In this document: in pieces, positions 1-64,000 of the stretch
Position numbering within the stretch: the stretch's first letter is position 1
How the letters are laid out: the number at the start of each line of letters is the position of its first letter
DNA from: an uncultured Syntrophobacterales bacterium
Lineage (GTDB): Bacteria; Desulfobacterota; Binatia; UBA9968; JAJDTQ01
Direction: 5' to 3'
Assembly: GCA_964630405.1 (NCBI GenBank)
Contig: CAZVUC010000050.1
Coordinates: 8,948 to 72,947 of the forward strand
Length of the DNA stretch: 64,000 nt
Position numbers and translations under genes: made by a program
Notes under the pieces: model-generated
Told to the model about the DNA's origin: nothing
The model's input: only the letters and a program-made list of their open reading frames with translations
The model's database searches: none

Positions 1-102
1 CGAGGAGAACCAACCAAAGTAGCTCTCGTCCAACATGAAAAAAACCGCGAGGATCAGCGCACCCAGCAAATACCAAGCAGTGAACGCATCCGGCCGAACC
101 AT
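1..102 (-). CDS. Partial CDS (N-terminal 34 aa only): hydrophobic, probable membrane protein. It continues beyond the window start.
   Basis: ATG at 100-102 (minus strand). AAGAGG Shine-Dalgarno 6 nt upstream. N-terminus MVRPDAFTAWYLLGALILAVFFML is transmembrane-like. Lies directly downstream of the Cys-repeat gene on the same strand. Confidence 0.35.
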   Translation of the reverse strand, partial: MVRPDAFTAWYLLGALILAVFFMLDESYFGWFSS

Positions 103-199
103 GACATACCTCTTTTCCGTGATAGGGGTTGAGGGGTCAGATCATCCATGGGCCTGCCCACGGCGGGTCACCATGGCTGATCTGCCCCTCTAAGGACGT

Positions 200-697
200 T
201 TATTTGCCGTCTCCGTCGGTGTCGATCTGTTCGCAGAGATCGGTGCCCTTGTTGACCGCGACGGCGGCAACACCTGCGCCGACAACCGTGCCAACCGGGC
301 CGGTCGCTACGCCGGCCACGACGGTGGCTGCGGCGCCAGCGTTTACGAGCCCCGTGCATACAGTTTCGGCTACATACTCGACTGCGGTGTCGGCTGCGGT
401 GTGCGTGTACGTAGTCCCTACTTGGGAGTGGTACGCGGGCTCATAGCCAAAGTTCAGGTCGGAACTCGTGCCGGAACCGCTGTCGTCGTCGGCTGACGAC
501 GTGTCTGAGCCGGAATCATCGTCACCGTTGGCGCCGGTGTCGTCGCACGAGCACGAACAACTGCAGCTACATCCGCACCCGCAGCCACATCCGCACCCGC
601 AGCCGTGGACCTCCAGGTCGAGCTCGTCACCGTCCGGGTCCAGCATCCATGAGGTTACGATGGAATCATTGTGGGTGGAAAAGTCAAGAATCTCCAT
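200..697 (-). CDS. Small acidic Cys-Gly/Cys-Ser dipeptide-repeat protein (165 aa). Resembles a metallothionein or a peptide precursor. Function unknown.
   Basis: Strong Shine-Dalgarno AAGGAGG 8 nt upstream of the ATG at 697. Core reads HGCGCGCGCGCGCSCSCSCSCDD and is encoded by a perfect 18-bp tandem duplication at 569-604. C-terminus is Gly/Ala/Val-rich. Confidence 0.6.
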   Translation of the reverse strand: MEILDFSTHNDSIVTSWMLDPDGDELDLEVHGCGCGCGCGCGCSCSCSCSCDDTGANGDDDSGSDTSSADDDSGSGTSSDLNFGYEPAYHSQVGTTYTHTAADTAVEYVAETVCTGLVNAGAAATVVAGVATGPVGTVVGAGVAAVAVNKGTDLCEQIDTDGDGK

Positions 698-730
698 TTT
701 GGTAGTCCTCCTTCTTTGAGTCCAAGTCCT

Positions 731-799
731 CGAACCGGTGTAGGCGCCTACATAAATTAAATCGTCCGGTTCGGAAAGGACTTAAGGCACGGTCGTGCC
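731..799. promoter_or_regulatory. Candidate operator and promoter region upstream of the Cys-repeat gene. Contains nested palindromes.
   Basis: Perfect 12-bp palindrome GTAGGCGCCTAC at 740-751. It is flanked by inverted repeats CGAACCGG (731-738) and CCGGTTCG (766-773). A second palindrome GGCACG-GT-CGTGCC sits at 786-799. Confidence 0.3.
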
Positions 800-835
800 C
801 GGAGGCCGATATTTTTGGAGAGGGTGGCGGAGCCG

Positions 836-2134
836 TCAGTGGTTGCTATCGCCGGCCGGAAGCGGCGCGGGCTTTACCGGCCGCCGGATGAGCAGAGTCA
901 GTCCGGCGCACAGGATCTGCACCGCGATGAAGAGGATCAGCGACAGGTCGTAGCTGCCGGTGTAGTCGTAGGGATAGCCGAAGGCGAGGCCGCCGGTGGC
1001 GGCGCAGAGCAGGAGGATCGGCACGCTGAGGCTCCGGACCGTGCCGAGGGATATGCGGCCGAAGTAGTTGGCCCACATGACCTCCTGGAGGACTTGCGCG
1101 CCGCCGAGTCCGGCCCCGTAGAGGAAGAAGGCTACGTAGAGCCAGCGCAACTCGGTGGTCTGCAGGGCAAGGACGAGTCCCGAGGCCTGTATCACGAACA
1201 TCAGCGCCGTGGCCTTGCGGACGCTGACCCGTTCTCCCACGAACCCCCACAGAAGGCCCGATCCGAGCTGGGTCGCGGCGGTGACCGTCTGCACGGAGCC
1301 GGCCCAGACCGGCGAGTAGCCCATGTCGGATATGAACGGGACCAGGTGGAGGTTGAAACCCGCGACCCCCATGTCGACGGTGCTGAAGATGAAGGTGATG
1401 AGCCAGAAGGTCGACGTGCGCATGGCTTCGCGCCGGGTCCAGCTCACGTCGGCGAGCACCGGAGCGCTGCCGGACCGGTCCGAAGCGCCCGGGTCCGCGG
1501 CGGTATAGGGTTCGGAGGCGCCGTCGGGGTGAAGGCCCATGTCTTCCGGGCTGCGCCTCATCCAGACCGCCGCGGGGATCATGATGAGGAAGATCACCAA
1601 GACTCCGAAAAGGATCCACACGTAACGCCAGCCGATGGCAGTGAGGAGGACCGCGGCGACGAGGGCGATGGCGGTCTTGGAGATTCCCTGTCCCAGGTGC
1701 GCGATGGCCACGGCCCGGCCGCGCTTCTTCACGAACCAGCGGGAGATGGTGACGTTGACCACGAAGTAGCACACCAGGGCGTGGCCGATGGACACCGGCC
1801 CCACCCGTATCAGCGCGAATTCCCAGAAATTGCGGGCGTACCCCAGCAGCAGGAAGCCGACGATGGAGATGGCCGCGCCGATGACCATGAGCCAGCGGGC
1901 GCCGTAGCGGTCCAGCAGGGAGCCGATCCACGGCGCCACGCCGGCGTAGCTCACCAGTTCCATGGCGCGCATGAGCGAGAACCTGCCGCGGGAGACGCCG
2001 AATTCCGCGGTGATGGACTTCATCAGCACGCCGAGGGTGCTGGAGAGGTAGAAGGGGCACGCGAGTTGCACCACGAAGCCGGTGCCGACGATGTACCAGC
2101 CGTAGAACAGCCTGGGTCTGGTGGACTTCTGCAT
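836..2134 (-). CDS. MFS transporter, paralog 1 of 3.
   Basis: 432 aa with multiple transmembrane segments. N-terminal motif FYGWYIVG...LSSTLGV. Paralogous to 2153-3469 and 4893-6239. Confidence 0.85.
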   Translation of the reverse strand: MQKSTRPRLFYGWYIVGTGFVVQLACPFYLSSTLGVLMKSITAEFGVSRGRFSLMRAMELVSYAGVAPWIGSLLDRYGARWLMVIGAAISIVGFLLLGYARNFWEFALIRVGPVSIGHALVCYFVVNVTISRWFVKKRGRAVAIAHLGQGISKTAIALVAAVLLTAIGWRYVWILFGVLVIFLIMIPAAVWMRRSPEDMGLHPDGASEPYTAADPGASDRSGSAPVLADVSWTRREAMRTSTFWLITFIFSTVDMGVAGFNLHLVPFISDMGYSPVWAGSVQTVTAATQLGSGLLWGFVGERVSVRKATALMFVIQASGLVLALQTTELRWLYVAFFLYGAGLGGAQVLQEVMWANYFGRISLGTVRSLSVPILLLCAATGGLAFGYPYDYTGSYDLSLILFIAVQILCAGLTLLIRRPVKPAPLPAGDSNH

Positions 2135-2152
2135 CGTTTCCAGCGGGACGGT

Positions 2153-3469
2153 TTATTGGCGGGCCGCTTCGGGCGTTGCCGGGTGCCGCGGCCTGCGTAT
2201 CGTAAGCGTCAGCGCGGACGAGATCAGCAGCATGGTCATGAACAGGAAGAGGGAGATCCTGTAGGACCCGGTGTAGTCGTACACGAAACCGAAGAACGGC
2301 GGTCCGCAGACGCCGCACAACAGCACGACCTGGAGGGCGGCGCCCCGAACGGTGCCGAGGGAGACCCGGCCGAAATAGTTCGCCCACATGACCTCTTCCA
2401 GCACCTGGGCGCCGCCGAGCCCCAGGCCGTAGAAGAAGAACCCGAGGTAGATGGTCGACAGGTCCTGCGCGTTCGCCGCCACGTACAGCCCGGCGGCTTC
2501 CACCAGGAACAGGAACGAGATGACCTTGCGGACGCTGACGCGCTCGCCGACGAAGCCCCACAACAGCCCCGAGGTCGCTTGCGTCCCGGCGATGACGGTC
2601 ATGGTCAGGGCGGCCGGAAACCCGCCGAACCCAAGGTCCGAAACGTAGGAGACCACGTGGAGGTTGAGGCCGGTGATGCCGATGTCCACCATGCCGAATG
2701 CCAGGATGATCAGCCAGAAGGTGGACGTGCGCCGCACTTCCTTCCGGGTCCAGCGGACATCGGGATCCGGTTGGCCCCCGGTCCCCGCCGTCCGGCCTTG
2801 CCCGTCGACCGTGCCGTCCATGGGCTCGAGGGCGGCGTCGCCGTCCGGATGGAGCCCCATGTCTTCCGGGCTCCGCCGCATGAAGACGGCCACCGGGATG
2901 ACCGCCAGCACCACCACCAGCACGCCGAACAGGGTCCACACCTGGCGCCATGCGATGAACGTCAGCAGCCAGCCCACCACCGCGGAGATGGCCACCTTGG
3001 CGACGCCGTGCCCGAGGTGCGAGAGGGCCAGCGCCCGCCCCCGCATCCGGACGAACCACCGGGCCACGGTGACGTTCACCACGAAGTAGCAAACCAGCGC
3101 ATGGCCCACGGCCATCAGGGTCATGCGCACGGACGCGAACTGCCAGAAGGAGTACACCCAGCCCAGCAACAGGAACCCGACGGCCGAAAGGATCGCGCCC
3201 GTGACCATCATGCCGCGTGGGCCGTACTGGTCCAGCTTGGCCCCCACCCAGGGAGCCATGAGGGCGTACAGGAGATGCTCACCGGACCGAAGCAGCGAGA
3301 AGATGCCCCTGGAAACGCCGAGATCGGCGGTAACGGGCTTCAGAAAGACGCTGAGGGTGCTGGAGAGGAAGAAGGCGCAGGAGATGTTGGCCAGAAAGGC
3401 GGCGCCGACGATGTACCAGCCGTAGAAGATTCCCGGGCTTCCGGAACGGTGGGTGGAATCAGGGGTCAC
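2153..3469 (-). CDS. MFS transporter, paralog 2 of 3.
   Basis: 438 aa. Same FYGWYIVG...FLSSTLSVFLKP architecture. Lies 18 nt upstream of paralog 1. Confidence 0.85.
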   Translation of the reverse strand: MTPDSTHRSGSPGIFYGWYIVGAAFLANISCAFFLSSTLSVFLKPVTADLGVSRGIFSLLRSGEHLLYALMAPWVGAKLDQYGPRGMMVTGAILSAVGFLLLGWVYSFWQFASVRMTLMAVGHALVCYFVVNVTVARWFVRMRGRALALSHLGHGVAKVAISAVVGWLLTFIAWRQVWTLFGVLVVVLAVIPVAVFMRRSPEDMGLHPDGDAALEPMDGTVDGQGRTAGTGGQPDPDVRWTRKEVRRTSTFWLIILAFGMVDIGITGLNLHVVSYVSDLGFGGFPAALTMTVIAGTQATSGLLWGFVGERVSVRKVISFLFLVEAAGLYVAANAQDLSTIYLGFFFYGLGLGGAQVLEEVMWANYFGRVSLGTVRGAALQVVLLCGVCGPPFFGFVYDYTGSYRISLFLFMTMLLISSALTLTIRRPRHPATPEAARQ

Positions 3470-3644
3470 GGCGGTCCCGGGCGTCGAAGACGGGCAGTCG
3501 GTTCATACTTCTCTCCTCCGGCAGCGGGTGCGGTGCGTGCGGGCTCGGTGCGTTCAGGAAGACTACTTAACTAGGCAATCGCTCGGTCCGAGTCAATCGA
3601 GTGTCCGGTGTCCCGTCCGGTCAATGAATCGACCGGACAGGACA

Positions 3645-4877
3645 CTAGTCCGGAGCCGGCCACAGCCGCCGGTCGAACCGGCGCATCCAGTCGAGACCGG
3701 TGACCCACACCGCCAGCACCGAGACCAGCAGCAGCGAGTTGGCCACGGTGAACGACACGTAGTAGCTGCCGGTGAGATCGTGCAGCGCGCCTCCCAGCCA
3801 GGCGCCCAGGCCGCCGCCGACGCCCACGCTCATGACCGAGAAACCGAAGATGGTCCCGAACCCCTTGCCGGCGAAGATGTCGGCGGTGATGGCCGAGAGG
3901 ATGACGGCGCGGGAGCCGAAGGCGATGCCGAAGCCGCCGACGTAGACGTAGAGCAGCCAAGGCTGCGAGGTGTCCGCTGCCAGGGTGAGGGCCAGGACGC
4001 CGACGGCCGCGCAGGCGATGTTGAGGGTGTAGGCCGCGGTCTTGGTGAAGGCGTCGGCGATGTAGCCGAAGGCCACGCGTCCGCCGGCGCTGACGAACGC
4101 CATGACGCCGAAGACCCCGGCGGCCCAGATGTGGCTGTAACCGATGTCCACCACGTGGGCGACCTGATGAGTGACGATCAGCATGGTGCCCACCGAGCCC
4201 AGCATCCGGGAGATGAACAGGCTCCAGAACTGTATGCTCCTTAGCGCCAGCGAAGCCGACCACTCGCCGGCAGCGGCGGCGGCCGCCGTCCCTCCCGCGC
4301 TTTGCGGGCTGGGCCGGTAGGTGCTCCACACCAGGGGTATGATCAGGATGAGGATCGCCGCCGCCAGCGCCTGGAACACCCGCGGCCAGCCCCACAGGGA
4401 GATCAGCCCCTGACTGAGGGGCGAGAGGATCAGGGTGCCCACCCCCACCGCTCCGTAGACGATGCCCAGGACGAGACCCCGGCGGGAGGGGAACCACTCC
4501 GACACCACCACCACGTGGGGAATCACGCCGCCGGCCGCGAACCCCAGCGACACCACGACCCCGAAATAGAAATAGAGCTCCCACGCCGTGCTGACCCGGC
4601 TGCACAGGAGCAGGCCGGCGGCCAGGACCACGCTGCCCGCCATCACGACCCGCCGCGGCCCCAGGCGGTCGGTGAGGCGTCCGATGAAGGGCGAAGCGAG
4701 CGCGTCGGTGACCAGGTTTGCCGTCTGAAGCCCGGCGGTGACCGCGCGGCTCCAGTGAAAAGTGTCGAGGAGCGCCACGAAGAAGACGCCGAAGGAGGTG
4801 TGGAGGCCGCGAATGAAGCCGAACGTGAACGAAGCGGCTCCGGCGATGACCCACGGATGGTTGGTTTGGCGCGTCAT
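3645..4877 (-). CDS. MFS transporter of a distinct subfamily from the three paralogs.
   Basis: 410 aa polytopic membrane protein with MFS-like topology and loop motifs (GRLTDRLGPRRV). Confidence 0.8.
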   Translation of the reverse strand: MTRQTNHPWVIAGAASFTFGFIRGLHTSFGVFFVALLDTFHWSRAVTAGLQTANLVTDALASPFIGRLTDRLGPRRVVMAGSVVLAAGLLLCSRVSTAWELYFYFGVVVSLGFAAGGVIPHVVVVSEWFPSRRGLVLGIVYGAVGVGTLILSPLSQGLISLWGWPRVFQALAAAILILIIPLVWSTYRPSPQSAGGTAAAAAAGEWSASLALRSIQFWSLFISRMLGSVGTMLIVTHQVAHVVDIGYSHIWAAGVFGVMAFVSAGGRVAFGYIADAFTKTAAYTLNIACAAVGVLALTLAADTSQPWLLYVYVGGFGIAFGSRAVILSAITADIFAGKGFGTIFGFSVMSVGVGGGLGAWLGGALHDLTGSYYVSFTVANSLLLVSVLAVWVTGLDWMRRFDRRLWPAPD

Positions 4878-4892
4878 GGCGGTTTCGCGGCC

Positions 4893-6239
4893 TCAGTCGA
4901 TCCCGGCCCGACCCGCCGGTTCGGACTTGCGTGGGGGGCGCACGGCCAGGACCAGGAACGCCGACAGCAGCAGGGCGCCGATGAACACGTTGAACGACAG
5001 GAAATAGCTGCCGGTGTAGTCGTGGAAGAAGCCGAAGAAGGGCGGTCCGACGGTCGTGAATATACGGGTGATCATGATACCCAGATTGCGCACCCGGCCC
5101 AGGGAGACGCGGCCGAAGTAGTTGGCCCACAGCAGCTCGCGAATCACCAGGATCCCGCCCAGGCCGAACCCGTAGATGATGAAACCCAGGTAGACCGAGA
5201 CCGGCCCCAGGGGCGCAAGGGCCAGCCCCAGGCCGCACACCTGCAAGAGGAACTGGGCGGCGGCTGCCTTGCGCACGTCGATATGCTCGCCCACAACTCC
5301 CCAAATGAGGTTTCCGGCCATCTGGGTCAGGGACATCGCCCCCATTACGGTGGCGGCGATCTCGGGCGAATAGCCGATGTCCGTAATGTAGGGGTAGATG
5401 TGCAGGTTCAACCCGATGATCCCGAACGTGACCGTGCCGTAGGTGACCACCAGCAGCCAGAACGTGCCGGTCCGGACGGCCTCCCCTCGCGTCCATGCGA
5501 TATCGACCGCGGGCGCCTGGTGGGCTTCCTGTTTCTGAGTCTTGCCCGGGGAAGGCTGATGGGGCGCCAGCGCGCCGTCCGGTTGAAGGCCCATGTCCTC
5601 CGGGCTTCGCCGGACCACCAGGAACGCCGGCAGCACGACCATGGCCAGGGTCAACAGGCCGAACACCATCCAGGTGTTGCGCCATCCCACCAACGCGAAG
5701 AGTCCCACGGCGAGCAGGGGCATGGTCGCCTTGGCGAGGCCGTTTCCGGTGTTGGCGATGGAGATGGCACGGCCCCGCTTGCGGACGAACCAGCGCGAGA
5801 TCATGACGTTGACGACCATGTAGCTCATCAGCGTGTCGCCCACGGTGACGGGGAGCCATCGTATGACCATGAACTGCCAGAACTCCTGGATCTGGCTGAG
5901 CAGGATGAAACCGGCCCCTCCCACCAGCGCTCCGGTCACGATGAGCCATCGGGCTCCGTAACGGTCGATGAGGGGGCCCACCAGGGCCGCGATCACCGAG
6001 GAGAACATGACCTCGCCGCTGCGGATGAACGAGAAGACTCCCCGGGAAATGCCGAACTCGGCCGTGAGGGGTTTCAGAAAGATGCTGAGGGTGCTGGATA
6101 GCGCGAAGGACGAGCCGAGGTAGCAGATGAAGCCGACGCCGACGATGTACCAGCCGTAGAAGATCTTGCGGGTCACTATATCGAGTTGGTTTACTGGTGC
6201 GTCGCGGGAATGGCAACCGGCGGGACACGAACCTGGCAA
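4893..6239 (-). CDS. MFS transporter, paralog 3 of 3. The start is uncertain and may be the internal GTG giving VTRKIFYGWY.
   Basis: IFYGWYIVGVGF...LSSTLSIFLKPLTAEFGISRG is highly similar to paralogs 1 and 2. Lies 15 nt upstream of the 3645-4877 gene. Confidence 0.8.
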   Translation of the reverse strand: MPGSCPAGCHSRDAPVNQLDIVTRKIFYGWYIVGVGFICYLGSSFALSSTLSIFLKPLTAEFGISRGVFSFIRSGEVMFSSVIAALVGPLIDRYGARWLIVTGALVGGAGFILLSQIQEFWQFMVIRWLPVTVGDTLMSYMVVNVMISRWFVRKRGRAISIANTGNGLAKATMPLLAVGLFALVGWRNTWMVFGLLTLAMVVLPAFLVVRRSPEDMGLQPDGALAPHQPSPGKTQKQEAHQAPAVDIAWTRGEAVRTGTFWLLVVTYGTVTFGIIGLNLHIYPYITDIGYSPEIAATVMGAMSLTQMAGNLIWGVVGEHIDVRKAAAAQFLLQVCGLGLALAPLGPVSVYLGFIIYGFGLGGILVIRELLWANYFGRVSLGRVRNLGIMITRIFTTVGPPFFGFFHDYTGSYFLSFNVFIGALLLSAFLVLAVRPPRKSEPAGRAGID

Positions 6240-6280
6240 ATCATATTCATATCAGAAAAGAGAATATCTATTCGTTAAAA

Positions 6281-6295
6281 ACGAACCATGAACCA
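6281..6295. promoter_or_regulatory. Palindromic candidate operator TTCGTT-AAA-AACGAA in an AT-rich divergent intergenic island.
   Basis: Perfect inverted repeat inside the AT-rich 6240-6398 island, in a genome of about 68% GC. Lies between the divergent MFS array and the 6399 gene. Confidence 0.3.
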
Positions 6296-6313
6296 TTTGA
6301 CCCACTAAATTGC

Positions 6314-6342
6314 TTGACAGTGTAACGTTGGAAGCTTAGATT
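6314..6342 (+). promoter_or_regulatory. Sigma-70-like promoter for the 6399 gene.
   Basis: TTGACA at 6314-6319, a 17-bp spacer, then TAGATT at 6337-6342. Confidence 0.4.
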
Positions 6343-6398
6343 GCATTTAGGAACAAAGGGAAGAGAAAAGGTCGGATAAGGGAACCGGTTTCAGTCTA

Positions 6399-6857
6399 AT
6401 GGAACGGACGGTAGCAGCGATGAAGGAAGACACGAAAGTTACAGCTATTACGGCCCAGGACAAGGAGTCCGGCGACCGCCCGGCTCGGGAGCGCGCAATG
6501 GCCGATGCCTTCGATGCCGTGACGTTGTTCGATGCCGACGGCGTGGACGTGGACCTGTATACCGACACGGTCCAGCGCAAGTCGTCACTGGAACCCGAGA
6601 AGCACCTGCTTCTCGCCATCCTCGAGGACGCCCTCGCCTGTTACCGAAAGAACATCTTTGCCCGGACCGCCAGGAAGCGGACGGTCTATCGGGACGCGGA
6701 GGAATGGATCTTCGCCACCGACGATGACCGTTTCCTCGGCTTCGAGTCCGTTTGCGGAGCGCTGGGTATAGAGCCCAGCTACCTGCGCCGGGGCCTGGTG
6801 GAGTGGAAGAGGCGCAAGGTCAAAGCCAACGCCAACGCTCCCGCAGAAGCGGCGTAG
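6399..6857 (+). CDS. Hypothetical protein of 152 aa with an acidic N-terminus and a basic C-terminus.
   Basis: Clean ORF downstream of a good promoter. Codon usage matches the neighbours. I recognise no domain. Confidence 0.5.
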   Translation: MERTVAAMKEDTKVTAITAQDKESGDRPARERAMADAFDAVTLFDADGVDVDLYTDTVQRKSSLEPEKHLLLAILEDALACYRKNIFARTARKRTVYRDAEEWIFATDDDRFLGFESVCGALGIEPSYLRRGLVEWKRRKVKANANAPAEAA

Positions 6858-6897
6858 GGGCGGCGTTCCGAACCTGCGGCGGCCGCACTTCGCCATT

Positions 6898-6927
6898 GGG
6901 GGGGCGGTTTGAAACCAGCCCCCCGCC
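6898..6927. repeat. GC-rich stem-loop GGGGGGC-GGTTTGAAACCA-GCCCCCC between convergent genes. Member of a REP-like or terminator-like motif family.
   Basis: Shares the GGCGG-TTTCARACC-CCGCC core with the motifs at 39471 and 42892. Confidence 0.4.
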
Positions 6928-6931
6928 GCCG

Positions 6932-8578
6932 CTACCGGCTGGATTTCTTGAACTCCGTCCGGAGTTCGGACGCGAGCCGCCCGAGGCGGTAGGTCTTCCA
7001 GTCGATGAACCTCGCGTAGCCTGCCAGCCGCGGGTGCACCGCGGCAATCTGACGCCACATCTCCTGCGTGATCGAGCGGTAGTCGGGATGCCCTTGCGGC
7101 ATGGTCCGCAGCTCGCCGATGTGCACCGCCTCCCGCAGGTTCATCTTCATGTACCATCGCGTGCGATACGCGAACGGCACCACGTACTGCGCCTCCCGCG
7201 GATGGTCCCCACGGATCCGTTGGTGGAGTTCGGCGGCGCGGTCCATGCAGCGGCGGTACTCGCCGTCGAAGCCCGCCTCGGCGATCTCCGGCGGGGTGTC
7301 GTAGCCGTGGGCGGTGGTGAAGTCCTGCCGCTCCTGGCTCAGCAGGCGATGCCGCTGGAGGTCGCGGTAGGCGCCGAGGTTGCCGATGATGTCGAAGGTG
7401 TAATAGACCTGCTCCAGCGCGCGCCCGGGCTTCTCGCGCCGGTGTCGCCGGCCCTTCATGTAGGCGTCGAGCACCGCCTGCTTCCGTTCATCCGGCAGCC
7501 GCGCCGCCAGCTCCCGCAACTGTGACAAAGTGTGCGTCGCGTGGGGATACAGGATGGCGGCGATGACCCTCTCTTCCGCCTGCCCGTCGTGATCCACCAA
7601 CGTCACGCTCGGACCTTCCCGCGCCCGTCCGGTCACCAGCTCTTCCGCCAGCGCGCGGGCGTGGCTGAACGTCTCCGACAGGTACGGGCTCGGCTGGGCC
7701 CGCTTCACGAACGAGGGGATCAGCGTGTCCAGCTCCCGGCCCATGGCGGCGCCGAGGTCGCGGAGCTCCGCGAGGTCGCTGGAATGGCACTTGGACAACA
7801 GGTATTCGAAGGCCTGTCCCACCCCGAACAGCCCGACGTTGGTGCGGGTCGCCGCGGGCAGATAGCCCCTCAGGATGTCGCAGGCATGGGCCCGTACCGT
7901 GGACCGGTACGCGGTCTCCGCCCAACGGGCGAGCTTCTCGTCCTGGCGGGCTTCGGCGTAGGTGACGGCGTCGCCGGTCCCGGGGTGCCGCAGTTCCGTT
8001 TCCTCCAGCGGAACGGACTTCCGGACGTGCTCGATCATGGGGTCCATCTGCCGCGAGTAGGTGTCGAACAGGAGCTCCATGAGCTCCAGGTAGGCCTCGC
8101 CGTGTCTCGACCGGGCAAGGGTCGGCTCGACGAAGAACAGGTGCCGGCCGGAGGCGTCCTTGCGGTCGAAACGCACGTAACGGGTGGACTTCTCCAGCGG
8201 CGCCATGCCGATCCGCGCGTCCTCGAGAGCCTTGGCGGCCACGTTGGAGATGTCCTCGCAGGCGACGTGGGCGCCGCCGAGCTGGGCCACCGAGTCGTCG
8301 CCGTATCCGATGAGCACCCGCTCGTAGAAGGCCCGTGCCCGGCGCACCGCGGGGTCGTCGCGGCCGGCCGCCGCCGGGGTGTCGAGGGCGGCGGAGAGGT
8401 CCTCGTCACGGAGAAACTCGTCCAGAAACGTGCGCCGGAGGTCCTTGGCCGAGCGGCTGTAGCGCGAGAAGAGCGCTCCGGCCACCTCTTGCGGCAGCCT
8501 GAGGCCGAAGACCGGCCGGTCCACGTTGGTGAAGAACGGCGCGAGTCGCTCGCGTTCCGCCGGAGTGAAGTTTTCCAT
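6932..8578 (-). CDS. thyX: FAD-dependent thymidylate synthase ThyX-like, tandem two-domain form (548 aa).
   Basis: C-terminal domain has the ThyX signature YTFDIIGNLGAYRDLQRHRLLSQERQ, matching the canonical [25 protein letters not shown]. The true start is the ATG at 8578. The 1300-aa ORF in the track is an upstream artefact. Confidence 0.6.
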   Translation of the reverse strand: MENFTPAERERLAPFFTNVDRPVFGLRLPQEVAGALFSRYSRSAKDLRRTFLDEFLRDEDLSAALDTPAAAGRDDPAVRRARAFYERVLIGYGDDSVAQLGGAHVACEDISNVAAKALEDARIGMAPLEKSTRYVRFDRKDASGRHLFFVEPTLARSRHGEAYLELMELLFDTYSRQMDPMIEHVRKSVPLEETELRHPGTGDAVTYAEARQDEKLARWAETAYRSTVRAHACDILRGYLPAATRTNVGLFGVGQAFEYLLSKCHSSDLAELRDLGAAMGRELDTLIPSFVKRAQPSPYLSETFSHARALAEELVTGRAREGPSVTLVDHDGQAEERVIAAILYPHATHTLSQLRELAARLPDERKQAVLDAYMKGRRHRREKPGRALEQVYYTFDIIGNLGAYRDLQRHRLLSQERQDFTTAHGYDTPPEIAEAGFDGEYRRCMDRAAELHQRIRGDHPREAQYVVPFAYRTRWYMKMNLREAVHIGELRTMPQGHPDYRSITQEMWRQIAAVHPRLAGYARFIDWKTYRLGRLASELRTEFKKSSR

Positions 8579-8716
8579 GGGGATTCCGGAGATTATCGGT
8601 TGGCGAGGGAAAAATCCAATCGAAAGCGTTGATACGCGTTGTATGCGGCCTGACTCATCTGGCAAACTTGTTGAAGGAGAGTCGCGAAACCAGGTCTTCA
8701 AAGGAGTCCACCGTCC

Positions 8717-10780
8717 ATGAGCGACGTTAATCTCGACGAGCTGTGCATCAACACGATCCGTACCCTCTCCATCGACGGAGTCCAGCAGGCCAACTCCGGG
8801 CACCCGGGCACGCCCATGGCCATGGCGCCGGTGGCGTATTGCCTGTGGCAGCGTTTCCTGCGGTTCGATCCCGACGATCCCATCTGGCCCAATCGGGACC
8901 GGTTCGTGCTGTCGGCGGGGCACGCGTCCATGCTGCTGTACTCGATGCTCCATCTGACCGGGGTCAAGGGGGTCAGCAAGGACTACGAGACGCTGGGTTC
9001 CCCGTCCGTCCCGCTGGAAGCCCTCAAGCAGTTCCGCCAGCTCGACAGCCGCTGTCCCGGCCACCCCGAGTACCGCTGGACCTCGGGAGTGGAGACCACC
9101 ACCGGCCCGTTGGGGCAGGGGGTCGCCACCAGCGTGGGCATGGCCATCGCCGGGAGCTGGATGGCCAGCCGCTACAACCAGCCCGGCTTTGAGGATCTCA
9201 TCGACTTCGACGTGTACGCGCTGTGCGGCGACGGCTGCATGATGGAAGGAGTGTGCAACGAGGCGGCGTCGCTCGCGGGGCACCTGAAGCTGTCCAGGCT
9301 TTGCTGGATCTACGACAACAACCGCATCACCATCGAGGGCCACACCGCGCTTGCCTTCTCCGACGACGTCGCCACCCGTTTCCTGGGCTACGGATGGAAC
9401 GTGGTCCGGGTCGGCGACGCGAATGACCTGGAGATGCTGGAGCGGGCCTTCCGCACGTTCCACGACACCACGGACCGGCCGACCCTGGTGATCGTGGACA
9501 GCCACATCGGCTACGGCTCGCCCAACAAGCAGGACACCAGCGGCGCCCACGGCGAGCCCTTGGGGGTGGAGGAAGTCAAGCTCACCAAGAAGCGCTACGG
9601 CTGGCCGGAGGACGCCCGGTTCCACGTCCCCGACGGCGTGCGGGAGCATTTCCGGCAAGGTATGGGAGACCGCGGCAAGTCCCTTCGCGACGCGTGGTTC
9701 GACCGCCTCGAAGACTATCGGACACGGTATCCGGCGCTTGCGGACGGGCTCTACCGGATGCAGCACCGCCAGCTTCCCGATGGATGGGACCGGGACCTGC
9801 CCGAGTTCCCCGCGGACCCCAAGGGACTGTCGGGCCGCGACGCTTCCGGCAAGGTGCTGAACGCGCTGGCGGGGAACGTGCCCTGGCTCATGGGCGGCGC
9901 CGCCGACCTGGCGCCGTCCACCAAGACCCGCTTGACCTTCGAGGGGGCCGGCGACTTCTCGGCGGAGACTCCCGCCGGACGCAACCTCCATTTCGGCGTG
10001 CGGGAGCACGCCATGGCCTCGGTCCTGAACGGCATGGCGCTGGTGAAGGTGCGCGCCTACGGGTCGGGCTTCCTGATATTCAGCGACTACGCCCGGGGCG
10101 CCATCCGCCTGAGCGCCCTCATGGAGCTGCCGGTGGTCCATATCTTCACCCATGACTCCATCGGAGTGGGGGAGGACGGGCCGACGCACCAGCCGGTGGA
10201 GCACCTGGCCTCGCTGCGCGCGGTGCCGGGCCTGATGGTGATCCGGCCGGCGGACGCCAACGAGGTCACGGCCGCCTGGAAGGTGGTCATGGAGGCGCAC
10301 CACGAGCCGGCGGTGCTGGTGTTGACGCGCCAGGCGCTGCCGACCCTGGACCGCGGCCGCTACGCCCCGGCGGACGGCGTCGCCCGCGGCGCCTACGTGC
10401 TGGCCGATGCGCCGGACGGCAAGCCCGACGTCCTGCTGCTCGCCACCGGCAGCGAGGTGTCGTTGTGCGTGGAGGCCCACGAGGCGCTGGCGGCGGAGGG
10501 GATCAAGTCGCGGGTGGTGAGCATGCCCTGCTGGGAGCTGTTCGACGATCAGGACGAGAGCTACCGGAACAGCGTGATCCCGCCGGAGGTGACGGCCCGG
10601 GTGTCGGTGGAGCAGGCCTCGGTGTTCGGCTGGACCAAGTACACCGGCATCGGCGGACAACAGATCGGCATGCGGTCCTTCGGCGCATCGGCGCCGCTCA
10701 AGGACCTGCAGAAGAAATTCGGCTTTACCGCGGACGACGTGGTCGCGGCGGCCAGGGAACAGACCGGTCGGGCGCGGTAG
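8717..10780 (+). CDS. tkt: Transketolase.
   Basis: 687 aa. N-terminal TPP-binding motifs ([14 protein letters not shown]) and full-length colinearity with Tkt. Confidence 0.95.
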
Positions 10781-10824
10781 CGGCGGGGCGGCGGACCCGT
10801 CCCGGCAGGCAGCGTGGAGGCAAC

Positions 10825-11967
10825 ATGAACCCATTGAAGGACCTGAACGAGTTCGGGCAGTCGGTGTGGCTGGACTTCATCCAGCGGAAGCTCCTCACCG
10901 GCGGCGAGCTGAAGCGCCTGGTGGAAGAAGACGGACTCAAGGGCGTCACGTCCAATCCGGCCATCTTCGAGAAGGCCATCGCCGACAGCGACGACTACGA
11001 CGACGTCATCGCAAGGATGGGCGGCGGCGGGTCGGCGGACCCCAAGGAGGTGTACGAGGCCATTGCCACCCGCGACATCCAGGACGCGGCGGACGTGTTG
11101 CGGCCGGTGTACGATGAAACCAGACGGCGCGACGGATACGTCAGCCTGGAAGTGTCCCCCTATCTGGCCCACGACACCGAGGGGACGGTGGCGGAGGCCC
11201 GCCGGCTGTGGAACACGGTTTCGCGGGACAACCTGCTGATCAAGGTGCCCGGCACGCCCGAGGGGGTGCCGGCCATCGAGCAGTTGATCGGGGAGGGCAT
11301 CAGCGTCAACGTGACCTTGCTGTTCGCCCGGGAAGCCTACGAGCAGGTGGCCCAGGCCTACATCCGGGGGCTGGCCAAGGCGGCCGCCGACGGACTGGAC
11401 GTGGGCCGCATCGCCAGTGTGGCGAGCTTCTTCATCTCCCGCATCGACAGTTTGGTGGACGGGACCATCGAGAAGCGGCTCGAAACCGCGGACGAGGCGA
11501 AAAAGGAAAGCCTGCGGGCACTCATGGGCAAGGTCGCCATCGCCAACGCCAAGCTTACCTACAAGCGCTACAAGGAGATCATGCAGGGCGAGGGCTGGCA
11601 GGCGCTGGTGGGCAAGGGGGCCCGGCCCCAGCGGCTCCTGTGGGCCAGCACCAGCACCAAGAACCCGGATTATCCCGATGTCCTGTATGTCGATGAGCTC
11701 ATCGGCGAGGATACGGTGAACACCATTCCGCCGGCCACCTTGGACGCGTTCCGCGATCACGGGAAGATTCGCAACAGCCTCGAGGAGGACGTCGAAGGGG
11801 CGGCCGAAACCATGGAGGCGCTGGAGCGGGCGGAAGTTTCAATGGACGAAGTGACCGACAAGCTGCTGGAGGACGGGGTGAGGCTCTTCTCCGAGGCCTT
11901 CGACAAGCTGCTCGCGGCGGTGGAGGAAGAGTGCCGGAAGGCGGCGGACCGTGGCGATGGACGTTAA
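10825..11967 (+). CDS. tal: Transaldolase, long actinobacterial-type form.
   Basis: Reads [21 protein letters not shown]...[10 protein letters not shown]. 380 aa. The ATG at 10825 lies inside a longer track ORF. Confidence 0.9.
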
Positions 11968-12625
11968 CATTCTGCCCTCCATCCTCTCCGCGGACTTCCG
12001 CATTCTCGGGCAGCAGATCGCGGAGGTGGACGAGGCCGGCGCGGGGGGCATCCACGTGGACGTGATGGACGGCCGCTTCGTCCCCAACATCACCATCGGC
12101 CCGCTCCTGGTGGAGGCTGCCCGCCGCAGCACCACGCTGCCGCTGGACGTGCACCTGATGATCGTGGAACCGGAGCGATACCTGGAGGACTTCGTCAAGG
12201 CGGGCGCGGACACGCTCCTGGTCCACCAGGAGGCGTGCCCGCACCTCCATCGCACGGTGCAGCAGATCAAGTCGCTGGGCAGCAAGGCGGGGGTGGTGCT
12301 CAATCCCGCCACGCCGCTGGCGACACTCGAAGACATCCTGCCGGACCTGGACCAGGTCCTCATCATGAGCGTGAACCCCGGGTTCGGGGGCCAGAGCTTC
12401 ATCGAGGGCAGCGTGGACAAGGTGCGCCGCCTCAAGCGGATGCTGGACGAGCGGGGTCTGGAAACCGCCATCGAGATCGACGGCGGGGTGGGTCCGGACA
12501 ATGCCGCCCGGGTCGTCGCGGCGGGCGCCACGCTGCTGGTGGCCGGGTCGTCGGTCTACAAGGCGCCCGGCGGCGCCGCCGAAGGGGTCCGGCGGTTGCA
12601 GGCCAGCATTCCTTCCATGCCGTAA
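11951..12625 (+). CDS. rpe: Ribulose-phosphate 3-epimerase. An alternative start is the ATG at 11957.
   Basis: Reads [10 protein letters not shown]...[12 protein letters not shown]...SVNPGFGGQ. Overlaps the end of tal. Confidence 0.9.
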
Positions 12626-12664
12626 ACCGCGCCACCGACTGACCGGCGGCGTGCTTCCCGGGGC

Positions 12665-13507
12665 TTACCGCACGGGCAGGGTCACGTCGTGCCGTTGCGT
12701 CGTTCCCGGGCTCACCGCCACCCGCCGCGATACCTCGCCCAGCCGTTCGTGCCAGAACCGCATATCGTAGGTTCCCGGCGGGATCCCATCGATGACGTAG
12801 TGGCCGCGGGAGCCGGTCACCGCGAAGAACGGGTTCGACGTCACCACGATGTAGGCGCTCATCCAGGCGTGGTGCAACTCGCAGATGATCCTTACGATGC
12901 CGGGTTGCCGGAGTGTCCTCGTCACCCGCCGCCAGCGGGGGATGCCGTCGTTGAACAGGGTCCGGGGTCCGATCCGGGCGTGGGCATCGTGGAGGATGAC
13001 GTCGCTGTTCAAGAGCAGCAGACTGCTGCCCACCGGGGCGGCCTGGACGTGGGGCGCGAACCGGCAGCCGATGTTGTCGAGCTGGAGGTTCCGGGGTTGC
13101 CCCTTCCGCCGGTCGAGGCCCGCGCCGTGCAGGGTGACGACGACATTTTTCAAGCCGCCGCCGGAAGCCGCCACCAGGCCCTGGTCGGGCACCATGGAGC
13201 CGCAGAAGGCCTGCTCCTTGTGGACCCGCAGGACGCCGGGAGGCGGCGGCGGGCCGGAAAGGCCTACCGTCCCGGCAAGGGCGCCGGTCCTTTCGGAAAG
13301 GGGGCGCGGCGCGGCGAGACGGCCTCCCGGCTGTGCCGCGGCGTCGCCGGCGACGGACCAGAGGGCGGCCAGCACCAGAGCTGCGGCGAGCGCCCGGCGA
13401 GGTTTCGGATCAACCTCGGGCCGGCGCGGCGCCGGTTTCGAACAAACAAAATCGGGAAGGCCCTTGTGGACCTTCCCGATTCGGATGAAGTTGGCTGCCG
13501 TGTTCAT
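12665..13507 (-). CDS. Secreted protein with a cupredoxin-like motif (C-x2-H-x3-M) and a C-terminal carboxypeptidase-regulatory-like beta-sandwich.
   Basis: Signal peptide MNTAANF...AALVLAALWSVAGDAAA. Candidate type-1 copper ligands HDAH...CELHHAWM. C-terminus YVIDGIPPGTYDMRFWHERLG. Start chosen at the internal ATG (13507). Confidence 0.45.
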   Translation of the reverse strand: MNTAANFIRIGKVHKGLPDFVCSKPAPRRPEVDPKPRRALAAALVLAALWSVAGDAAAQPGGRLAAPRPLSERTGALAGTVGLSGPPPPPGVLRVHKEQAFCGSMVPDQGLVAASGGGLKNVVVTLHGAGLDRRKGQPRNLQLDNIGCRFAPHVQAAPVGSSLLLLNSDVILHDAHARIGPRTLFNDGIPRWRRVTRTLRQPGIVRIICELHHAWMSAYIVVTSNPFFAVTGSRGHYVIDGIPPGTYDMRFWHERLGEVSRRVAVSPGTTQRHDVTLPVR

Positions 13508-13563
13508 GTTTCCGGGCAGTCCTCTGGGAGAACCGTCCCGGAGCGAGGCAAGCGTCGGCGGTT

Positions 13564-14481
13564 CTAGTGGGCCGACTCCTGAACGTTCAGGTTCACCAGC
13601 TCCGTGGCCGCCTCGTTCTCCGCCAGCATGCCCCAACTCTTGATCCAGGCGGCCGTGCGTTCCAGCTCGTCGGCCGGGATCGGCGCCGGATCCACCACCA
13701 CGATGCGGCTCTCGCGAAGCTCATCCGCGCGCAGGGCGGCGATCTCCGGATCATCGCTGTGGTAGTCGATGAAATACTGCATGTACTTCTTCTTGTCGGC
13801 GTTGACGCGGCGCACGGCCTCGCGCACGGCGCGGTTGAACATGCCGTAGGTTTCCGCGTCCACGTTCTCGGAGGCCACTTCGGTGCCGTGGAGAGAAGCG
13901 GAGACGACGATGCGGCAACCCTTCTTCTCGGCCAGCGTGAGGTAGGGCTCGGTCAACGGCGTGGACTCGATCTCCCCCTTCATCACCGAGTCCAGGCGGT
14001 AGCGGGAACCGCGGGGTGCCTGGCAGAGATTGATCGCGTCACGGGTGAGGAAGCCCTCGAGCATGTGGAGGGTCAGGTAGTGGGTGCCGAAGTAGAAAGG
14101 CACGCCAACCAGCTTGTGTGCGAGCTGCTGGGCGGTGTAGACCTCCGAGTCGGGCCGCACCACGAGTCCGGCGTAGGCGATGATGGAGCGCCGGCCGATC
14201 TGCCGTCCGGCGTCGACGCTGGAGTCCTGCACCCGGCAGTAGTTGCCCCACTCGCAGGCGTTGTACATGTCGGCCTTGCCCTGCTCGAACAGCATGCCGT
14301 GGCTGGCGTGCGGGTTCGCGTCCTTGGGGTCGGTCACGTCGGTGTGGGTATTCTTGTCGCCGGGGCCGCGGTCGGCAAACTCGATTTCGAGGCCTTCCTT
14401 TTCGAAGAGTCCCTCGTTGTATGCGACCAGCTCGCACAGACCCTGGAACGGCGCGGTGCTCTCAAGAACCAGCTTCTTCAT
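13564..14481 (-). CDS. NMT1/THI5-like periplasmic-binding-fold protein without a signal peptide (305 aa).
   Basis: Starts MKKLVLESTAPFQG. Shine-Dalgarno AAGGAGAG 5 nt upstream of the ATG at 14481. The 839-aa track ORF is an artefact. Confidence 0.7.
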   Translation of the reverse strand: MKKLVLESTAPFQGLCELVAYNEGLFEKEGLEIEFADRGPGDKNTHTDVTDPKDANPHASHGMLFEQGKADMYNACEWGNYCRVQDSSVDAGRQIGRRSIIAYAGLVVRPDSEVYTAQQLAHKLVGVPFYFGTHYLTLHMLEGFLTRDAINLCQAPRGSRYRLDSVMKGEIESTPLTEPYLTLAEKKGCRIVVSASLHGTEVASENVDAETYGMFNRAVREAVRRVNADKKKYMQYFIDYHSDDPEIAALRADELRESRIVVVDPAPIPADELERTAAWIKSWGMLAENEAATELVNLNVQESAH

Positions 14482-14586
14482 CTTGCTCTCCTTGTAGAAT
14501 GTTTTTACGTACCGGAGGGATCGCGGCGAAAGCCGGCCCTGTTGAAACTCCTCTAGCATGAATCCCGACCGGATGGCAATGCCATT

Positions 14587-15963
14587 TTGCTTTCGGTCCC
14601 GCGGGCGCCCGAAACCCCGATCTTGTCTCCCCGCCCGGCTTCGTGCCACACTGCCACCGTGCCGCCATCCTCGTCCACACGCCCCGAGCCCGCTGCCCGC
14701 GACTCCGGGGAGACCCGGTCCCTCAAGGATGTACAACAGTCCAGGGTTTCCTTCGGCGCGCTCCGGCAACCGCACTTCCGCGCCTACTTCTCCTACACCA
14801 TGCTGGCCATGATGGCCGACAACATCGAGCACGTGATCAGCTACTGGGTGATCTACGACCTGTTCAAGTGGGAAGAGCTGCAGGGGTTCGCGGTCATCAG
14901 CCACTGGTCGCCGTTCCTGCTGCTGTCCTGGTACGTCGGCCTCCTGTCGGACCGCTTCGACTGCCGCCGGGTGATCCAGTGGGCGATGATCCTCTATTTC
15001 GTTCTCACCATCGCCTGGGCCTGGTTCATCATCACCGGGACGCTCACGGTCTGGCACGCCTGTGCGTTGCTGGTGGTGCACGGCGTCGCCGGCGTCCTGT
15101 GGAGCCCCGGAGGCCAGCTCATCCTTCACGACATGGTGGGTCCCGAGCACCTGCAGAGCGCTGTCCGCCTCAGCGCCACCAGCCGGCAACTGGGGATCCT
15201 GGCGGGGCCGGCCCTGGGCGGATTCATGATGCGCGGGCTGGGCGCGGCGTGGGGTCTGGTGATAAACGCGCTGTTCTATATTCCACTGACCCTGTGGCTG
15301 TCCCGGGTACCCTATACCGGCCACCGCGCCCAGGAGGTGCAGGCGCGCCGGGTCACCTGGGCGCGGGCCCTGGAAGCGCTCCGGGAGGCCCGGAGCAACC
15401 ACGTCATCGTCTCGATGGTTTGCCTGGTGGGACTCTCCTCGCTGGTGGTCGGCAATGCCTTCCAGGCCCAGATGCCGGGGTTCGCCATCAAACTCGGGGT
15501 GGGGGAGGCTGGCTACAGCGTGCTGCTCGCCGCCAACGGCGCCGGCGCGTTCGTGAGCGGCGTGCTGCTGGAGAGCCGGGGGTTTCTCCAGGCCCGGGCT
15601 CGCACCGCCATCGTCCTGGCGCTCCTCTGGTGCGCCGCGTTGGGCATGTTCGCGTTCACGTCCCACTACTATCTGGCGGTGGCGCTCCTGTTCGCCGCCG
15701 GCTTCCTCAACCTGGCCTACCTGACCATGTCGCAAACCCTGGTGCAGCTTGTCTCGCCGGCCCACCTGCGCGGCCAGTTGATCGGCCTGTTCATCATGTC
15801 CGGCCTCGGGCTCCGCACCTTCAGCGGCGTCACCGTGGGGATCGCGGGCGGCGTCATCGGCATCCAGTGGTCCCTGGGGTTGAGCTGTGCGTTTCTGCTG
15901 GCGGTCATGCTGGTGCTGCTCGCGGTCACCGCCAGGTCTCGGGGCGACGAGGCCGGCCCCTGA
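14587..15963 (+). CDS. MFS transporter. The N-terminal 60 aa are Pro/Ser-rich, so the start is uncertain.
   Basis: About 12 transmembrane segments. Typical MFS motifs from FRAYFSYTMLAMMADNIEHV onward. Confidence 0.75.
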   Translation: MLSVPRAPETPILSPRPASCHTATVPPSSSTRPEPAARDSGETRSLKDVQQSRVSFGALRQPHFRAYFSYTMLAMMADNIEHVISYWVIYDLFKWEELQGFAVISHWSPFLLLSWYVGLLSDRFDCRRVIQWAMILYFVLTIAWAWFIITGTLTVWHACALLVVHGVAGVLWSPGGQLILHDMVGPEHLQSAVRLSATSRQLGILAGPALGGFMMRGLGAAWGLVINALFYIPLTLWLSRVPYTGHRAQEVQARRVTWARALEALREARSNHVIVSMVCLVGLSSLVVGNAFQAQMPGFAIKLGVGEAGYSVLLAANGAGAFVSGVLLESRGFLQARARTAIVLALLWCAALGMFAFTSHYYLAVALLFAAGFLNLAYLTMSQTLVQLVSPAHLRGQLIGLFIMSGLGLRTFSGVTVGIAGGVIGIQWSLGLSCAFLLAVMLVLLAVTARSRGDEAGP

Positions 15964-16073
15964 GGCCGGCCCGAACTGCCGCGTCTTGCCTGTCGTGTCC
16001 GCGTTTCGTAGTGTGTAGTCAGTGCTCCTCGTCACTCTTCCTCTGTCAACCTTCATGATGCTCCGATGAACAA

Positions 16074-16086
16074 GACACGACACTAG
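16074..16086. repeat. Solo copy of the element-A terminal motif GACACGACACTAG.
   Basis: 13/13 identity with the right-arm terminus of element A (48615-48627). It is immediately followed by CCGGACAG, which resembles the element-B terminus. Confidence 0.35.
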
Positions 16087-16177
16087 CCGGACAGCAAGTT
16101 ACGGTCTCGGGACGCGAGAGGGCAAATGCCTGCGCCGTTCGGGTTTCGGGGCGGACGATTCGCGAGGTGTTTCCGGG

Positions 16178-16651
16178 ATGGAAGCAGTTCCCAAAAAGAC
16201 TCTTTATCTTGCCAATCCCTACGGCTTTTCGTTGCAACAGCGAGAGGGCCCGCTGGCGGCGCTGACCGCGGCGTTGGAAGCGCTGGGGGTGGAGGTGTGG
16301 GAGCCGTTCGCGCGCAACAACCAGGTGGATAGGGCCGAGGCCGGCTGGGCGTATCGCATTGGACAGGCCGACCTGCGCGACGTCCGCGAAGCGGACGGCC
16401 TGTTCGCCGTGGTCAACGGATGCCCTCCGGACGAGGGTGTGATGGTCGAGCTGGGCATGGCCATAGCCTGGCGGAAACCGGTCTTTCTCTTCCGGGACGA
16501 CTTTCGCCGCTGCACCGACAGCGAGGCGTATCCCTTGAACCTGATGGTGTTCAGCGGCCTTCCGGAGGTCGGTTGGAAAGCCTGCTGGTATACCTCGGTG
16601 GCGGAGATCGCGGACCCCGAGAAGGCGCTGGCGCGTTGGCTGAACAGTTGA
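16178..16651 (+). CDS. Nucleoside 2-deoxyribosyltransferase-like (DNPH1/Rcl-like) protein.
   Basis: Family hallmarks: N-terminal LYLANPYGF and the conserved acidic DEGVMVELGMAIAWRKPVF segment. Confidence 0.65.
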   Translation: MEAVPKKTLYLANPYGFSLQQREGPLAALTAALEALGVEVWEPFARNNQVDRAEAGWAYRIGQADLRDVREADGLFAVVNGCPPDEGVMVELGMAIAWRKPVFLFRDDFRRCTDSEAYPLNLMVFSGLPEVGWKACWYTSVAEIADPEKALARWLNS

Positions 16652-16805
16652 CACGGCGTCGCTCGATCGACTATCATTTGCGGCGTGTCCCGGGGTGGTG
16701 CGGATGCGGAAAGCGGATGGGCCCGAACCGCCCTGTTGCAAGGGTTTTCCACTGATCGCTCAAACTGATGGCAAGTTCCGGCATGACTGACGCCGTTCGT
16801 TCGAG

Positions 16806-17255
16806 ATGGGCACTATGAGGGCGTCGCTTCCCCGCCTTTCGCTGGACCTCGAACCGGAGCTTTCGTCCGCCCTCAAGGAGTTGGCCGAGGCGGTGGCGCG
16901 CTTCGGAGAGGCGAACGGCCTTTCAAAGGCGCAGATCCACAATTTGAGCCTGGCCTTGGACGAACTGGCCACCAACACCATATCGTACGGTTTCGTCGAG
17001 GTGGACCGACAGGAGCTCCGGGTGGAGTTGCGCATCGAGGAGGACGAAGTCGTCGCGCAACTGGACGACACGGGGATCCCTTTCAATCCGTTCGAGGAAG
17101 CCGCTGCGCCGGACATACATGCGGCGCTCGACGACCGGCCCATCGGCGGTCTCGGGGTTTTCCTGACCAAGACCCTGTTTCCTAATCCCGACTACCAACG
17201 TACCGATGGGTTCAACCGTATTACGCTGCGCGCACCTGTGAAAGGAGACAGTTGA
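16806..17255 (+). CDS. Anti-sigma regulatory factor, a serine kinase of the RsbW/SpoIIAB-like HATPase family.
   Basis: Reads ...LDELATNTISYGF...GGLGVFLTKTLF. 149 aa. Lies immediately upstream of the STAS gene. Confidence 0.7.
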   Translation: MGTMRASLPRLSLDLEPELSSALKELAEAVARFGEANGLSKAQIHNLSLALDELATNTISYGFVEVDRQELRVELRIEEDEVVAQLDDTGIPFNPFEEAAAPDIHAALDDRPIGGLGVFLTKTLFPNPDYQRTDGFNRITLRAPVKGDS

Positions 17256-17594
17256 TGGCAAACGGAAGCGTTTTGGATCTCAGCACGGAGACGGACGGCG
17301 ATACCACGGTCGTCATCCCCTCCGGCCGCATCGACGGCAGTACGGCCAGCCCGTTCCAGGAGGCTCTTCTGAAGCTGATCGAGGAAGGGAAGGGCTCGCT
17401 CGTGGTGGACTTCGAGAACATCGAATACATCAGCAGCGCCGGTCTCCGGGTCCTGCTGCTTGCCGCCAAGCAACTCCAGGCCGGCGGCAGGAAGATCGTG
17501 CTCTGCGCCATGCGAGACCATATTGCCGAGGTGTTCAAGATCAGCGGCTTCAGTGAGATCCTCGCCATTCATCCCACGCGTCAGGACGCGATCG

Positions 17595-17605
<11 letters not shown>
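17252..17605 (+). CDS. STAS-domain anti-sigma-factor antagonist (RsbV/SpoIIAA-like).
   Basis: 117 aa. Reads ...VVDFENIEYISSAGLRVLL..., which carries the conserved phosphorylatable-Ser context. Overlaps both neighbours by 4-11 nt. Confidence 0.8.
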
Positions 17606-18803
<1,198 letters not shown>

Positions 18804-18814
18804 GACCGAAATTC

Positions 18815-20017
18815 GTGCACGTCTTCGCGCGGTTCGCTGTCGTGCCGTTGCTGGTGGCGATGACATCGTTGGCCACCGTCTCGCACTCCACCGCGCAGAC
18901 ACCGCCGCCGGGTTCCGTCACGCCCGGCATCGGTCCGGCCAGCGTCATGTTCGGCCAGTCCTGCGCCCTGAGCGGACCCGCCAAGGCCTTGGGCGAAGGG
19001 ATGCGGCTGGGCATTACGGCCGCTTTCGAGGAGGCGAATCGAGCCGGCGGTATCCACGGCCGGAGGTTGCGTCTCACCACCCTCGACGACCGTTATGAGC
19101 CCGAGGCGGCCATCGCCAACACCGACCGCCTCATCAACCAAGAGCACGTATTCGCCCTGATTGGCGCGGTGGGGACGCCGACCTCAAAGGCGGCTGAGCC
19201 CATCGCGACGGAAGCTGGCGTTCCCTATGTCGGCGCCTTCACCGGGGCGGAGTTCCTGCGCGACGCGCGCAAACGTCCCACCGTCATCAACGTACGCGCC
19301 TCCTATTACCAGGAGACCGAGGAGATGGTGGAGCGGCTCACCCGGGACCTTGGGGTGGAGCGCATCGGCATCCTCTATCAGGACGACTCCTACGGCCGCG
19401 CGGGGCTTTCGGGAACGTTTCAGGCGCTGCACCGGCGCGGCATGACGCTGGCCGCGGAGGCCACCTATCCGCGCAACACCCGGGCCGTCAAGACCGCGGT
19501 GCTGGACCTGAGGTACGGCAACCCCGAGGCGGTCATCATCGTGGGCGCCTACCAGCCGGTGGCTACATTCATCAAGTGGTCCCGGCGCCTCGGTTTCAAT
19601 CCCATCTTCGTGAACATCTCCTTCGTCGGCAGCTCGGCGCTGGCCAAGGCCCTGGGCTCTTCGGGCAAGGACGTCATCGTCACCCAGGTGGTGCCTTTCC
19701 CCCACGACAAATGGATTCCCGTCGTCGCCCGATACCATGAATCCCTTCACGCCGTGGCGCCGGACGCGGAGCCCGGCTTCGTTTCCCTCGAGGGATATCT
19801 GACCGGGCGGGTGGCCGTGGAGGCGCTGCGCCGGGCGGGACCCGGGCTTACCCGGAGGGGGTTCATCGCCGCCCTCCAAAAGGCCGGCACCATGGATCTG
19901 GGCGGCTTCATGCTGCTCTATGGGGAATCCGACAACCAGGGCTCCGATCGGGTCTATCTGACCGTGATCGACGACTCCGAGCGGTTTCGTTCGATCCGGC
20001 GCCTGGAGCGGCCGTGA
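18815..20017 (+). CDS. Periplasmic binding protein of type I (Leu/Ile/Val-binding fold), probably a sensor-associated ligand-binding protein.
   Basis: Signal peptide present. PBP1 fold. Its stop overlaps the start of the histidine kinase gene (ATGA). Confidence 0.8.
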   Translation: MHVFARFAVVPLLVAMTSLATVSHSTAQTPPPGSVTPGIGPASVMFGQSCALSGPAKALGEGMRLGITAAFEEANRAGGIHGRRLRLTTLDDRYEPEAAIANTDRLINQEHVFALIGAVGTPTSKAAEPIATEAGVPYVGAFTGAEFLRDARKRPTVINVRASYYQETEEMVERLTRDLGVERIGILYQDDSYGRAGLSGTFQALHRRGMTLAAEATYPRNTRAVKTAVLDLRYGNPEAVIIVGAYQPVATFIKWSRRLGFNPIFVNISFVGSSALAKALGSSGKDVIVTQVVPFPHDKWIPVVARYHESLHAVAPDAEPGFVSLEGYLTGRVAVEALRRAGPGLTRRGFIAALQKAGTMDLGGFMLLYGESDNQGSDRVYLTVIDDSERFRSIRRLERP

Positions 20018-22167
20018 GTCTCGCAGACCTCTTCAAGCGGGTCGAGGGCTGGCGCATCGGCCTCGGCGCCAAGATGTACACCGCTTTCGGCGCCGGAGTG
20101 CTGCTGATGCTGGCAGCCAGCGTCGTGGCCTTGGTGGCTTTCAGGGTCGTCAGCAATTCACAGCGTTACATTACCGAGCAGAGCGTGCCCAGTCTGGTGG
20201 CGGCCATCCGGGCCGCGCAGACGAGCTCGGCTCTCGTCGACGCGGCGCCTCGCCTCGTTTCCGCCTCCTCCGAAACGGAGCTCGCCGAGGTCAAGGCGGC
20301 CATGGCCAAGGACCGGGAACTGCTCGACAAGCTGATCGACGAGCTCCGAATGGGCGAGTCGCTGGAGAATCAGGAACAGGCGCGCGCCCTCCGCTCCCTT
20401 TCCGACGCCCTTGCCACCACGCTGGAGAAGATCGAGCAGTCGTCGTCGCGACGGCGGGAGACCCAGCGGCGGCTGGATGCCCGCGAGGCCGAGATCCCGG
20501 TCATGACCCGGCAGATCGATCGTATTCTGGTGCCGGAGATCGACGATCAGCAGTTCTTTCTCGCCACCGGGCTCAGGGAGCTCGACGACCGGCCGGTGCC
20601 TCCCGGGGAGCGCACGTCCTACGCGGAACTGGTGCGCTATCGGGATCTGCTGACCCTGCATACCCAGGCCAACCTTGCCGCGAGGCTACTGGCGGAGGCC
20701 GCGGTGCTGAACGACCGGACCCTGATACAGCCTCTCCGGGAGCGCTACAACGCCGCCCTCGGCTCCTTCGAGCGCGCGTTCCGATCCTCCGAGTCCCGTG
20801 CTTCTCCCACCCGGATGCTCGACTTCGAGTTCGAACGGCTCAAGTCGTTGGGAGAGGGCCCCGAGGGGATATTCGGCCTTCAGGAAGGCATCCTGAGAGA
20901 AGCGGAGATGGAGATCCGCTACATCGAGGAGAACAGGGCCACCGCGTCCAGACTGCTGGCGGCCATGGACCGGGTGGTGGCGGTGGCGGACCGCCAGGCG
21001 GACGAAGCCAGCAACGCCTCCACGTCGGCCGTGAACACGAGCATGGTCGTGCTGGTGGTCCTCAACGTGGTGAACGTGATCGGGGCGGTCGCGCTCGGTT
21101 GGATCTTCGTCGGCCGCTACCTGATCCGGCGCCTGACCGGATTGGCCGCGTCCATGCGTTCCATGGCCGAAGGCAACCTCGAGGTGCCGGTGGAGGTCCG
21201 CGGCAACGACGAGGTGAACGACATGGCGGACGCTCTGGAGGTGTTCCGGAAGCACGCCCTGGAAGTGCAGCGGCTCAACCTGGTGGAGAAGCTCGCCGAT
21301 GAGCTGCAGGAGAAGAACGTCGAGCTGGAGCAGACGCTCAAGGACCTGAAGACCGCGCAGCACCAGGTCATCATGCAGGAGAAGCTGGCATCGCTGGGAC
21401 AGCTCACCGCCGGCATCGCCCACGAGATCAAGAACCCTCTCAATTTCGTCAACAATTTCTCCGAGGTCTCCGGCGAGTTGATCGAGGAGGCGCGGGAGGT
21501 CCTGGGGGAGGTCCGCGAGCAGGTCCCCGATGACGCCCGTGACGAGATCGAGGGGATACTCGACGACTTGACCGCCAATCTCGAGAAGATCAACCAGCAC
21601 GGCAAGCGCGCCGACGGCATCGTGCGCAGCATGCTGGACCACTCACGGGCTCAGTCCGGCGAGCGTCGCGCGGTGGATCTGAACGCGCTGCTCAAGCAGT
21701 ACGCCGATCTCGCCTACCATGCCATGCGCGCCAAGGATCAGCAGTTCAACGTGACCTGGGAAGAGGATCTGGACGGCGGGATGGGCGAGATCGAGGTCGT
21801 GCCCCAGGACTTGAGCCGCGTCTTCCTCAACCTCGTGACCAACGCCTGCCACGCGACCTTCGAACGGGCCAAATCGGACGGCGACTACGAGCCGCGGATC
21901 CGGTTGTACAGCAAGCGTGAGGAAAACCAGGTGGAGTTCCGGATCGGGGACAACGGGCCCGGGATTCCCCAGGACATGATCAAGAAGATCTTCGAGCCTT
22001 TCGTCACCACCAAACCCACCGGGGAAGGCACCGGACTCGGACTTTCCCTCTCCCAGGACATCGTCGCCCAGCACGGAGGCCTCATGGGCGTGAAGTCGGA
22101 GCCGGGCGTGTTCACGGAGTTCTGGATCACCATCCCGGCCGACGGCTCGGTATCCGCCGGCGTGTAG
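20014..22167 (+). CDS. Sensor histidine kinase with two transmembrane segments, HAMP, HisKA and HATPase_c domains.
   Basis: H-box LGQLTAGIAHEIKNPL. N, G1 and G2 boxes DNGPGIP...GTGLGLS. Confidence 0.85.
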   Translation: MSLADLFKRVEGWRIGLGAKMYTAFGAGVLLMLAASVVALVAFRVVSNSQRYITEQSVPSLVAAIRAAQTSSALVDAAPRLVSASSETELAEVKAAMAKDRELLDKLIDELRMGESLENQEQARALRSLSDALATTLEKIEQSSSRRRETQRRLDAREAEIPVMTRQIDRILVPEIDDQQFFLATGLRELDDRPVPPGERTSYAELVRYRDLLTLHTQANLAARLLAEAAVLNDRTLIQPLRERYNAALGSFERAFRSSESRASPTRMLDFEFERLKSLGEGPEGIFGLQEGILREAEMEIRYIEENRATASRLLAAMDRVVAVADRQADEASNASTSAVNTSMVVLVVLNVVNVIGAVALGWIFVGRYLIRRLTGLAASMRSMAEGNLEVPVEVRGNDEVNDMADALEVFRKHALEVQRLNLVEKLADELQEKNVELEQTLKDLKTAQHQVIMQEKLASLGQLTAGIAHEIKNPLNFVNNFSEVSGELIEEAREVLGEVREQVPDDARDEIEGILDDLTANLEKINQHGKRADGIVRSMLDHSRAQSGERRAVDLNALLKQYADLAYHAMRAKDQQFNVTWEEDLDGGMGEIEVVPQDLSRVFLNLVTNACHATFERAKSDGDYEPRIRLYSKREENQVEFRIGDNGPGIPQDMIKKIFEPFVTTKPTGEGTGLGLSLSQDIVAQHGGLMGVKSEPGVFTEFWITIPADGSVSAGV

Positions 22168-22222
22168 ACGGCCCGACGCCGGTAGTCCGCCAGGACCCCT
22201 CGGTCCCGGCGGACCACCCGAG

Positions 22223-23656
22223 TCAGCCGCTGTTGCGGATCGCGTCGGCGTCGTCGGGATCGGGCATGACCACGAACTCGGGGTACGCCTCGATGCCGAG
22301 TTCCCCGGCGTCCTGCCCGAGTTCCTCCACGGACAGCGATACCCGCACTCCCATGAGATGCTTCAGCGCCATCCAGAGCAGCCACGACACCGCGAACACG
22401 AAGACGCCGATGGCCACCACTCCGACCAGTTGTACGCCGAAGTGTCCGCCGGCGACGATGCAGGTGGCAAGGGTCCCCCAGATGCCCGCGAACAGGTGGA
22501 CCGGAATCGCGCCGACGACGTCGTCCACCTTGAGCAGTTCCAGCAGCCTCAAGCCGGCCACGCAGATGCCCCCGCCGACCGCGCCGATGATCACCGCCCA
22601 GTAGTGGCCGGCGAAGTCGGGTCCCGCCGTAATGGACACCAGGCCCGCCAGGGCGCCGTTGAGGCCCGCCATCAGGTCGATGCGCCCGAGCAGGGGCCGC
22701 TCGATCACGAGGGCGACCAGAAACCCCGCGGCCCCGGCCAGGTTGGTGTTGACCAGGATGTGGCTGATGGCCACCGCATCGGCGGCGCCGCCCAGGGCAA
22801 GCTGCGAGCCGCCGTTGAAACCGAACCATCCGAGCCACAGGATGAAGACGCCCAGGGTGACGATGGGGATGTTGGAAGGAGGCGTGGCCTTGACGTTGCC
22901 GTCGGCGCGGAACTTGCCGCGCCGGGCCCCCACCACGATGGCCCCCGCCAGCGCCGCCCAGCCTCCGGTGGAATGGACGATGGTGGAGCCCGCGAAGTCC
23001 TTGAAGCCCATGGCGCCCAGCCATCCGCCGCCCCAGGTCCAGGCGCCGACGATGGGATAGAGGATGCCCGTCAGTACGATGATGAACACGAAGAAGGTCC
23101 AGAGCTTCACACGTTCGGCCAGCGTGCCGGAGACGATGGAGGCGGTGGTGGCCACGAATACCATCTGGAAGAACCAGTCCGACATCGTCGCGTAGTCGGA
23201 CTTGATCACCGCCTCGGTCGCCGCCGCCCTGGTCTGGTCCGTAGCCGACAAGAGGGCGACTTCTTCCGCCGTAGGTCCGTAGAAGGGAGTGAAGGTGCCG
23301 ATGAAGCTGCCCACCTCCACGTACATCAGGTTGTAGCCGATGAAGAAGTACATGATCCCGGCGATGGCGTAGAGGCCCATGTTCTTGAGGCAAATCATGG
23401 AGACGTTCTTCGTCCGCACCGAACCCGACTCGAGCATGGTGAAGCCCGCGCACATCCACATCACCAGGGCGCCCCAGATGAGGAAGGAGAACGTGTTCAG
23501 AACGAACTGCGCCTCCTTGTCCAGGGCGGCGTCCGCAGCCGTCGCCAACCAGAAAAAGCCCAGCGCCGCGGCGAGTGCCCCCGCCGCGGCCAAGCGGCCG
23601 AAGTGTCCGCCGAGACCGAATACGTTTGTGAGAATGCCGTATTTTCTCATGTCCAC
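22223..23656 (-). CDS. amt: Ammonium transporter.
   Basis: 477 aa. Amt/MEP family motifs, signal peptide, 11 transmembrane segments. GGAGG Shine-Dalgarno. Confidence 0.95.
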   Translation of the reverse strand: MDMRKYGILTNVFGLGGHFGRLAAAGALAAALGFFWLATAADAALDKEAQFVLNTFSFLIWGALVMWMCAGFTMLESGSVRTKNVSMICLKNMGLYAIAGIMYFFIGYNLMYVEVGSFIGTFTPFYGPTAEEVALLSATDQTRAAATEAVIKSDYATMSDWFFQMVFVATTASIVSGTLAERVKLWTFFVFIIVLTGILYPIVGAWTWGGGWLGAMGFKDFAGSTIVHSTGGWAALAGAIVVGARRGKFRADGNVKATPPSNIPIVTLGVFILWLGWFGFNGGSQLALGGAADAVAISHILVNTNLAGAAGFLVALVIERPLLGRIDLMAGLNGALAGLVSITAGPDFAGHYWAVIIGAVGGGICVAGLRLLELLKVDDVVGAIPVHLFAGIWGTLATCIVAGGHFGVQLVGVVAIGVFVFAVSWLLWMALKHLMGVRVSLSVEELGQDAGELGIEAYPEFVVMPDPDDADAIRNSG

Positions 23657-23747
23657 GGTACCTCCGGTTTCATCGAATTCGCCTGCAAACCTCCAGGTCC
23701 TCCGGCCCGGTCACGGGTCCGCTCATCCTGTCCGGCCGGCCATGCTC

Positions 23748-25163
23748 CTAGATGTGGTAGTAGTGGAAGAACTCCGCCGGGACGGGATGGAGGAACACAT
23801 CCTTCGACTCCTGCTCCTTGAACGCGATGTAGTGGTCGATGACATCCTGCGTGAAGACACCGCCCTCCAGCAGGAAGTCGTGGTCCGCACCGAGGGCCGC
23901 CACCGCTTCCTCCATGGAGGTGGGAACGGAAGGAATACCGGCCGCTTCCTCGGGGCTGAGCTCGTATATGTCCGTGTCGGTGGGGTCGCCGGGGTCGATG
24001 CGGTTGCGTATGCCGTCAAGGCCCGCCATCAACATGGCGGAAAAGGCCAGGTACGTGTTGGCGGAAGGGTCCGGAGGGCGGAACTCGATGCGTTTGCTGG
24101 CAGCCGAGGTCTCGTAGGTGGGGATGCGGACCGCGGCCGAACGGTTGCGCGCCGAGTAGGCCAGGTAGACCGGCGCCTCGAAGCCGGGCACCAGACGCTT
24201 GTAGGAGTTGGTCGTGGGGGCGCAAAAGGCCAGCAATGACGGGCTGTGCTTGAGCAGTCCGCCGATGTAGTGCCGCGCCAACTCCGACAACTCGGCATAG
24301 CCGCCGGCGTCGTAGAAGAGCGGCGTATCGCCGAGCCACAGCGACTGATGCACGTGCATGCCGCTGCCGTTGTCGCCGAACAGGGGCTTGGGCATGAAGG
24401 TCGCGGTCTTGCCGTGGGCCTTGGCCACGTTGCGGACGATGTGCTTGTACCATTGGGTCTCGTCGGCTTTCCGGCGCAGGGTCTGGAAGCGGGTCGCGAT
24501 CTCGCCCTGGCCGCCCGTCGCCACCTCGTGGTGATGGACCTCGAACTCGAGGCCGACCTGCTCCATCTTCTCCGCCATCTCCCAGCGCAGGTCCGCGAGC
24601 TGGTCGAACGGGGGAATGGGCGAATAGCCCTGCTTGGGCGGAATCTTGTAGCCCAGGTTGTGGTCGTCCTCCTCCCGGGCCGAGTTCCAGTCGGCCTCGT
24701 CGGAGTCGACGATGTGGAACGACGAGTTGAGCTTCATGCCGAAGCGCACGTTCTCGAATACGAAGAACTCGAGCTCCGGACCGAAGAACGCCTTATCGGC
24801 GATGCCGGAGGCGTTGAGGTGAGCTTCCGCCTTGGTGGCGACGTAGCGCGGGTCGCGGGTGTAGCGATCACCGTTCACCGGGTCCACGACGTCGCAGATG
24901 AGCTTGAGGGAGGGTTCCGACTCCACCGGATCGATGCGGGCGGTGTCCAGATCCGGAACCAGCAGCATGTCGGACTGGTCGATGGACTGGAAGCCGCGCA
25001 GGCTGGAGCCGTCAAAGCCCTGACCGCGTTCGACGAGGCTTTCCTTCACTCTGGAAGGAGGTATCGAAAAGTGTTGCCAACGGCCGATGAGGTCGGTGAC
25101 CAAGAGGTCGACACGCCGTACGTTGTTGTCCGAAATCAGTTTCTGAACGTCCTCAAGTGTCAT
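23748..25163 (-). CDS. glnA: Glutamine synthetase type I.
   Basis: 471 aa. GS-I colinear, with the adenylylation-site region and NSYKRLVPGFEAP motifs. Confidence 0.95.
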   Translation of the reverse strand: MTLEDVQKLISDNNVRRVDLLVTDLIGRWQHFSIPPSRVKESLVERGQGFDGSSLRGFQSIDQSDMLLVPDLDTARIDPVESEPSLKLICDVVDPVNGDRYTRDPRYVATKAEAHLNASGIADKAFFGPELEFFVFENVRFGMKLNSSFHIVDSDEADWNSAREEDDHNLGYKIPPKQGYSPIPPFDQLADLRWEMAEKMEQVGLEFEVHHHEVATGGQGEIATRFQTLRRKADETQWYKHIVRNVAKAHGKTATFMPKPLFGDNGSGMHVHQSLWLGDTPLFYDAGGYAELSELARHYIGGLLKHSPSLLAFCAPTTNSYKRLVPGFEAPVYLAYSARNRSAAVRIPTYETSAASKRIEFRPPDPSANTYLAFSAMLMAGLDGIRNRIDPGDPTDTDIYELSPEEAAGIPSVPTSMEEAVAALGADHDFLLEGGVFTQDVIDHYIAFKEQESKDVFLHPVPAEFFHYYHI

Positions 25164-25357
25164 AATGGGTCTCCTTCAGCCGGCTTGCTCCGATGATCTT
25201 GTGGTGAGATACCAAATTTGCTTTCTATCGCATAACACATGTCGCATATCGTAACGAGGATCACAGATCGGATCGGTTTCCTGCCGTCGATTTTCGTCAT
25301 GCACGTTCGAACGGCCCGCGGTCGGCAAGGCGGCCGCGAGGCCGTTGGAGGCCCGCC

Positions 25358-27082
25358 ATGGTCATGATGTGGCGTCTCGGGATCGCCGTGTCGTTGTTCG
25401 CGGTTCTGGCCGGGGGCTCGGCCCATGCCGTCGAGTTGAATCTGCCTTATCGGGAAGAGGGGTTGAGCCGCGAACAAGCCGCGGCATATCTCCTGGAGCG
25501 TTTCGCTTTCGGCCCGCGGCCGGGAGAGGTGGAGCAGGTGGCCAGGCTGGGGCCGGCGAAGTGGTTGGCGCGGCAGCTGGCGGGCCAGCTGCCGGATCCC
25601 GGGCTCGACGAGCGGCTGAAGGCGTTCCCAGCCCTGGCCATGACGCAGGCGGAGATACACGAGGTCTACGTGTCCAACGGACGGCTCCGCCGGCGGATGC
25701 AGAGTGAAGGGGTACTGGATCCGGCGGGCACGTCGCGCGCGGAGATGAGGAGGAAGATGGCGCGGTACCGCGAGAAGCACGGCCTGCAACCTTACCACCG
25801 CCTCTTCAACCGGGAGCTTCGCGGGCAGAAGCTCGTGCGGGCCGTCTACGGCGAGGACCAGCTCGCGGAGGTCCTGACGAGTTTCTGGTTCAACCACTTC
25901 AACGTGACCACGCGCAATCGCGGCGCGCGCAGCCGCGTGTTGACCTATGAACGCGACGCCATCCGCCCTCACGTGCTGGGGAAGTTTCGCACGATGCTGG
26001 GGGCGACGGCGAAGCATCCGGCCATGCTCTACTATCTCGACAACGTGCGGTCGCGCATGGCGCCGCCGGGCCGGAACCGGCCGGTGCAGGGCGGCACGGG
26101 CATGGCGGGAGGGATGATGGCCGCCGCCCCTGCCGAGCGGCCGCGCAAGTTCGGTTTGAACGAGAACTACGCCCGGGAGCTGATGGAGTTGCACACGCTG
26201 GGCGTGGACGGCGGCTACACGCAACGGGACGTCACGGAGGTGGCGCGCGTGCTGACCGGATGGGGCGTCATGCCCTACGGCGAGCGGCGAACGAAAATTG
26301 AGCAGCGCATCGCGAGGGGAAACCGGAACCTCGTCCGGCAGGGTGAGTTCCTGTTCCGGAAACGTCGGCACGACACCGGAGCCAAGGTGGCGTTGGGGGT
26401 GAAGTTCCCGCCGGGAGGCGGCGTGGAGGAAGGCGAGCGGACCCTGGACCTGCTCGCGGAGCATCCGTCCACGGCGCGCTTCATCTCGACCAAGCTGGCG
26501 CGCCGGTTCGTGAGCGATCATCCGCCGGAGGCCCTGGTGGCGCGCATGGCCGGAATGTTCGCCCGAACCGGCGGCGACCTGGCCGCGGTGATGGCGACCC
26601 TCGCGCAATCGCGCGCCTTCTGGGCCGAGGCCCGGACGCGCGGCAAGATGAAATCGCCGTTCGAGCTGGTGGCGAGCTCCCTGCGCGCGCTGGACGCGGA
26701 CGTGAGGCGCTCGCGGCCGGTCATGCAGTGGCTGGAACGCATGGGTCAGCCCCTTTACGGCTACACGCCCCCCACGGGCCATCCGGACTATGCCTCGTCG
26801 TGGATGAACTCGGGCGCCCTCATCGCGCGCATCAACTTCGGCGTGCATCTCGCCGGCGGCCGCATCAAGGGGATTTCCCTCAAGCGTTTGCCCAAGCGGC
26901 GGCGGCGCGACGTGATGACGACGGACAAGGCCCTGGCGGTTTACGGCGCGTTGCTGCTGCCCGCGCGGGATACCCGCGAGATCGCGTCGGAGGTCCGGAA
27001 AACGATCCCACGGGATGCCGAGCGCAAGGACATGAAGGTGGCCGGCATGTTGTTGGCTTCGCCGGAGTTTCAATACCGGTAG
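25358..27082 (+). CDS. DUF1800 domain protein, secreted.
   Basis: Signal peptide. DUF1800 colinearity. Paired with the DUF1501 gene downstream. Confidence 0.8.
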   Translation: MVMMWRLGIAVSLFAVLAGGSAHAVELNLPYREEGLSREQAAAYLLERFAFGPRPGEVEQVARLGPAKWLARQLAGQLPDPGLDERLKAFPALAMTQAEIHEVYVSNGRLRRRMQSEGVLDPAGTSRAEMRRKMARYREKHGLQPYHRLFNRELRGQKLVRAVYGEDQLAEVLTSFWFNHFNVTTRNRGARSRVLTYERDAIRPHVLGKFRTMLGATAKHPAMLYYLDNVRSRMAPPGRNRPVQGGTGMAGGMMAAAPAERPRKFGLNENYARELMELHTLGVDGGYTQRDVTEVARVLTGWGVMPYGERRTKIEQRIARGNRNLVRQGEFLFRKRRHDTGAKVALGVKFPPGGGVEEGERTLDLLAEHPSTARFISTKLARRFVSDHPPEALVARMAGMFARTGGDLAAVMATLAQSRAFWAEARTRGKMKSPFELVASSLRALDADVRRSRPVMQWLERMGQPLYGYTPPTGHPDYASSWMNSGALIARINFGVHLAGGRIKGISLKRLPKRRRRDVMTTDKALAVYGALLLPARDTREIASEVRKTIPRDAERKDMKVAGMLLASPEFQYR

Positions 27083-27096
27083 CGGAAGGCACCGTC

Positions 27097-28359
27097 ATGG
27101 GATGGACCCGAAGAGCCTTGATCAAGGGCGGCGGCTTGGCGTTGATCTCGCTTTCGCTGGGGGGCACGCCGCCGTTCCTGCGCCGCGCCGCCGTCGCCGC
27201 CGGCGATCCGTTGCCTTACGGACGCCGGAAAGTGCTGGTGGCGCTCTTTCAGCGAGGCGCCATGGACGGGTTGATGGCGGTGACGCCCATCCACGACCCG
27301 GCGCTGGCCGCCGCGCGCCCCAACCTGTTCATGAGCTTGAGGCGGGGGGACACGGCTCTCGACGGACGTTTCGCCATGCATCCCGCGTTCGCGCCGCTGT
27401 TGCCGCTGTACCGGGAGGGACGCCTGGCGGTGGTGCACGGGGTGGGTTCGGTCCACAAGACGCGCTCGCATTTCGATGCGCAGGACTACATGGAGATGGG
27501 CACGCCGGGCGTGAAGAGCACGCCGTCGGGGTGGCTCAACCGAGCCGCCGGGCTGCTCGGGCGGCCGGCGTCTTCGGCCCGGATGGTGGCGCTCACCGAC
27601 AAGCTGCCGCGGTCGTTCTACGGCGACCGCCCCGCCGTCGCCGTGGACGACCTGCAGTCCTTCGGCATCCGGGTCCCGGACGACCCGGAGGCTTCGGAGA
27701 GGTTTCGGACGGGCTTTGCGTCCATGTACGCCGGAAGCGCGAAACGTCTCGCCCGGCGGGTGGGCAGGGAAAGCTTCGAGGCGGTCGAGGTGTTGAGGAA
27801 GACCGACTGGAGCGGCTACCGCCCCGGAGACGGAGCCGTGTACCCCGATTCGGCGCTGGGCCGGCGCCTGAGACAGGTGGCCATGCTCATCAAGGCGGAG
27901 GTGGGGCTCGAAGTGGCCTTCACCGAGACCGGCGGTTGGGATACGCACGTGAGGCAGGGCACCACGGCCGGTTCCTTCGCGGACCGGGCCGCTGACCTGT
28001 CACGGGCGCTGGCGGCCTTCTGGACCGATCTCGGCCCGTATCAGGACGACGCGGTGCTCCTCACCATGACCGAGTTCGGGCGCACGGTGGAACAGAACGG
28101 TTCGCTGGGCACCGACCACGGCCGCGGGTCCTGTCTGTTCGTCCTCGGCAACGAAGTGGAAGGCGGCAGGGTGCACGGCACGGTGCCGGACCGGCTGGTG
28201 AGGGATGCGCTCGAAGACGGCCGCGATCTGCCCGTGACCACCGATTTCCGTTCCGTGTTCGCCGAGGTGGCCGGCAGACATCTGGGCATCCCGCGTTCCG
28301 ACGACGGCGTGGTGTTCCCTGGTTGGGAGGGCCGGCGGCGCAGGTTGATGAAAAACTAG
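27097..28359 (+). CDS. DUF1501 domain protein with a Tat-type signal (RRALIKGG).
   Basis: Start at the internal ATG 27097, with GGAAGG Shine-Dalgarno. 420 aa. Canonical DUF1800/DUF1501 pair. Confidence 0.8.
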   Translation: MGWTRRALIKGGGLALISLSLGGTPPFLRRAAVAAGDPLPYGRRKVLVALFQRGAMDGLMAVTPIHDPALAAARPNLFMSLRRGDTALDGRFAMHPAFAPLLPLYREGRLAVVHGVGSVHKTRSHFDAQDYMEMGTPGVKSTPSGWLNRAAGLLGRPASSARMVALTDKLPRSFYGDRPAVAVDDLQSFGIRVPDDPEASERFRTGFASMYAGSAKRLARRVGRESFEAVEVLRKTDWSGYRPGDGAVYPDSALGRRLRQVAMLIKAEVGLEVAFTETGGWDTHVRQGTTAGSFADRAADLSRALAAFWTDLGPYQDDAVLLTMTEFGRTVEQNGSLGTDHGRGSCLFVLGNEVEGGRVHGTVPDRLVRDALEDGRDLPVTTDFRSVFAEVAGRHLGIPRSDDGVVFPGWEGRRRRLMKN

Positions 28360-28372
28360 GACAGGCTCCTAG
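28359..28372. repeat. Solo copy of the element-B terminal motif GGACAGGCTCCTAG. It spans the stop codons of two convergent genes.
   Basis: 14/14 identity with the right terminus of element B (62474-62487). The palindromic CTAG supplies TAG stops on both strands. Confidence 0.35.
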
Positions 28373-29223
28373 CCCTCCATTCTCTCGATGAAGACTTCCG
28401 TTTCGAGGGTCGAGCCGGCGGCCCCGCGGAAGACGCCGCGGGTCGGCGGGACATCGGCGTAGTCGCGCCCGACCGCTACCCGGATGTGCCGCTCGTCGCC
28501 TTCGGTGTCGTTGGTGGGGTCGAATCCGACCCACCCGAGTCCGGGGAACCAGCATTCCACCCAGGCGTGGCTCTCGCACCTCGCCACCCCGGCCTCGGGA
28601 GGACCGAGATAACCGGACACGTACCGGCACGGCAGCCCCCAGCCGCGCAGGACGGCGGCCATGACGTGAGCGTAGTCCTGGCATACGCCCCGTCCGGTCT
28701 CGAGAATCCGGTCGATGGGTGAATCCACCCGGGTTTCTCCCGGGACGTACTCGAACACCCCGTGAAGTTTTGCGCAGAGAGCCCGGGCGTCCACCAGAGG
28801 GTCCTCCCCCCGGGTGATGTCGTGGGTTTCCATGAACTTCGCCAGCGCCGGGGTCCAATCGACGAAACGGCTGGGGTGGGCCATCGGCCAGAACTCAACG
28901 GTCGCCGCCGCGCGCCGGATCGCCTCGGCGGCGCCGGCGTCCAGCCGCTCGGGTGTGGGTGCCAACGGGCCCACCTCCACCGTGGATCGGACGGTGACCG
29001 CGAACCGTTCGTGGTCACGGGCCCGGTCGAGGAAATACCCCGTATTGCCGAAGGGGTCGGTGAAATCGAACAGCAAACCGTCCGGATCGGTGGCAATGGA
29101 GAATTCCCGGACAAGCTGGGTGCGGTCGCGGACCGGACACACGTACAGCGTCATCACCGAGTCCCTGGCGGCCGCGGCGTACCTGAAATGCATGCGGTGT
29201 TCGATGGCGTAGGTGACGATCAA
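28369..29223 (-). CDS. Transglutaminase-like protein (N-terminal Bact_transglu_N domain plus transglutaminase core).
   Basis: 284 aa with Cys-His-Asp core motifs (GVCQDYAHV...HAWVECW...GFDPTN). Confidence 0.8.
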   Translation of the reverse strand: MIVTYAIEHRMHFRYAAAARDSVMTLYVCPVRDRTQLVREFSIATDPDGLLFDFTDPFGNTGYFLDRARDHERFAVTVRSTVEVGPLAPTPERLDAGAAEAIRRAAATVEFWPMAHPSRFVDWTPALAKFMETHDITRGEDPLVDARALCAKLHGVFEYVPGETRVDSPIDRILETGRGVCQDYAHVMAAVLRGWGLPCRYVSGYLGPPEAGVARCESHAWVECWFPGLGWVGFDPTNDTEGDERHIRVAVGRDYADVPPTRGVFRGAAGSTLETEVFIERMEG

Positions 29224-30194
29224 GTGGCAAGCCCCTCGGCCGGAGTATGGGTCACGTAGGCGGCCATGGTCAGTTGGTGGAGAGTCCGGGCGTCATTTTC
29301 CACCGAGCGGAAATAGTCGCCGGCGGCGGCCTCCGCCGAGAGGCCCGCGGGCTCCATCTCGACCGTCGCGGTGAGGCGCAACGCCATCCGATGCGGCGGC
29401 GCCAGGGGGTAGCGGGCGCCCACCGGGTCGATGCCCGCCAGCAACTCCTCGATGCGCTGGACCGAGAAGCGTAGCGAGCGAGGGAGCTCCGGGTCCTGGG
29501 TGAGCAGGCTGACGGTTTCCTTCTTCTCCACGTCGGTGGAGTGGCGGCGGCAATAGACCTCGTATGCGCCGCACACCCGCAGAAGCTCGGCCCACGAGAG
29601 GCCGCTGGCCCGTTCCTCGAAATTCAGCTCGACCCAGGAGGCGAGCAGCGCCGCCTGATGCTGGACCCGTTCGATGAACCGGCCCAGCTCGAGGAAACGC
29701 CACGTGTCGTCCCGCGGCATGACGTCTTCCACCACCCCAGCCAACAGCCGCAGCCGGTCGATGGCTTCGGTCACCAGGGCGGCGGGCGCCTTGGACCAGG
29801 CCGCGCTGAAATCGCTCTCCCGTATCCAGAGGTAGCCCTGGTTGAGACACGTCCACACGGGTAACGGCAACTGCGCGCGCACGCGCTGCCCGTTCTCCCG
29901 CCCCAACTCCCAGCATGAAAGCAGCGAGTCCGGATTGGACCGCTCTTCCACCAGTCCGCCGGCCAACGTGTAGGCGTCCGGGATGACGACGGTTTCCGCG
30001 TCATCGCCGCTCGCGGTCGCACCCACCGGCGCCTGTCCGAGGATCCGGTAGACCGCTTGCCAGCCGATGTTCAAATCGTCCGCCGGGCAGTCGGCGAGCC
30101 GAGTGAGCTGGAATCGGAGAAGGCGCGCCGTGTGCTCGATGCGTTCGACGTGACGCCCCAGCCAATAGAACTCGGCGGCTACCCGTGCCAGCAT
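29220..30194 (-). CDS. Alpha-E domain protein (DUF403).
   Basis: Starts MLARVAAEFYWLGRHVERIEHTARLL. Conserved partner of the circularly permuted ATP-grasp gene. Confidence 0.75.
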   Translation of the reverse strand: MLARVAAEFYWLGRHVERIEHTARLLRFQLTRLADCPADDLNIGWQAVYRILGQAPVGATASGDDAETVVIPDAYTLAGGLVEERSNPDSLLSCWELGRENGQRVRAQLPLPVWTCLNQGYLWIRESDFSAAWSKAPAALVTEAIDRLRLLAGVVEDVMPRDDTWRFLELGRFIERVQHQAALLASWVELNFEERASGLSWAELLRVCGAYEVYCRRHSTDVEKKETVSLLTQDPELPRSLRFSVQRIEELLAGIDPVGARYPLAPPHRMALRLTATVEMEPAGLSAEAAAGDYFRSVENDARTLHQLTMAAYVTHTPAEGLAT

Positions 30195-30200
30195 GATGCC

Positions 30201-31661
30201 TCAGTCCTCAAGTATCCACAGATCCTTGCAGCCGCCGCCCTGGCTGGAGTTGACCACCAGGCTGCCGCGCCGGAGCGCCACCCGGCACAGCCCGCCCGGC
30301 ACCACGTGCTGCTCGTCGCGTCCCTGCAGCACGAACGGCCGAAGGTCCACGTGGCGCGGCTCGATGGCGCCGCCGATGAAGCAGGGCGCGCGGGACAGGG
30401 CCAGCACCGGCTGCGAGATGAAGTTGGCCGGGTCGGCGCGCAGCCGTTCGGCGTAACGGGCCCGCTCGTCCGCGGAAGCGTGGGGTCCCACCAGCATTCC
30501 GTAGCCGCCCGCTCCGCCGACCTCCTTGACCACCAACTCGTCCAGATGCTCCAGGGTATAGGCCAAACCGTCCGGCTCGCGGCAAAGATGGGTTTCGACG
30601 TTGGCCAGGATCGGCTCTTCATCGAGAAAATAGCGGATGATGCGGGGCACGTAAGAATAGAGGCTCTTGTCGTCGGCCACGCCGGTGCCCGGCGCATTGG
30701 CCAGCACGACGTTGCCCGATCGGTAGGCGTGGAACAGCCCCGCCGTCCCCAGGATCGATTCGCTTCGGAACAGCACCGGATCGAGGAAGTCATCGTCGAT
30801 GCGCCGGTACAGCACGTCGACCCGGCGGAGTCCCGCCGTGGTGCGCGAGTGCAACGCGCCGTCGCGCAGGACCAGGTCCTGTCCTTCCACCAAGTCGATG
30901 CCCATTTCCCCGGCGAGAAAGGCGTGCTCGTAGTATGCGGAGTTATGGTGCCCGGGGGTCAGGATCGCCACTTGCGGATCCTGCAACGACGGGCGCAGAG
31001 ACGCGAGCGTGGCGTAGAGGCGTTCGGCATAGTCCGCCACCTCGCGGACCCGGTGCGTGCGGTACAGCCTCGGGAACGCATCCTTGATGGCGTTGCGGCA
31101 GGCCAGCATGTAGGACACCCCGGAGGGAACCCGCAGATTGTCCTCGAGGACGGCGAAACCGTCGTGGGTGCGCACGATGTCGGTGCCGCAAACGGCCACG
31201 TAGACGTCGTGCGGGACCTTCAGCCCCCGCATTTCCATGCGGTACTGGGGGCAGCCCAGCACCAGGTCGATGGGTACGACCCCGTCCCGCAGGCACCGCC
31301 CGTCGTGGTAGACGTCCTTCAGGAACAGGTTGAGCGCCGCCAGCCGTTGCTTGAGGCCGCGCTCGATGTGATCCCACTCGGCCGCCGTCAGCAGGCGGGG
31401 TACACAGTCGATGGGAATGATCTGCTCGGTGGCCTTGTCGGCGTCGAGGACGGTGAAGGTGATGCCTTCATGGAGGAAATGGCGATAGACGCCTTCCTGG
31501 AGCTTCGTCAGATCATCGGGCGCGAGATCGGCCAGGGCCGCTTTGAGGCGGCTGGACGCCTCTCGCGGGTCCCCGTCCGGACCGAACATCTCGTCGTAAT
31601 AGGCGGGGTCCAGGTCGTAGTCCGCGAAAACTCCCCCATCCGCTGCTGCAACTTGAGACAC
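30201..31661 (-). CDS. Circularly permuted ATP-grasp type 2 protein (DUF404/DUF407).
   Basis: 486 aa. Lies upstream of the alpha-E and transglutaminase genes, which is the triad defined by Iyer and colleagues. Confidence 0.8.
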   Translation of the reverse strand: MSQVAAADGGVFADYDLDPAYYDEMFGPDGDPREASSRLKAALADLAPDDLTKLQEGVYRHFLHEGITFTVLDADKATEQIIPIDCVPRLLTAAEWDHIERGLKQRLAALNLFLKDVYHDGRCLRDGVVPIDLVLGCPQYRMEMRGLKVPHDVYVAVCGTDIVRTHDGFAVLEDNLRVPSGVSYMLACRNAIKDAFPRLYRTHRVREVADYAERLYATLASLRPSLQDPQVAILTPGHHNSAYYEHAFLAGEMGIDLVEGQDLVLRDGALHSRTTAGLRRVDVLYRRIDDDFLDPVLFRSESILGTAGLFHAYRSGNVVLANAPGTGVADDKSLYSYVPRIIRYFLDEEPILANVETHLCREPDGLAYTLEHLDELVVKEVGGAGGYGMLVGPHASADERARYAERLRADPANFISQPVLALSRAPCFIGGAIEPRHVDLRPFVLQGRDEQHVVPGGLCRVALRRGSLVVNSSQGGGCKDLWILED

Positions 31662-31686
31662 ACGGCCTCCGGATGATCTCGACTCG

Positions 31687-31762
<76 letters not shown>

Positions 31763-31848
31763 ACGCTCACGAATCGAAAGCGGCGGCAGAACCGCCCGAT
31801 GGAGTTCAAGCATACCGGATCGAACCGCCGGGAGGCAAGCGCGGAACG

Positions 31849-33555
31849 CTACCGGCCGGCGCCATGGGTCCTGAGCATTTCGGCCGCGTGGCGTTCCGCC
31901 TGCGCGGTGATCTCGGCGCCCCCGAGCATGCGCGCCAGTTCCCGGACACGCTCCGGCTCATCGAGCCGGCGCACGGTGGTGAAGGTCCGGCCGCCCCGCA
32001 CCTGTTTCTCCACCACATGGTGGGAGTCCGCCAGGGCGGCGATGGGGGCCAGGTGCGTGACGCACAGCACCTGATGGGCCTCGGCCACCGCGGCCAGCTT
32101 CTTGCCCACCATCTCGGCCACCCTGCCGCCGATGCCGGCGTCGACCTCGTCGAACAGCAGGGTGGGAATCCCGCTCCCGGTCAGGACCAAGGACTTGATG
32201 GCCAGCATGAGCCGCGACAGCTCGCCGCCGGAGGCGATCCGGGCCAGCGGCCTCACCGATTCTCCCGGGTTGGGAGAGAAGTAGAACTCGGGGTCGTCGA
32301 TGCCTTCTTCGCCGATCCGGACCCCTCCCATGACGAAAGGGGGAGCGTCCCGGGCCGGGTCGCCCTCGTGGAACCGCACCTCGAAGGTGGTGTCGGAGAG
32401 GCCGATATCGCGGACTTCGCGCTCCATCCGGCTCTTGAGGGTCTTGGCGGCGCGTTTCCGCGCCCGGGAAAGCTCCTCCGCCATCTTCCACGCCGCATCC
32501 CGCGCGGCCTCGAATCGTTCCGTGAGGACGGCAAGCTCTTCCTCGCCGGTGGCGAGCACGGCCAGCTCCTGTCTCGCCGTCTCCGCCAGGGCCAGGATTT
32601 CATCCACCGGCATCCGGTATTTTCGCTTCAGCCGGTGGATCTCGGCCAGGCGATCCTCGATGTGTTCCAGATCCCCCGGGTCGAACTGCAACCGGTCCGA
32701 GTGCTGGCGGATCAGGGCGATGGCTTCGTCCAGTTGCGCGGCCGACCCTTCCAGCAGCGTCAGGGCTTCGGCCAGGGCCGGGTCGATGGCCGCCATGTCC
32801 CGAAGGCGCGGGATGTACCGGCCCAACTCGCCGGCGACGGCATTGTCGCTTTCATAGAGGATCGATTCGCCTTCCTTGCAGGTCTGGTAGAGCTTCTCGG
32901 AATGGGAGAAGATCTCGCGCCTGTGGAGCAGCGTGTCTTCCTCCTGGGGATCGAGCGCGGCATCGTCGATCTCCTCGAGCTGCGCGCGCAGAAGGGCTTC
33001 TTCACGGGCCTTGTCCGCCAGCTTCTCCCTGAGGTCGCACATCCGCTTCCACGCCGCCGCGAACTCACCGAACCGCTGCTTCATGGCCGCGGCCTTCTCG
33101 TCAAGATCGCCATGCGCGTCCAGCAGTCCCAGGTGGCTCTCGGTGCGGAGCAGGGTGTGCTGCTCGTGCTGCCCGTAGATGTGGATGAGGCCGGTTGCCA
33201 CCCTGGACAGAACGGACCGGGGGCTCAGGCTGCCGTTGAGGTAGATCCGGTTCCGGCCGCCGCGGGTGACCACCCGCTTCAGCACCAGCTCATCGTCGAC
33301 GTTGCAGCCGGCCGCCGCCAGGGCGTCGCGTGTAACCGCGGGCAGGTCCGAGAACAAGGCCTCCGCGACGGCCTCGTCCTCTCCTTCGCGAATGAGGTCA
33401 GACGAACCGCGGGCTCCGAGGATGAGACCCAGGGCTGACAGGACGATGGTCTTCCCGGCGCCGGTCTCCCCCGTGAGGACGTTCAGTCCCGGCCCCAGCT
33501 CCAGCTCGGCGCTATCGATGACGGCGACGTTGCTGATCCGGAGTTGCTGCAGCAT
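31849..33555 (-). CDS. recN: DNA repair protein RecN.
   Basis: 568 aa. Walker A GETGAGKT. SMC-like coiled coil. Confidence 0.9.
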   Translation of the reverse strand: MLQQLRISNVAVIDSAELELGPGLNVLTGETGAGKTIVLSALGLILGARGSSDLIREGEDEAVAEALFSDLPAVTRDALAAAGCNVDDELVLKRVVTRGGRNRIYLNGSLSPRSVLSRVATGLIHIYGQHEQHTLLRTESHLGLLDAHGDLDEKAAAMKQRFGEFAAAWKRMCDLREKLADKAREEALLRAQLEEIDDAALDPQEEDTLLHRREIFSHSEKLYQTCKEGESILYESDNAVAGELGRYIPRLRDMAAIDPALAEALTLLEGSAAQLDEAIALIRQHSDRLQFDPGDLEHIEDRLAEIHRLKRKYRMPVDEILALAETARQELAVLATGEEELAVLTERFEAARDAAWKMAEELSRARKRAAKTLKSRMEREVRDIGLSDTTFEVRFHEGDPARDAPPFVMGGVRIGEEGIDDPEFYFSPNPGESVRPLARIASGGELSRLMLAIKSLVLTGSGIPTLLFDEVDAGIGGRVAEMVGKKLAAVAEAHQVLCVTHLAPIAALADSHHVVEKQVRGGRTFTTVRRLDEPERVRELARMLGGAEITAQAERHAAEMLRTHGAGR

Positions 33556-33562
33556 CGGCGTC

Positions 33563-34429
33563 CTACCGCTCGCCCCACTTGAGCTTGTTGCGGAGCACGT
33601 CGAAGTAGGATCGGGTGGGTATCCTCACCAGTGAAACCGGCGACTTGTGGCGACGCACCTCCACGCGGTCGCCGTTGTGCAGGAGGATGCCCTCCTGACC
33701 GTCCGGGATCAGGACCACCGTGTCGCCGGCGGACGTCAGCGTGGACCGGATCCTGGCGTCGCTGGCGATGACGATGGGCCGGTTGGTGGTAAGGGTATGA
33801 GGGCAGATGGGGCAAAGGATGATGGCTCCCATGGCGGGATGGAGAATCGGGCCGCCGGCCGCGAGCGAGTAGGCGGTGGATCCGGTGGGCGTGGAGATGA
33901 TCAGGCCGTCGGCCCTGTAGGTGCACAGATAGTCGCTGCCGACGTAGGTCTCCAGGTCGATGATCTTCGAACGGGCGCCCTTGGTGATGACCGCGTCGTT
34001 GAGTATCCTCAGGTGCCGCGAGCCGGCCTTGCCCGAGATGCTCACGTTCAGGGTCATGCGTTTCTCGATGGTGTAGTTTCCGGAGATGGTGCTGTCGAGG
34101 ACCTGTTCGAGCTCGTCGAGCGCGATCTCGGTGATGAAGCCGAGCCCCCCCAGGTTCACGCCGACGATGGGCACCTCGGGCCGTTCCACCAGACGGGCGA
34201 TGCTCAGCAGCGTGCCGTCTCCCCCCAGCACGACGATGAGATCGGCCCGCGTCGCCATCTCCGCCTTGAGCGCCACCCGGCCTCCGGTGGTGCCGAACTC
34301 GGCTTCCACCAGCACCTCCATGCCGCGGCCCTCAAGCCACGGAATGGTGGTTCTCATGATCTGCTCGGCCTTTTCCTCCCCGTACTTGGCGACGATTCCG
34401 ACGGTCTTGACCATGATCCTGCGGGACAA
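33563..34429 (-). CDS. nadK: NAD kinase.
   Basis: GGDGTLL motif. 288 aa. Conserved nadK-recN adjacency. Confidence 0.9.
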   Translation of the reverse strand: MSRRIMVKTVGIVAKYGEEKAEQIMRTTIPWLEGRGMEVLVEAEFGTTGGRVALKAEMATRADLIVVLGGDGTLLSIARLVERPEVPIVGVNLGGLGFITEIALDELEQVLDSTISGNYTIEKRMTLNVSISGKAGSRHLRILNDAVITKGARSKIIDLETYVGSDYLCTYRADGLIISTPTGSTAYSLAAGGPILHPAMGAIILCPICPHTLTTNRPIVIASDARIRSTLTSAGDTVVLIPDGQEGILLHNGDRVEVRRHKSPVSLVRIPTRSYFDVLRNKLKWGER

Positions 34430-34509
34430 CTACCACAGGGTGGCGAAGGATGCCATCTTGCGCGTGGCCGCCGGCATGGGATAGGACAGGGACCGCAAGG
34501 GGGGAACGC

Positions 34510-35157
34510 ATGGACGCAGGGGAACTGTTGGAGGTGATGGCGACGCGGCGCAGCGTGCGCGTGTACAGGAGCGGGCAGATTACCGACGGGCAGCTCCAGC
34601 TCATGTTCGAGGCGGCCCGGCTCGCGCCCTCCGGCGCCAACAGCCAGCCTTGGGAATTCGTCGTGACGCGCGACCGGGCGAAGATGAAGCGGGTCCGGCA
34701 GATCTATTCCGACGAGTGGAATCAGCGCAAGCTCGAAGACCCGGTGCACTACAAGGGGCTCAAGAAGGACTACGTAGGCGACGTGAGCGCGCTCGTCCTC
34801 GTCTGCGGCGACGCCCGCACCAAGCGGGTCTACCTCACCACGCGGCAGCCCGCGGACCGGGAGAAGCTGTTTCAGGCCAACGTGGCCAACGCGGTGGAGC
34901 ACATGATGCTGGCGGCGGCGAGCATGGGCTTCGGCACGGTGTGGGTCTCGGTGCGCAAGGAGGTGGAGCCGGAGTTGCGCACCCTGTTCAAGGTGCCGCG
35001 GTCGCTACGCCTGCTCTGGGTGATGCCCGTGGGGCGCCCGCGCGCCTGGCCCAAGCCCAAGCCGCGCCGCAGGGTGGACGATTTCGTCCACTGGGAAACC
35101 TACGACAAGAGCAAGCTGCGCCCCGAGTCCCGGATCAGGTCCTGGCCCAAGTCGTAG
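34510..35157 (+). CDS. Nitroreductase family protein.
   Basis: Reads RRSVRVY...APSGANSQPWEF. Shine-Dalgarno AAGGGGGG. Start at the internal ATG 34510. Confidence 0.8.
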   Translation: MDAGELLEVMATRRSVRVYRSGQITDGQLQLMFEAARLAPSGANSQPWEFVVTRDRAKMKRVRQIYSDEWNQRKLEDPVHYKGLKKDYVGDVSALVLVCGDARTKRVYLTTRQPADREKLFQANVANAVEHMMLAAASMGFGTVWVSVRKEVEPELRTLFKVPRSLRLLWVMPVGRPRAWPKPKPRRRVDDFVHWETYDKSKLRPESRIRSWPKS

Positions 35158-35163
35158 GACGGT

Positions 35164-37458
35164 TCACCCCTCCTGCAAGGCGTTGAACACCTTCTCGGCG
35201 GTAATGGGCAGGTCCAGGATGCGCACGCCCACCGCGGCTTCCACCGCGTTGGCGATGGCCGGGGCCGTGGGCACAATGCTCATTTCCCCGATGGCCTTGG
35301 CGTTGTAGGGGCCGGGTCCGGTCTGGTCCTCCACCAGCACGGTCTCCAGCGGCGGCAGGTCCTTCACGCAGGGCACGCAGTAGTCGCCGAGATTGAGGGT
35401 GGTGACCCGCGGCCCGTCCTTGACCATCTCCTCCATTACCGCGTAGCCCAGGCCCTGCACGAAGCCGCCGTCGATCTGGCCCTGGTGGCCCAACGGGTTG
35501 ATGATGGTGCCGACGTCGTGGGCGGTCACCACCTTCTTCACGTTCACGGTGCCGGTCTCCCGATCCACCTCGACCTCCGCCACCTGGACGAAGAAGGCCG
35601 GCACCGGGGAGCGCTCGGGCCGGTAGGACTTGCGCACCGACAGCGCCTGCTCCTCGGCGATGAGCTTCCCGGCCACGTCGGCGAACGCCAGGGCCGCGCC
35701 GTCGGCGCTGAAGCGGCCGTCCGCCAGGGTCACCGCGTCGGGCTTGCAGCCGAGGGCAAGGGCCGCGGCTTCCGTCATCCTGTCGCGCAGTTCCTCCACC
35801 GCTTCCACCAGGCCGCGCCCCACCATGGCGGTGATCTTGCTGCCGCCGGGCTCCGCGTCGGTGTCGAAGGTGTCGGTGTCGCCGCGCGCCACCTGCACCC
35901 GTTCCGCCGGCAGGCTCAGCAGCTCCGCGGTGATCTGGCGCAACAGCGTGTGCGTGCCCGTGCCGATGTCGGGAATGGCGGTGAGCACCGTAACCTCGCC
36001 GCCGGCGTCGCAGGTGATCTCCAGATTGACCGTGCCGCTGCCGCCGGTGTGGCGGAAGGAGAGGGCCATGCCCCTGCCGGTGTCGGGCCCGGCCGGCTCG
36101 TCGTTCCATCCCGCCGCGGCCAGGGCGGCCTCGACGGTCTCGCGGCAGCGGATCTTCTGCATGGCGCGCTTGTTGGGCAGCTCGTCGCCGTCCTGCATCA
36201 GGTTCTTCAGGCGCAGCGCCACCGGGTCCATCCCGAGCTTCCGCGCCAGCATGTCCAGGAGCGACTCGATGGCGAACACGGTCTGCGGTTGCCCCGGCGA
36301 CTTCATGTAACCGCCGGGCACACCGTTGGTGTAGACGTTGTAGGTGCGGATGGCGTAGTGGGCGATGCGGTAGGCGTTGACGATGAAGGTGCCGTCGATC
36401 TCGGACGGCTTGAAGCCCGAGTAGGCGCCGCTGTCGAAGTAGATGTCGCTGTCCAGGGCCACCAGGGTGCCGTCCCGCCTGGCTCCGAGCTTGACGCGCA
36501 TGACCGAGGGGTGGCGCGGGTCGCCGGCCATGAACTCCTCGGTATAGTCCATCACCATCTTCACCGGGCGGCCCGCGGCCTTGGAGAGGTAGTAGCAGAC
36601 CGGCACGTCCATCTGGGAGCCCTTGCCGCCGAAGTCGCCGCCCAGGGCGACGCTGTGGACGTGGATGTTCTCCTCTTCGAGACCGAGCTGCGCGGCCAGC
36701 ATCTGCTTGAGCCGGAACGGCGCCTTGCACGACGCCCACACGTCGATGCGGGCCGGGTCGCCGCCCGAAACCACGGTGGCGTGGGGCTCGAGGTAGACCT
36801 GGTGCACCCCGGGCGTGCGGAAGGTGTGCTCGACCACCACCTCGGCGTCCGCCATTCCCCGGGCGACGTCGCCGGCCGTGTGCTCCTTGAGGGACAGGGC
36901 GTTGGGCTGGTGCTCCGGGCGGCCGGGTACGCCGGCATAGCCGGCGAGTTGCTCGTGGATCGCCGGGGCGCCGTCCGCCAGGGCTTCTTCGATGCCGGCC
37001 ACGGCGGGCAGCTCCTCGTACTCCACCTCGATGAGCGCCAGCGCCTGCTCGGCCGCCTCCGGCGTCTCCGCCGCCACCGCCGCGATCTTGTCGCCGATGA
37101 AACGCACCTTGTCGCGGGCCAGCACCGGCAGGTCCTGAAGGCTGATGCCCACGCGCAGATCGGGGACGTCCGCCCCCGTCAGCACCGCGCGGACCCCCGG
37201 AACCTCCCGGGCCCGGGACGCGTCCACGCGCGCCAGCCGGGCGTGGGCCACGGTGCTGCGCAGGCACTTGCCCCACAGCGCCTCCGGCGCCGCCACGTCG
37301 GCCGTGTAAACCATCGCGCCCGAAACCTTGTCCGGACCCTCCACGCGTCCTACCGGTTGTCCTACGACCTTGAGATCCGTGGTTGCTCCTGTTGGTTGTG
37401 TCGCATCGGATCGGCGCCCCCGGCTGGAAAGTTTGGCTGATTGATCCGAAAAGGGCAA
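35164..37458 (-). CDS. Xanthine dehydrogenase family (aldehyde oxidase / CoxL-like) molybdopterin-binding subunit. The start is uncertain.
   Basis: 764 aa. Mo-binding large-subunit fold. No adjacent FAD-binding or 2Fe-2S subunit genes. Confidence 0.8.
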   Translation of the reverse strand: MPFSDQSAKLSSRGRRSDATQPTGATTDLKVVGQPVGRVEGPDKVSGAMVYTADVAAPEALWGKCLRSTVAHARLARVDASRAREVPGVRAVLTGADVPDLRVGISLQDLPVLARDKVRFIGDKIAAVAAETPEAAEQALALIEVEYEELPAVAGIEEALADGAPAIHEQLAGYAGVPGRPEHQPNALSLKEHTAGDVARGMADAEVVVEHTFRTPGVHQVYLEPHATVVSGGDPARIDVWASCKAPFRLKQMLAAQLGLEEENIHVHSVALGGDFGGKGSQMDVPVCYYLSKAAGRPVKMVMDYTEEFMAGDPRHPSVMRVKLGARRDGTLVALDSDIYFDSGAYSGFKPSEIDGTFIVNAYRIAHYAIRTYNVYTNGVPGGYMKSPGQPQTVFAIESLLDMLARKLGMDPVALRLKNLMQDGDELPNKRAMQKIRCRETVEAALAAAGWNDEPAGPDTGRGMALSFRHTGGSGTVNLEITCDAGGEVTVLTAIPDIGTGTHTLLRQITAELLSLPAERVQVARGDTDTFDTDAEPGGSKITAMVGRGLVEAVEELRDRMTEAAALALGCKPDAVTLADGRFSADGAALAFADVAGKLIAEEQALSVRKSYRPERSPVPAFFVQVAEVEVDRETGTVNVKKVVTAHDVGTIINPLGHQGQIDGGFVQGLGYAVMEEMVKDGPRVTTLNLGDYCVPCVKDLPPLETVLVEDQTGPGPYNAKAIGEMSIVPTAPAIANAVEAAVGVRILDLPITAEKVFNALQEG

Positions 37459-37616
37459 TTAGGGTGATCCGGAACCCAGGCACTTCTTCCTCGTCATCCC
37501 GGGGTGACGGGAGGTGGAGCTTGGCGGGAGATGGGCCTGGAGTCGGGGATCCGAACGGAGGGCGGCGTGGAGGCGGTCCGGAAGGGCGGGAAGCCGACTG
37601 GACGGGGATTCGCATG

Positions 37617-37645
37617 TTGCACAACCGCGCGCGATTCAATATGCT
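37617..37645 (+). promoter_or_regulatory. Possible sigma-70 promoter for the amidohydrolase gene.
   Basis: TTGCAC, a 17-bp spacer, then TATGCT. Confidence 0.3.
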
Positions 37646-37725
37646 GCTTTCCGCAAAGAAAGGTCGCGGCGGCCGCCCGGTCCGCCCGCTCCCTTCCAGG
37701 CGTTTCGACGAAGGAGGACTTGTCC

Positions 37726-39426
37726 ATGGAATATGATCTGCTGATACGCGGCGGCCGCGTGGCCGACGGTTCCGGACTGCCGTCCCACACGGCGGACGTG
37801 GCCGTGAAGGACGGCAAGATCGCCGAGGTGGGCCGTCTCAAGGGCTCGGCGAGCCGCACCATCGACGCCGCCGGGCTGGTGGTGTCCCCGGGATTCATCG
37901 ACCACCATACCCACATGGATGCGCAGATCCTCTGGGATCCCTACGGCACCTCCGAGCCGCAGCACGGCATCACCTCCATCGTCATGGGCAACTGCGGCCT
38001 GGCGCTGGCGCCCGTGAGCGACGGCGGCGAGGACGCCCTGGTCAAGAGCTTCGTGCGAGTGGAGGCGATTCCGCGCTTCGCGCTGGAAAAGGGCGTCAAC
38101 TGGCGTTGGCATTCCTACGGCGAGTACCTCGATGCCCTGGAGGGCAAGCTCGGCATCAACGCCGGCGGCCTGGTGGGCCACATCGCGGTGCGGCAGAACG
38201 TCATGGGCGAGGAGTCGGTGGAGCGCACGGCCACCGCCGGCGAGATTCAGAAGATGAAGGGTCTGGTGCGGGACGCCATGGATGCGGGCGCCCTGGGCTT
38301 CTCCACCAACCGCAACGAGCGGCACATGCGGGAGGACGGCAAGCCCGTGGCCAGCCGGCTGGCGGACGACAACGAGCTCTACGCCCTTTGCGACGTGCTC
38401 GGCGAGCTCAACAGCGGCATCATCGAGACCATTCTCGGCCGCAACAAGATGGAGCACTTCGACGCCTACTACGACCTGGCCAGCCGGACGCAGCGGCCGA
38501 TCATCTGGCAGAGCGTGCACCATCGTTGGGCCGAGCCCACGCTTTGGCAGCAACAGTTGGATGCGGTGTCGCGCATTTTCCGTGACGGCTACCGTGCCTA
38601 CGGTCTCACCCAGACGGTACCCCTGGTCCGTCACTTCAACCTGCAGAACGCACAGCTCTTCGACGAGTTTCCCAACTGGAAGAACATCATGTTCCTGCCC
38701 GTGGAAGTGCGCCAGCAGGCTTTTGCCGACCCGGCCACGCGTGTGAAGCTGCGCGAGGACCTGGCGACGGAGCGCATGACCAATTTCCACCGGCGCTGGG
38801 ACATCGTGCAGGTGGAAAAGGTCGTCAAGGAAGAGAACAAGCGCTACGAAGGCAAGAGCGTGGCGGAGATGGCGGCCATGCGGAACCAGCATCCCGTTGA
38901 CGCCCTCCTCGACCTGTCGCTGGACGAGGGCCTGTTGACCACCTTCCAGAACGCCAACACCGGCGGAGACGCGCAGGCCATGGGAGAGATCCTGCGCAGC
39001 CCCTATGTCCTGGTGGGCACTTCGGATGCCGGCGCCCACGTGTTGTACGGCGCCGACTTCGGTTACGGCACGACGTTGTTGGGACTGTGGGTGCGGGAGC
39101 GGGGGCTGATGACGCTGGAAGAAGCGGTTCACAAGCTCACCTTCCACGTCGCCTCCGTGTACGGACTCGAGGGCAGGGGCCTGATCCGGCCCGGCTACGC
39201 GGCGGACCTGACCCTGTTCGATCCCGACACCGTGCGCGCCTACGAGCCCGAGTGGGCGGAGGACTACCCGGCCGGCACCAAGCGCCTGATCCAGCGCTCC
39301 GACGGCATCCACTACACGATCGTCAACGGCGGTGTGATCTACGAGGACGGCCGTCTCAGCGGCGAGCTCCCGGGCCAGGTGCTGCGAGGCTCGGCCTATA
39401 CTCCGAGCCGCGCGGCGGCCGCGTAG
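37726..39426 (+). CDS. Amidohydrolase of the N-acyl-D-amino-acid deacylase (D-aminoacylase) family.
   Basis: Starts MEYDLLIRGGRVADG...SPGFIDHHTHMD. Shine-Dalgarno AAGGAGGA 7 nt upstream. 566 aa. Confidence 0.8.
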   Translation: MEYDLLIRGGRVADGSGLPSHTADVAVKDGKIAEVGRLKGSASRTIDAAGLVVSPGFIDHHTHMDAQILWDPYGTSEPQHGITSIVMGNCGLALAPVSDGGEDALVKSFVRVEAIPRFALEKGVNWRWHSYGEYLDALEGKLGINAGGLVGHIAVRQNVMGEESVERTATAGEIQKMKGLVRDAMDAGALGFSTNRNERHMREDGKPVASRLADDNELYALCDVLGELNSGIIETILGRNKMEHFDAYYDLASRTQRPIIWQSVHHRWAEPTLWQQQLDAVSRIFRDGYRAYGLTQTVPLVRHFNLQNAQLFDEFPNWKNIMFLPVEVRQQAFADPATRVKLREDLATERMTNFHRRWDIVQVEKVVKEENKRYEGKSVAEMAAMRNQHPVDALLDLSLDEGLLTTFQNANTGGDAQAMGEILRSPYVLVGTSDAGAHVLYGADFGYGTTLLGLWVRERGLMTLEEAVHKLTFHVASVYGLEGRGLIRPGYAADLTLFDPDTVRAYEPEWAEDYPAGTKRLIQRSDGIHYTIVNGGVIYEDGRLSGELPGQVLRGSAYTPSRAAAA

Positions 39427-39470
39427 CGCCGGCTCGGACAGACTCCCGGGAGCTTTATCGTTCGATACGG

Positions 39471-39500
39471 GCAGGGGCGGGTTTCAAACCCCGCCCCTGC
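39471..39500. repeat. REP-like GC-rich hairpin GCAGGGGCGGG-TTTCAAAC-CCCGCCCCTGC.
   Basis: 11-bp perfect stem. Same core as the motifs at 6898 and 42892. Sits just after the amidohydrolase stop. No U-tract follows. Confidence 0.5.
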
Positions 39501-39534
39501 GTGGTTGAGGGCTGGAAACAAGGGGGGAGACCCG

Positions 39535-39852
39535 GTGGGATTGACGTACATTCCGGTGGCCCGCGCCGGCGAGCTGGAGCCCGGAGAGCGGAAGGCGGTG
39601 GACCTCAACGGGCGGGCGCTCGTCCTGACGCGCATGGAGGACGGCTACTTCGTGTTCTCGCGCTATTGTCCGCACGAGAGCGCGGACCTCATGGGCGGAG
39701 TCATCGCGGCGGGGAAAGTCCGCTGCGACAATCACGGCTACTGTTTCGATCTCGGCACCGGAGACTGCGTGCTGCCCAAGGGCGGCGACCCGCTGACCGT
39801 TCTGCCCGTGGAGGAAAGAGGGGACGAGGTGTGCGTCCGTATCGAGTGGTAG
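39535..39852 (+). CDS. Rieske [2Fe-2S] domain protein. Probable GTG start at 39535; the track ORF begins at 39505.
   Basis: CPH...CDNHGY Rieske ligands. Shine-Dalgarno AAGGGGGGAG before the GTG. Confidence 0.7.
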   Translation: MGLTYIPVARAGELEPGERKAVDLNGRALVLTRMEDGYFVFSRYCPHESADLMGGVIAAGKVRCDNHGYCFDLGTGDCVLPKGGDPLTVLPVEERGDEVCVRIEW

Positions 39853-39877
39853 CCCGGCGTCCCTGACCGGGCCCGCC

Positions 39878-40816
39878 TCAGCCGCCGCCGTTGCGGCTGA
39901 TCTCCTGCAGCAACTGCTGCGCCTTCCGCTTGTGTATCGCGTCGTCGGAGAATTTGATCGGTAGCTCGGCGACCGTCTCCAGGTGTCGGCGGGCCAGTTC
40001 AGGCTTGCCGAGCGCCTGATAGGTCCTTGCCAGCTCCAGGTGGTGGTTGATGACGTCGGGGTTGTAGCCGATCGCCTTCTTCAGGTAGCGGACCGAGTCG
40101 TCCATGCGCCCGGGCGGGACCGAACCGAGAAGGAACAACTTCGCCAGCAGGCGTTCGGCCTGGTTGATCTCCGCCATGCGCCGGTGCCATACGCCCAGGA
40201 CGTGATAGGCAAAGCCGTTGTCGGGGTCGAGGGCGATGGCCGTGTCGGTGGCCTCGCGGATGTCACCGGCCAGCGCAATCTGCTTCTTGACGCCGGAGAA
40301 CTCGGCCACCTTCCCCAATGACACGGCCAGGAAGAAGTGAGGCCACGTCGACTTCGGATCGACCTTGACCGCCGCGCGCGCGTAGCGCTCGGCGGTGCGG
40401 TACTGCTCCTGGCGTTTCTTCTCCCAGTCGGGGACCGTCTCGGGGATCATGTCGCCCACGTCGATGTAGGTCCGCGCGGTCCAGACGAGGACTTCGGGGT
40501 CGTCGGGCGACAGCGCCAGCGCCTTCTTGAGCTCGACCAGGGCTTCCGAGGATTTGAACTGTCCGTAAAGGGCGGCCGCGCGCGCAACGGCCTTGGCCGC
40601 GTCGCCGCCGTCGTCCCGAACGGTTCCGTTCTCGTCGGGGACCGGCGGCGGGCCGTCGGCGGCGGATGCGTGGCGGACGGGGCCGCCGCCCGCGACGAGG
40701 AACAGGGCCAGCAACAGAACGGCGACTTGGGGCAACGGTCCGAGGATCAGGGGCAGGGAGCGGGTGCTGCCGCAGTCTTGGAAAGCTCGACGAAACGGCA
40801 TGTGGGTGGTAACCAC
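39878..40816 (-). CDS. TPR-repeat protein, secreted.
   Basis: Signal peptide. Repeated TPR-like helices (ALVELKKALALSPDDPE...). Confidence 0.65.
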   Translation of the reverse strand: MVTTHMPFRRAFQDCGSTRSLPLILGPLPQVAVLLLALFLVAGGGPVRHASAADGPPPVPDENGTVRDDGGDAAKAVARAAALYGQFKSSEALVELKKALALSPDDPEVLVWTARTYIDVGDMIPETVPDWEKKRQEQYRTAERYARAAVKVDPKSTWPHFFLAVSLGKVAEFSGVKKQIALAGDIREATDTAIALDPDNGFAYHVLGVWHRRMAEINQAERLLAKLFLLGSVPPGRMDDSVRYLKKAIGYNPDVINHHLELARTYQALGKPELARRHLETVAELPIKFSDDAIHKRKAQQLLQEISRNGGG

Positions 40817-40836
40817 AAGTCCAGTGTATCAACTCC

Positions 40837-41796
40837 ATGGCCCATAATCCATCACCCCGGGAAAAAAGGCAGGCGCCCGGGCGCGCGAGGGACGTGGCCG
40901 ACGCGGTCCTCCTGATCGCGTTCGGCGGGCCCGAGAAACCTGACGAGATCCGGCCGTTCCTCGAGCGCGTCACCGCCGGACGGCGGATACCGCCGTCCCG
41001 TCTTGACGAGGTGGCGCACCACTATGAGATCATCGGCGGCCGCTCGCCGCTGAACGAGATCACGCGCAGGCAGGCGGCGGCGCTGCGGGAGAGGCTCGCG
41101 CGGGACGGCGTCGTCGTCCCCGTCCACGTCGGCATGCGCAACTGGCACCCCTTTCTGGACCAGGCCCTGGCGGCGCTCCGGGCGGACGGTTGCCGCCGGG
41201 TGTCGGGGATCATCCTCTCCGCGTTCCGGACGGAGGCCTCATGGGACCGTTACGTCGGTAGCGTGGAGGCAGCCCGGACCGCCGCGGGCGAGCCGGCGGT
41301 GGAGTACGCGGGCGCCTGGTCCGACCACCCTCTCTACGTTCAGGCGGTGGCCGACCGGGTGGCTGCCACCATCGACCGGATTCCGCCGGCCCGGCGGGAT
41401 GCTCCTCTCGTGTTCACCGCCCACAGCATTCCACGTTCCATGGCCGATGACTCCCCATACGCCGCGCAGTTCAGGAAGGCCTCCCAAGGGGTGGCGGAGA
41501 GACTGGGACGGCCCCGGTGGACGCTTGCCTACCAGAGCCGTAGCGGCAACCCCAGCGACCCGTGGCTCGAGCCCGACGTGTGCGACGTCATCGAGACCCT
41601 GGCGGGAGAAGGGGAGCGGGCGGTGGTGGTGGTGCCCATCGGTTTCGTCTGCGACCACGTCGAGGTGCTCTACGACCTGGACGTGGAGGCGCGGCAACGG
41701 GCCGAGGCGGTGGGAATGGGGTTCTATCGGGCCCCCGCCGTCAACGACCATCCGCTGTTCGTGGACCTGCTCGCCACGCTCGTTTCAGGTACATAG
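40837..41796 (+). CDS. hemH: Ferrochelatase.
   Basis: Reads VLLIAFGGPEKPDEIRPFLERV... with ferrochelatase colinearity. 319 aa. Confidence 0.85.
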   Translation: MAHNPSPREKRQAPGRARDVADAVLLIAFGGPEKPDEIRPFLERVTAGRRIPPSRLDEVAHHYEIIGGRSPLNEITRRQAAALRERLARDGVVVPVHVGMRNWHPFLDQALAALRADGCRRVSGIILSAFRTEASWDRYVGSVEAARTAAGEPAVEYAGAWSDHPLYVQAVADRVAATIDRIPPARRDAPLVFTAHSIPRSMADDSPYAAQFRKASQGVAERLGRPRWTLAYQSRSGNPSDPWLEPDVCDVIETLAGEGERAVVVVPIGFVCDHVEVLYDLDVEARQRAEAVGMGFYRAPAVNDHPLFVDLLATLVSGT

Positions 41797-41858
41797 CCTG
41801 TATTGACCCGGGGGCGGCCTGCCGATAGGATTCTGGTGCGGTCGGGTGCTTCCTACTC

Positions 41859-42890
41859 ATGTCCAAGGCGCGGGAGGGGATCATGTCCTCGAGATTCCTG
41901 AGTTCGCTTGCGGCGGCAACCGTTGCGGCGGTGACGGTCGTCTCCGTCGCCCTCGGATCCGAAGCCAGGGCGCCGGTTCGGGTGGGCTTGACGGGCTTCG
42001 GGGTAGGCACCGTCGTCACCTGGGTCGCCGACGACACGGACCTGTTCGCCAAGTACGGCATCGACGTCGAGGCCGTCTACATCGAGGGAGCCGCGGGCGG
42101 CGGCGTGCAGTCGCTGCTCGGGATCGACATCCTGGTGTCGTCCCGGGACGTGCTGCCCCCCCTGGAGGCCGTGAGCAACGGCGCCGACCTGGTTTTCTTC
42201 GGCGGACACGGGAGCGCGGAGAACTATCGTTTCGGGGTGGCTTCGTACGTCGATCACCTGGCGCAGCTCAAGGGCAAGAAGGTGGGGGTGTCGGGCTTGG
42301 GCAGGAAGTCCGACCTCATCGCGCGGGTGGCTTTGCGGCGGGCCGGGCTCGATCCGGTGGAGGACGTGGAGATGGTTCCCATCGGCTACTCGCCCCAGCG
42401 AGCCGCGGCCATCTTTCGCAACGTCGTCCAGGGGGCGCCCCTTGTCCCTCAGGTGGCGGCGCAGGCGCAGCGGGCGGGCATCAAGGTGCTCGACGTCGGG
42501 GAGGTCCATCTCGTCACGGACCTGCTGGTCACCACCCGGTCTTTCGCCGAACGGAACCCCAGTGCGCTCCGGCGTTTCCTGATGGCCTATCTCAACGGCG
42601 TCCAACACTTTCTGACCGATCGCGCGGACAGCATGCGCATCATGAAGAAATACGGGACCCTGGCGGAGGGGACCTCCCTCTCAGGCGCCTACACGTTCCT
42701 GGCCAACCAGCTGGAACCGCTGCCGGTGCCGCGCGCCGAGGGGGTGCAGGCGCTCATCGATGCGGTCTCGGTCACGGACTCGCGCGCCCGGAAGCTCATG
42801 CCGCACCAGCTCCTGGAGCTGGAGGCCTTGAAGCGGCTTCAGCAGGCCGGTTTCGTCAAGGGACTGTACTCCGAGAAGATCGAGCTGTAA
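41859..42890 (+). CDS. ABC-type substrate-binding protein of the NitT/TauT (NMT1-like) family. Orphan: no permease or ATPase gene is adjacent.
   Basis: Signal peptide. NMT1-like fold. Confidence 0.75.
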   Translation: MSKAREGIMSSRFLSSLAAATVAAVTVVSVALGSEARAPVRVGLTGFGVGTVVTWVADDTDLFAKYGIDVEAVYIEGAAGGGVQSLLGIDILVSSRDVLPPLEAVSNGADLVFFGGHGSAENYRFGVASYVDHLAQLKGKKVGVSGLGRKSDLIARVALRRAGLDPVEDVEMVPIGYSPQRAAAIFRNVVQGAPLVPQVAAQAQRAGIKVLDVGEVHLVTDLLVTTRSFAERNPSALRRFLMAYLNGVQHFLTDRADSMRIMKKYGTLAEGTSLSGAYTFLANQLEPLPVPRAEGVQALIDAVSVTDSRARKLMPHQLLELEALKRLQQAGFVKGLYSEKIEL

Positions 42891-42891
42891 G

Positions 42892-42915
42892 GGCGGTTTC
42901 AGACCCGCCCCTGCA
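42892..42915. repeat. REP-like hairpin GGGCGG-TTTCAGAC-CCGCCCCTGC directly after the stop codon.
   Basis: Shares CCCGCCCCTGC and GGCGGTTTCA with the 39471 copy. Confidence 0.45.
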
Positions 42916-42958
42916 TGTCGTTCTCCTTCCTTCGGCGGCTTGCCGGCGCGGTCAAAAT

Positions 42959-42987
42959 TGCATTCGCCGCGCATATCCCCTAGAATG
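42959..42987 (+). promoter_or_regulatory. Sigma-70-like promoter for plsC.
   Basis: TTGCAT, a 17-bp spacer, then TAGAAT. Confidence 0.45.
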
Positions 42988-43043
42988 AAACGGCCCGTAC
43001 GCTCAGGTCGCCGACAAGTCCGGGCACACACGCCTTCACCCGC

Positions 43044-43814
43044 ATGTACACGCTAAAGCTGGCGCTGATCGTTCTTTCAAGCATACTCCAGAGCATTCCC
43101 ATCATTGCACTCGGGCTCGTGGACCCCTACGGCAAGCGGGTCTATCCGATGTTCCGGTTCTGGTCGTGGTGCGTTCTCAAGACCGGCGGGGTGGAGCTGA
43201 GGGTGCGTGAGACCGGGCAGCTGGATCCCCGGCGGGCCTACATCTTCATGGCCAATCACCAGAGCAACATCGACATCCCCGTGCTGGTGCGGGCACTGGG
43301 GCCGTTCCAGTTGCGCTGGATGGCCAAGCGCGAGCTCCTTCGAGTACCGTTCTTCGGCTGGGCGCTGTGGGCATCCAAGCACATCATCGTCAAGCGCACC
43401 CGGTCGAAGGACGTGGCGGCCGCCATGGCCGCCTCGTGCGACAGGCTGGCCCGGGGCATCTCCGTGGTGGTGTTTCCGGAGGGGACGCGAAGCACGGACG
43501 GAGGGCTGTTGCCGTTCAAGCGTGGAGGATTTCGCCTGGCGGAGAAGGCGGGGGTTCCCATCGTGCCCATCACCCTCAACGGGTCGGGGGCCCTCATGCG
43601 GCGCGGAGACTGGCGCCTCAGGCCCGGCGAAGTGGAAGTCGTCGTCGGCGATGCGATCCCGCCGGACGACGGCGACGACCGTTCCCGCCGGCAGATGCGC
43701 CGTGTGCGGGAGGCCATCGGCTCACACCTGGCGCGGCCGGCCGCAGCCCCGGGCGGCAGCGGCGGCGCCTGGCACGCCGAGGGGTTTCCGCCGGCGACGG
43801 GTCGAGAGGTCTAG
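43044..43814 (+). CDS. plsC: 1-acyl-sn-glycerol-3-phosphate acyltransferase.
   Basis: HXXXXD motif (FMANHQSNIDIPV). PEGTRS motif. Confidence 0.85.
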   Translation: MYTLKLALIVLSSILQSIPIIALGLVDPYGKRVYPMFRFWSWCVLKTGGVELRVRETGQLDPRRAYIFMANHQSNIDIPVLVRALGPFQLRWMAKRELLRVPFFGWALWASKHIIVKRTRSKDVAAAMAASCDRLARGISVVVFPEGTRSTDGGLLPFKRGGFRLAEKAGVPIVPITLNGSGALMRRGDWRLRPGEVEVVVGDAIPPDDGDDRSRRQMRRVREAIGSHLARPAAAPGGSGGAWHAEGFPPATGREV

Positions 43815-43819
43815 TCCGG

Positions 43820-45475
43820 ATGGAGTCCGTGAGGATCGTCCCCCTGGGAGGGCTGGGAGAGTTCGGCTCCAACATGCTGGCGGTGGAGTGGGGCGACTCC
43901 GTCATCGCCCTGGACTGCGGCGTGATGTTCCCCGGCCCCGAGCTGCTGGGCATCGACCTGGTCATCCCGGACATCAGCTACCTGGAGGAGCGGGGGAAGG
44001 CTCCCCGGGCCATCATCCTGACCCATGCCCACGAGGACCACATCGGCGCCTTGCCCTACGTCCTGCGGCGTTTCCAGGTGCCGGTCTACGGCACGCGGCT
44101 GACCTTGGGGTTCCTGCGCCACAAGTTGCGGGAGCACCGGCTCGAAGACTCCACCGAGTTGGTGGAGATCGTCCCCGGACAGCGGTTTTCCGTGGGCCCC
44201 TTCACCATCGAAGGAATTCCCGTAACCCACAGCCTGGTCAACTGCATCGCCCTCGCCATCGAAACGCCCGTGGGGGTCATCGTCCACACCGGCGACTTCA
44301 AGATCGACAACACGCCCATGGCGGGGGAGAGCTTCGACTTCCACCGCTTCGCGGCCTACGGCGACAAGGGGGTTCTGCTGCTGCTGTCGGACTCCACCAA
44401 CGTCGAGCACGCCGGCAGCACGCCCTCCGAACGCACCGTCGGAGAGGGGCTCCGGGGCATCTTCAGCGCGAGCCCGGGCCGGGTTTTCGTGTCGACGTTC
44501 GCCTCCCATATCCCGCGCATCCAGCAGGTGGCGGAGCTGGCGGCCGACTTCGGGCGCAAGCTGGTGCTCAGCGGGCGGAGCATCGTCAACAACACGGCCA
44601 TCGCCGCCGACCTGGGCTATCTGCGCCTGCCGCCCGACGTCATGACGGACAGCCAGAGCTGGCAGGACGTAGCCGACGACCGGCTTTGTTTCCTCACCAC
44701 CGGAAGCCAGGGGGAGCCCCTTTCCGTGCTCCACCGCGTGGCCTTCGACGAGCACCGCTCCATCAAGGTCCGGCCCGGAGACGCCGTGGTGCTGTCGGCC
44801 AGGTTCATCCCGGGAAACGAGAAGATCATCAGCAACCTCATCAACCACCTCTACCGGCGGGGCGCCCGGGTCCACTACGAGCGCACGTCGGAGATCCACG
44901 TGTCGGGACACGCCAGCCAGGAAGAGTTGAAGACCATGCTTCAGCTCACCCGGCCGCGATACTTCGTGCCGGTTCACGGAGAGTTCCGCCAGCTCTGCAA
45001 GCACATCGAGCTGGCGCGCTCCGTGGGCGTGCCCGCCGGCAACTGCTTTCTCATGGAAAACGGCGACGTGCTGGAGATCACCGGGCACGACGCCTGGCGC
45101 GGGGAGCCGGTGGCCACCGGCAAGGTCTTCGTGGACGGGAACGGCATCGGCGACGTGGAGGACGTGGTCATACGGGACCGCAAGCATCTGAGCGAGGATG
45201 GGTTGGTGGTGGTGGCCATGGCGGTTCACCAGCGGACCGGCGAGGTCACGGCGGGCCCGGACCTGATGGCCCGGGGGTTCATGCGGCTGGAGGAAGAGGA
45301 CGACGTCCTCGGCACCGCCCGGGAGTCGTTGCGCGAGTACGTGGACGGCTGCGGCGTCGAGATGCGTACGGATTCGGCCGAGCTCAAGGAAGGCATACGC
45401 CGGTCGTTGCGCAAGTTCTTCGAGAAGAGGCTGCGGCGCCGGCCGGTGATCGTGCCGTATATCATGGAGATGTAG
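43820..45475 (+). CDS. rnj: Ribonuclease J.
   Basis: Starts MESVRIVPLGGLGEFGSNM. Beta-lactamase fold HAHEDH plus beta-CASP. 551 aa. Confidence 0.9.
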   Translation: MESVRIVPLGGLGEFGSNMLAVEWGDSVIALDCGVMFPGPELLGIDLVIPDISYLEERGKAPRAIILTHAHEDHIGALPYVLRRFQVPVYGTRLTLGFLRHKLREHRLEDSTELVEIVPGQRFSVGPFTIEGIPVTHSLVNCIALAIETPVGVIVHTGDFKIDNTPMAGESFDFHRFAAYGDKGVLLLLSDSTNVEHAGSTPSERTVGEGLRGIFSASPGRVFVSTFASHIPRIQQVAELAADFGRKLVLSGRSIVNNTAIAADLGYLRLPPDVMTDSQSWQDVADDRLCFLTTGSQGEPLSVLHRVAFDEHRSIKVRPGDAVVLSARFIPGNEKIISNLINHLYRRGARVHYERTSEIHVSGHASQEELKTMLQLTRPRYFVPVHGEFRQLCKHIELARSVGVPAGNCFLMENGDVLEITGHDAWRGEPVATGKVFVDGNGIGDVEDVVIRDRKHLSEDGLVVVAMAVHQRTGEVTAGPDLMARGFMRLEEEDDVLGTARESLREYVDGCGVEMRTDSAELKEGIRRSLRKFFEKRLRRRPVIVPYIMEM

Positions 45476-45485
45476 GCGGGCGCCC

Positions 45486-47753
45486 ATGCACAACGGCTCG
45501 CGGCTCAATCGTGAACTCTGGGGCTCGGTGGCTCTCGTGGCGGCCTGTTTCGCCGTGCTCAGCCTGGTCTCCTACAGCCCCCTGGACCAGTCCGTCAACG
45601 TCCCGTCCGGGGCCCGGGACCCGGCGAACCTCGGGGGAGTGGTGGGCGCCCATCTGGCGGACGTGTTGTTGCAGGGCCTGGGTCTCACGGCCTGGCTGCT
45701 GCCCGTCTTCCTGGTTCTGTTCGCGGTCCGGCTCTTTCGCCGGGAGCCGCGGAAGCTCGGGCTCCTCAAGGTCCTGGGATATGCGATGTCGCTGTGGGGC
45801 CTGGCCATCCTGGTCAGTCTCGTGCACGAGGTGGACGTGGCGCGGGAGAGCGGCGGTGTCCTGGGCGGGTTTTCCAAAGAGTTCCTGACGGAGATGTTCG
45901 GCTATGCCGGAACCTGCGCCATCACGCTGTTCCTGTTGCTGGCGGCGGTCATGCTGATGTCCCAGATGTCCATGCTGAGCTGGTGGAATCACCTCGCGGA
46001 CGCCCCCGGACAGCTCCGTTCCAGGATGGGCGCGACCACGGCGTCGGCGTGGCGCAAGACGGTGGAGGGCAAGCCGCCCGCCAACGTCAAGAAGGACCGC
46101 CGGGAATTCCGGGCGCCTCCCATCGTCGTCGAGGAGGAACCTCCGGCTCCGGAGGAAACCGCCAAGGGGCGCAGGAAGAAGGCCAAGGGCAAGAGCAAGG
46201 CGAAGTCCAGGCCCGAAACCGAGCAGTTCGTGTTCCCGGAGCTCACCGACGGCTACACGTTGCCGTCGACGGCCTTTCTCGATGCACCTCCGGAAGAAAA
46301 GGCCAGCATCGACAAGGGTACGCTGGAAGCCAATTCACTGATGCTTCAGCGGAAACTCCAGGACTTCGGCATCGAGGGCGAGGTGCTGGCGGTGAGGCCC
46401 GGGCCGGTCATCACCGTGTACGAGTTCCGGCCCGCCCCCGGCGTCATGGTGCGCCGCATCGTGGGGGTGGCGGACGACCTCGCCATGGCCCTCAGCGCCG
46501 TCAGCATCCGTATCCTGGCGCCGATTCCCGGAGAGTCCGTGGTGGGCATCGAAGTGCCCAATGCCCGGCGCGAAACCGTCTACCTGAGAGAGATCCTGGA
46601 AGACCCGGTGTACGCGGACTCCGACGCGATGTTGTCGCTGGCCCTGGGGAAGGACATCTCCGGGGCGCCGTTCGCCACGGACCTCTCCCGGATGCCGCAC
46701 CTGCTGGTGGCGGGCGCCACAGGCACGGGCAAGTCCGTCTCGCTCAACTCGATGATTCTCAGCGTCCTGTACAAGGCCACGCCGGACGACGTGCGCTTCA
46801 TCATGATCGACCCGAAGATGCTCGAGCTGACGCCCTATGAAGGGTTGCCGCATCTGTTGACGCCGGTGGTGACCGACCCGAAGGAGGCGCGGGCGGCCCT
46901 GTTCTGGGCGGTGGAGGAAATGGACCGCCGCTACCGGCTCATGCGCGACAAGCGCGCCCGCAATCTCGACAACTACAACCGCATCCTGGAACGGGAGCCG
47001 CCGCCGGAGAAGCCGGCCGCGGAGGACGCCGGCGACGGTTCCTCCGGGGGCGCGGAGGCGGGCGGCCGGCTGGACGGGCGCGAGGAGCTGGAGCACGGAC
47101 GGCTGCCCCGGATCGTCATCCTCATCGACGAGTTGGCGGATCTGATGATGTCCGTGGGACGTGACATCGAGGAACACATCACGCGGTTGGCGCAGAAGGC
47201 GCGAGCGGCCGGGATACACATGGTGCTGGCGACCCAGCGGCCGTCCGTGGACGTGATCACCGGTCTCATCAAGGCCAACTTTCCGGCGCGCATCTCGTTC
47301 CAGGTGACGTCGCGGGTGGATTCACGCACGATCCTGGACGGGCAGGGGGCGGAGCAGCTCCTGGGCAACGGGGACCTGCTCTTCCTGCCGCCGGGAACGG
47401 CGCGGTTGATCCGGCTTCACGGTCCCTTCGTGTCGGACAGAGAGGTCCGCAAGGTCACCGAGTTCATCAAGCAGCAAGGCCGGCCCCAGTACCGCCCGGA
47501 GATCCTGGAGGCCCGGGACGACGCCAACGGCGACTTCCTGAACGCCGACGACGACTACGACGAGATGTACGATCAGGCCGTGGCGGTGGTGACCGAGACC
47601 CGCCAGGCGTCCATATCCATGGTCCAGCGGCGCCTCCGGGTGGGATACAACCGCGCGGCGCGCATGATCGAGAAGATGGAGCGGGACGGAGTGGTAGGAC
47701 CCGCGGACGGCGCCAAGCCGCGCGAGGTCCTGGCGCAGAAGATCGAAGAGTAA
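45486..47753 (+). CDS. ftsK: DNA translocase FtsK.
   Basis: N-terminal transmembrane segments. Walker A AGATGTGKS. C-terminal gamma domain. Confidence 0.95.
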   Translation: MHNGSRLNRELWGSVALVAACFAVLSLVSYSPLDQSVNVPSGARDPANLGGVVGAHLADVLLQGLGLTAWLLPVFLVLFAVRLFRREPRKLGLLKVLGYAMSLWGLAILVSLVHEVDVARESGGVLGGFSKEFLTEMFGYAGTCAITLFLLLAAVMLMSQMSMLSWWNHLADAPGQLRSRMGATTASAWRKTVEGKPPANVKKDRREFRAPPIVVEEEPPAPEETAKGRRKKAKGKSKAKSRPETEQFVFPELTDGYTLPSTAFLDAPPEEKASIDKGTLEANSLMLQRKLQDFGIEGEVLAVRPGPVITVYEFRPAPGVMVRRIVGVADDLAMALSAVSIRILAPIPGESVVGIEVPNARRETVYLREILEDPVYADSDAMLSLALGKDISGAPFATDLSRMPHLLVAGATGTGKSVSLNSMILSVLYKATPDDVRFIMIDPKMLELTPYEGLPHLLTPVVTDPKEARAALFWAVEEMDRRYRLMRDKRARNLDNYNRILEREPPPEKPAAEDAGDGSSGGAEAGGRLDGREELEHGRLPRIVILIDELADLMMSVGRDIEEHITRLAQKARAAGIHMVLATQRPSVDVITGLIKANFPARISFQVTSRVDSRTILDGQGAEQLLGNGDLLFLPPGTARLIRLHGPFVSDREVRKVTEFIKQQGRPQYRPEILEARDDANGDFLNADDDYDEMYDQAVAVVTETRQASISMVQRRLRVGYNRAARMIEKMERDGVVGPADGAKPREVLAQKIEE

Positions 47754-47756
47754 CCC

Positions 47757-48467
47757 ATGATGACGATCGCATTGGACGCGGCGGCGGGCGCCCTCCCCGC
47801 GAGCCGCGGCGTGTCACGCTTCCCTGGTTGGATTGCGGCGGTCTTCTGCGCCGCCCTGTTGCTGCCGTTGCCGGGTCCCCGCGCGCAGGAAGCCGCGAAC
47901 ATCGTCCGGGAAGTGCAGCGTCGCTACGACGCCACGCGGGACTACAGCGCCGACTTCCGGCAGACCACCGAGTACCGCACCCTCAACCGGCGCATCGAAG
48001 GCAAGGGCCGGGTCTACTTCAGCAAACCGGCGAAGATGCTGTGGCGCTACGAGGACGCTGACGGACAGTTCGTCTTGTCCGACGGGCGCGCCCTCTACTT
48101 CTATCAGCCGGCCGAACGGCAGGTGATCAAGACCGCCCTCGGGTCGGTGTTCCGCTCGGACCTTCCGCTTTCCTTCCTGCTGGGCGTCGGCGATCTCGAC
48201 CGGGATTTCCGGGCAGAGTTGACGGCCTCCACTCCCGACGCCCACGTGCTGAAGCTCTTTCCCCGAAAAGCCAATACGGGCGTGACCGAGATCCAGCTCT
48301 CCGTGGACCCGGACAGCCACGACATCCGACAGGTCCTCATCGAGGATGCCGCGGGCAACGGTTGGACCTTCCGCTTCGACAACGTCCGCCACGGGGCAGG
48401 GCTGGATCCGGCGTTGTTCGAGCTGAAAGCGCCGCAAGGTGTCGATATCGTTGAGTTTGGGTCTTAG
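47757..48467 (+). CDS. lolA: Outer-membrane lipoprotein carrier protein LolA.
   Basis: Signal peptide. LolA fold motifs. Conserved ftsK-lolA synteny. Confidence 0.8.
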   Translation: MMTIALDAAAGALPASRGVSRFPGWIAAVFCAALLLPLPGPRAQEAANIVREVQRRYDATRDYSADFRQTTEYRTLNRRIEGKGRVYFSKPAKMLWRYEDADGQFVLSDGRALYFYQPAERQVIKTALGSVFRSDLPLSFLLGVGDLDRDFRAELTASTPDAHVLKLFPRKANTGVTEIQLSVDPDSHDIRQVLIEDAAGNGWTFRFDNVRHGAGLDPALFELKAPQGVDIVEFGS

Positions 48468-48627
48468 TGTCGTGTCCCACACAATGCTTTACCGATCTGC
48501 TTGTCTTTCTTGTCGTCGGCTGCGTTGCTCTTCCTCGCGTGGTGCCCGCCACTGCTCGTCATCGCGCCTTGCCGACAACAAGAAATCCTGCGCATCCCGG
48601 TAAAGCATTGTGTGGGACACGACACTA
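48465..48627 (-). ncRNA. Nested-hairpin repeat element, copy A. Candidate structured RNA on the minus strand.
   Basis: Perfect 30-bp outer inverted repeat (48465-48494 with 48598-48627). It encloses a ~100-nt core with an inner 15-bp stem (48506-48520 with 48571-85). The single inner-stem mismatch is C/A on the plus strand, which is G-U on the minus strand. The core is about 90% identical to copy B. The element starts at the TAG stop of lolA. Confidence 0.65.
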
Positions 48628-48731
48628 GGGCCGCGTCTCCTTCGGCAAGCCCCCACGGTGGTGGCCGCGTCTCTCGTATTGACTCCGTCTCGAAATAGTG
48701 GTGAATTGTGTCTCTTCCAGGAGACACGACC

Positions 48732-49157
48732 ATGAGGAAAGACGTTCTGAAGAAATTCCGGGAGACCCTCCTCGGCATGAAGGGTCAACTGCTGGAGGAT
48801 ATCCCGGACCGGCTCAAGCACGAGGTGGAGAGCTCCAAGGACGAGGGACGCGACACCTACGATTTGGCCAGCGACGAGCGGGATCGTGAGATCAACATGA
48901 TACTGAACGATCGCGAACGGGCGAAGCTGATGGCCATCGAGGATGCGCTGCTCCGGCTCGGCGAGGGTTCCTACGGCATCTGCGACGAGTGCGGGGAAGA
49001 TATCGGCGTCGGCCGGCTCAAGGTGATGCCGTTCACGCGGTTGTGCGTGCGCTGCCAGGAGGAGCTGGAGAAGGAATCCCGCATGACGAAGAACTTCGAC
49101 GACGATCGAACCTTCCGCCGGCTCACGACGACGGACACGGAAGAGGAAAGCTATTAA
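48732..49157 (+). CDS. DksA/TraR-family C4 zinc-finger protein.
   Basis: CxxC-x17-CxxC (CDECGEDIG...CVRCQ). Shine-Dalgarno AGGAGA before the ATG at 48732. Confidence 0.75.
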   Translation: MRKDVLKKFRETLLGMKGQLLEDIPDRLKHEVESSKDEGRDTYDLASDERDREINMILNDRERAKLMAIEDALLRLGEGSYGICDECGEDIGVGRLKVMPFTRLCVRCQEELEKESRMTKNFDDDRTFRRLTTTDTEEESY

Positions 49158-49228
49158 GGCTGTCCGGGTCGAATATTTCCACGCCTTGAGACGCGGCACC
49201 CCGCCGGCGGAAACCCGAGGAGGACGCC

Positions 49229-49627
49229 ATGAAGTACTTCTTTTCCAAGGATGAAGCCGAGGTCGTGCGTATCGAGGGCGAGGCGCCGCGCACCCTTTAC
49301 CCGTGCGTCGAGCCGGGCACGACCGGGACCCGCCAGTTCTCCATGGGCTTGCAGCAAGTCGATCCTCACAGCAAGATCCCCCTGCATTCCCACGACGAGG
49401 CCGAAGAGATCCTCTTCGTGATCGGCGGCCGCGCCATCGCCACGGTCGGAGACGAAACCGCGGAGATCGTGCCGGGTTCCGTCGTGTTCATACCCCCCAA
49501 GACCAACCACGGTTTCGTCAACGACGAAGACGAGCCCTTGTGGCTGACCTGGACCTTCTCGCCCCAGGGGTTCGAGGGCTACATCCGCGGCGTGGCGCAA
49601 GGCACCGTACAACTGAAGACCGTGTAG
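49229..49627 (+). CDS. Cupin-domain protein.
   Basis: Cupin motifs HSHDEAEEILFVIGG...PPKTNHGF. Shine-Dalgarno GAGGAGGA. Confidence 0.7.
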   Translation: MKYFFSKDEAEVVRIEGEAPRTLYPCVEPGTTGTRQFSMGLQQVDPHSKIPLHSHDEAEEILFVIGGRAIATVGDETAEIVPGSVVFIPPKTNHGFVNDEDEPLWLTWTFSPQGFEGYIRGVAQGTVQLKTV

Positions 49628-49734
49628 GCGGGTCACGCCGGTCGGCCCGCGTCCCCCGCCCACGGGCGCGTCCGGCGTTGCCGTGAAGACGTTCGAACGG
49701 CGACGGTCCGTGCATGGCCCGCAAGGAGGCTCGT

Positions 49735-50553
49735 ATGCTCGACGACAAGATTGGCTTCATCGGCGCCGGCAAGATGGGCAGCGCCATCATCAAGGGGATC
49801 CTGAGGGCCGGGCTGGTGGACCGGAGCCATCTGACCGCCAGCGATCCCGTCGAGGCGCTGGGGAAGGTCCTTGTCGAGGAAACCGGCGTCCGTTTCATGA
49901 AAGACAACATCGGTCTGGTGGAATCGTCGGACATCGTGGTGTTGGCGGTGAAGCCCCAGGTCATGGACGGCGTTCTGAAGGAGATCGCCGCGGCGCCGCT
50001 GGACGGGAGGCTCTTGGTCTCCATCGCGGCCGGGGTGCCGTTGAGCCGCATCGAGGGGTTGTTGCCGGATGGTGCGCGGGTCGTCCGGGTCATGCCCAAC
50101 ACGCCGTGCCTCGTGGGTCAGGCCGCGTCCGCGTATGCGGGAGGCCGGTGGGCCCTGGACGAGGATCTCGAGAGGGTGGGCAGGATTCTTTCGAGCGTCG
50201 GGGTCGCGGTTGCCGTGGAAGAGCATCATCTCGACGCCGTCACGGCGTTGAGCGGCAGCGGACCGGCGTACGTCTTCCTCTTCATCGAATCCCTCGCCGC
50301 CGGCGGCGTCCAGATGGGGCTCAGCCGGGACGTCGCGCTGAAGCTGGCGCTTCAGACGGTGTACGGTTCCGCCGCCATGGCCCAGGTCGCCGACGAGCAC
50401 CTGGCGGAATTGAGGGACGCCGTGACGTCCCCGGCCGGAACTACCGCCGCGGGGCTTTTCGCCCTGGAGCAGGGGGCTTTTCGCGCGACGGTCATCGACG
50501 CGGTGGTGCAGGCCACGGAACGTTCGGAAGCCCTGGGGCGAGGGGAACACTAG
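49735..50553 (+). CDS. proC: Pyrroline-5-carboxylate reductase.
   Basis: Starts MLDDKIGFIGAGKMG. Shine-Dalgarno AGGAGG 6 nt upstream. 272 aa. Confidence 0.9.
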   Translation: MLDDKIGFIGAGKMGSAIIKGILRAGLVDRSHLTASDPVEALGKVLVEETGVRFMKDNIGLVESSDIVVLAVKPQVMDGVLKEIAAAPLDGRLLVSIAAGVPLSRIEGLLPDGARVVRVMPNTPCLVGQAASAYAGGRWALDEDLERVGRILSSVGVAVAVEEHHLDAVTALSGSGPAYVFLFIESLAAGGVQMGLSRDVALKLALQTVYGSAAMAQVADEHLAELRDAVTSPAGTTAAGLFALEQGAFRATVIDAVVQATERSEALGRGEH

Positions 50554-50584
50554 TACGCGTGCTCGACGAACGGATAGCAGGGGT

Positions 50585-51616
50585 ATGATCCGGCACCATC
50601 CGATCCCATGGCGTCACTTCATGCGCGCCGCGCTGTTGCTGGCGCTCGCCGTCGGCGTCGCGGCCGGCCGCGCCCGGGCCAACCTGGAAGCTTTGCCCGC
50701 CGCCGAGCTGGAGAAGCAGGCCTACGCCAAGATCGTGGAGGCCCGTGGCAGCGCACGGGCGGAGCGTTACCCCGACGCGCTGACTCGGTTGGATGATGCA
50801 GTGACGCTGGCGGAGCAACTGGACGACAAGCTGCCGCTGGCGTTGGCGCTTCACAACAAGGGTGAAGTGGAGCTGCTCCGGGGCCGGCCGCTGGATGCCC
50901 TGAAAGCCTACTACAGGGTCTTGGGGGTCTACAGGCGGCTGGGGCACCAAGCCGGCGCCGCGCTGGTTCAGAAGCGGATCGGAATGCTGACGCGGCTGGT
51001 CAAGAAGCCCGAGAAGCCGGCCGCCGCCCCGCCTCAAGAGGCGCCCGCGGCGAAAGCCCCGGACCGCCTTTCGCTCGTCGACCAGGCGGTGGAGCGGATC
51101 CGCGCGCGGATCAGGTCCGCCGGTCAGAAAGCGCCCGAGAAGCCGGCGCTGGTCGAAACACGCCGGACGGTGGAACCGCCGGTACCCGTCGAGGCACGAG
51201 GAACCGGGGAGCCGCCGCCGCCCGTCCCGACAACCCCGCCCGAGGAGCCGCCGCAGCCGTCGGTCCAGGTGGCGCGAGCCGAGCCCCGATCCGGGGCGGA
51301 CAATCCACGGGAGTGGGCCTACGTGGAATCCCTCAAGAGGAAGATCAGCGCCCGGTCGCGGTATCCCGCCTACGCCAGGCGAACGGGTCAGCAGGGGACT
51401 GTGGCCGTTGTCGTCGCGGTGCGCGAGAACGGCGAGCTCGCCGGCGTCGAACTGTCCGAGTCGTCCGGCTTCATCGTGCTGGATGTGGAGGCCCTCCGCA
51501 ACGTCCGGGAGTCCGCCCCTTTCGGTCCCGTGCCCACCCGCGCGGTTCCGGGCCCCCTGACCGTCCGCATGACCGTCAGCTACACGCTGCCGGCCGCGTC
51601 CGGCCCTGCGCCCTAG
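50585..51616 (+). CDS. TonB C-terminal-domain protein with a Pro-rich linker and a TPR-like N-terminal region.
   Basis: Signal or transmembrane N-terminus. PEKPAAAPP and PPPPVPTTPPEEPP linker. C-terminus YPAYARRTGQQGTVAVVVAV...GPLTVRMTVSY. Confidence 0.65.
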   Translation: MIRHHPIPWRHFMRAALLLALAVGVAAGRARANLEALPAAELEKQAYAKIVEARGSARAERYPDALTRLDDAVTLAEQLDDKLPLALALHNKGEVELLRGRPLDALKAYYRVLGVYRRLGHQAGAALVQKRIGMLTRLVKKPEKPAAAPPQEAPAAKAPDRLSLVDQAVERIRARIRSAGQKAPEKPALVETRRTVEPPVPVEARGTGEPPPPVPTTPPEEPPQPSVQVARAEPRSGADNPREWAYVESLKRKISARSRYPAYARRTGQQGTVAVVVAVRENGELAGVELSESSGFIVLDVEALRNVRESAPFGPVPTRAVPGPLTVRMTVSYTLPAASGPAP

Positions 51617-51663
51617 GCGTATTCCCGACCAGCGCGCTTTCACCCGGGTCCAATGCGAGGACA

Positions 51664-52443
51664 CTAACGGACTGCGCCGGGCTGCGGGCCAGCCGATGGC
51701 GGGGTTCCGAGCGTGGTGATCTGGGCGAGAGCGAACGCGTGGCGCGGATGGAGCGCGAGGGCGCGGATGTAGTTGACGTCTGCCTGTCCGTGGAAGCCCA
51801 GGGCGGTGGCGTTGCGCGCCCGCAGCACATGGATCTCCGCCAGCCAGCGGTCGTCGGCCGCCAGTCTCGACTCCGCCACATCGAGAAAGCTCAGGGATTC
51901 GCGGTAGTTCTTCAGGAGGTAGTGTGCCCGGGCCACGAAATAGTGGCTGTAGGGGTTGGTGGCGTCCACGCCGATGGCGCGTTCGAAGCGGGCCAGCGCG
52001 GCCCTGTAGTCTCCGGTCCTGAGAAGATCCCGGCCCTGTTGCACCAGCTTCACGGAAGCCCTTCGCCGCGGCATGGTCGTGCCGTCGAAAGCCGCCAGGG
52101 AGGGCAACTCGTACGATCCGTCGGGGACGGGAGCGTCGATCGGGTCACGTCCCCGCTCGATGTTCACCGCGGCCTCCGGAACCCCCGGCGCCGCGACCGC
52201 GCCGGGGAGCGGCTCACGCACCGCCGGCGCTGGAGCCGGTACGGTTACCGACAGGTCCTCTTCATGGATCGTGCCCTGACGGAGGGCCGGAGACGGAGCC
52301 TCCTGGCCGGTAGGAGCGTTTTGCGGAAAGGCGATCCCGCACGCAAGGATTGCCGTCAGGAACACCGCCCCCGACGCCGCCCGTGCGAAGGGGAACGTCC
52401 TTTCTCCCGGCGTATCCGCTTTCGCGCTCACCGTTGTTCCCAC
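51664..52443 (-). CDS. TPR-repeat lipoprotein.
   Basis: Lipobox ILAC. TPR helices (AALARFERAIGVD...YHYFVARAHY). Confidence 0.5.
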   Translation of the reverse strand: MGTTVSAKADTPGERTFPFARAASGAVFLTAILACGIAFPQNAPTGQEAPSPALRQGTIHEEDLSVTVPAPAPAVREPLPGAVAAPGVPEAAVNIERGRDPIDAPVPDGSYELPSLAAFDGTTMPRRRASVKLVQQGRDLLRTGDYRAALARFERAIGVDATNPYSHYFVARAHYLLKNYRESLSFLDVAESRLAADDRWLAEIHVLRARNATALGFHGQADVNYIRALALHPRHAFALAQITTLGTPPSAGPQPGAVR

Positions 52444-52450
52444 GAGGCTG

Positions 52451-52597
52451 TCACAGCAATATCACCGCCAGCACCGTACCCAAGGCAAACGGGACCAGCG
52501 CCGCCGGAGGCAGGTTCCCGCTCACCGTGTCGAGAACCACCAGCAGCGACAGCCCGATGAAGACGAGACCCGGATAGGTCACCAGCAATTCGATCAT
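52451..52597 (-). CDS. Possible small hydrophobic membrane peptide of about 48 aa.
   Basis: Reads MIELLVTYPGLVFIGLSLLVVLDTVSGNLPPAALVPFALGTVLAVILL. Lies 8 nt upstream of the TPR lipoprotein gene. No clear Shine-Dalgarno. Confidence 0.3.
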   Translation of the reverse strand: MIELLVTYPGLVFIGLSLLVVLDTVSGNLPPAALVPFALGTVLAVILL

Positions 52598-52764
52598 GGT
52601 TCGAGTCCGGTCGCCCGGATGCGGTCCGGGCGGGGTTGCGCCGTAGCCCATTGTGGGCCCCGGCCTCCGGGGTGTCAAGGAGAGTGAGCCCCGGCTGCCT
52701 TGCCGCCCCCCTGGCCGAGTGTTAGTCTCCTTCCCTGACAACCGCCGAAACGGAGGAACCCTTC

Positions 52765-53862
52765 ATGATCATCGATCTCGATTCCCATTTGCGCGAAGGC
52801 TATTTCATGGACGAGGTGTACAAGCTCGGCGAGCCGTTCGCGCAGTTCACGCCGAGGAAGGCCAACGACGAGGGCCGGAGCCACGGGACGCGCTTTATCC
52901 ATTCCCTCGAGCCGCTCAATCCCCAGGGGCTCGCGACCCACAAACACCCTTACATCTACGACCCGAAGGTGAACTGGCGCGCGGGCGAGATCGCCGAGCG
53001 GCAGGTGGGCGGCTACGACATGGCGCGCCGGCTGGAGGACATTCGCAGGGAACGGATCGACAAGGAGATCATCTTCCCCACCGGCATCAGCATCGCCACG
53101 CAGAACCAGGGCCGGCTCGGCGCCGCGGTGGCTCGGGCGTTCAACGACTGGGTGGCGAAACTCGTCAACGGCTACGAGGACACGTTCCTGCCGTGCGCCA
53201 TGGCCCCGGCCGGCTGCCCGGAAGCCATGCCGGACGAGGTGACGCGCTGTGTCAGGGAGCTGGGTTTCAAGGCCACCCATCTGGTCCCGTACGTGGGTTC
53301 GAGGAACGTGGACGATCCGATCTTCTATCCGTATTACGAAACGGTCCAGGACCTGGGCGTACCGCTCTTCTGCCATCCCAACAGCAACGGCGACCTGACG
53401 GACCGCTTCGACAACTTCTACAAGACCCACGTGATGGGACGGGTGATGAACTGCACGGCGGCGCTCATCGCGCTGGTGTTGGGCGGAGTGTTCGAGAAGT
53501 TCCCGCGCCTGAAAGTGGTCTTCTTCGAGTGCAGCGCGGAATGGATCCTCTTCTGGATGCACCGGATGGACGACGACTACGAATGGGCCAAGGACTTCTC
53601 CCAGCTCACGGGCCACCTGAGCATGGCGCCGTCGGAGTACATCAAGCGCAACTGCTACGTGACCTGCGAGGCCGACGAGCGCGACCTGGCGACCCCCATC
53701 AAGGAGTTGGGCGAGGACCGCATCTTCCTGGCCACGGACTACCCGCACTTCGACTCGGAATATCCCCACACGGTCTCGGGCATCGAGGAAAGGACCGACA
53801 TCACCGACGGCCAGAAGGCGAAGATCCTGGGCGGGAACGCCGAGCAGTTGTTGAATCTGTAG
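52765..53862 (+). CDS. Amidohydrolase-2 family (ACMSD/LigW-like) metal-dependent hydrolase or decarboxylase.
   Basis: 365 aa TIM-barrel amidohydrolase_2 motifs (MIIDLDSHLRE...HPN...FFECSAEW...DYPHFD). Confidence 0.8.
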   Translation: MIIDLDSHLREGYFMDEVYKLGEPFAQFTPRKANDEGRSHGTRFIHSLEPLNPQGLATHKHPYIYDPKVNWRAGEIAERQVGGYDMARRLEDIRRERIDKEIIFPTGISIATQNQGRLGAAVARAFNDWVAKLVNGYEDTFLPCAMAPAGCPEAMPDEVTRCVRELGFKATHLVPYVGSRNVDDPIFYPYYETVQDLGVPLFCHPNSNGDLTDRFDNFYKTHVMGRVMNCTAALIALVLGGVFEKFPRLKVVFFECSAEWILFWMHRMDDDYEWAKDFSQLTGHLSMAPSEYIKRNCYVTCEADERDLATPIKELGEDRIFLATDYPHFDSEYPHTVSGIEERTDITDGQKAKILGGNAEQLLNL

Positions 53863-53949
53863 GGCCTGCGTGTTACGAGCGGTTCGAGGGCCACGGGCTC
53901 ACGCCACGCGCAATCCCCTGACGGATACTCGCAGATCGGAGGAGCGGCC

Positions 53950-54126
53950 GTGAAGGATCGAATTCGAGAGATCGACAAGGAGTACGGGTTCAATCTCAGC
54001 GAGGATGAGATCGAGTCCATCGCAAAGCAGGCGGAGGAGACCCACCGGCTGCTCCAGGACCTCTACAAGGTCGACGTCGGCGGGGTCATGCCCATCATGA
54101 AGATCGACAAGCAGCGGAAGAGCTGA
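53950..54126 (+). CDS. Unlisted small ORF of 58 aa with a GTG start. GatC-like (AtzG-like).
   Basis: Shine-Dalgarno GGAGGAG 5 nt before the GTG. Sequence VKDRIREIDKEYGFNLSEDEIESIAKQAEETHRLLQDLYKVDVGGVMPIMKIDKQRKS aligns with the GatC helix-loop pattern. High-GC codon usage. Fills the 53863-54141 gap. Confidence 0.5.
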   Translation: MKDRIREIDKEYGFNLSEDEIESIAKQAEETHRLLQDLYKVDVGGVMPIMKIDKQRKS

Positions 54127-54141
54127 ACCACCCTCCACACC

Positions 54142-55416
54142 ATGGACGACCGCACCAAGGAACAGATTCTCCAGCACATCGACGGCCAGGAGCTGGCCGA
54201 GCTCACCCGTGATCTGGTGGACATCCTGAGCCCCACCGGCTCGGAGAAAGAGATCGGCGAGTTCATCCTCGACTGGTACGGACGCAACGGCCTCAAGCCC
54301 GTCCGCCAGGAGATCGACCCCAACCGGGTGAACGCGGTGGGCGTGCTCCAGGGCACCGGCGGGGGCGTGTCGCTGATGATCAACGGCCACATGGACACGA
54401 GCTTCACCGGGCAGGAGGACGACCTCATGCTGTGCCGGGAGCTCGAGCCCCAGAGCGAGCTCCGCGGCGCCATCCGGGACGGCAAGGTGTTCGGCCTGGC
54501 GGCGTCCAACATGAAGTCGGGGCTGGCGGCCTTCATGGTGGCCGGCAAGGCGCTCAAGAAGAGCGGCGTGGCCATCAAGGGAGACCTGATCCTGGCGGCG
54601 GTGGCGGGCGAGATCTCCCGCACCCCCATCGGGCCGTACCAGTCCGGACTCTACCGCGGCGAGGGCACCGGCACCCGGCACCTGCTCACTTACGGCGTCC
54701 AGTCCGACTACGCCATCGTCGCGGACCGTTCGGCCCTGTCCATCATCTGGACCCAGTCCGGCGTGGCCCAGTTCAAGATCGACACCTTCGGCAATCCCCA
54801 TGCAGCCTGGGGCGTCACCCGGAAGCAGGAGCCGCCCGAGGAGCACAACGCGGTGCTGAAGATGTCCAGGGTGGTGCAGGCGGTGGACGCCTGGGCCGAG
54901 GAGTTCGAGGCCAACCACGTCTACCAGTCGGCCAACGGCCCGATCATTCCAAAGGTCAACCTCGGCTCGGTGCAGGGCGGCGCGCCCTACCGGCCCAACT
55001 ACCACCCGGGCATCTGCTCGCTGTACGTGGACGTGCGCATCCCGCCGGAGTTGCGGCCCCTCGAGGTGCAGCGGCAGTTGCGCGCGGTGATGGACGCCAC
55101 CGGCTACGAGTACGACATCGGCATGTACACGTCGAAGATGGGCTACGAGGCCAAGGGTATCGAGCCCGTGGTGGAGGTCATCGAGGAGACCCACCAGGAG
55201 CTGTTCGGCGAGAAGACCACGCCGGCCAACACCTTCCGCTCCAGCATCTGGACCGACACCAACATCTACAACGAGATGGGCATTCCCGCCTGCAAGTTCG
55301 GCCTCGGCGGCGGCCGGTTCACCACCCGGTCGGAGCAGATCGACATCGACGAGATCGTCCGGGCGGCGAAGATCTACGCGCTGTCGGCGGCCACCATCTG
55401 CAACTGGGCGCGATAG
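54142..55416 (+). CDS. M20-family peptidase (ArgE/DapE/ACY1-like amidohydrolase).
   Basis: 424 aa. M20 metal-ligand motifs (INGHMDT...GEGTGTRH...). Confidence 0.85.
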   Translation: MDDRTKEQILQHIDGQELAELTRDLVDILSPTGSEKEIGEFILDWYGRNGLKPVRQEIDPNRVNAVGVLQGTGGGVSLMINGHMDTSFTGQEDDLMLCRELEPQSELRGAIRDGKVFGLAASNMKSGLAAFMVAGKALKKSGVAIKGDLILAAVAGEISRTPIGPYQSGLYRGEGTGTRHLLTYGVQSDYAIVADRSALSIIWTQSGVAQFKIDTFGNPHAAWGVTRKQEPPEEHNAVLKMSRVVQAVDAWAEEFEANHVYQSANGPIIPKVNLGSVQGGAPYRPNYHPGICSLYVDVRIPPELRPLEVQRQLRAVMDATGYEYDIGMYTSKMGYEAKGIEPVVEVIEETHQELFGEKTTPANTFRSSIWTDTNIYNEMGIPACKFGLGGGRFTTRSEQIDIDEIVRAAKIYALSAATICNWAR

Positions 55417-55437
55417 CCATCGGAGCAGGGACGACGC

Positions 55438-55944
55438 ATGGAACCGGTACTGGCTGAGAAGATCGTCCACGGTTTGAAGGCGGCCGGCATCGATTTCCTG
55501 ACCTACCTGCCGGAGAGCCGCCTGAGCCAGATCCTGCCGCTCCTGCGCGAGGACGGCACCGTGCAGATGGTGGCGGCCGCCAGCGAGCAGGAGGCCATCA
55601 CCATGGCGGCGGGCGCGGCCCTCGGCGGCAAGCGGGTGGCCTGCTACATGGAAAGCACGGGGCCCTACGTCTCCGCCTACTCCCTGCTCACCGTGGGCAA
55701 GCAGATGGGCGTGCCGATTCTGCTGCTGATCGGTTTTCTGGGCAGTTTCGCCGATCAACGGAACAGCTTCCTGTACGTGACCATCGGCATGCGGATGATC
55801 CCCACCCTCGAAGGGCTGGGGCTCGAATACCGCGTCATCGAGAACGCCGACAATCTCGAGCGGCACATCCGGGACGCTCAGCGGGTCAGCGACTCCATGC
55901 GGGCTCCGGCCGCCCTGATCTTCTCCGGGGAGTTCGCCCGATGA
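55438..55944 (+). CDS. TPP-dependent decarboxylase, N-terminal subunit (sulfopyruvate/phosphonopyruvate decarboxylase ComD-like).
   Basis: TPP_enzyme_N-like, 168 aa. ATGA overlap with the beta-subunit gene. Confidence 0.75.
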   Translation: MEPVLAEKIVHGLKAAGIDFLTYLPESRLSQILPLLREDGTVQMVAAASEQEAITMAAGAALGGKRVACYMESTGPYVSAYSLLTVGKQMGVPILLLIGFLGSFADQRNSFLYVTIGMRMIPTLEGLGLEYRVIENADNLERHIRDAQRVSDSMRAPAALIFSGEFAR

Positions 55945-56546
55945 TCCGGCGCGACTGTCTTGACCTCATGGCCCCGTTGATGACCGATCAACTGGTGCTC
56001 TCCTCGCAGAGCGGCCAGCGCATCGAATGGTTCCACCTGGCGCCGGAGCACGAGGGCAACCTGCTGGTGGGCATGATGGGGTGCGCCACCGGCGTGGGCA
56101 TGGGACTGGCGCTGGCGCTGCCCCGCCGCCGCGTCATCGTGCTGGAGTCGGACGGCAGCGTGCTGCTGTCGCTGTTCAATCTTCCGACCCTGGGCAACCT
56201 CAACCTCGCCAACCTGACGGTGTTCGTGTTCGACAACGAGGTCTACAGCGGCAGCACCATGAGCGAGCCCACGGCAACGGCCGGGAAGACCGACCTCGCC
56301 GCCATCGCCCGGGCGTCGGGGATCGAAAACGCCGTGACCGTGGACGACATCGACGGCTTCAAGGAGCACGGCCTGCCGGGCGTGACCGGGGAGGGGCTCC
56401 ACTACGTGGTGTGCAAGGTGGAGGAGAGCCTCATCCACCGCGAGATCTCGCGCCCCAACGTCGACCTGGCGGAGTACAAGTACCGGTTCGTTCGCTATAT
56501 CGAGCGCACCGAGGGCATAACCATTCCTTTCGTCGGCCTGGGATAG
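55941..56546 (+). CDS. TPP-dependent decarboxylase, C-terminal subunit (ComE-like).
   Basis: TPP-binding GDG...N motif (LESDGSVLLSL...NLTVFVFDNEVY). 201 aa. Confidence 0.75.
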   Translation: MIRRDCLDLMAPLMTDQLVLSSQSGQRIEWFHLAPEHEGNLLVGMMGCATGVGMGLALALPRRRVIVLESDGSVLLSLFNLPTLGNLNLANLTVFVFDNEVYSGSTMSEPTATAGKTDLAAIARASGIENAVTVDDIDGFKEHGLPGVTGEGLHYVVCKVEESLIHREISRPNVDLAEYKYRFVRYIERTEGITIPFVGLG

Positions 56547-56612
56547 GGCTCCGCCGCATCCCGGGTCCGCAAATCCGAAGTATCAACTCAAACCACAAGG
56601 AGGCGATTCACG

Positions 56613-57122
56613 ATGGCAACCAACGATGAAGCGGTCAAACGGCAAGAAGCCGAGAAAACCGAGTACGACTGGGGCACGCTGTGGCCGCACTATCACAAGG
56701 AGAGGATGAACTGGGCCACGGGTTTTCGCACCCGGGGTGACGTGGACATCCTGTTCCTGTCCGGTTCCACCGGACGCGATCCGTTCGAGGACGCGCCCTG
56801 CCGGGAGCCCAACGAGGAGCGGGCCGGCCGCGGCAAGGTGGTCGGCGGCATCAAGGAGCAGACCCGTCAGGCCTGGCAGGACATCAAGGACAACCTCGAA
56901 ATGATGGGCGGCGAGTTGAAGCACATCGTCATGATCCGCTATTTTCTCACGCGCCGCGAGGACGTGTTCGACATGCGCGACGAGATGTATGCGTTCTTCG
57001 AGGAGCACGAGCCCGACCTGCGGGCCCATCCCCGTCCCGCCACCCTGCTGCGCGGCGTCGGCATCGATCTGCAGGACATGCTCATCGAGATCGAGGCCTG
57101 GGCTGCAGTACCGCGCAAGTAG
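56613..57122 (+). CDS. RidA/YjgF/TdcF family protein.
   Basis: Shine-Dalgarno AAGGAGG. RidA fold, 169 aa. Confidence 0.85.
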   Translation: MATNDEAVKRQEAEKTEYDWGTLWPHYHKERMNWATGFRTRGDVDILFLSGSTGRDPFEDAPCREPNEERAGRGKVVGGIKEQTRQAWQDIKDNLEMMGGELKHIVMIRYFLTRREDVFDMRDEMYAFFEEHEPDLRAHPRPATLLRGVGIDLQDMLIEIEAWAAVPRK

Positions 57123-57198
57123 CCGGCGCCTGAAAACATGATGCGGGGGTCCCCGGCAAGCCGGCGGACCCCCGCGTCGTTCCATACCCGCCTTTCCC

Positions 57199-57972
57199 CT
57201 ACGGCCAGTCCAGCTCTGCCATCACCGGCGCGTGGTCCGACGGCTTCGAGCCCTTGCGCTCGTCCCGGTCGACACCGGCCGACGTCGAGCGCGACGCCAG
57301 TTCCGGGGTGGCGAGAATGTGGTCGATGCGGAGCCCCTTGTTGCGCGGAAACGCGAGCTGGCGGTAGTCCCACCACGAATAGAGCCCGGGCTCCGGATTG
57401 TGTTTCCGGACCACGTCCTCGAGCCCCCAATGCGAAAGCCGCGTCATCACGTCCGTCATGTCGGGATTGAAGAGCACGGTGCCGCGCCACACGTCCGGCT
57501 CGGCCACGTCCGCCAGGTCGGGCGCGATGTTGAAGTCGCCGGAAATCAGGAGCGGGGTGTCCGGGTCACGGGTCTTCTCCAGGTACGTGAACAGCCGCTC
57601 CAGCCACTCCCGCTTGTAGACGTACTTGTCGGACTCGACCTTGTTCCCGTTGGGAACGTACACGGATATGAAACGGACCCCCTGGATCATTCCGCAGATG
57701 CAGCGCGCCTGGAGGTCGTCGACGCCGTCGCCGAACCCCATCCGGACGTCGTCGATGGGCTTGCGGGAAAGGATCGCCACGCCGTTGTAGGTCTTCTGTC
57801 CGTGTGCCGCGACGTGATAGCCCTGCTCCTTCACGGCCTCGTAGGGGAACTGCTCGTCGGTGACCTTGGTCTCCTGAAGACAGACCACGTCCGGGGCTTG
57901 GCGCGACAGCCAGCTCAGGAAGCGTTCTTCCCGCGCGCGGATCGAGTTCAGATTCCACGTTACGACCTTCAA
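57199..57972 (-). CDS. xth: Exodeoxyribonuclease III, with a TTG start.
   Basis: Starts (L)KVVTWNLNSIRAR...CLQETK...SDHAPV. Shine-Dalgarno GAGAGGAG 6 nt upstream of the TTG at 57970-72. The 544-aa track ORF is an artefact. Confidence 0.9.
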   Translation of the reverse strand: MKVVTWNLNSIRAREERFLSWLSRQAPDVVCLQETKVTDEQFPYEAVKEQGYHVAAHGQKTYNGVAILSRKPIDDVRMGFGDGVDDLQARCICGMIQGVRFISVYVPNGNKVESDKYVYKREWLERLFTYLEKTRDPDTPLLISGDFNIAPDLADVAEPDVWRGTVLFNPDMTDVMTRLSHWGLEDVVRKHNPEPGLYSWWDYRQLAFPRNKGLRIDHILATPELASRSTSAGVDRDERKGSKPSDHAPVMAELDWP

Positions 57973-58007
57973 GGGTTTCTCCTCTCTCTCCGTCGGAACG
58001 ACTCTGT

Positions 58008-58802
58008 TCAGGCTCCCACCGTCCAGTACCGCCCGTTGTTCCGTCTCAGGGCGAGCGGGGTCTCGTAGAGCTCCTGCAGCAGCGTCTCGGTGATGACCTT
58101 GCCGGTGTCGCCGGACCGCAGGACGCGGCCGCCCTTCAACACCAGCGTCTTCTCGAAGGCGGGCAGGATCTCCTCGATGTGATGGGTGACGAACACCAAC
58201 GCGGTGGTGTCGCTGGTGCGCCCCAACTCCTGCAGCGCCGCGAGCAGGCTCTCCCTGGCGCCCGGATCCAGTCCCGCGCACGGCTCGTCCAGGAACATCA
58301 CGTAGGGGCGGGTCATCAGCGCCCGGCTGATGAGGACCTTCTGCTGCTCTCCCTGGGACAGCGTGCCGAATCCCTGGTCCTTCAGGCCCAGGCACCCCAT
58401 GCGCTCCATGACGGCCTCGGCCTGGACGAAGTCCTCTTCCACCGGACGGACCATGGACATTTCCAGCAGGCCGATCTGCGCGAACTTGCCCGACACCACC
58501 GTCCGCAAGGCCGGCTCCCGGCCCGGGATCTGGGAGGTGAGGGACGCCGTGACCCAGCCGATACCCTTGCGCAGCTCCCGAAGGTCCACCCGCCGGCTGC
58601 CGTTGCGGTAGACGACGCCCCCCTGGTTGGGCCAGAGATAACCGCAGGCCATCTTCAGCAGGGTGGTCTTGCCCGAGCCGTTGGGTCCCAGGATCACCCA
58701 GTGCTCCCCCCGGCCCACGGTCCAGTCGACGGAGTCGAGAATCGTACGGTGTCCCGCCGAGTATGAGACGTTCCGGATGTCGAGCGGGACGGTTGCGTTC
58801 AT
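58008..58802 (-). CDS. ABC transporter ATP-binding protein. Orphan: no permease gene is adjacent.
   Basis: Walker A GPNGSGKTTL. Signature LSQGEQQ. Walker B FLDEP. 264 aa, starting at the internal ATG 58802. Confidence 0.85.
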   Translation of the reverse strand: MNATVPLDIRNVSYSAGHRTILDSVDWTVGRGEHWVILGPNGSGKTTLLKMACGYLWPNQGGVVYRNGSRRVDLRELRKGIGWVTASLTSQIPGREPALRTVVSGKFAQIGLLEMSMVRPVEEDFVQAEAVMERMGCLGLKDQGFGTLSQGEQQKVLISRALMTRPYVMFLDEPCAGLDPGARESLLAALQELGRTSDTTALVFVTHHIEEILPAFEKTLVLKGGRVLRSGDTGKVITETLLQELYETPLALRRNNGRYWTVGA

Positions 58803-58863
58803 GTTTTTCGTTTCTCCCGGGCCGTGTTGCCAACGCAGGGCGAAGGTTCTAAATAGCATTCCT

Positions 58864-59613
58864 ATGCGCAGACTCGAAGGCCGGACGGCCATCGTAACCG
58901 GAAGCGGCCAGGGGATCGGCGAGGCCATCGCCATGGCCATGGCGGAAGAGGGCGCCGGCGTGGTGGTGGCGGAATTGCGGGAAGAGACCGCCAACGCCGT
59001 GCGGCGGAAGATCGAGGAGAGCGGCGGCGCCGCCCTCGCCCACGCCACGGACGTATCGAGGGAAGACTCCGTGGACGCCATGGTGCGGGCCTGCCTCGAA
59101 CGCTTCGGCAAGGTGGACATCCTCGTCAACAACGCCGGCATCTATCCCACCAGCACGGTGGAGGACATGGCCGAGGATGAATGGGAGCGGGTCATCGGCA
59201 CCAACCTGTTCGGGACGTTCCTGTGCAGCCGCGCCGTAACGCCGCACATGCTGCAACAGCAAAGCGGACGCATCATCAGCATCACCTCCGGGCGGGGGCT
59301 CCAGGGCGCCGACAACGGTGCCCACTACGCCTCGTCCAAGGGCGGCATCATCGGCTTCACCAAGAGCCTCGCGCGGGAGCTGGCGCCCGCCGGCGTCGCC
59401 GTGAACTGCATCTGTCCGGGGGTTTCCGATACCGCGCAGCCCCGGGGCCACCGGACGGAAGAGGAACTTTACGCCAGCGCCGCCAGGATCCCGCTGGGGC
59501 GCATCGGACAGCCCCGGGACATGGCCAGGGCGGCCGTGTTCCTCGCCAGCGACCGCGCGAAGTTCGTCACCGGGCAGACCCTGGTGGTCAACGGCGGCGC
59601 GATCATGCAATAG
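58864..59613 (+). CDS. SDR-family oxidoreductase.
   Basis: TGSGQGIG...NNAG...YASSKGG. Confidence 0.85.
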   Translation: MRRLEGRTAIVTGSGQGIGEAIAMAMAEEGAGVVVAELREETANAVRRKIEESGGAALAHATDVSREDSVDAMVRACLERFGKVDILVNNAGIYPTSTVEDMAEDEWERVIGTNLFGTFLCSRAVTPHMLQQQSGRIISITSGRGLQGADNGAHYASSKGGIIGFTKSLARELAPAGVAVNCICPGVSDTAQPRGHRTEEELYASAARIPLGRIGQPRDMARAAVFLASDRAKFVTGQTLVVNGGAIMQ

Positions 59614-59644
59614 CACGCGCGGCCCGAGCGCGCATGAAGGACTC

Positions 59645-60391
59645 GTGATGGATACCAAGGTGGTTGTCGTGACCGGCGGCGCCAGCGGCATCGGCCGCGC
59701 CACGGCGTTGCGTTTCAGTGAAGAGGGCTACGCCCCCGTCATCCTGGACCGGGACGCCGAGGCAGGCGCCGCGACCCTGTCCTTGCTCGGGGCAGGGAAG
59801 GTGGAAGGCCGCTTCATCCAGGCGGATCTCACCAACAAGCCGGAGGTCACGGCCGCGTTCGAGAAGATCCTGTCCGCCTGCGGCCGCGTCGACGTCCTGG
59901 TGAACCTCGCCGGGGGGACTTTCCACAAAGGCGCGATCCAGGACGTGACCCCGGCCGAGTGGAAGGAGTGCCTCGATCTCAACCTCAAGACCACGTTTCT
60001 GTGCGCCCAGGCGGTCATCGCGCCCATGAAGCAGGCGGGCCGGGGGACCATCGTCAACACGGCTTCCAACTTCGGCATCACGGGAGGCGCCGAGCGCACC
60101 CACTATGCCGCCTCCAAGGCCGCCATCATCGCCTTCTCCAAGTCCCTGGCCACCGAGCTGGCCCCCCACGGCATCCGCGTCAACACCATCGCCCCCGGAC
60201 TCACCGGCACCGAGCGGGTGCGGGGCAAGTACGACGCGGACGAATGGTCCGCGTTGTCAGGGACCCTGCCCATGGGACGGGCCGCCATGCCCGAGGAAAT
60301 CGCCGACGGCATCTTCTTCCTCGCCGGCGACGAGAGCGACTACGTCACCGGCGCCACCTTGCACGTCAACGGCGGCATGGTCATGCCGTAG
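59645..60391 (+). CDS. SDR-family oxidoreductase, second copy.
   Basis: TGGASGIG...YAASKAA. 248 aa. Confidence 0.85.
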   Translation: MMDTKVVVVTGGASGIGRATALRFSEEGYAPVILDRDAEAGAATLSLLGAGKVEGRFIQADLTNKPEVTAAFEKILSACGRVDVLVNLAGGTFHKGAIQDVTPAEWKECLDLNLKTTFLCAQAVIAPMKQAGRGTIVNTASNFGITGGAERTHYAASKAAIIAFSKSLATELAPHGIRVNTIAPGLTGTERVRGKYDADEWSALSGTLPMGRAAMPEEIADGIFFLAGDESDYVTGATLHVNGGMVMP

Positions 60392-60428
60392 CGGGCCATT
60401 GGTCCGGGTGGCAGTCCCGCGACGCGAC

Positions 60429-60457
60429 TTGCGCCAAACTTATGGTAGCATCATAAT
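60429..60457 (+). promoter_or_regulatory. Sigma-70-like promoter for vapBC. Probably gives a leaderless transcript.
   Basis: TTGCGC, a 17-bp spacer, then CATAAT. The -10 element ends 6 nt before the vapB ATG. Confidence 0.4.
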
Positions 60458-60463
60458 ACCGGT

Positions 60464-60694
60464 ATGAGTTCGCTACACATTCGAGCGATAGACCCCGCAA
60501 TACTCGACGCGCTGAAACGTTTGGCACGCAGTCATCACCGATCTCTCCAAGGGGAGTTGCACGCGATTCTCGAACGAGCTGCACGTTTGGCTCCCCCCGA
60601 ACAGGGAGGTCGGCCGTTGCGCCTGGTGACGGTCGCGTCCGACCATGCAGCATCGTGGCGCAGGGAAGAGATCTATGACGCCGACGGCCGGTGA
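60464..60694 (+). CDS. vapB: Ribbon-helix-helix antitoxin (VapB/FitA-like).
   Basis: Reads IRAIDPAILDALKRLARSHHRSLQGELHAILERA. 76 aa. Overlaps the PIN gene. Confidence 0.7.
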   Translation: MSSLHIRAIDPAILDALKRLARSHHRSLQGELHAILERAARLAPPEQGGRPLRLVTVASDHAASWRREEIYDADGR

Positions 60695-61151
60695 TGTCCT
60701 GTTCGTCGACACGAGCGTGTTGTTGATCGCGACCGACGCCTCGCGGAGGTGGCACGAGGAAGCGATGCGGCTGTTCACCGATGCTGACTCCCGTGGAGTT
60801 CACCTTGCGGTGAGCGGCCAGGTCTTCCGGGAGTATCTGGTGGTGGCAACCCGCCCGGGGGAAGCAAACGGCCTCGGCATGAAGGTAGAGGATGCGATCG
60901 CCAACGTAAACGAGTTCGTGCGCCTTACGCATTCCTACGACGAAACGGAAAAGGTGGCGCGCCGACTGCGGCAACTTGCACTGACCTACGGCCTGCACGG
61001 CAAGGTGCTCCATGACGCCAATATCGTCGCCACAATGACGGTCAACGATATTTCCGTCCTGGTGACGCAGAACCTGGACGACTTTGCCCGGTTCGATGAG
61101 ATAGAGGGCGTCGCGCTGGACGAGGTTTCGCTGGATGGGGGTGGGCCATGA
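60675..61151 (+). CDS. vapC: PIN-domain toxin VapC.
   Basis: Reads VLFVDTSVLL...D...NLDDF, which gives the acidic PIN residues. 158 aa from the ATG at 60675. Confidence 0.75.
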   Translation: MTPTAGDVLFVDTSVLLIATDASRRWHEEAMRLFTDADSRGVHLAVSGQVFREYLVVATRPGEANGLGMKVEDAIANVNEFVRLTHSYDETEKVARRLRQLALTYGLHGKVLHDANIVATMTVNDISVLVTQNLDDFARFDEIEGVALDEVSLDGGGP

Positions 61152-62326
61152 CACGTTCGGAGTTGGTCCGTCGCCGGCTGCAGTCGGGCCGTCCATCGCG
61201 CCGCCTCGCGGCCGCGGCTCTCGCCCTGGCCCTCGGCTGGTCCGGGATTGCTGCCGCGGACACGGTGGAACAGACCGAGCGACATGCGGTGCGCGTGCGC
61301 ATCCTGACCCGCGGGCTCGAACGCCCGTGGTCGCTGGCCTTCCTTCCGGACGGACGGATGCTGGTCACCGAGCGGGCCGGCCGGCTGCGCTACGTCGCAG
61401 CCGACGGCACGCTGGATCCGACTCCCATCACCGGGCTCCCCGAAGCGGTGGCGGAGAGGCGGCAGGGCGGCCTGCACGACGTCGTGTTGCACCCCCGGTT
61501 CTCGCGGAACCGCCTCGTCTATCTCGCCTATGCCGGCAAGGGCGCGGGGGGCTACGGCACCGAGCTCGCCCGGGGGCGGCTTGACGGCCACCGCCTCACC
61601 GACGTGCAGGTCCTGTTCCGGGCCTTGCCCAAGTCGTGGGGCGGCCGCCACTTCGGCGGCCGGGTGGTGTTCGACGGCAAGGGGCACGTGTTCCTGACCC
61701 TGGGGGACCGGGGCAACCGTCCGAGCGCGCAGGACCTGGGCGACCACGCGGGTTCGATGATCCGCCTCACCGAGGACGGCGGCGTGCCGAAGGACAACCC
61801 CTACCTGTCCGTGGTCGGCGCGAGGCCGGAGATCTACACCCTCGGCAACCGCAACGTGCAGGGCGCGGCCATCCATCCGCGGACCGGCGAGCTCTGGACC
61901 CACGAGCACGGGCCGCAGGGCGGCGACGAGATCAACATCATCCGGGCCGGCGTCAACTACGGGTGGCCGGTGATCACCTACGGCAGGAACTACGGGATCG
62001 GCACGCGCATCGGCGAGGGGACCCACGGGGAAGGCATGGCCCAGCCCCTGCACCAGTGGACGCCGTCCATCGCGCCCTCGGGCATGGCGTTCTATGACGG
62101 CGACAAGTTCCCCCGCTGGCGCGGCAACCTGCTGGTAGGCGCGCTCGCGTTCCGCCTGCTCGCGCGGATCGAGCTTGACGGAGAGCGGGTCGTCCGCGAA
62201 GAGCGGATTCTGAAGGGGGTCATCGGCCGCATCCGCGATGTCCGGGTGGGCCCCGACGGATACGTCTACCTTCTGAGCGACGAGCAACCGGGCGTGCTCG
62301 CGCGCCTCGAGCCCGCCGGCGGCTAG
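61148..62326 (+). CDS. PQQ-dependent soluble sugar (aldose) dehydrogenase, YliI/Asd-like.
   Basis: Signal peptide. Beta-propeller motifs (PWSLAFLPDG...TLGDRG...NYGWP). Confidence 0.85.
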   Translation: MTRSELVRRRLQSGRPSRRLAAAALALALGWSGIAAADTVEQTERHAVRVRILTRGLERPWSLAFLPDGRMLVTERAGRLRYVAADGTLDPTPITGLPEAVAERRQGGLHDVVLHPRFSRNRLVYLAYAGKGAGGYGTELARGRLDGHRLTDVQVLFRALPKSWGGRHFGGRVVFDGKGHVFLTLGDRGNRPSAQDLGDHAGSMIRLTEDGGVPKDNPYLSVVGARPEIYTLGNRNVQGAAIHPRTGELWTHEHGPQGGDEINIIRAGVNYGWPVITYGRNYGIGTRIGEGTHGEGMAQPLHQWTPSIAPSGMAFYDGDKFPRWRGNLLVGALAFRLLARIELDGERVVREERILKGVIGRIRDVRVGPDGYVYLLSDEQPGVLARLEPAGG

Positions 62327-62487
62327 GAGCCTGTCCGGGTAATACGTCGGCGAATCTGCTGGTCCTTCTTGCCGTCGGCCGCGTTGCTCCTCCTCGCGTG
62401 GGGGTGGCCACTGCTCGTCGTCGCGCCTTGCCGACAACAAGAAGTCCTGCGCATCTTCACCAACGTATTACCCGGACAGGCTCCTAG
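62323..62487 (-). ncRNA. Nested-hairpin repeat element, copy B. Candidate structured RNA on the minus strand.
   Basis: 31-bp outer inverted repeat (62323-62353 with 62457-62487). Its two mismatches are both C/A on the plus strand, which is G-U on the minus strand. Inner 15-bp stem 62365-79 with 62430-44 has two C/A mismatches on the plus strand. Relative to copy A it carries a compensatory T:A to C:G change at the stem base. The CTAG ends supply the TAG stops of both flanking convergent genes. Confidence 0.65.
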
Positions 62488-63770
62488 TCCGCACCCCCCT
62501 CGGCTCTCAGCGAATCCAGCGCCTCCTCCACGAGTTTGCGCCGCAACGCCTTCTCCTCGTCGGGCGGCAGGCTGGCGTCTCCGGCCACGTGGATGATGCC
62601 GGTTCCCAACACGACACGGTTGGAGCCCACCATCTTGGCGATGGGCAGGGCGGAGGTCAGTTGCACGACCGGGACGCCGGCCTTTTCGAGCTCGGTGGTG
62701 ATCGCAGCGCCGCTGCGAGTGCTGGTGCCTCACGTGGAGGTGAGGATGACGGCGTCGACCCCCTCGCGCTTGACTTTCTCGGCCATCTCCCGGCCCAGCC
62801 GGCGGGTGTTGGAGAGGGGGTTGGACAGGCCGGACGTGGACAGGAACTCTCCGTGTATCTTGCCCACGGCGCCCTCTTTCTCCAGTTGCCTGAGGGCGTC
62901 GAGGGGGACGAGGCGGTCGGGGTCGGCCTGCACGAAGCGCGGGTCGTAGCCGCCGTGGGAGATCTCGTAGTCATCGCCCGCGAGGTCGTCGTCGCCGGAG
63001 ATGTCGTAGGCGCCCCAGCGCGTGGCGGCCATGCCTTCGATATTGTCCGGATTGCCCTTGGGCACCAAGCCTCCGTCGGTGATGAGCATCACCGTGGCCT
63101 TGGAGATGTCGTCCACGCCCCTGGGCTTGGCCACCGGCTGGAACGAGGTGACGGGCATCTCGGTGTCGAACGGCTGGTCCTGGGCCTTGGCCAGGACCAT
63201 GTCCACCAGGCGCTCGGCCGAGGACTTGTCGACGAACCGGTCCCGTATCAGCCCCCGGGTCAGGTATCCCTCTTCTTCGGGCAGGCCGACGGCCTCTCCC
63301 GCCGCCAGCTTCCGGGCCAGTCCGGCCATGCGCTCCACCACCTCCTTCATCTTCGCCGCGTTCTTTCCGGAGTCGATGATGTAGAGGCCTTCCCGGTAGA
63401 GGTCCACGCCCGGGTTCTCCTCGTGCATGGCGGTGACGGCCGGAATGCCGAGCTCCGTCTGCACCGCGCTGCACAAGGCGCCCGCGGCCATGCCGTAGCG
63501 GCCGGCGTCGAAGCACGGGCCGGCCACGAACAGGTCCGCCTCCACGCCCCGGACATGTTCGAGGACCGCGGCTGTCAGCTCCTCCTGATGCTCGACAGCG
63601 TAGTTGTCGCCGCAGACCAGGGCCTTGACGACGGTGGCCCCGTCGCCGAGGCTCCGTTCCAGCAGGCGGCCGGGGCCGACGGCGCCCTCGACCTCCCGCA
63701 GCGGGCTCCCGGCCTGTTCCTCGCCGCCGATTCCTCCGAAAAACTGGTTGAGGTAGTGGACGATCCTCAT
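62484..63770 (-). CDS. GrdB-family protein (glycine/sarcosine/betaine reductase selenoprotein B-like). About 428 aa if the in-frame TGA at 62730-62732 is read as selenocysteine.
   Basis: N-terminus MRIVHYLNQFFGGIGGEE matches the GrdB N-terminus. Shine-Dalgarno AAGGAGG 8 nt upstream. The 346-aa ORF ends at a TGA. The next 81 codons continue in frame with no stop, and they include the track's 62484..62666 ORF. Context reads ILTST-U-GTSTRSGA, which I compare to UxxCxxC from recalled GrdB literature. Confidence 0.6.
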
Positions 63771-63782
63771 GGTTACGGCCTC

Positions 63783-64000
63783 CTTAGTAGACTACCGCCC
63801 GCAGCCGCGACGCGCCTTGCTGGTTGGTGACGCCGGCGATGTTCATGGCGCCCAGCTCCCGGACTCCCGCCAGCAGCTCGCCCACGGCCGGCGTCGCCGC
63901 GATCACCCGCCCGGCCGGCGGAACCTGCCACCGGGTGTCGTTGCCGCCGCCGTAGACGATGGCGTTCAGCTCGGGGAAGTTGAACAGCAGGGCGGATTCC
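63783..64000 (-). CDS. Partial CDS (C-terminal end). Function unknown. Lies upstream of the GrdB-like gene and may be co-transcribed with it.
   Basis: Open frame ...ESALLFNFPELNAIVYGGGNDTRWQVPPAGRVIAATPAVGELLAGVRELGAMNIAGVTNQQGASRLRAVVY stop. Confidence 0.3.

Follow-up and report, generated by a model that had tools for sequence, protein, structure and literature searches.

The element and its surroundings

The window, by which we mean the whole 64-kb stretch of DNA analyzed, carries two copies of a nested-hairpin element between genes, copy A at 48465-48627 and copy B at 62323-62487, both of which the original prediction had located correctly (Table 1). Searches with an nhmmer profile and with blastn agreed on a copy number of two; blocks of the conserved core turn up at just these two places in the window, and shuffled sequences contain none. 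Copy A lies between lolA and a dksA-like gene that starts at 48732 on the plus strand, and copy B between a glucose/sorbosone dehydrogenase gene and a grdB-like gene. Both copies had been described as abutting the stop codons of their neighbors; this is so for lolA, to the left of A, and on both sides of B, but not at the right end of A, where the next gene is the dksA-like one and no stop codon is abutted.

In both copies, terminal arms of 28 nt enclose a 103-nt core, which contains a shorter inner stem of 15 bp. The cores are the same at 91 of 103 bases (88% identity), in agreement with the estimate of about 100 nt at roughly 90%. Perfect outer stems of 30-31 bp had also been proposed, and this holds for A, whose arms are complementary at every position and reach 30 bp once the flanking TA on each side is counted, but not for B, where C faces A on the plus strand at two of the 28 positions. 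The same mismatch occurs once in the inner stem of A and twice in that of B. Across the family we used an alignment of 49 copies, to which the family-wide pairing, identity and flank counts below refer. At the position of the inner-stem C/A in A, 44 of the 49 copies have U·G on the minus strand. The double change between the inner stems (tttcttg/caagaaA in A, Cttcttg/caagaaG in B) is real, with columns 45:150 of the alignment reading UA in 41 copies and CG in five. We could not uphold the view that the two outer stems are unrelated: A and B have TA+G..C.TGTCC in common, including 7 of the first 12 element bases, and the arms are homologous terminal inverted repeats across all 49 copies. The core of A is 100% identical to those at loci L100 and L073, in another genome, and arms of the B type also occur at L002, L031, L083, L115 and L113.

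Table 1. Coordinates of the element copies and of an empty target site in the window
Feature	Position	Strand	Details
Copy A, left TA target-site duplication	48465..48466		With G 48467 forms the TAG stop of lolA; duplication deduced from empty sites elsewhere
Copy A, left terminal inverted repeat	48467..48494		28 nt, GTGTCGTGTCCCACACAATGCTTTACCG; 28/28 complementary to 48598-48625
Copy A, conserved core	48495..48597	-	103 nt; minus is the better-pairing strand
Copy A, inner stem, plus-strand left arm	48506..48520		Pairs with 48571-48585 at 14/15 positions, exception C/A
Copy A, inner stem, plus-strand right arm	48571..48585		GCCGACAACAAGAAA, nearly invariant across the family
Copy A, right terminal inverted repeat	48598..48625
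Copy A, right TA target-site duplication	48626..48627
Unoccupied CTAG target site	51613..51616		Orthologous to the site filled in L063 (genome OY761465.1)
Copy B, left TA duplication	62324..62325		This TA and G 62326 make up the stop codon (TAG) of the plus-strand glucose/sorbosone dehydrogenase gene, 61148-62326
Copy B, left terminal inverted repeat	62326..62353		B-type subfamily, GGAGCCTGTCCGGGTAATACGTCGGCGA; 26/28 complementary to 62457-62484
Copy B, conserved core	62354..62456	-	Inner stem arms 62365-62379 and 62430-62444
Copy B, right terminal inverted repeat	62457..62484		C 62484 and the adjacent TA give the stop codon (TAG) of the grdB-like gene on the minus strand
Copy B, right TA duplication	62485..62486

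A dispersed family with constant architecture

An 18-mer scan returned at least 116 loci. The core matched in at least 82 places, at least 56 of them full length with flanks, across at least 13 Candidatus Binatia-type genomes, and many copies occupy non-orthologous sites, the dispersal expected of a small non-autonomous transposon (MITE). Consistent with such an element in size and coding content, the repeat measures 159 bp (180-184 bp in apex variants), encodes no transposase, and has a sole candidate open reading frame that is not conserved. The arms of all copies have a common terminal motif, a flanking TA followed by GTGTssTGTCC…AAT, and both the arm length and the junctions between arms and core are constant in the 49 copies. 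Cells of the outer helix are paired at 97.9%, as in terminal inverted repeats, and mean pairwise identity is 0.89-0.94 in the core and 0.56 in the inner arms. We also found variants with a replaced apex and half-elements, the latter terminating in a G+C hairpin rather than in a transposase gene. The scan of viral contigs gave zero matches to the core 18-mer, and our literature search retrieved no paper describing repeats like this in Binatia. One pair of loci, L052 and L022, carries elements that are 93.5% identical with left flanks at 79% and right flanks that do not align, and the orthology of this pair is uncertain.

Target sites and a candidate IS630-family partner

Members of the IS630 family insert at TA and duplicate it (PMC2170065), with a preference for TA within 5'-CTAG-3' according to Tenzen & Ohtsubo 1991 as cited in PMC2170065. 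The same pattern is seen here: TA is present on both sides of 43 of the 49 copies, and reconstruction of the target gives CTAG for 29 of these 43 and nTAn for the remainder. We identified two pairs of filled and empty orthologous sites. The flanks of the element at L063 align to 51215-51615 and 51614-52010 of the window at about 90% identity and overlap by TA, at the unoccupied CTAG listed in Table 1; the second pair consists of L053, which is occupied, and L047, which is empty. In both pairs the empty site has one TA where the filled site has two, one at either border of the element, demonstrating target duplication.

A candidate source of the transposase is an autonomous IS630-family insertion sequence (IS) that belongs to one of these Binatia-type genomes and was found at L031, L117 and L118; its three copies occupy different CTA…TAG sites, and their ends read GTGTACTGTCCCAC and GTGTCGTGTCCC. 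At L031, positions 4505-5656 encode a 365-aa protein matching the NCBIfam model NF033545 for IS630 transposases at 254.8 bits (cut-off 100) as well as the Pfam DDE_3 and HTH domains. Comparison of the IS ends GTGTACTGTCCCACAAAT and GTGTCGTGTCCCGCAAAT with the start of copy A, GTGTCGTGTCCCACACAAT, revealed the same 12-14 terminal bases, and the first 12-14 nt of the left repeat of A equal the right end of the IS in L117 and L118. The likeness ceases after about 14-20 bp, beyond which the interior of the element resembles neither IS end; the element is thus not a simple deletion derivative of the IS found. Transposases of this subgroup end in …GT.H* and use the flanking TA+G as their stop codon. 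A search for a parent IS bearing halves of the core at its ends found none; the N- and C-termini of 120 transposase homologues all read MPRGRP… / …SGT.H.

Because the autonomous IS has the same terminal bases, we infer that the element is a MITE mobilized by an IS630-type system. An IS630/Tc1-mariner-type DDE transposase supplied in trans would bind the arm ends GTGTssTGTCC…AAT, cut the element out and paste it into a TA. We assume that a partner transposase is present elsewhere in the window's own genome; this is an assumption since tblastn of the 64-kb window and all loci returned the L031 copy as the only transposase homologue.

This target preference also explains the abutment of stop codons, with 25 element ends coinciding with the TAG of a Pfam-verified gene. 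The first base of the element is G and its last is C, so that a TAG stop codon receiving an insertion is restored at that border. TA and CTAG are rare in a genome of 66% G+C, and stop codons are among the harmless sites that contain them. New CTAG-like sites also arise at the borders of each inserted copy, which accounts for the end-to-end insertions of elements that we observed.

Covariation and strand bias of the hairpin

Across the 49 copies, 98.6% of pairing cells are paired and double changes occur in 30 of 59 pairs, including 27 of the 34 outer-helix pairs, a level reached in none of 500 shuffles; because the copies are related by descent, independent events are fewer than these cell counts suggest. 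The covariation first suspected from two copies therefore extends to the larger set. Mismatches restricted to G·U on the minus strand had been predicted as well, and among non-Watson-Crick pair types present in at least three copies we counted 11 minus-strand G·U, one plus-strand G·U and none of any other type. Single-copy mismatches have no strand bias, with 15 minus-strand G·U, 12 plus-strand G·U and 17 others, and the common and singleton classes differ (Fisher p = 0.03 and 0.0006). We considered a transcription-associated C-to-T bias as the sole cause of the wobbles and rejected it, since an invariant U faces an A/G polymorphism in about half of the old wobbles and the singletons are unbiased.

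Folding both copies on each strand gave the more stable RNA on the minus strand, at -105.5 versus -101.5 kcal/mol for A and -123.6 versus -105.1 kcal/mol for B. Minus is the better strand in 45 of the 49 copies, by 10 kcal/mol on average, although the hairpins are very stable on either strand. The minus strand is also the one that flanking genes more often read, with co-directional contexts numbering 18 versus 6 or 13 versus 2 under two gene-calling filters, both applied to the output of a home-made GC3 gene caller; the Pfam-verified count is 17 versus 8 (two-sided binomial p ~0.11). Copy A is in the minority orientation, its neighbors lolA and the dksA-like gene transcribing the plus strand.

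Neither strand of 48300-48800 contains a promoter- or terminator-like site, and the hairpins of A and B are not followed by the T run of an intrinsic terminator. With Rfam 15 at the gathering threshold the only match was a tRNA at 31690-31762, and a permissive search of 48400-48700 yielded only a chance snoRNA at 21.9 bits against a threshold of 48, in keeping with the earlier failure to assign the element to a known RNA family.

Weighing the explanations

Copies A and B are very probably members of a small non-autonomous IS630-type transposon family, and we consider this the best explanation, with an RNA-like layer on top of it whose chances we put at about even. The original prediction preferred a selected RNA structure over a transposon copy and had named an IS-derived element with conserved terminal inverted repeats as the finding that would speak against it. 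That contrast is wrong: the conserved arm ends matching IS630, the TA duplications and the orthologous empty sites exclude an RNA in place of a transposon. The element is a transposon, with a hairpin that bears a strand-specific constraint of an RNA-like kind, and not a free-standing RNA gene. The strict form of the RNA reading, in which A and B are independent immobile genes for a structured minus-strand non-coding RNA of about 160 nt, could draw on the covariation, the minus-strand wobble and the better minus-strand fold, but it is contradicted by the empty orthologous sites and is further opposed by the TA duplications, the IS630-type ends, the end-to-end insertions, the dispersal at non-orthologous sites in at least 13 genomes, the half-elements and replaced-apex variants, and the lack of a promoter-like site or Rfam match. 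We judge it very unlikely. When only A and B are compared, their differing arms might instead suggest a mobile 103-nt core that inserted into the center of pre-existing unrelated palindromes such as terminators; with the same arm length, junctions and terminal motif in 49 copies, and a TA duplication outside the arms and not at the core borders, this is almost certainly wrong, and neither the window nor the loci contain core-less arm palindromes of A or B. A minus-strand micro-protein of 32 codons, running from an ATG to the terminal TAG (MTSSGGHHARKSNAADDKKDQQIGKELRGTGH in the majority type, for instance), would fit the coding-like G+C pattern of the consensus frame (about 81% at third and 42% at second positions), which is also the frame in which the IS630 transposases of the subgroup end. 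We rejected this extremely improbable reading as neither start codon nor frame is conserved: in the B type and a number of further subfamilies ATG is replaced by ACG, GCC or similar, the frame is broken in apex variants by an extra 21, 22, 24 or 25 nt, and differences between subfamilies are mostly non-synonymous in it.

The remaining question is what maintains the fold. The same MITE may have no RNA role at all, a real possibility that we nevertheless hold to be short of probable, with arm complementarity kept at the DNA level and the core conserved through a cis requirement of transposition or through recent spread. Complementarity could then arise from template-switch "quasipalindrome correction" between close inverted repeats or from both ends fitting one transposase. 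Templated mutation in quasipalindromes is reportedly established, through work by Ripley in 1982 and by the Lovett laboratory, and counts in favor of such a process. The near-perfect arms of the MITE, compared with matches at about 17 of 21 positions in the 1.15-kb autonomous IS, fit a process that depends on distance. Per site, private substitutions in the core fall below arm mismatches by a factor of only about two, which also agrees with a DNA-level account; selection in place on each copy is accordingly weak, and constraint acts on proliferating lineages. The failure to find promoter or terminator signals and the "wrong" orientation of A for a minus-strand transcript point the same way. 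However, nothing in a process acting on duplex DNA would make C·A acceptable on just one of the strands, while old mismatches stand at 11:1 for minus-strand G·U and new ones are unbiased. The biased orientation with respect to genes speaks against such a process as well. It would also be unusual for transposition to need a 100-nt core in cis, as ISY100 needs just 24-30 bp per end (PMC2170065).

In the alternative that invokes RNA, an inserted element would be transcribed within the 3' region of a neighboring gene and fold into a long hairpin of some 60 bp. Lineages would persist and multiply by keeping the minus-strand hairpin, tolerating G·U but not C·A, together with the core sequence; the pairing and wobble patterns leave the chances of this co-transcribed layer about balanced, and an RNA-level function of the element is plausible on the same sequence evidence. 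The core might stabilize 3' ends, serve as a processing site, or act in cis as a requirement for mobilization. Taken furthest, core and stem would form a strand-specific functional RNA module carried by an IS630-type MITE, a 3'-UTR element scattered behind stop codons, in which selection on fold and core, and not on the transposase-binding ends alone, decides which lineages persist. We advance this tentatively and regard it as somewhat unlikely. Such a module could be a stabilizer, a processing site or a protein-binding site, and in a variant of this idea the folded single strand itself could be needed for mobilization.

Relation to known repeats

One close parallel is to IS630-family elements including ISY100, for which about 24-30 bp of each end is enough for transposition (PMC2170065). 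The Binatia element resembles them in its TA duplication and CTAG preference, and its terminal bases equal those of the IS630-family IS in Binatia, but it lacks a transposase gene and spans 159 bp against about 1.15 kb. That IS has imperfect arms, in contrast to the 28-bp complementary arms of the element, whose interior is unrelated to the IS found.

RUP of pneumococcus, a 107-bp MITE attributed to IS630-Spn1 (PMC2229807), is alike in being non-autonomous, in having terminal inverted repeats that resemble an IS630-family IS of the same organism, in inserting at TA, in its many intergenic copies, and in often lying beside or inside IS elements. It belongs to another host phylum and presumably has another sequence; the likeness is one of architecture and presumed action only. 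RUP also has no reported functional motif, unlike the Binatia element with its strand-specific wobble and a core far more conserved than the inner arms.

Correia/NEMIS in Neisseria, ERIC in enterobacteria and bcr1 in Bacillus are likewise MITE-like repeats of 100-160 bp that are co-transcribed with their neighbors and form end-to-end RNA hairpins (PMC2229807, PMC3184786). RNA structures of MITEs regulate adjacent mRNAs (PMC2229807), and compensatory changes that keep a double-stranded RNA structure have been reported for bcr1 (PMC3184786). These repeats differ from the Binatia element in host, presumably in sequence and, where known, in target duplication (5 bp for bcr1), and are similar in architecture and presumed action. 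REP and REPIN sequences, mobilized by RAYT, are also short extragenic palindromes, often situated between convergent genes, for which roles in termination or mRNA stability have been proposed (PMC3116915, PMC3733652). REPs measure 20-40 bp, carry a GTAG or CGTC tag, cause no target duplication and depend on a Y1 (HUH) transposase (PMC3116915, PMC3733652), in contrast to the Binatia element with its 159 bp, its TA duplication and ends that begin GTGT… next to the TA. The element in the window is of an ordinary kind, its fold showing signs of selection on one strand. To our knowledge, hypervariable but covarying inner arms against an invariant core have not been described for Correia/NEMIS, ERIC or bcr1.

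For annotation, the family accounts for the recurrent perfect palindromes of about 160 bp behind TAG stops in Binatia and flags relics and empty target sites. With dozens of copies, more than 10 arm subfamilies and closed genomes, it provides a clean natural data set for transposon biology in which three parts can be separated: the terminal 12-20 bp needed by the transposase, a stem in which only pairing is kept, and a strongly conserved core. If the strand constraint does not reflect an RNA function, the element is an ordinary MITE. If it does, the family would join bcr1, ERIC and Correia as another MITE acting as a mobile post-transcriptional module, here from a phylum that has barely been studied.

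Two copies of the element in the window

The two hairpin elements of the window, copies A and B, lie exactly where the original prediction placed them, and they share its core of about 100 nt at about 90% identity (Table). Each consists of 28-bp terminal inverted repeats (arms) around a 103-nt interior (core) that includes an inner stem. The perfect outer stems of 30-31 bp that had been described hold for copy A but not for copy B, and the helix mismatches were read correctly as C facing A on the plus strand. The outer stems are not unrelated, as had been thought: both outer ends read TA-G..C.TGTCC, and A and B agree at 7 of the 12 bases that open the element. As RNA, either strand of both copies folds far better than shuffles (z -10 to -15), with the minus strand giving the better fold of the two. 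The window contains the conserved core blocks exactly two times and shuffled sequence not at all; an nhmmer search of the window with the family profile recovers A and B only.

Positions and properties of the elements and associated features in the window
Feature	Position	Length	Description
Copy A	48465-48627		follows lolA
Copy A arms		28 nt each	28/28 complementary; 30 bp with the TA on either side
lolA stop codon TAG	48465-48467		left border of copy A
Copy A core	48495-48597	103 nt	91/103 bases shared with copy B
Copy B	62323-62487		between a glucose/sorbosone dehydrogenase gene and a grdB-like gene; stops of both formed with its borders
Copy B arms		28 nt each	26/28 complementary; both exceptions C opposite A, plus strand
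Copy B core	62354-62456	103 nt	91/103 bases shared with copy A
Inner stem		15 bp	C/A exceptions: one in A, two in B
Empty target CTAG	51613-51616		end of a TonB_C-domain gene
grdB-like gene	62484-63770, minus		right of copy B
In-frame TGA	62730-62732		within the grdB-like gene
Arm piece	28356-28372		CTAG-GACAGGCTCC-TAG
Arm-like piece	3571-3648	78 bp	CTAG at both ends
tRNA gene	31690-31762, minus		sole Rfam match in the window at the gathering threshold

A MITE probably mobilised by IS630-type transposases

Ends of the same kind bound a 1,152-bp insertion sequence (IS) at a locus in another genome, L031. Its 365-aa protein scores 254.8 bits against the NCBIfam IS630-family transposase model (cut-off 100) and carries Pfam DDE_3 and helix-turn-helix domains; L117 and L118 encode the same transposase, in both cases with CTA on one side and TAG on the other. 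The IS ends are GTGTACTGTCCCACAAAT and GTGTCGTGTCCCGCAAAT, the second of which equals the first 12-14 bases of the copy A arm. Elements of the IS630 family transpose by cut and paste into TA, which is duplicated; in ISY100 the footprint covers the 24-bp ends and 30 bp per end is enough (PMC2170065). IS630 itself is reported to prefer TA within 5'-CTAG-3' (Tenzen & Ohtsubo 1991, cited in PMC2170065). RUP of pneumococcus is a textbook small non-autonomous transposon (MITE) ascribed to an IS630 relative (PMC2229807). Given these ends and this biology, the family of copies A and B is therefore a MITE, most probably mobilised by an IS630-type transposase. Its likeness to the IS of L031, L117 and L118 stops beyond 14-20 bp, no transposase was found in the 64-kb window, and we infer the actual partner transposase in the window's genome. 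Across 120 homologues of the L031 transposase, …SGT.H forms the C-terminus and flanking TA plus G supplies the stop, so that coding sequence extends through the right IS end and accounts for the conserved GTG…TGTCCC there. At L117, an IS110-family transposase gene (2616-3521; DEDD_Tnp_IS110, Transposase_20) lies about 24 bp past the right end of the IS630-family element and may represent a nested or targeted insertion.

Among 49 in-register copies, 43 have TA on both sides; the left TA is preceded by C in 39/49, the right TA is followed by G in 41/49, and the reconstructed target is CTAG in 29/43 and nTAn in the others. Two orthologous empty sites settle mobility and TA duplication. L063 (OY761465.1) holds a full element, gcgccCTA[GTGTCC…GGACAC]TAGgcgt, where the window is empty (gcgccCTAGgcgt), and L053 reads gtccgTA[GTGGCC…GGCCAC]TAgtccgg where L047 is empty (gtccgTAgttcgg). 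These comparisons define the element proper as 159 bp, from G to C, duplicating TA. A common insertion in L052 and L022 was considered and dropped.

The window, at 66.5% G+C, contains just 15 CTAG sites in its 64 kb. The first base of the element is G and its last is C, so a TAG stop codon is restored when its TA takes the insertion. The abutment on stop codons noticed originally is real for lolA at the left of copy A and for both genes beside copy B; family-wide, 25 element ends fall on the TAG of a Pfam-verified gene. Since every insertion recreates CTAG-like sites at its own borders, elements also come to lie end to end with a single common TA, as IS-MITE at L031 (5650-5660), MITE-IS at L118 (~1420-1450) and tandems at L009, L032 and L036. 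At L036 (~1536-1560) an EngA/Der GTPase gene ends in …GRTGH and a stop, read from a solo arm remnant (CCGGACAGGACAC, then TAG) adjoining a full element; the C-terminus of this host protein has thus been rewritten by transposon ends. Pfam GRDB (glycine/sarcosine/betaine reductase selenoprotein B) matches 346 aa of the gene right of copy B; an in-frame TGA (…LTST-TGA-GTSTR…) follows, then 81 more open codons to the TAG at the MITE border. This TGA probably encodes selenocysteine, and the gene may therefore be split in automatic annotation.

Distribution and variants

Scanning one genome per species with an 18-mer of the core returned at least 116 loci, about half of those listed being chance matches in unrelated bacteria. 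The remainder carry the same element in 13 genomes among the matches listed, labelled Candidatus Binatia, Thermodesulfobacteriota or Deltaproteobacteria; neither window copy is in the set, which thus covers genomes other than the window's own. In blastn searches of the listed loci, the cores hit at least 82 places, at least 56 of them full length with flanks, and often with 98-100% identity to copy A. The window's closest relative among these loci is OY761465.1 (~90% identity over the L063 flanks). The core 18-mer was not found in viral contigs.

Arms are equal in length across all aligned copies, with the common terminal pattern TA, then GTGTssTGTCC…AAT. The majority arm is GTGTCCTGTCCCACGTAATTCTTTACCA, from which copy A differs at five positions; copy B has a second arm type, present in five further loci, and the family has more than 10 types. 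A long-core variant (124-128 nt) bears an additional G+C hairpin at the apex. Half-elements (L051 7822, L054 6072, L065 1936, L111 228, L006 3526, L001 5651) comprise one arm, the minus-strand 5' core half and a G+C hairpin (GGGGCGACCnnnGGTCGCCCC or GGGCGGGTTTCAAACCCGCCC), then host sequence. These hairpins are the apex hairpins of the long-core variants; outside the element they are rare in the loci and absent from the window. Other small elements share the arm motif at their start (TAGGAaCCTGTCCGAGTAAT…) yet have wholly different interiors (L003 816, L038 7656, L093 4742, L092 2775-2918, L076 296 and 1960), one of ~75 nt with CCCTCTCCC…GGGAGAGGG and another of ~145 nt; several MITE families seem to be driven by the same transposase type. 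In the window, ~10 nt of B-type arm with a TA on each side sit exactly where two convergent genes meet at their stop codons, and resemble the remnant or footprint that a B-type element would leave. The 78-bp piece, whose arm-like end (GTGTCCTGTCCGGTC, minus strand) pairs with a nearby copy of itself into a mini-hairpin, is probably a degenerate relative.

Constraint on the core and the hairpin

Mean pairwise identity is 0.84 in the terminal 13 arm columns, 0.56 in the inner 18 and 0.89-0.94 in the core. Copy A and L073 have cores identical over 102 nt, yet 5/28 positions differ in one arm and, in mirror image, in the other. Variation in the arms falls between and past the conserved blocks TGTCC and AAT; given the ISY100 footprint (PMC2170065) and the two helix-turn-helix motifs, these blocks are the predicted transposase contacts. 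Per site, the core has only ~2-fold fewer private changes than the arms, indicating that conservation acts mainly on multiplying lineages rather than on each resident copy.

The original prediction took the elements for a selected RNA structure and not a transposon copy. Its second half fails, as the element is a MITE with IS630-type ends, but a pairing constraint with minus-strand bias stands. Across the 49 copies, 98.6% of cells pair compared to 86.5% in shuffles, and double changes occur in 30/59 pairs, including 27 of the 34 in the outer helix; such covariation is not approached in any of 500 shuffles or in any slid register. The hairpin is therefore strongly supported as a constraint on these copies. 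Covariation between transposon ends is by itself no proof of RNA, so we examined strandedness. Non-Watson-Crick types seen in a single copy, and hence young, comprise 15 minus-strand G·U, 12 plus-strand G·U and 17 neither, whereas those common to at least 3 copies, old enough for copying, comprise 11, 1 and 0 (Fisher p = 0.03 when compared with plus-strand G·U only and 0.0006 with all other types pooled, among related copies). One inner-stem position is U·G in 44/49 copies, and two others are U-A or U·G in 30/19 and 38/9; the mirror-image mismatch never occurs at these three positions in the 49 copies. Minus-strand RNA is ~10 kcal/mol more stable on average and is the better strand in 45/49 copies.

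Gene orientation points the same way as the wobble bias. Co-directional neighbours read the minus rather than the plus strand 18 to 6 and 13 to 2 under two home-made heuristic GC3-based gene filters, and 17 Pfam-verified genes with a stop at the element border lie on the minus-sense side, compared with 8 on the plus-sense side; the latter excess, among related copies, is a trend only (p ~0.11 by our own calculation). Copy A has the minority orientation. Mutation bias as the sole cause of the wobble asymmetry was tested and dropped, as were insertion of the core into pre-existing palindromes, a micro-protein coded by the element and a parent IS carrying the core.

Relation to known repeats and proposed mechanism

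In transposition mode the element groups with RUP and other IS630-derived MITEs, whereas its architecture and probable behaviour as RNA recall Correia, ERIC and bcr1. It is neither a REP/REPIN nor an intrinsic terminator, it matches no Rfam family, and we found no description of such repeats in full-text literature on Binatia transposable elements. What is unusual is an invariant core beside hypervariable yet covarying arms, together with the asymmetry between old and young wobbles.

This is a non-autonomous element with IS630-type ends, TA duplication, CTAG preference, presence/absence polymorphism and many copies. By analogy with the established biochemistry of the IS630 family, a transposase acting in trans would excise and paste it. 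A minus-strand transcript, usually from the 3' region of a gene ending at the right border, would fold into a hairpin of ~60 bp; judging from sequence patterns, we regard it as an evenly balanced question whether this transcript forms and the integrity of its hairpin is under selection. MITE RNA structures in general are described as stabilising or processing adjoining mRNA (PMC2229807), and compensatory changes preserving RNA structure are reported for bcr1 (PMC3184786). Speculatively, the hairpin would stabilise or process the upstream mRNA, or, as a speculative alternative, the core would be required in cis for mobilisation. The patterns of conservation suggest that some feature of the core, and the pairing of the stem, matter for the persistence or spread of the element.

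Follow-up and report, generated by a model that had tools for sequence, protein, structure and literature searches.

A short gene heads a conserved five-gene unit

The window, the whole stretch of 64,000 nucleotides that we analysed, has a G+C content of 66% and carries a GTG-initiated open reading frame (ORF) of 58 codons in the 279-nt gap between the stop of an amidohydrolase-2 gene (53862) and the start of a gene encoding an M20-family hydrolase (54142) (Table 1). Its translation is VKDRIREIDKEYGFNLSEDEIESIAKQAEETHRLLQDLYKVDVGGVMPIMKIDKQRKS. The initial annotation had described this small ORF and its GGAGGAG-N5 Shine-Dalgarno (SD) sequence with exact coordinates, and the gene proved to be genuine as judged by GC3, homologues and dN/dS. 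Its designation as unlisted was correct for the ORF track, whose cut-off is 60 aa, but not for public gene callers, which already predict the small gene. A 93%-identical homologue (P0004) is named 'MAG: hypothetical protein OXF11_05830' at NCBI.

Table 1. Genes and signals around the small ORF, in window coordinates.
Feature	Position	Strand	Remarks
Amidohydrolase_2 gene, variable upstream neighbour	52765..53862	+	PF04909; outside the conserved unit
Promoter-like block	53851..53879	+	Putative -35 TTGAAT (53851-53856), 17-nt spacer, putative extended -10 TGT-TACGAG (53871-53879)
Shine-Dalgarno GGAGGAG	53938..53944	+	5 nt before the small-ORF GTG
58-aa GatC-like small protein gene	53950..54126	+	GTG start, TGA stop, 58 codons; first gene of the conserved operon
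M20-family hydrolase, NaaA-like	54142..55416	+	Pfam Peptidase_M20, M20_dimer; starts 15 nt after the small-ORF stop, no SD of its own
TPP-enzyme N-terminal-domain subunit (α), split 2-oxoacid decarboxylase-like	55438..55944	+	PF02776; syntenic in all clade A loci
TPP-enzyme C-terminal-domain subunit (β)	55941..56546	+	PF02775; 4-nt overlap with α; syntenic
RidA/YjgF-family protein, last of the conserved five-gene unit	56613..57122	+	PF01042, E=3.6e-11; syntenic, 92-99% identical across clade A

Codon usage, homologues, conservation among loci and dN/dS all argue that the small ORF did not arise by chance. The G+C content at its three codon positions (0.59/0.25/0.86) is like that of the flanking genes (GC3 of 0.85-0.96), a pattern that is absent from its other two frames, and a collection of 5.8 billion proteins holds 29 clusters of homologues of the small protein (58-97% identity, mostly of exactly 58 aa). 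With the family alignment as query, a scan that took a single genome from each GTDB species yielded 40 loci, nearly all in MAGs of Binatia or 'Deltaproteobacteria', whose neighbours we mapped by tblastn. At 29 loci, counting the window, the small protein is at least 67% identical to that of the window (clade A hereafter) and the order small-M20-TPPα-TPPβ-RidA is invariant; the same arrangement was found at three metagenome loci, and the loci closest to identity with the window, at 91-98% for the small protein, come from Candidatus Binatia MAGs. A homologous small ORF at syntenic positions, as expected if the initial annotation was right, was present and intact at all 29 loci compared (with 55 codons in L034), the GTG start being kept in 28 and a GGAGG at the same position in every one. 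Pooled Nei-Gojobori estimates of dN/dS for the small gene were 0.167 when every one of the 29 loci was included and 0.097 within the main group, to which the window belongs and in which the flanking genes gave 0.097 (M20), 0.061 (TPPα), 0.096 (TPPβ) and 0.064 (RidA). The small ORF is therefore a real gene under purifying selection, with a constraint equal to that of the adjacent M20 gene in the main group.

An alignment of the 160 nt that precede the small ORF in the 29 loci showed a conserved TTGA...GCGTGTTACGAGC element, with a leader and then the SD behind it, while the sequence further upstream was unrelated. As this promoter-like block is conserved between otherwise unrelated upstream sequences, the small ORF is the first gene of the five-gene unit. 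The putative -35 element reads TTGACA in loci without an adjacent amidohydrolase-2 gene; in the window it overlaps the last codons of Amidohydro_2, and the block begins at the stop of that gene. The TTGACA-N17-TGTTACGAG block was found by alignment only, a scan for strict sigma-70 consensus promoters and for terminators having returned nothing between amidohydrolase-2 and the small ORF. The possibility that a riboswitch or other leader RNA precedes the small ORF was considered and rejected: no Rfam match was obtained at E<=1, and RNAalifold, applied to 15 leaders, returned -1.5 kcal/mol and no covarying pairs, the middle of the leader being deleted in several loci.

The five-gene neighbourhood of the initial annotation, which had included amidohydrolase-2, thus has to be redrawn: small-M20-TPPα-TPPβ-RidA is conserved, but amidohydrolase-2 is a variable neighbour, absent or distant in roughly half of the loci. 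Its distance varies in clade A: some loci have it adjacent, others 2-3 kb off, and about half lack it (L001, L003, L014-L017, L025, L028-L031, L034, L036 and L041), and synteny rules it out as a conserved partner of the small gene.

The small protein resembles the N-terminal half of GatC

Taken alone, the window protein scored below the curated thresholds for GatC, both with PF02686 (E=0.031, 14.9 bits, cut-off 23) and with TIGR00135 (E=0.059, 13.7 bits, cut-off 47.1). Its family gave a clearer signal. Among the 43 members of the family alignment A2 (broader than alignment A1, which was used for the AlphaFold2 model), 26 matched PF02686 at E<=0.1 (best E=2.2e-7), and the top match of the family profile in the PDB was Aquifex GatC (3h0l_C, E=1.9e-5), with a colinear alignment of query residues 2-50 to residues 4-52 of the 94 of GatC. 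The AlphaFold2 model (mean pLDDT of 80, above 90 over residues 1-30) predicts helices at residues 2-12 and 18-40 with a loop between them and an unstructured tail at 41-58, and the top three Foldseek matches of this model in the PDB are all GatC chains (2f2a_C, 3h0l_C and 9a62_B; TM of 0.62-0.66, with E-values of 0.3-0.5 that are weak on their own). The match to GatC that the initial annotation had put forward thus stands for the family and its predicted fold, but not for the window protein by itself, which remains under the PF02686 cut-off. At the family level, profile and model support a place in the GatC superfamily for the small protein, as a truncated member that is equivalent to GatC's N-terminal half and presumably non-catalytic.

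Akin to GatC, the small protein is predicted to form a helix-loop-helix followed by an extended segment, and its relatives pair with a GatA-like protein. As opposed to GatC, it has only about 60% of the length (58 aa versus about 95) and lacks the C-terminal segment. In GatCAB structures the C-terminal half of GatC contacts GatB. This segment completes a belt around the GatA-GatB interface (PMC4027206). The family is also tiny: among 1.84 billion cluster representatives, the profile search brought up just 71 relatives at E<=1e-3, which sets it apart as a small family distinct from canonical GatC. Some sources label relatives of the small protein 'GatC', and this naming, together with the PF02686 and TIGR00135 matches, could be taken to mean that the gene encodes the canonical GatC of a GatCAB tRNA-dependent amidotransferase. 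We consider this extremely improbable, given a protein of 58 aa that aligns to GatC 4-52 only and misses the C-terminal half, a TIGR00135 score of 13.7 against 47.1 bits, 71 relatives where a ubiquitous GatC would be expected to have far more, and partner amidases that score below the gatA cut-off and have no gatB noticed among their annotated neighbours (see below). What we have is an unnamed small subfamily, largely from Binatia and soil metagenomes, that is new within a known kind of accessory protein.

Matches to Nif11-leader, FGAR-AT-linker, EF-hand and PheRS-B1 (E of 0.004-0.13) were dismissed as low-complexity helical matches without contextual support, and neither Pfam nor NCBIfam gave a signal for a DNA-binding or other domain in the window protein.

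Outside the window's lineage, the small gene goes with an amidase-signature gene

In a second clade (clade B, small protein 50-65% identical), represented by more than 30 loci, the small gene immediately precedes or overlaps a gene for a 480-aa amidase-signature protein (PF01425, E up to 1e-117), which is the layout of GatC-GatA and AtzG-AtzE. An amidase-signature gene follows the small gene in L004-L011, L037, L039, L040 and L043-L051; among the non-clade-A loci with readable downstream sequence it is always present, with the single exception of L042. The clade B amidase had its highest scores with the models of gatA (359 bits, cut-off 481) and the AtzE family (329 bits, cut-off 461), though below both cut-offs, and its best solved relatives are GatA (6.7e-83) and AtzE (6c62_A, 3.8e-59). 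Around these pairs are genes for NMT1-type binding proteins, split TPP α/β, several Amidohydro_1 proteins and hydantoinase A/B, and in L010 and L048-L051 the TPPα/β genes adjoin the small-amidase pair as well. In the neighbourhoods that were annotated, no gatB was noticed next to the partner amidases.

The M20 gene behaves differently. A metagenome scan with the M20 protein yielded 80 orthologue loci (56-97% identity), of which three have the order small-M20 (all of clade A type), 16 have M20-small-amidase, five have M20-small and then the contig end, one has amidase-M20, one has M20-amidase without a match to the small gene, and 19 have flanks that are too short. At the other 35 loci (56-73% identity), with at least 300 nt upstream and at least 400 nt downstream covered, M20 occurs without a small gene, and M20 therefore needs no adjacent small gene; in the order M20-small-amidase it is the amidase that the small gene abuts. 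Across 120 loci other than the window, the small gene tracks the amidase-signature gene and not M20, the order small-M20 being confined to the window's lineage. The proposal of the initial annotation that the small subunit scaffolds the M20 or the amidohydrolase-2 protein is not supported by this distribution, the 35 loci with M20 alone included.

The initial annotation had also likened the small protein to AtzG, the small subunit of the 1-carboxybiuret amidohydrolase AtzEG encoded in the cyanuric acid operon atzDGEHF of Pseudomonas sp. ADP. AtzE needs AtzG to be soluble, and the AtzEG pair descends from GatCA (PMC6219798). The likeness holds for gene order, since relatives of the small gene lie directly upstream of a GatA/AtzE-like amidase gene, but not for sequence, as no similarity to AtzG was detectable: the PDB matches of profiles A1 and A2 at E<=10 include no chain but the amidase from the AtzEG structures 6C62/6C6G, and the window protein matched no AtzG-type family in Pfam or NCBIfam at E<=10. 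Both would be small non-catalytic proteins of GatC descent, encoded within catabolic clusters for nitrogenous compounds, and the relatives' genes precede, as in AtzG-AtzE, an amidase-signature gene that appears to be GatA-derived and not part of a tRNA amidotransferase. AtzH (DUF3225/NTF2) was found neither among the neighbours scanned in L040, L042, L048 and L051 nor in the window operon. As opposed to AtzG-AtzE, the small gene of the window's lineage is not beside its amidase.

The amidase gene lies elsewhere on the chromosome in the window's lineage

No amidase-signature gene was found by tblastn in the 64-kb window. Two syntenic loci illustrate how the small gene can come to lie next to M20. 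In L040 the order is luciferase-like (LLM)-small-amidase-M20, with hydantoinase B/A beyond M20 on the opposite strand. L042 consists of an LLM fragment, the small gene, a 32-codon ORF and an M20 gene whose product is 76% identical to that of the window. The 32-codon stub (MKALDLEELTI/VFQVAHAYEKAAEWYKRNPQI) is made of residues 1-11 of the amidase fused in frame to residues of about 459-479. L042 is a preserved deletion intermediate toward the small-M20 arrangement.

Searches with the cis-linked amidase and then with its clade A orthologue showed that amidases of 480 aa, mutually 82-100% identical, are encoded on nine complete main-group chromosomes (those of L012, L014, L015, L021, L025, L026, L028, L031 and L035), which amounts to confirmation in 9 of the 14 main-group complete chromosomes. 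They are 65-69% identical to the cis-linked amidases. In all five of the loci inspected (L052-L056) there is no small ORF beside the amidase gene; an F420-type LLM gene precedes it in four, with a spacer of 105-450 nt, and in L056 the preceding gene is a 123-aa ORF without a Pfam match. Six-frame inspection and tblastn (E<=0.05, and E<=10 for L052) revealed no remnant of the small ORF upstream of the unlinked amidases of L052-L054. The spacers of L052 and L054 hold REP-like repeats. A pattern scan found one small gene per clade A genome. On OY761465.1, the genome closest to the window, the amidase gene is at 1.70 Mb and the small gene at 3.15 Mb, and on OY729432.1 they are at 1.01 Mb and 2.00 Mb, respectively. 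In the window's lineage, the orthologous amidase gene thus lies about 1 Mb or more from the small gene. The amidohydrolase-2 of the window and the Amidohydro_2 proteins encoded beside the unlinked amidase are only 23-25% identical, so there is no evidence that they stem from a shared ancestral cluster.

A possible accessory subunit of a distant amidase

In light of the gene orders described above and by analogy with AtzG, we think it somewhat probable that the small protein is an accessory subunit of the unlinked amidase and is co-regulated with the small-M20-TPPα-TPPβ-RidA operon. The subfamily would presumably bind and stabilise the GatA/AtzE-like amidase with which it is paired upstream, as AtzG does for AtzE and GatC for GatA, the solubility role of AtzG being the one that we ascribe, by analogy, to the small protein. 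In the Binatia lineage of the window, the small-amidase gene pair has been split and the small gene has stayed with its former cluster neighbour, the NaaA-like M20, as the first and presumably strongly translated gene of an operon that carries a conserved promoter-like region of its own. The small protein would then be made from this operon and act in trans on the distant amidase, an arrangement that could tie amidase activity to the expression of M20, TPP and RidA within a single catabolic route for a nitrogen compound. Two observations are consistent with such action: the dN/dS of the small gene is lower in the main group (0.097) than among the amidase-adjacent (cis-linked) relatives (0.166), and the residues that are invariant in the amidase-linked relatives (R6, E11-F14, L16, E18, E20, I21, Q27-E29, L38, D42, P48 and D53) are all kept in the window protein. 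Four points weigh on the other side: (i) genes for stoichiometric accessory subunits as a rule sit in cis, and few would be expected about 1 Mb or more away; (ii) a new role related to M20 would equally account for the close spacing and for the strict adjacency to M20 throughout the lineage; (iii) the amidase is confirmed in 9 of 14 main-group chromosomes and is not encoded in the 64-kb window; (iv) the window protein does not reach the curated thresholds for GatC, and the family profile did not retrieve the small-subunit chain of AtzEG at E<=10.

The second of these points leads to an explanation by exaptation, in which the amidase was lost and the GatC-like protein was recruited as a subunit or scaffold of the NaaA-like M20 or of the split TPP decarboxylase, which comes close to what the initial annotation had in mind. 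The strict synteny of small-M20-TPPα-TPPβ-RidA at 29 genome and three metagenome loci, the 10-65 nt between the stop of the small ORF and the start of M20 in most loci, the equal constraint on the small gene and M20 in the main group, and the TPPα/β genes that also adjoin small-amidase pairs (L010, L048-L051) would all be compatible with it. Yet M20 has no small gene near it at 35 of its orthologue loci, elsewhere the small gene abuts the amidase even with M20 next door, and the window protein keeps all the residues that are invariant in the amidase-linked relatives. NaaA, moreover, was deposited as a single-protein assembly, and we are not aware of any M20 enzyme that has a GatC-like partner. 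Exaptation therefore seems unlikely to us. One sublineage (L001, L034, L036 and L041) bears on this choice, as its small gene has a dN/dS of 0.52 and its neighbours have values of 0.12-0.20. The faster evolution could mean adaptation to a new partner, which would favour exaptation; amidase loss in this sublineage, if true, would favour a small protein that serves a distant amidase, and the chromosomes of L034, L036 and L041, which are in the protein collection, are not among the amidase carriers in the matches listed. The stronger proposal, that a GatC mini-protein freed by deletion of the amidase is now a dedicated subunit of M20 or of the TPP decarboxylase, with the dN/dS of 0.52 marking ongoing adaptation, appears distinctly unlikely; if true, it would be the first transfer of a GatC scaffold between unrelated hydrolase folds.

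A function that makes GatC ancestry irrelevant, for instance that of a small regulatory or adaptor protein, is quite improbable in our estimation. A helical hairpin of 58 aa could bind many things, partner binding by the small protein is inferred, and one sublineage evolves fast, but no DNA-binding or other domain signal was found, the same residues are conserved in amidase-linked and M20-linked copies, and the metabolic gene context is consistent.

The small ORF could also matter for the translation of its neighbour. M20 is without an SD in all clade A loci, as opposed to orthologues elsewhere, 44 of 68 of which have a GGAG-type SD, and the distance from the small-ORF stop to the M20 start is 10-65 nt in most clade A loci (240 nt in L030 and L031). 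Since M20 has no SD and the gaps are short, translational coupling is plausible, and ribosome loading at M20 is probably aided when the small ORF is translated. In-frame read-through past the TGA into M20 was discarded, because the two genes share a frame in the window but their spacing shifts by 1-2 nt elsewhere. A more radical version would reduce the small ORF to a cis-acting translated leader, with its SD and translation feeding the SD-less M20 by termination-reinitiation and its peptide being vestigial. The high conservation of the SD and the GTG of the small ORF would suit this as much as the SD-less M20 and the short intercistronic gaps do; however, a dN/dS of 0.097 and the invariant family residues indicate selection on the amino-acid sequence, and a gap of 240 nt in L030 and L031 is too long for simple coupling. 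We regard a mere leader as very improbable, all the more as coupling is compatible with a small protein that acts on the unlinked amidase.

Seen as a whole, the case of the small gene is a modest curiosity, with an unusual split arrangement, and not a new kind of system. GatC-derived accessory proteins of non-tRNA amidases make up a short list on which AtzG is the only characterised example, and the unnamed subfamily is an addition to it. It would also provide a natural example of an accessory-subunit gene that is split off, is strongly selected with its presumed partner encoded about 1 Mb or more away, and comes with a deletion intermediate. Those who express these Binatia amidases may want to co-express the distant 58-aa gene, and in annotation the partner of such a gene should not be inferred from adjacency alone.

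The neighbouring enzymes point to nitrogenous-compound catabolism

The closest characterised relative of the M20 protein is the 5-nitroanthranilate aminohydrolase NaaA (5k8m_A, E=3.5e-90, 35% identity over 410 residues), with which it shares a full-length alignment and non-canonical motifs (an Asn in xxNxK, and GEI instead of EE). NaaA is a hydrolytic aromatic deaminase (PMC10306065, PMC11903332) and not an N-acyl-amino-acid deacylase. This relationship gives no support to the deacylation step of the initial annotation, the nearest relative being NaaA and not ArgE/DapE, and the M20 of the operon is to be treated as NaaA-like and not as an ArgE/DapE deacylase. The context of the window, with a TPP decarboxylase, RidA and a GatC-like gene, is unlike that of the naa cluster, in which the next step is a 5-nitrosalicylate dioxygenase (PMC10306065).

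Nor was a sulfopyruvate decarboxylase supported for the TPP subunits, which the initial annotation had called ComD/ComE-like. TPPα scored 72.5 bits against TIGR03845 (sulfopyruvate decarboxylase alpha; cut-off 148) and TPPβ 87.8 bits against TIGR03846 (cut-off 221.5); the pair is related to sulfopyruvate/phosphonopyruvate decarboxylases but stays far below the respective cut-offs. With a NaaA-like M20 and such low TPP scores, the pathway proposed initially, of deacylation followed by oxo-acid decarboxylation and imine quenching, is left unsupported. The company of amidase, LLM, hydantoinase A/B, Amidohydro_1 and RidA genes instead suggests catabolism of a nitrogenous compound, possibly a cyclic or aromatic one.

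Identity and translation of the M20 hydrolase

The closest solved relative of the M20 protein encoded directly downstream of the 58-aa GatC-like small ORF is 5-nitroanthranilate aminohydrolase (NaaA; 5k8m_A, E=3.5e-90, 35% identity). Akin to NaaA, in which the Asp and Glu-Glu ligands of classical M20 enzymes are substituted in the same way, the window protein carries ASNMKSG and AGEIS at these positions. The ArgE/DapE-like label given by JGI to members of its 90%-identity cluster is probably misleading. Compared to the window protein and to that of the syntenic locus L042, the orthologue at locus L040 (3723-4919) is missing ∼50 residues of the dimerisation/lid domain; it may be decaying, or else represent an assembly variant.

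We found no Shine-Dalgarno (SD) sequence at the M20 start codon in any locus of the window's lineage (L001, L003, L012-L036, L041, L057, L064), whereas a GGAG-type SD is present in 44 of the 68 orthologues outside it, a difference which suggests that the upstream small ORF is needed for M20 translation.

Features at the M20 locus and at related loci
Feature	Position	Strand	Remarks
Promoter-like block, TTGACA-N17-TGT-TACGAG	window 53851-53879		conserved 5' of the small ORF in 29 loci
655-aa ORF	window 53899-55866	-	covers small gene and M20
Small ORF-M20 spacer	window 54127-54141		C/A-rich, ...ACACC-ATG, without SD
NaaA-like M20 hydrolase	window 54142-55416	+	closest solved relative 5k8m_A; active-site motifs
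Luciferase-like gene fragment	L042 9557-9898		upstream of stub
Amidase stub, 32-codon ORF	L042 10210-10308		first 11 and last ∼21 amidase codons, fused in frame
REP-like repeat spacers	L052 1572-1778 and 9780-10000; L054 5555-6000

The small ORF and its surroundings

Codon-position G+C, together with the homology seen for the genes on the plus strand, identifies the minus-strand 655-aa ORF as an antisense shadow ORF, typical for a genome of 66% G+C. In a sublineage of four loci (L001, L034, L036 and L041; ORF at ∼10001-10177), the small ORF evolves with a dN/dS of 0.52, as opposed to 0.097 in the window's main group, while the adjoining genes are still constrained (0.12-0.20). The L034 small protein has a shorter C-terminus (55 aa).

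The operon is set within conserved housekeeping synteny (window 45486-52443; L003 1-6254) comprising FtsK, LolA, a DksA-type zinc finger, a cupin, ProC, a TonB_C protein and a TPR protein. Between the TPR gene and the small ORF lies a variable hot-spot, which is occupied by amidohydrolase-2 in the window, by a SNF2 helicase in L001 and by unrelated genes in L003. The -35 element of the promoter-like block reads TTGAAT in the window and overlaps the final codons of the amidohydrolase-2 gene, and the edge of the variable region therefore lies inside this hexamer.

Amidase-signature genes at related loci

Of an amidase-signature gene that is intact in L040, L042 preserves no more than the internal-deletion stub, located 3' of the small gene and 5' of M20. 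At L052 and L054, where an unlinked amidase gene lies downstream of a luciferase-like gene without an adjoining small ORF, palindromic REP-like repeats in tandem (…GTAGCG(G/A)AGTCGAAGGGCG…) fill the spacers between the two genes. L052 also shows a segmental duplication, its two copies of the amidase lying ∼8 kb apart.

Follow-up and report, generated by a model that had tools for sequence, protein, structure and literature searches.

TAG-to-TAG hairpins in Candidatus Binatia: a probable IS630-type MITE inserted at the TA of CTAG

The stretch of DNA analysed here, 64,000 nucleotides in length and hereafter called the window, carries a nested hairpin (copy B) between the convergent genes of a PQQ-dependent sugar dehydrogenase (GSDH) and a GrdB-like protein, and a related hairpin (copy A) at the 3′ end of lolA (Table 1). 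The outer arms of copy B (62323-62359 and 62451-62487) are 37 nt each and show 89% complementarity; as a preliminary description of this DNA had stated, they have CTAG at either end. Its statements on the flanking genes also held: the left CTAG supplies the TAG (62324-26) with which the dehydrogenase ORF terminates, the right CTAG supplies the minus-strand stop of the GrdB-like gene (CTA at 62484-86, in frame), and the 165-bp hairpin spans the interval from stop to stop. The 25-nt arm tip of copy B occurs exactly twice in the window, compared to zero occurrences expected from shuffles, and the fold has a z-score of -9.8 on the plus strand and -12.4 on the minus strand relative to shuffled sequence. 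The arm mismatches are C.A on the plus strand, equivalent to G.U on the minus strand, and the left-arm tip is a rare variant, GGAGCCTGTCC, common to one other copy (L009).

The minus-strand ORF that ends at 62484-86 is in frame with a GRDB-like ORF (62730..63770) via a TGA at 62730-32, and the motif around this TGA is TST-U-GTSTR. The two frames are one selenoprotein gene, in which the in-frame TGA presumably specifies selenocysteine. Relatives have this gene annotated as pieces of 346 and 58 aa, and L120 has it as a single 428-aa protein. Pfam searches found GRDB (PF07355) and GSDH (PF07995) in orthologues of copy B's two neighbor genes; an exact-sequence look-up with the window's own GSDH protein gave no record. 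At 60464-61151, immediately 5′ of the dehydrogenase gene, a PIN-domain ORF is overlapped by a small ORF resembling an antitoxin, and a PIN gene occupies the equivalent place in L117 and L124. At 900-6200 the window also contains three consecutive paralogous genes of ~1.3 kb (repeat families D1-D5, 60-78% identical).

Table 1. Coordinates in the window of the two hairpin copies, their parts and the adjoining genes.
Feature	Position	Strand	Remarks
lolA	47757..48467	+	stop TAG 48465-67 remade from duplicated TA and the element's first G
Copy A with target context	48464..48628		T-TA-[48467-48625]-TA-G, within TA of the lolA TAG stop
GSDH (PQQ-dependent sugar dehydrogenase) gene	61148..62326	+	PF07995; junction provides stop
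Copy B with target context	62323..62487		C-TA-[159-bp element]-TA-G; fits the 165-column family consensus
Left TA of target-site duplication	62324..62325		with G62326 forms the TAG stop of the GSDH gene
Left arm, copy B	62326..62359		terminal inverted repeat and inner variable stem
Conserved core, copy B	62354..62455		inner stem, internal loop, apical hairpin
Right arm, copy B	62451..62484		complementary to left arm
Right TA of duplication	62485..62486		with C62484 forms CTA, the TAG stop of the GrdB-like gene (-)
GrdB-like selenoprotein gene	62484..63770	-	PF07355; TGA 62730-32 in frame; stop at right junction

Copies A and B have only their inner ~102 nt in common (89% identical, in the same orientation), and their outer arms are unrelated sequences. 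Copy A had been described as beginning in the same way as copy B; it does start at the lolA TAG, but its left end reads TTAG rather than CTAG. We followed lolA orthologues with 82-86% identity to their contigs (L126, L128, and L129) and found empty sites of the kind that the preliminary description had suggested looking for. In these three loci, the 3′ end of lolA reads ...GGCTCTTAG|GGTCGCG..., with the variant TCCTAG|GCTCGCG in L129, and dksA lies 100-103 nt past lolA with no element between. The junction in the window reads ...GGGTCT-TA-[GTGTCG...CGACAC]-TA-GGGCCGCG..., and the change from the empty site TCTTAGGG to the filled TCTTAG...CTAGGG is a duplication limited to TA. The lolA loci are a textbook filled/empty pair, with the element in the TA of the lolA stop and the TA duplicated. 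The stop codon was remade because the element starts with G.

A genome-collection search with a pattern from the right half of the core, in which 14 bases were fixed and transitions permitted elsewhere, matched at least 116 loci, nearly all of them in Candidatus Binatia MAGs and complete chromosomes, with many per genome; a scan of viral contigs with the core pattern gave 0 matches. BLAST with the two cores yielded 128 copies within loci among the matches listed, and 104 full copies among them were aligned. This copy set is biased by the search pattern, and the copies are related by ancestry, so that counts are not independent events. Across the 104 listed copies, the flanks have zero information content, with a sharp rise at C-T-A-G...C-T-A-G, 165 columns apart. 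The element is accordingly 159 bp long with a TA on each side, and its terminal inverted repeats start with GTGTSSTGTC. The base inside each TA is element-derived (left G in 102/104 aligned copies, right C in 104/104), and the base outside is flank-like with a preference (left C 90 and T 11, right G 96 and A 5). The target is thus a TA within YTAR, which is CTAG in 90% of the listed copies; TA flanks were found for 86 of the 108 listed copies that were searched for them. A 4-bp duplication is excluded by the copies whose left end is TTAG, since their right end is CTAG; where the right end is CTAA, the left one is CTAG or TTAG. The first of the two explanations offered in the preliminary description, insertion at CTAG, is therefore upheld in a refined form: the element goes into the TA of a YTAR site, in most cases CTAG, with an IS630-like duplication of that TA. 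Under this model, whose reading of copy B's left TA was demonstrated on copy A, both copy B stop codons consist of the duplicated target TA and one element base (G62326 and C62484).

The same data bear on a different classification, in which the element would be a MITE of the IS5 type with a 4-bp CTAG duplication, like MITEPsy1, or else a REP/BIME or integron attC-like palindrome. The sequence is indeed palindromic, and its CTAG ends are as reported for MITEPsy1 (PMC3189936). However, TTAG...CTAG and CTAG...CTAA pairs are not identical 4-bp repeats, the lolA empty site shows a TA-only duplication, the matching autonomous elements belong to the IS630 family and not to IS5, and the size and terminal repeats of the element are unlike those of REP or attC. 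We give this classification almost no chance, and its 4-bp duplication model was discarded as refuted by the TTAG/CTAG end pairs and the lolA empty site.

Several other arrangements were seen around the copies. Tandem or abutting insertions (MITE-MITE and MITE-IS) with one common CTAG occur at L051:5956-6281, at L072:6355-7672, and in the right flanks of L098, L100, and L078, and they fit target regeneration at both element ends. Mini-palindromes of ~20 nt lie beside MITEs in the right flanks of L011 (TAGTGTCGCGTCCCGCGACACTAG), L031, and L092; they consist of two terminal-repeat tips between TAs and may be footprints or minimal elements. Another short palindromic repeat (GCGAAGCGAAGTCGAAGGGCG-like or CCCCGGG hairpins) lies inside the MITE cores of L022 and L112 and at L119:5260-5320. 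Its presence in some cores and elsewhere suggests a second repeat family in these genomes.

Autonomous elements with matching ends are present in the same hosts. A 1.16-kb IS at L115:3577-4737, bounded by C-TA-GTGTCCTGTCC... and, as reverse complement, ...GGTGTCTGGTTAATTCG followed by TA-G, has terminal repeats that match the MITE and encodes a 372-aa ORF. Against NCBIfam NF033545 ('IS630 family transposase', cut-off 100), the product reaches 260 bits, and it has matches to Pfam DDE_3 and HTH domains as well. The right end of this IS, GTGTGGTGTCTGGTTAATTCG, has the same sequence as the arms of the MITE found at this locus. A second IS630-family element, in L072, encodes a transposase with 48% identity and adjoins a MITE, with which it has one CTAG in common; its right end, GTGTCGCGTCCCGCAAATA, is the arm type of L004 and L065 from the same chromosome. 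The transposase ORFs (L115:3618-4736 and L072:~6580-7672) reach the last IS base and end in ...CAC-TAG, with stops made up of the duplicated target TA and the flanking G/A of the YTAR target. IS630-family elements are known to duplicate TA (PMC2170065), and the passage of that paper that cites Tenzen & Ohtsubo 1991 gives CTAG as the preferred target of IS630.

The element is small, non-autonomous, and multi-copy (at least 116 loci), contains no credible ORF, and is absent at eight orthologous loci; it inserts at TA and duplicates it in the IS630/Tc1-mariner manner, as the filled and empty lolA sites show, and its terminal inverted repeats match those of an autonomous IS630-family element in the same host. 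It has every testable defining feature of an IS630/Tc1-mariner-type MITE. We therefore consider it highly probable (roughly 0.9) that the hairpin is an IS630-type MITE in Ca. Binatia that inserts at the TA of CTAG, and that its TAG-stop ends are a by-product of this choice rather than the mark of a purpose-built terminator. A literature search for Binatia repeats or MITEs returned nothing relevant and no description of this element. Judged by the searchable literature, it is a previously undescribed IS630-type MITE with an unusual, inverted conservation pattern.

Given the matching terminal repeats, IS630-family transposases would move the element in trans by cut-and-paste. Insertion of an element that starts with G and ends with C into C-TA-G recreates CTAG on both sides, so that a TAG stop on either strand survives the insertion. 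The long hairpin is a property of the element itself, and any effect on transcript 3′ ends would be secondary.

The locus of copy B has a more complex history than that of copy A. As had been proposed for this site, we compared orthologous loci and found five GSDH/GrdB loci without the element (L117, L120, L121, L122, and L124; GSDH identity 86-92%). At the GrdB stop of L117 a CTAG stands free (ccgCTAGtccgc), with the same sequence as the right junction in the window. The dehydrogenase gene of each of the five loci has its own TGA or TAA straight after ...EPAGG (...EPAGS in L124), and between the two genes lie 63-69 nt of spacer (280 nt in L124) that the copy B locus lacks. Copy B is therefore no straightforward insertion between abutting stops: element-free loci exist, but the relatives carry this spacer of 63-280 nt, and the stop-to-stop geometry did not arise in one insertion event. 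In a metagenome scan for a copy B empty site with abutting stops, 11 matches were obtained, all by chance and none at the GSDH/GrdB locus. Copy B probably went into the CTAG of the GrdB stop, which is free in L117, and a secondary loss would then have removed the spacer of 63-69 nt along with the TGA/TAA with which the dehydrogenase gene originally ended. Such a loss could have come about by recombination between two copies, one at each YTAR stop, or by microhomology deletion. The dehydrogenase gene now takes its stop codon from the left junction. In two further relatives the GSDH/GrdB spacer contains RNA_ligase and AAA_15 genes (L118:3680-6179 and L119:3674-5393), and DUF4011, AAA_11, AAA_12, and MTES_1575 lie near these spacers, which together resemble a variable, possibly defence-related island.

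The structure of the element was analyzed in 85 distinct copies among the matches listed, aligned in minus-strand orientation. Standard pairs fill 98.8% of cells, compared to 31-49% when the partners are slid, and 32 of 60 pairs show compensatory double changes (755 cells versus 238 in shuffles, with 0 of 500 shuffles reaching the observed value). The covariation comes almost entirely from the outer helix; helix 3, at the center of the core, is invariant, and covariation neither supports nor contradicts it. Three parts make up the core: its inner stem contains three pairs prone to wobble, its internal loop does not vary in sequence, and its apical hairpin (GTGG/CCAC) encloses a loop that does vary. 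The invariant internal loop carries a direct repeat of 13-14 nt (TGCTCTTCCTCGCG / TGCTCGTCATCGCG), both at 62380-62432 and in the family consensus; its units flank the apical hairpin and may form a candidate protein-binding platform.

The departures from Watson-Crick pairing are strikingly one-sided. On the plus strand, the listed copies have 272 C.A/A.C pairs versus 50 G.T/T.G pairs, and on the minus strand the three inner-stem pairs occur only as CG, UG, and UA, never as CA. These pairs toggle among the three states within single arm types, which indicates that the transitions happened repeatedly. The minus strand folds better in 102 of the 104 listed copies, with means of -100.7 versus -88.7 kcal/mol. 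Flanking genes, which for all context statistics were called heuristically by a crude open-frame and GC3 filter, lie more often on the element's minus strand (83 versus 52, p ~0.01, a modest bias among the listed copies), and co-directional contexts are -- in 26 listed cases and ++ in 11. The wobble polarity is equal in ++ and -- contexts among the listed copies and is thus a property of the element lineage; it does not reflect copy-by-copy adaptation to the host transcript. An origin of the polarity in local transcription, by in-situ adaptation or transcription-associated mutation, was rejected on the same ground.

The second explanation offered in the preliminary description was that a role as a bidirectional terminator or 3′-end stability element accounts for the position of the hairpin. 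In this account the host keeps it for that function, and function rather than target choice produces the stop-to-stop placement. The hairpin is very stable in both directions, 98.8% of its cells are paired with 32 covarying pairs (listed copies), a coding-like ORF runs into the element in 45 + 28 cases among the listed copies, and REP- or MITE-type hairpins are known to affect mRNA stability (PMC3184786). However, we detected no intrinsic-terminator-like site on either strand of copy A or copy B and no U-tract, with flanks that read CTAGTCCGCACC and CTAGCCGCCGGC. Nor is the association with stop codons in excess of what the target offers. The terminal TAG is the stop of a coding-like ORF in 32 of the 85 listed copies (38%), and the stop-to-stop arrangement was found in only two of them, the window's copy B and L007. 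Across 950 kb of fetched Binatia loci, CTAG is depleted ~15-fold, with 207 free sites versus 3028 expected from base composition; 146 free sites lie outside coding-like ORFs, and 56 of these (38%) are stop codons. Since 38% of the copies and 38% of the free non-coding CTAGs are at stops, the stop association equals target availability. Some listed copies are located upstream of genes or between divergent ones, the eight orthologous loci function without the element, and the strand polarity of the structure is independent of local gene direction. We thus did not adopt the terminator or stability role as the reason for the placement, and regard it as very unlikely. Under the preferred reading, that of an IS630-type MITE, placement follows from target choice and survival of harmless insertions: with CTAG depleted and many of the remaining sites being TAG stops, insertions at gene ends would be both frequent and harmless.

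Some features of the element are not expected of a purely selfish MITE, namely the identity contrast between core and arms, the one-strand wobble, and the orientation bias. Among the listed copies, mean pairwise identity is 93% in the core (half outside the search pattern) but 49% for the variable segments of the arms and 81% over the nine bases at the termini. There are at least 25 arm types, mutually unrelated yet each perfectly self-complementary, with left and right arms matched within each copy, and at least eight of them occur together in one chromosome (OZ220712.1). The arm types look like single ends of various IS630 relatives, and a copy has the same type on both sides even when the two ends of its parent IS differ. 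One listed copy, L010, is chimeric. The notion that the core was inserted into pre-existing palindromes was dropped, given that the arm tips are IS630 terminal repeats flanked by TA.

One explanation of the matched arms is a DNA-level process, either template-switch correction of a quasipalindrome during replication or arm-to-arm conversion, instead of selection for RNA pairing. It is established for E. coli that template switching can perfect quasipalindromes. Such a process agrees with the IRL-IRL or IRR-IRR arms of copies whose parent IS has unlike ends, and with the existence of the chimeric copy. In addition, the flanking TA is changed complementarily to CTGG...CCAG (TG on one side, CA on the other) in L029, L068, L043, and L017; by our count these are four cases among the listed copies versus ~0.5 expected, and they point to arm-to-arm copying or strong stem selection. 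A DNA-level process leaves unaccounted for, however, the persistence of G.U-type mismatches on one strand at high frequency and the conservation of a non-complementary internal loop. As the full explanation of arm complementarity we consider it possible, though somewhat unlikely; quasipalindrome template switching is in any case a candidate process for fitting one core with two copies of one IS end.

Alternatively, and compatibly with MITE identity, core and stem could act as an RNA module or as a strand-specific single-stranded intermediate that is selected at the level of the element lineage and rides on interchangeable IS630 ends, for example as a regulatory or antisense RNA for the IS630 transposase or as a binding platform for a host factor. 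The core identity of 93% versus 49% in the arms, the invariant internal loop, the excess of C.A/A.C over G.T/T.G (272 versus 50, plus strand) with three core pairs limited to CG/UG/UA, the better minus-strand fold in 102 of 104 listed copies, the polarity unrelated to local context, and the 26 -- versus 11 ++ contexts all agree with this proposal. By contrast, a search of both window copies with the covariance models of Rfam 15 gave only chance-level matches (E >= 0.13), and a sigma-70-like promoter consensus scan found no site at either copy. Helix 3 of the core, being invariant, gives no covariation evidence, shared ancestry of the copies inflates the counts, and recent spread could partly account for the high core identity. 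We hold such a module to be rather unlikely. More doubtful still, and offered as speculation, is the specific proposal that a ~100-nt invariant core with one-strand G.U, repeatedly refitted with different IS630 ends, amounts to a functional strand-specific RNA or single-stranded module (e.g. an IS630-transposase regulator or a host-factor platform) for which the ends serve as the vehicle, rather than to an inert deletion derivative of a single IS.

Conservation of the core might also be explained by a peptide of ~43 aa encoded on the minus strand (MRRIFCCRQGAMTSSG...). The reading frame is open up to the terminal TAG in 66 of the 85 listed copies, and its last codons are common to the transposase C-terminus ...RINQTPH*. 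But 28 of the 85 listed copies have no ATG, open frames through the whole element are as common on the other strand (57 versus 63), and variation tracks stem pairing instead of codon positions. The peptide was rejected on these grounds, and we judge it extremely improbable.

Many long hairpins found at the ends of genes in Ca. Binatia are explained by the MITE family, which is relevant to genome annotation, and TAG stops in these genomes are often remade by a transposon junction. The family provides a natural example of how a palindromic CTAG/TA target and G...C element ends lead to neutral insertion in stop codons, with the targets regenerated for tandem insertions. The invariant core, the swappable covarying ends, and the one-strand wobble make it a testable case for RNA-level functions of MITEs versus template-switch palindrome perfection.

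Among known systems, IS630/ISY100 of the IS630-Tc1-mariner group resembles the Binatia element in TA duplication, CTAG preference, and the terminal repeats of co-resident IS630 elements. Unlike these ISs, the element is only 159 bp long and without a transposase, and its interior is unrelated to an IS, since the core gave BLAST matches to MITE copies only among the matches listed. Correia/NEMIS of Neisseria and RUP of Streptococcus pneumoniae are TA-flanked MITEs of ~100-160 bp with ~25-nt terminal repeats that lie at gene ends and are co-transcribed as long RNA hairpins; the Correia/NEMIS hairpin is processed by RNase III and has an IHF site in its center. Going by anatomy, they appear to be the closest counterparts of the Binatia element, in which inspection by eye revealed no IHF-like site. 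There is no sequence relation between them, and the Binatia element differs in having variable terminal repeats and a conserved interior. MITEPsy1 of Pseudomonas syringae has CTAG ends with a 4-nt duplication and is derived from the IS5 family (PMC3189936). Like the Binatia element it is a small MITE that inserts at CTAG/YTAA, whereas the Binatia element duplicates TA only and has partners from the IS630 family. With respect to RNA-level compensation, the closest systems are ERIC and the Bacillus cereus group repeat bcr1, which are mobile, intergenic, and ~125-155 bp long and in which compensatory changes keep the RNA-level structure (PMC3184786). bcr1 has 5-bp direct repeats and no known link to IS630, and the Binatia element is set apart from both bcr1 and ERIC by combining a single core with at least 25 arm types and by a wobble polarity confined to one strand.

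Follow-up and report, generated by a model that had tools for sequence, protein, structure and literature searches.

Protein B is the substrate-specific component of glycine-reductase-type enzymes, and GrdB is generally held to be an enzyme of strict anaerobes. The CxxC pair carried in cis is usually credited with a protective or redox role. In one published genome analysis, GrdH was described as a UxxCxxC carrier and the motif was treated as required, such that a B component without it was called a likely pseudogene (PMC6778437). The motif table of a review gives PrdB, from D-proline reductase, a UxxC motif (PMC13188914). Fluoroacetate reductase of Cloacibacillus porcorum includes a FarB without CxxC after the selenocysteine (Sec) and a FarE, described as "similar to grdI", without the two processing cysteines (PMC10838667).

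The gene described here lies near one end of a 64-kb window (the whole stretch of DNA that was analysed), which derives from a Candidatus Binatia bacterium. An initial annotation, made from the sequence alone, had reported a GrdB-like ORF of 346 aa closed by a TGA, with the same frame open for 81 more codons. This reading was confirmed: the minus-strand ORF spans 63770..62730, the TGA occupies 62732-62730, and the frame stays open down to a TAG at 62486-62484. The tail also has the protein-like composition attributed to it (GC3 of 0.87 over 82 codons, as in neighbouring genes), and the motif following the TGA does read U-G-T-S-T-R-S, with AGC for both serines. The features of the locus are as follows.

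62484..63770, minus strand: predicted GrdB-family selenoprotein gene, complete; ATG at 63770, Sec codon 347, TAG at 62486-62484; 428 aa
62730..62732, minus strand: in-frame TGA, the predicted Sec347 codon; the homologous codon is also TGA in 80/80 related loci
62487..62729, minus strand: C-terminal 81 codons reached by read-through only, supported by dN/dS and homology to the TIGR01918 C-terminus
62712..62723, minus strand: codons for S350, T351, R352 and S353 (S350, AGC at 62723-62721; S353, AGC at 62714-62712), with serines in place of the CxxC cysteines
62703..62717, minus strand: predicted SECIS hairpin; 5' arm CGCAGC at 62717-62712, loop GGC at 62711-62709, 3' arm GCUGCG at 62708-62703
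63779..63785, minus strand: ribosome-binding site AAGGAGG, 8 nt ahead of the ATG, by direct reading of the sequence
63784..64000, minus strand: 3' end of a GrdE/PrdA-family (PF09338) partner gene; its last 71 codons (64000-63787) plus TAA, cut by the window edge

Family membership

The read-through product scored 488.7 against TIGR01918 (cut-off 65.45), with residues 2-424 aligned to positions 1-423 of the 431-position model, and 447.2 against PF07355 (cut-off 22). Homology of the tail, a check put forward in the initial annotation, is thus evident through residue 424. Scores for the substrate-specific models were below their cut-offs: 448.6 for the GrdB-specific TIGR01917 (602.2), 476.6 for the sarcosine GrdF model NF040794 (800), and 440.8 for the betaine GrdH model NF040795 (775). 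The D-proline reductase PrdB model TIGR04483 reached 80.6 (cut-off 300) and matched the C-terminal half only (residues 220-419); PrdB is also a much shorter protein, and the UxxC listed for it is absent here. Where membership of the selenoprotein B family calls for UxxCxxC, this protein has U-G-T-S-T-R-S. An exact-sequence look-up of the 346-aa ORF returned no identical record, and a PDB sequence search returned no solved relative.

Besides full-length homology, the gene shares with GrdB, GrdF and GrdH the position of Sec after a conserved ILTST strand, the same SECIS hairpin in the same place, and a GrdE-family gene immediately upstream. These similarities suggest, with a probability of roughly 0.8, that it encodes a functional Sec-containing subunit of a glycine-reductase-type enzyme, a protein B like GrdB, GrdF and GrdH.

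A multi-phylum clade with a remodelled cysteine set

The gene was compared with homologues at 80 loci from species-representative genomes. The U-G-T-S-T-R-S motif is common to 61 of these, from Binatia, other 'delta' MAGs, Nitrospinota and SAR202/Dehalococcoidia, and the UxxSxxS clade is monophyletic (62/63 leaves). Both S350 and S353 are invariant in its members (62/62); in other branches, residue 350 may be C, S, G or D, and 353 is C in 17/18. In the clade, the canonical C96, C350, C353 and C372 are replaced by A, S, S and T, respectively, and Cys86 has been gained (present in 61/62 clade members; Ala in 16/18 others). Tree and residue pattern together place the gene firmly, at the level of sequence, in a subfamily that is monophyletic, spans several phyla and has a remodelled set of cysteines. 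The initial annotation had raised as options a non-canonical selenoprotein or a paralogue that contains Sec but has altered redox chemistry; what the data support is a Sec-containing subfamily of this remodelled kind. It had also taken UxxCxxC as the GrdB/PrdB motif, which does not hold universally, since other branches may have S, G or D in place of the first Cys and FarB reportedly lacks CxxC (PMC10838667).

In contrast to GrdB, GrdF and GrdH, whose hosts are anaerobic Clostridia, clade members occur in environmental bacteria that are mostly aerobic (Binatia, SAR202 and Nitrospinota). They further differ in having UxxSxxS rather than UxxCxxC, in the loss of Cys96 and Cys372 and gain of Cys86, in scoring below the cut-offs of all three substrate-specific models, and in having no grdD found nearby.

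An internal duplication (GPC86F resembling STU347G) was considered and rejected. The idea arose from MAFFT misplacing N- or C-terminal database fragments in three joint alignments; hhalign of the N-terminal half against the C-terminal half gave E = 0.07 and a probability of 0.8%, with the register off by one, so the equivalence of the Cys86 and Sec347 regions was dropped.

Partner gene, neighbourhood and proposed mechanism

The partner's 3' end matches 426-aa GrdE-like proteins of loci L008 and L002 (tblastn, 93-97% identity). A full GrdE-like gene is present in L081 and L002, the L081 orthologue has a Pfam Gly_reductase match, and in nearly every locus this gene lies directly upstream of the grdB-like gene. 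The canonical Asn-Cys self-cleavage site, GN/CVSAC, is absent from the clade partners, which have V[TP]SY.. there and neither Cys. Two residues upstream of that site, a Ser is nearly invariant (Cys in three loci), and this Ser might be an alternative pyruvoyl precursor, judging from its conservation.

Two described systems are comparable in this respect. FarE lacks the processing cysteines and is therefore not a cysteine-derived pyruvoyl proprotein, and the clade partner is alike; in betaine reductase (GrdH/GrdI), the large subunit GrdI is unprocessed and is cited as having no processing cysteines, which fits a substrate unable to form a Schiff base. The likeness to FarB/FarE, a B variant without CxxC beside an E subunit without processing Cys, is one of analogy only: clade partners scored 138-172 bits on the FarE model NF053623 (cut-off 675), the loci examined have neither a farA-type MFS antiporter nor a farC radical-SAM gene next to the pair, and the phyla and ecology differ. 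No betaine transporter gene was seen adjoining the gene.

A gene for a DUF255 thioredoxin-fold CxxC protein (motif AFWCxxCQRMDE) is linked in 22/61 UxxSxxS loci, from three phyla, and in 0/19 others, these being raw counts that ignore kinship. Genes for GrdA (with CFVU) and GrdC adjoin UxxSxxS genes in 18-20 Chloroflexota loci and in Binatia loci L017 and L018, with GrdC matches of 615 and 573 bits against a curated cut-off of 450; L018 carries a UGA-containing grdA, and in Chloroflexota trxB is sometimes adjacent as well. The part of the clade with grdA, grdC and trxB adjacent thus resembles GrdB/GrdF/GrdH loci, and in L054 a single 11-kb stretch holds selB, tRNA-Sec, trxB, grx, grdA, grdC, the grdE-like gene, UxxSxxS grdB and DUF255. 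The sel genes of L054 and the grdA of L018 lend indirect support to Sec insertion in the source genome. Within the 64-kb window, none of selA, selB, selC, selD, grdA, grdC, grdD or trxB was found, and the same genes were absent within 10 kb of the gene in its closest relatives (L001-L015). Searching the window by tblastn with GrdA, GrdC, GrdD, TrxB, Trx, DUF255 and SelB gave no match, the GrdE-like 3' end alone being found, and grdD was found only in Firmicutes loci, not near clade genes. A protein search with the L018 GrdA gave no match on large Binatia chromosomes and also missed the query's own contig, the positive control. Pfam scans of the neighbours gave no clue to the substrate (HAMP sensor, NMT1-type binding protein, cupin, dienelactone hydrolase, and several families unmatched).

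In a mechanism consistent with these observations, the GrdE-like partner would bind a substrate of the X-CH2-COO- type, and the Sec347 selenolate would attack the substrate's alpha-carbon to form a Se-carboxymethyl intermediate. The partner may lack a pyruvoyl group derived from cysteine, in line with reports on GrdI and FarE; this would favour a substrate with an intrinsically good leaving group, e.g., a quaternary amine. Alternatively, it may make a pyruvoyl group from its conserved Ser. The intermediate would probably be handed to selenoprotein A (GrdA) and component C, since both are encoded beside the gene in Chloroflexota and some Binatia, and FarB/FarE has likewise been proposed to feed the common GrdA/component C system. 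The linked DUF255 protein may supply in trans the role of the cis CxxC.

Alternatively, the pair could be a self-contained, GrdA-independent reductase, in which a selenoether on Sec347 would be resolved by a thiol instead of going to GrdA and the product would leave without acetyl phosphate formation, though we consider this rather unlikely. With the cis CxxC gone, the thiol would come from the clade-specific Cys86 or from the neighbouring DUF255 protein. D-proline reductase offers a parallel, as PrdA/PrdB is a two-gene core of a pyruvoyl-family subunit and a selenoprotein able to work without GrdA. The restriction of DUF255 linkage to UxxSxxS genes and the near-exclusive presence of Cys86 in the clade are consistent with such an enzyme, as is the conservation of only the GrdE-like gene and often DUF255, with no grdA, grdC or grdD within 10 kb, in L001-L015 and most other Binatia/'delta' loci. 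However, grdA and grdC are immediate neighbours of the UxxSxxS gene in Chloroflexota and in L017/L018, the absence of grdA refers to a 21-kb locus of a 4-Mb genome, and the MAFFT pairing of the Cys86 and Sec347 regions is unsupported by hhalign.

Recoding of the UGA codon

TGA is the ordinary stop of 10/41 confident ORFs in the window, so recoding at codon 347 must be local. Bacterial SECIS elements are hairpins just past the UGA; their apical loop is small and contains a G (PMC1088965), and the loop here agrees with that description. The initial annotation had noticed a hairpin in this region, and one is indeed present at 62717-62703, but the 7-bp stem proposed includes a U-A pair that is not conserved; the conserved stem is 6 bp and begins 12 nt past the UGA. 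Doubt had also been expressed over whether this was a canonical SECIS; the comparative data settle this, as the entire GrdB family conserves the hairpin as its SECIS, with compensatory changes.

RNAalifold on 68 distinct homologues predicted exactly the helix 62717-62703, a 6-bp stem with a GGN loop that was 99.8% paired across these sequences, with double changes in 28 cells. The covariation score was 0.233, compared with 0.081 for shuffled alignments (0/500 shuffles as high), and pairing collapsed once the 3' partners were slid. Synonymous sites in the stem are frozen in the clade (AGC 62/62, GCU 62/62, GCG 62/62). Codon 353 contributes its first base to a pair with the wobble position of Ala355; 51 sequences have A-U there, 15 have U-A and 1 has G-C, following Ser, Cys and Gly at 353, respectively. 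The Cys-to-Ser change (UGC to AGC) is thus matched by a synonymous, compensating GCA-to-GCU change in the Ala codon opposite. For the single sequence, a fold of the 66 nt that follow the UGA was no better than shuffles (z = +0.68); the hairpin is significant only by comparison with homologues. An Rfam gathering search of the whole window and an E-value search of 62300-62900 found no SECIS family; the sole local Rfam match was a spurious miRNA-like match to a downstream palindrome.

Codons past the TGA are under purifying selection, with dN/dS of 0.07-0.30 over the first 72 codons against 13 relatives. Codons 348-349 vary synonymously while their amino acids are invariant, and the same pattern of protein conservation with synonymous variation covers the 21 codons that separate the TGA from the next in-frame start (GTG at 62666). 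There are no frameshifts or extra stops, and tail length is kept. As far as sequence comparison can establish it, UGA-347 is recoded by means of a hairpin starting 12 nt downstream, with the 81 C-terminal codons predicted to be translated.

These data make it very improbable that the locus is a split gene (a 346-aa product plus a separately initiated C-terminal peptide) or that the UGA is decoded in the absence of Sec machinery, as Trp, Cys or Gly. Gene callers do begin the C-terminal fragments at varied internal M, V or L codons, and JGI entries P0121 and P0122 have W and C, respectively, at the position. However, no start codon is conserved past the TGA, the 21 codons before the first possible start are protein-invariant, covariation accompanies the conservation of the hairpin, one clade member (L054) has selB and tRNA-Sec as neighbours, and other ORFs of the window end in TGA as an ordinary stop. 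The comparative data rule out the option of a decaying pseudogene raised in the initial annotation, a former selenoprotein gene with mutated active-site cysteines whose TGA is now a plain terminator: the two motif cysteines are missing, all database entries for the clade end at 346 aa and a motif-less B component has been taken as a probable pseudogene (PMC6778437), but 61 independent species-level genomes of several phyla share one and the same Ser-Ser motif, TGA is kept in 80/80 loci, post-TGA dN/dS is well under 1 in an intact reading frame, compensatory change maintains the SECIS, and the 346-aa entries are gene-caller truncations whose C-terminal pieces are filed apart as 'hypothetical' proteins.

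Significance

At least 61 species-level genomes keep the Sec codon, the SECIS and the whole C-terminus but have neither of the two cysteines, showing that CxxC is inessential to the family. UxxCxxC serves as a validity test for GrdB/F/H genes, and its absence has been read as pseudogenisation (PMC6778437); it is unfit as a rule for discarding such genes. Since the codon for residue 353 sits in the SECIS stem, the branch also provides a clean case of a protein and a recoding signal co-evolving in the same nucleotides. All database members of the branch appear as two entries, one of 346 aa and a 'hypothetical' one of about 70 aa; such splitting at the UGA leaves the family systematically under-described.

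A broader interpretation is offered tentatively and is considered unlikely. The UxxSxxS branch could be a thiol-poor, oxygen-compatible B component of aerobic or facultative Binatia, SAR202 and Nitrospinota, in which a dedicated trans DUF255 partner replaces the cis CxxC. It would be free of GrdA, GrdC and GrdD in the window's subclade and may act on an X-CH2-COO- compound, e.g., an osmolyte-type quaternary amine. If true, this would constitute a selenium-dependent route of C-N (or C-X) cleavage in oxic oceans, soils and sponge microbiomes, one missed by current annotation, which cuts each gene in two at the UGA. The branch occurs in abundant lineages with aerobic potential, and its substrate could bear on the turnover of osmolytes, methylamines or haloacetates.

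Read-through of the in-frame UGA

Comparison with relatives shows that the GrdB-like gene is an intact selenoprotein gene, its UGA recoded via a conserved SECIS, and that its product belongs to a subfamily of selenoprotein B that is both distinct and widespread. The reading frame described in the initial annotation, 346 codons stopping at a TGA and then 81 open codons, was read again from the sequence, as was the motif U-G-T-S-T-R-S (...DAVILTST-*-GTSTRSGAAITTELEKAGVPVV...), in which both serines are encoded by AGC:

63770, minus strand: ATG start, with AAGGAGG 8 nt upstream
62732-62730, minus strand: in-frame TGA, reached after 346 codons
62486-62484, minus strand: terminal TAG, after 81 further codons

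The tail does have the protein-like composition first attributed to it (GC3 0.87, as coding as its neighbours; window GC 66%). Since TGA is common as a stop in the window (10 of 41 confident ORFs), UGA works as a normal stop here and recoding can only be local. TAG closes 26 of these high-GC3 ORFs and TAA 5. TGA is usually the dominant stop in genomes as GC-rich as 66%, and the TAG majority looks unusual.

The protein search gave over 100 close relatives (71-97% identity), nearly all exactly 346 aa long because they are cut at the same stop. Among 80 loci fetched, all from species-representative genomes, the nearest were Candidatus Binatia chromosomes (94% identity), and the remainder came from other MAGs labelled 'delta' or Thermodesulfobacteriota, Nitrospinota, SAR202/Dehalococcoidia, then Firmicutes and others. 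TGA occupies the homologous codon in 80/80 loci and is followed by ~80 more codons. The window and 61 loci encode U-G-T-S-T-R-S; Firmicutes carry the canonical U-G-T-C-T-R-C, and other branches UGTSTRC, UGTGTRC, UGTDTRC or UGTSTRG. The Ser-Ser sequences group by neighbour joining as a single clade (62/63 leaves; the lone exception is UGTSTRC).

Against 13 relatives, dN/dS was 0.07-0.30 over the first 72 post-UGA codons and similar for the 120 codons before the UGA. In the window, no in-frame start follows the TGA until 21 codons downstream, and within this stretch codons 348 and 349 each use four synonymous codons across the clade while their amino acids stay constant. Because selection acts at the protein level before any start is available, the UGA must be read through. 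A decaying pseudogene, one option originally considered, is excluded by the conserved TGA, the shared motif and the low post-UGA dN/dS; the comparative data instead support the proposed Sec-containing paralogue of altered redox chemistry, and make that reading more precise.

Among the database entries (P0001-P0223), each clade protein is split into an N-terminal entry of 346 aa and a separate C-terminal one of 63-102 aa, the latter often named 'hypothetical protein'. At the Sec position, entry P0121 has W and P0122 has C, while P0038 is a read-through with a frameshift. Some MAGs hold two grdE-grdB pairs, either as separate loci of one assembly (L016 with L021; L024 with L025) or inside a single locus (L069 and L074).

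A covarying SECIS hairpin

In an alignment of 68 distinct 54-nt segments around the UGA, RNAalifold found exactly one helix, CGCAGC / GCUGCG with a GGN triloop. Its positions are paired in 99.8% of cells, 28 of them with double changes, and its covariation score of 0.233 (vs 0.081 in shuffles) was reached by 0/500 shuffles; sliding the 3' side by 1-3 nt reduced pairing to 4-62%. The stem begins 12 nt after the UGA, and the loop, with an invariant GG, lies at 19-21 nt. Two pairs covary. One (C-G / U-A / U-G) joins the third base of Arg352 to the first base of codon 356. In the other, the first base of codon 353 pairs with the Ala355 wobble (A-U 51, U-A 15, G-C 1, U-G 1): Ala355 is GCU where residue 353 is Ser (AGC), GCA where it is Cys (UGC) and GCC where it is Gly (GGG). 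The change from Cys to Ser thus came with a compensating silent change. Stem codons are frozen in the Ser-Ser clade (CGC 60/62, AGC 62/62, GCU 62/62, GCG 62/62), and a nearby non-stem Ala codon uses all four synonyms. The hairpin was initially called weak, with doubt as to a canonical SECIS: it is present, comparison identifies it as a SECIS, and the weakness applies to the single-sequence fold, in which the window sequence gave no significant hairpin. An Rfam search returned no matching model for it.

Family membership and cysteine pattern

Pfam GRDB matches residues 1-346 (447 bits). The NCBIfam subfamily model TIGR01918 ('glycine/betaine/sarcosine/D-proline family reductase selenoprotein B') matches residues 2-424 at model positions 1-423 of 431 (488.7 bits, cut-off 65). 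Homology of the 81-codon tail, a test set beforehand, is therefore established, as this alignment runs through to residue 424. Scores fell below the cut-offs of the models for GrdB (449 vs 602 bits), GrdF (477 vs 800), GrdH (441 vs 775) and PrdB (81 vs 300). Judged from these matches, the protein is a family member and the orthologue of no characterised enzyme.

Residues in canonical proteins and in the Ser-Ser clade (window numbering)
Position 53: canonical C, clade C
Position 86: canonical A, clade C
Position 96: canonical C, clade A
Position 100: canonical C, clade C
Position 347: canonical U, clade U
Position 350: canonical C, clade S
Position 353: canonical C, clade S
Position 372: canonical C, clade T

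Four canonical cysteines were lost together and one new cysteine was gained, a pattern kept in 56/62 clade members, with minor variants only in the rest. MAFFT repeatedly paired ADLFVAGPC86FDAGRYG... with VDAVILTSTU347GTSTRSG..., placing the clade-specific Cys86 opposite Sec; an internal repeat (79-110 vs 336-365) was not supported by profile-profile comparison (E = 0.07, probability 0.8%).

Partner gene and neighbourhood

Gene order in the window's subclade is a DUF255/Thioredox_DsbH protein, GrdE-like, GrdB-like and a convergent PQQ-type sugar dehydrogenase. Only the last 71 codons of the GrdE-like partner (PF09338, GrdE/PrdA family) lie in the window. In canonical operons the partner cleaves itself at DGAIVSGN|CVSACDK to give the pyruvoyl group, whereas clade partners read DG.VV[TP]SY... 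and lack both cysteines. Their scores are low with both the GrdG model (165-195 bits) and the FarE model (138-172 bits). Two residues upstream of where canonical partners are cleaved stands a near-invariant Ser (Cys in three SAR202 loci), which could be an alternative pyruvoyl precursor.

The 64-kb window contains no grdA, grdC, grdD, trxB, trx or selB. The UxxSxxS gene adjoins other reductase genes in Chloroflexota and in the Binatia loci L017/L018: a grdA with its own in-frame UGA (CFV-U), a grdC (615 and 573 bits, cut-off 450) and, frequently, trxB and a glutaredoxin-like gene. grdD was detected in Firmicutes loci only. One 11-kb locus, L054, combines selB, tRNA-Sec, trxB, grx, grdA, grdC, grdE-like, UxxSxxS grdB and DUF255. 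This Chloroflexia MAG locus (104-11203) also has an HTH-glutaredoxin fusion between grdA (UGA) and grdC, and its last three genes are divergent from the selB-to-grdC block. The DUF255 protein, with a conserved AFWCxxCQRMDE motif, is encoded within a few kb in 22/61 Ser-Ser loci, across three phyla and three arrangements, vs 0/19 loci with other motifs (Fisher p = 0.001, uncorrected for phylogeny).

Two further features of the window are

62323-62487: 165-nt palindromic element with 25-nt perfect terminal inverted repeats (CTAGGAGCCTGTCCGGGTAATACGT)
836-6251, minus strand: four tandem MFS-type transporter genes, each of ~415-450 aa and alike in their N-terminal motifs (FYGWYIVG...); in two pairs the genes share a frame and are divided by a single stop

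The palindromic element exactly fills the gap between the convergent stops of the grdB-like and dehydrogenase genes; in L002, a 97% identical relative, no spacer separates these stops, which overlap (GACTAAC). None of the 82 loci has the element. It resembles a MITE-type insertion that duplicated its target (CTAG/CTAA), and it accounts for a spurious Rfam MIR1437 match. Five Binatia loci (L001, L003, L005, L006, L012) have three extra genes downstream of grdB, before the dehydrogenase gene; these encode an AAA-ATPase-like protein (~457 aa), a PIN-like one (~161 aa) and a third of ~224 aa. The window and L002 lack this insert, possibly a mobile or defence cassette.

Mechanism and implications

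In reviews, GrdB is given a UxxC or UxxCxxC motif and is suggested to interact with GrdA (PMC13188914). One genome paper judged genes valid by this motif and called a B component without it a likely pseudogene (PMC6778437). Descriptions generally place GrdB in anaerobes, mostly Clostridia. Homologues of grdH in open-ocean metagenomes have received a passing mention (PMC9321204). No account of the Ser-Ser clade turned up in our literature search. The fluoroacetate reductase FarB/FarE is a direct precedent for two of its traits, as FarB is reported to lack the CxxC and FarE the processing cysteines (PMC10838667). Sec347 may act as the nucleophile on an X-CH2-COO- substrate held by a partner without a cysteine-derived pyruvoyl group; GrdA and component C, where present, would then receive the intermediate. 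In place of the lost CxxC, the DUF255 protein could serve in trans as a redox or protective partner.

The finding corrects the annotation rule that takes UxxCxxC as a mark of validity, and it shows clearly how a SECIS and the codons that form it evolve together. It also flags an unstudied, systematically mis-annotated branch of enzymes, whose hosts are abundant environmental lineages with aerobic potential.
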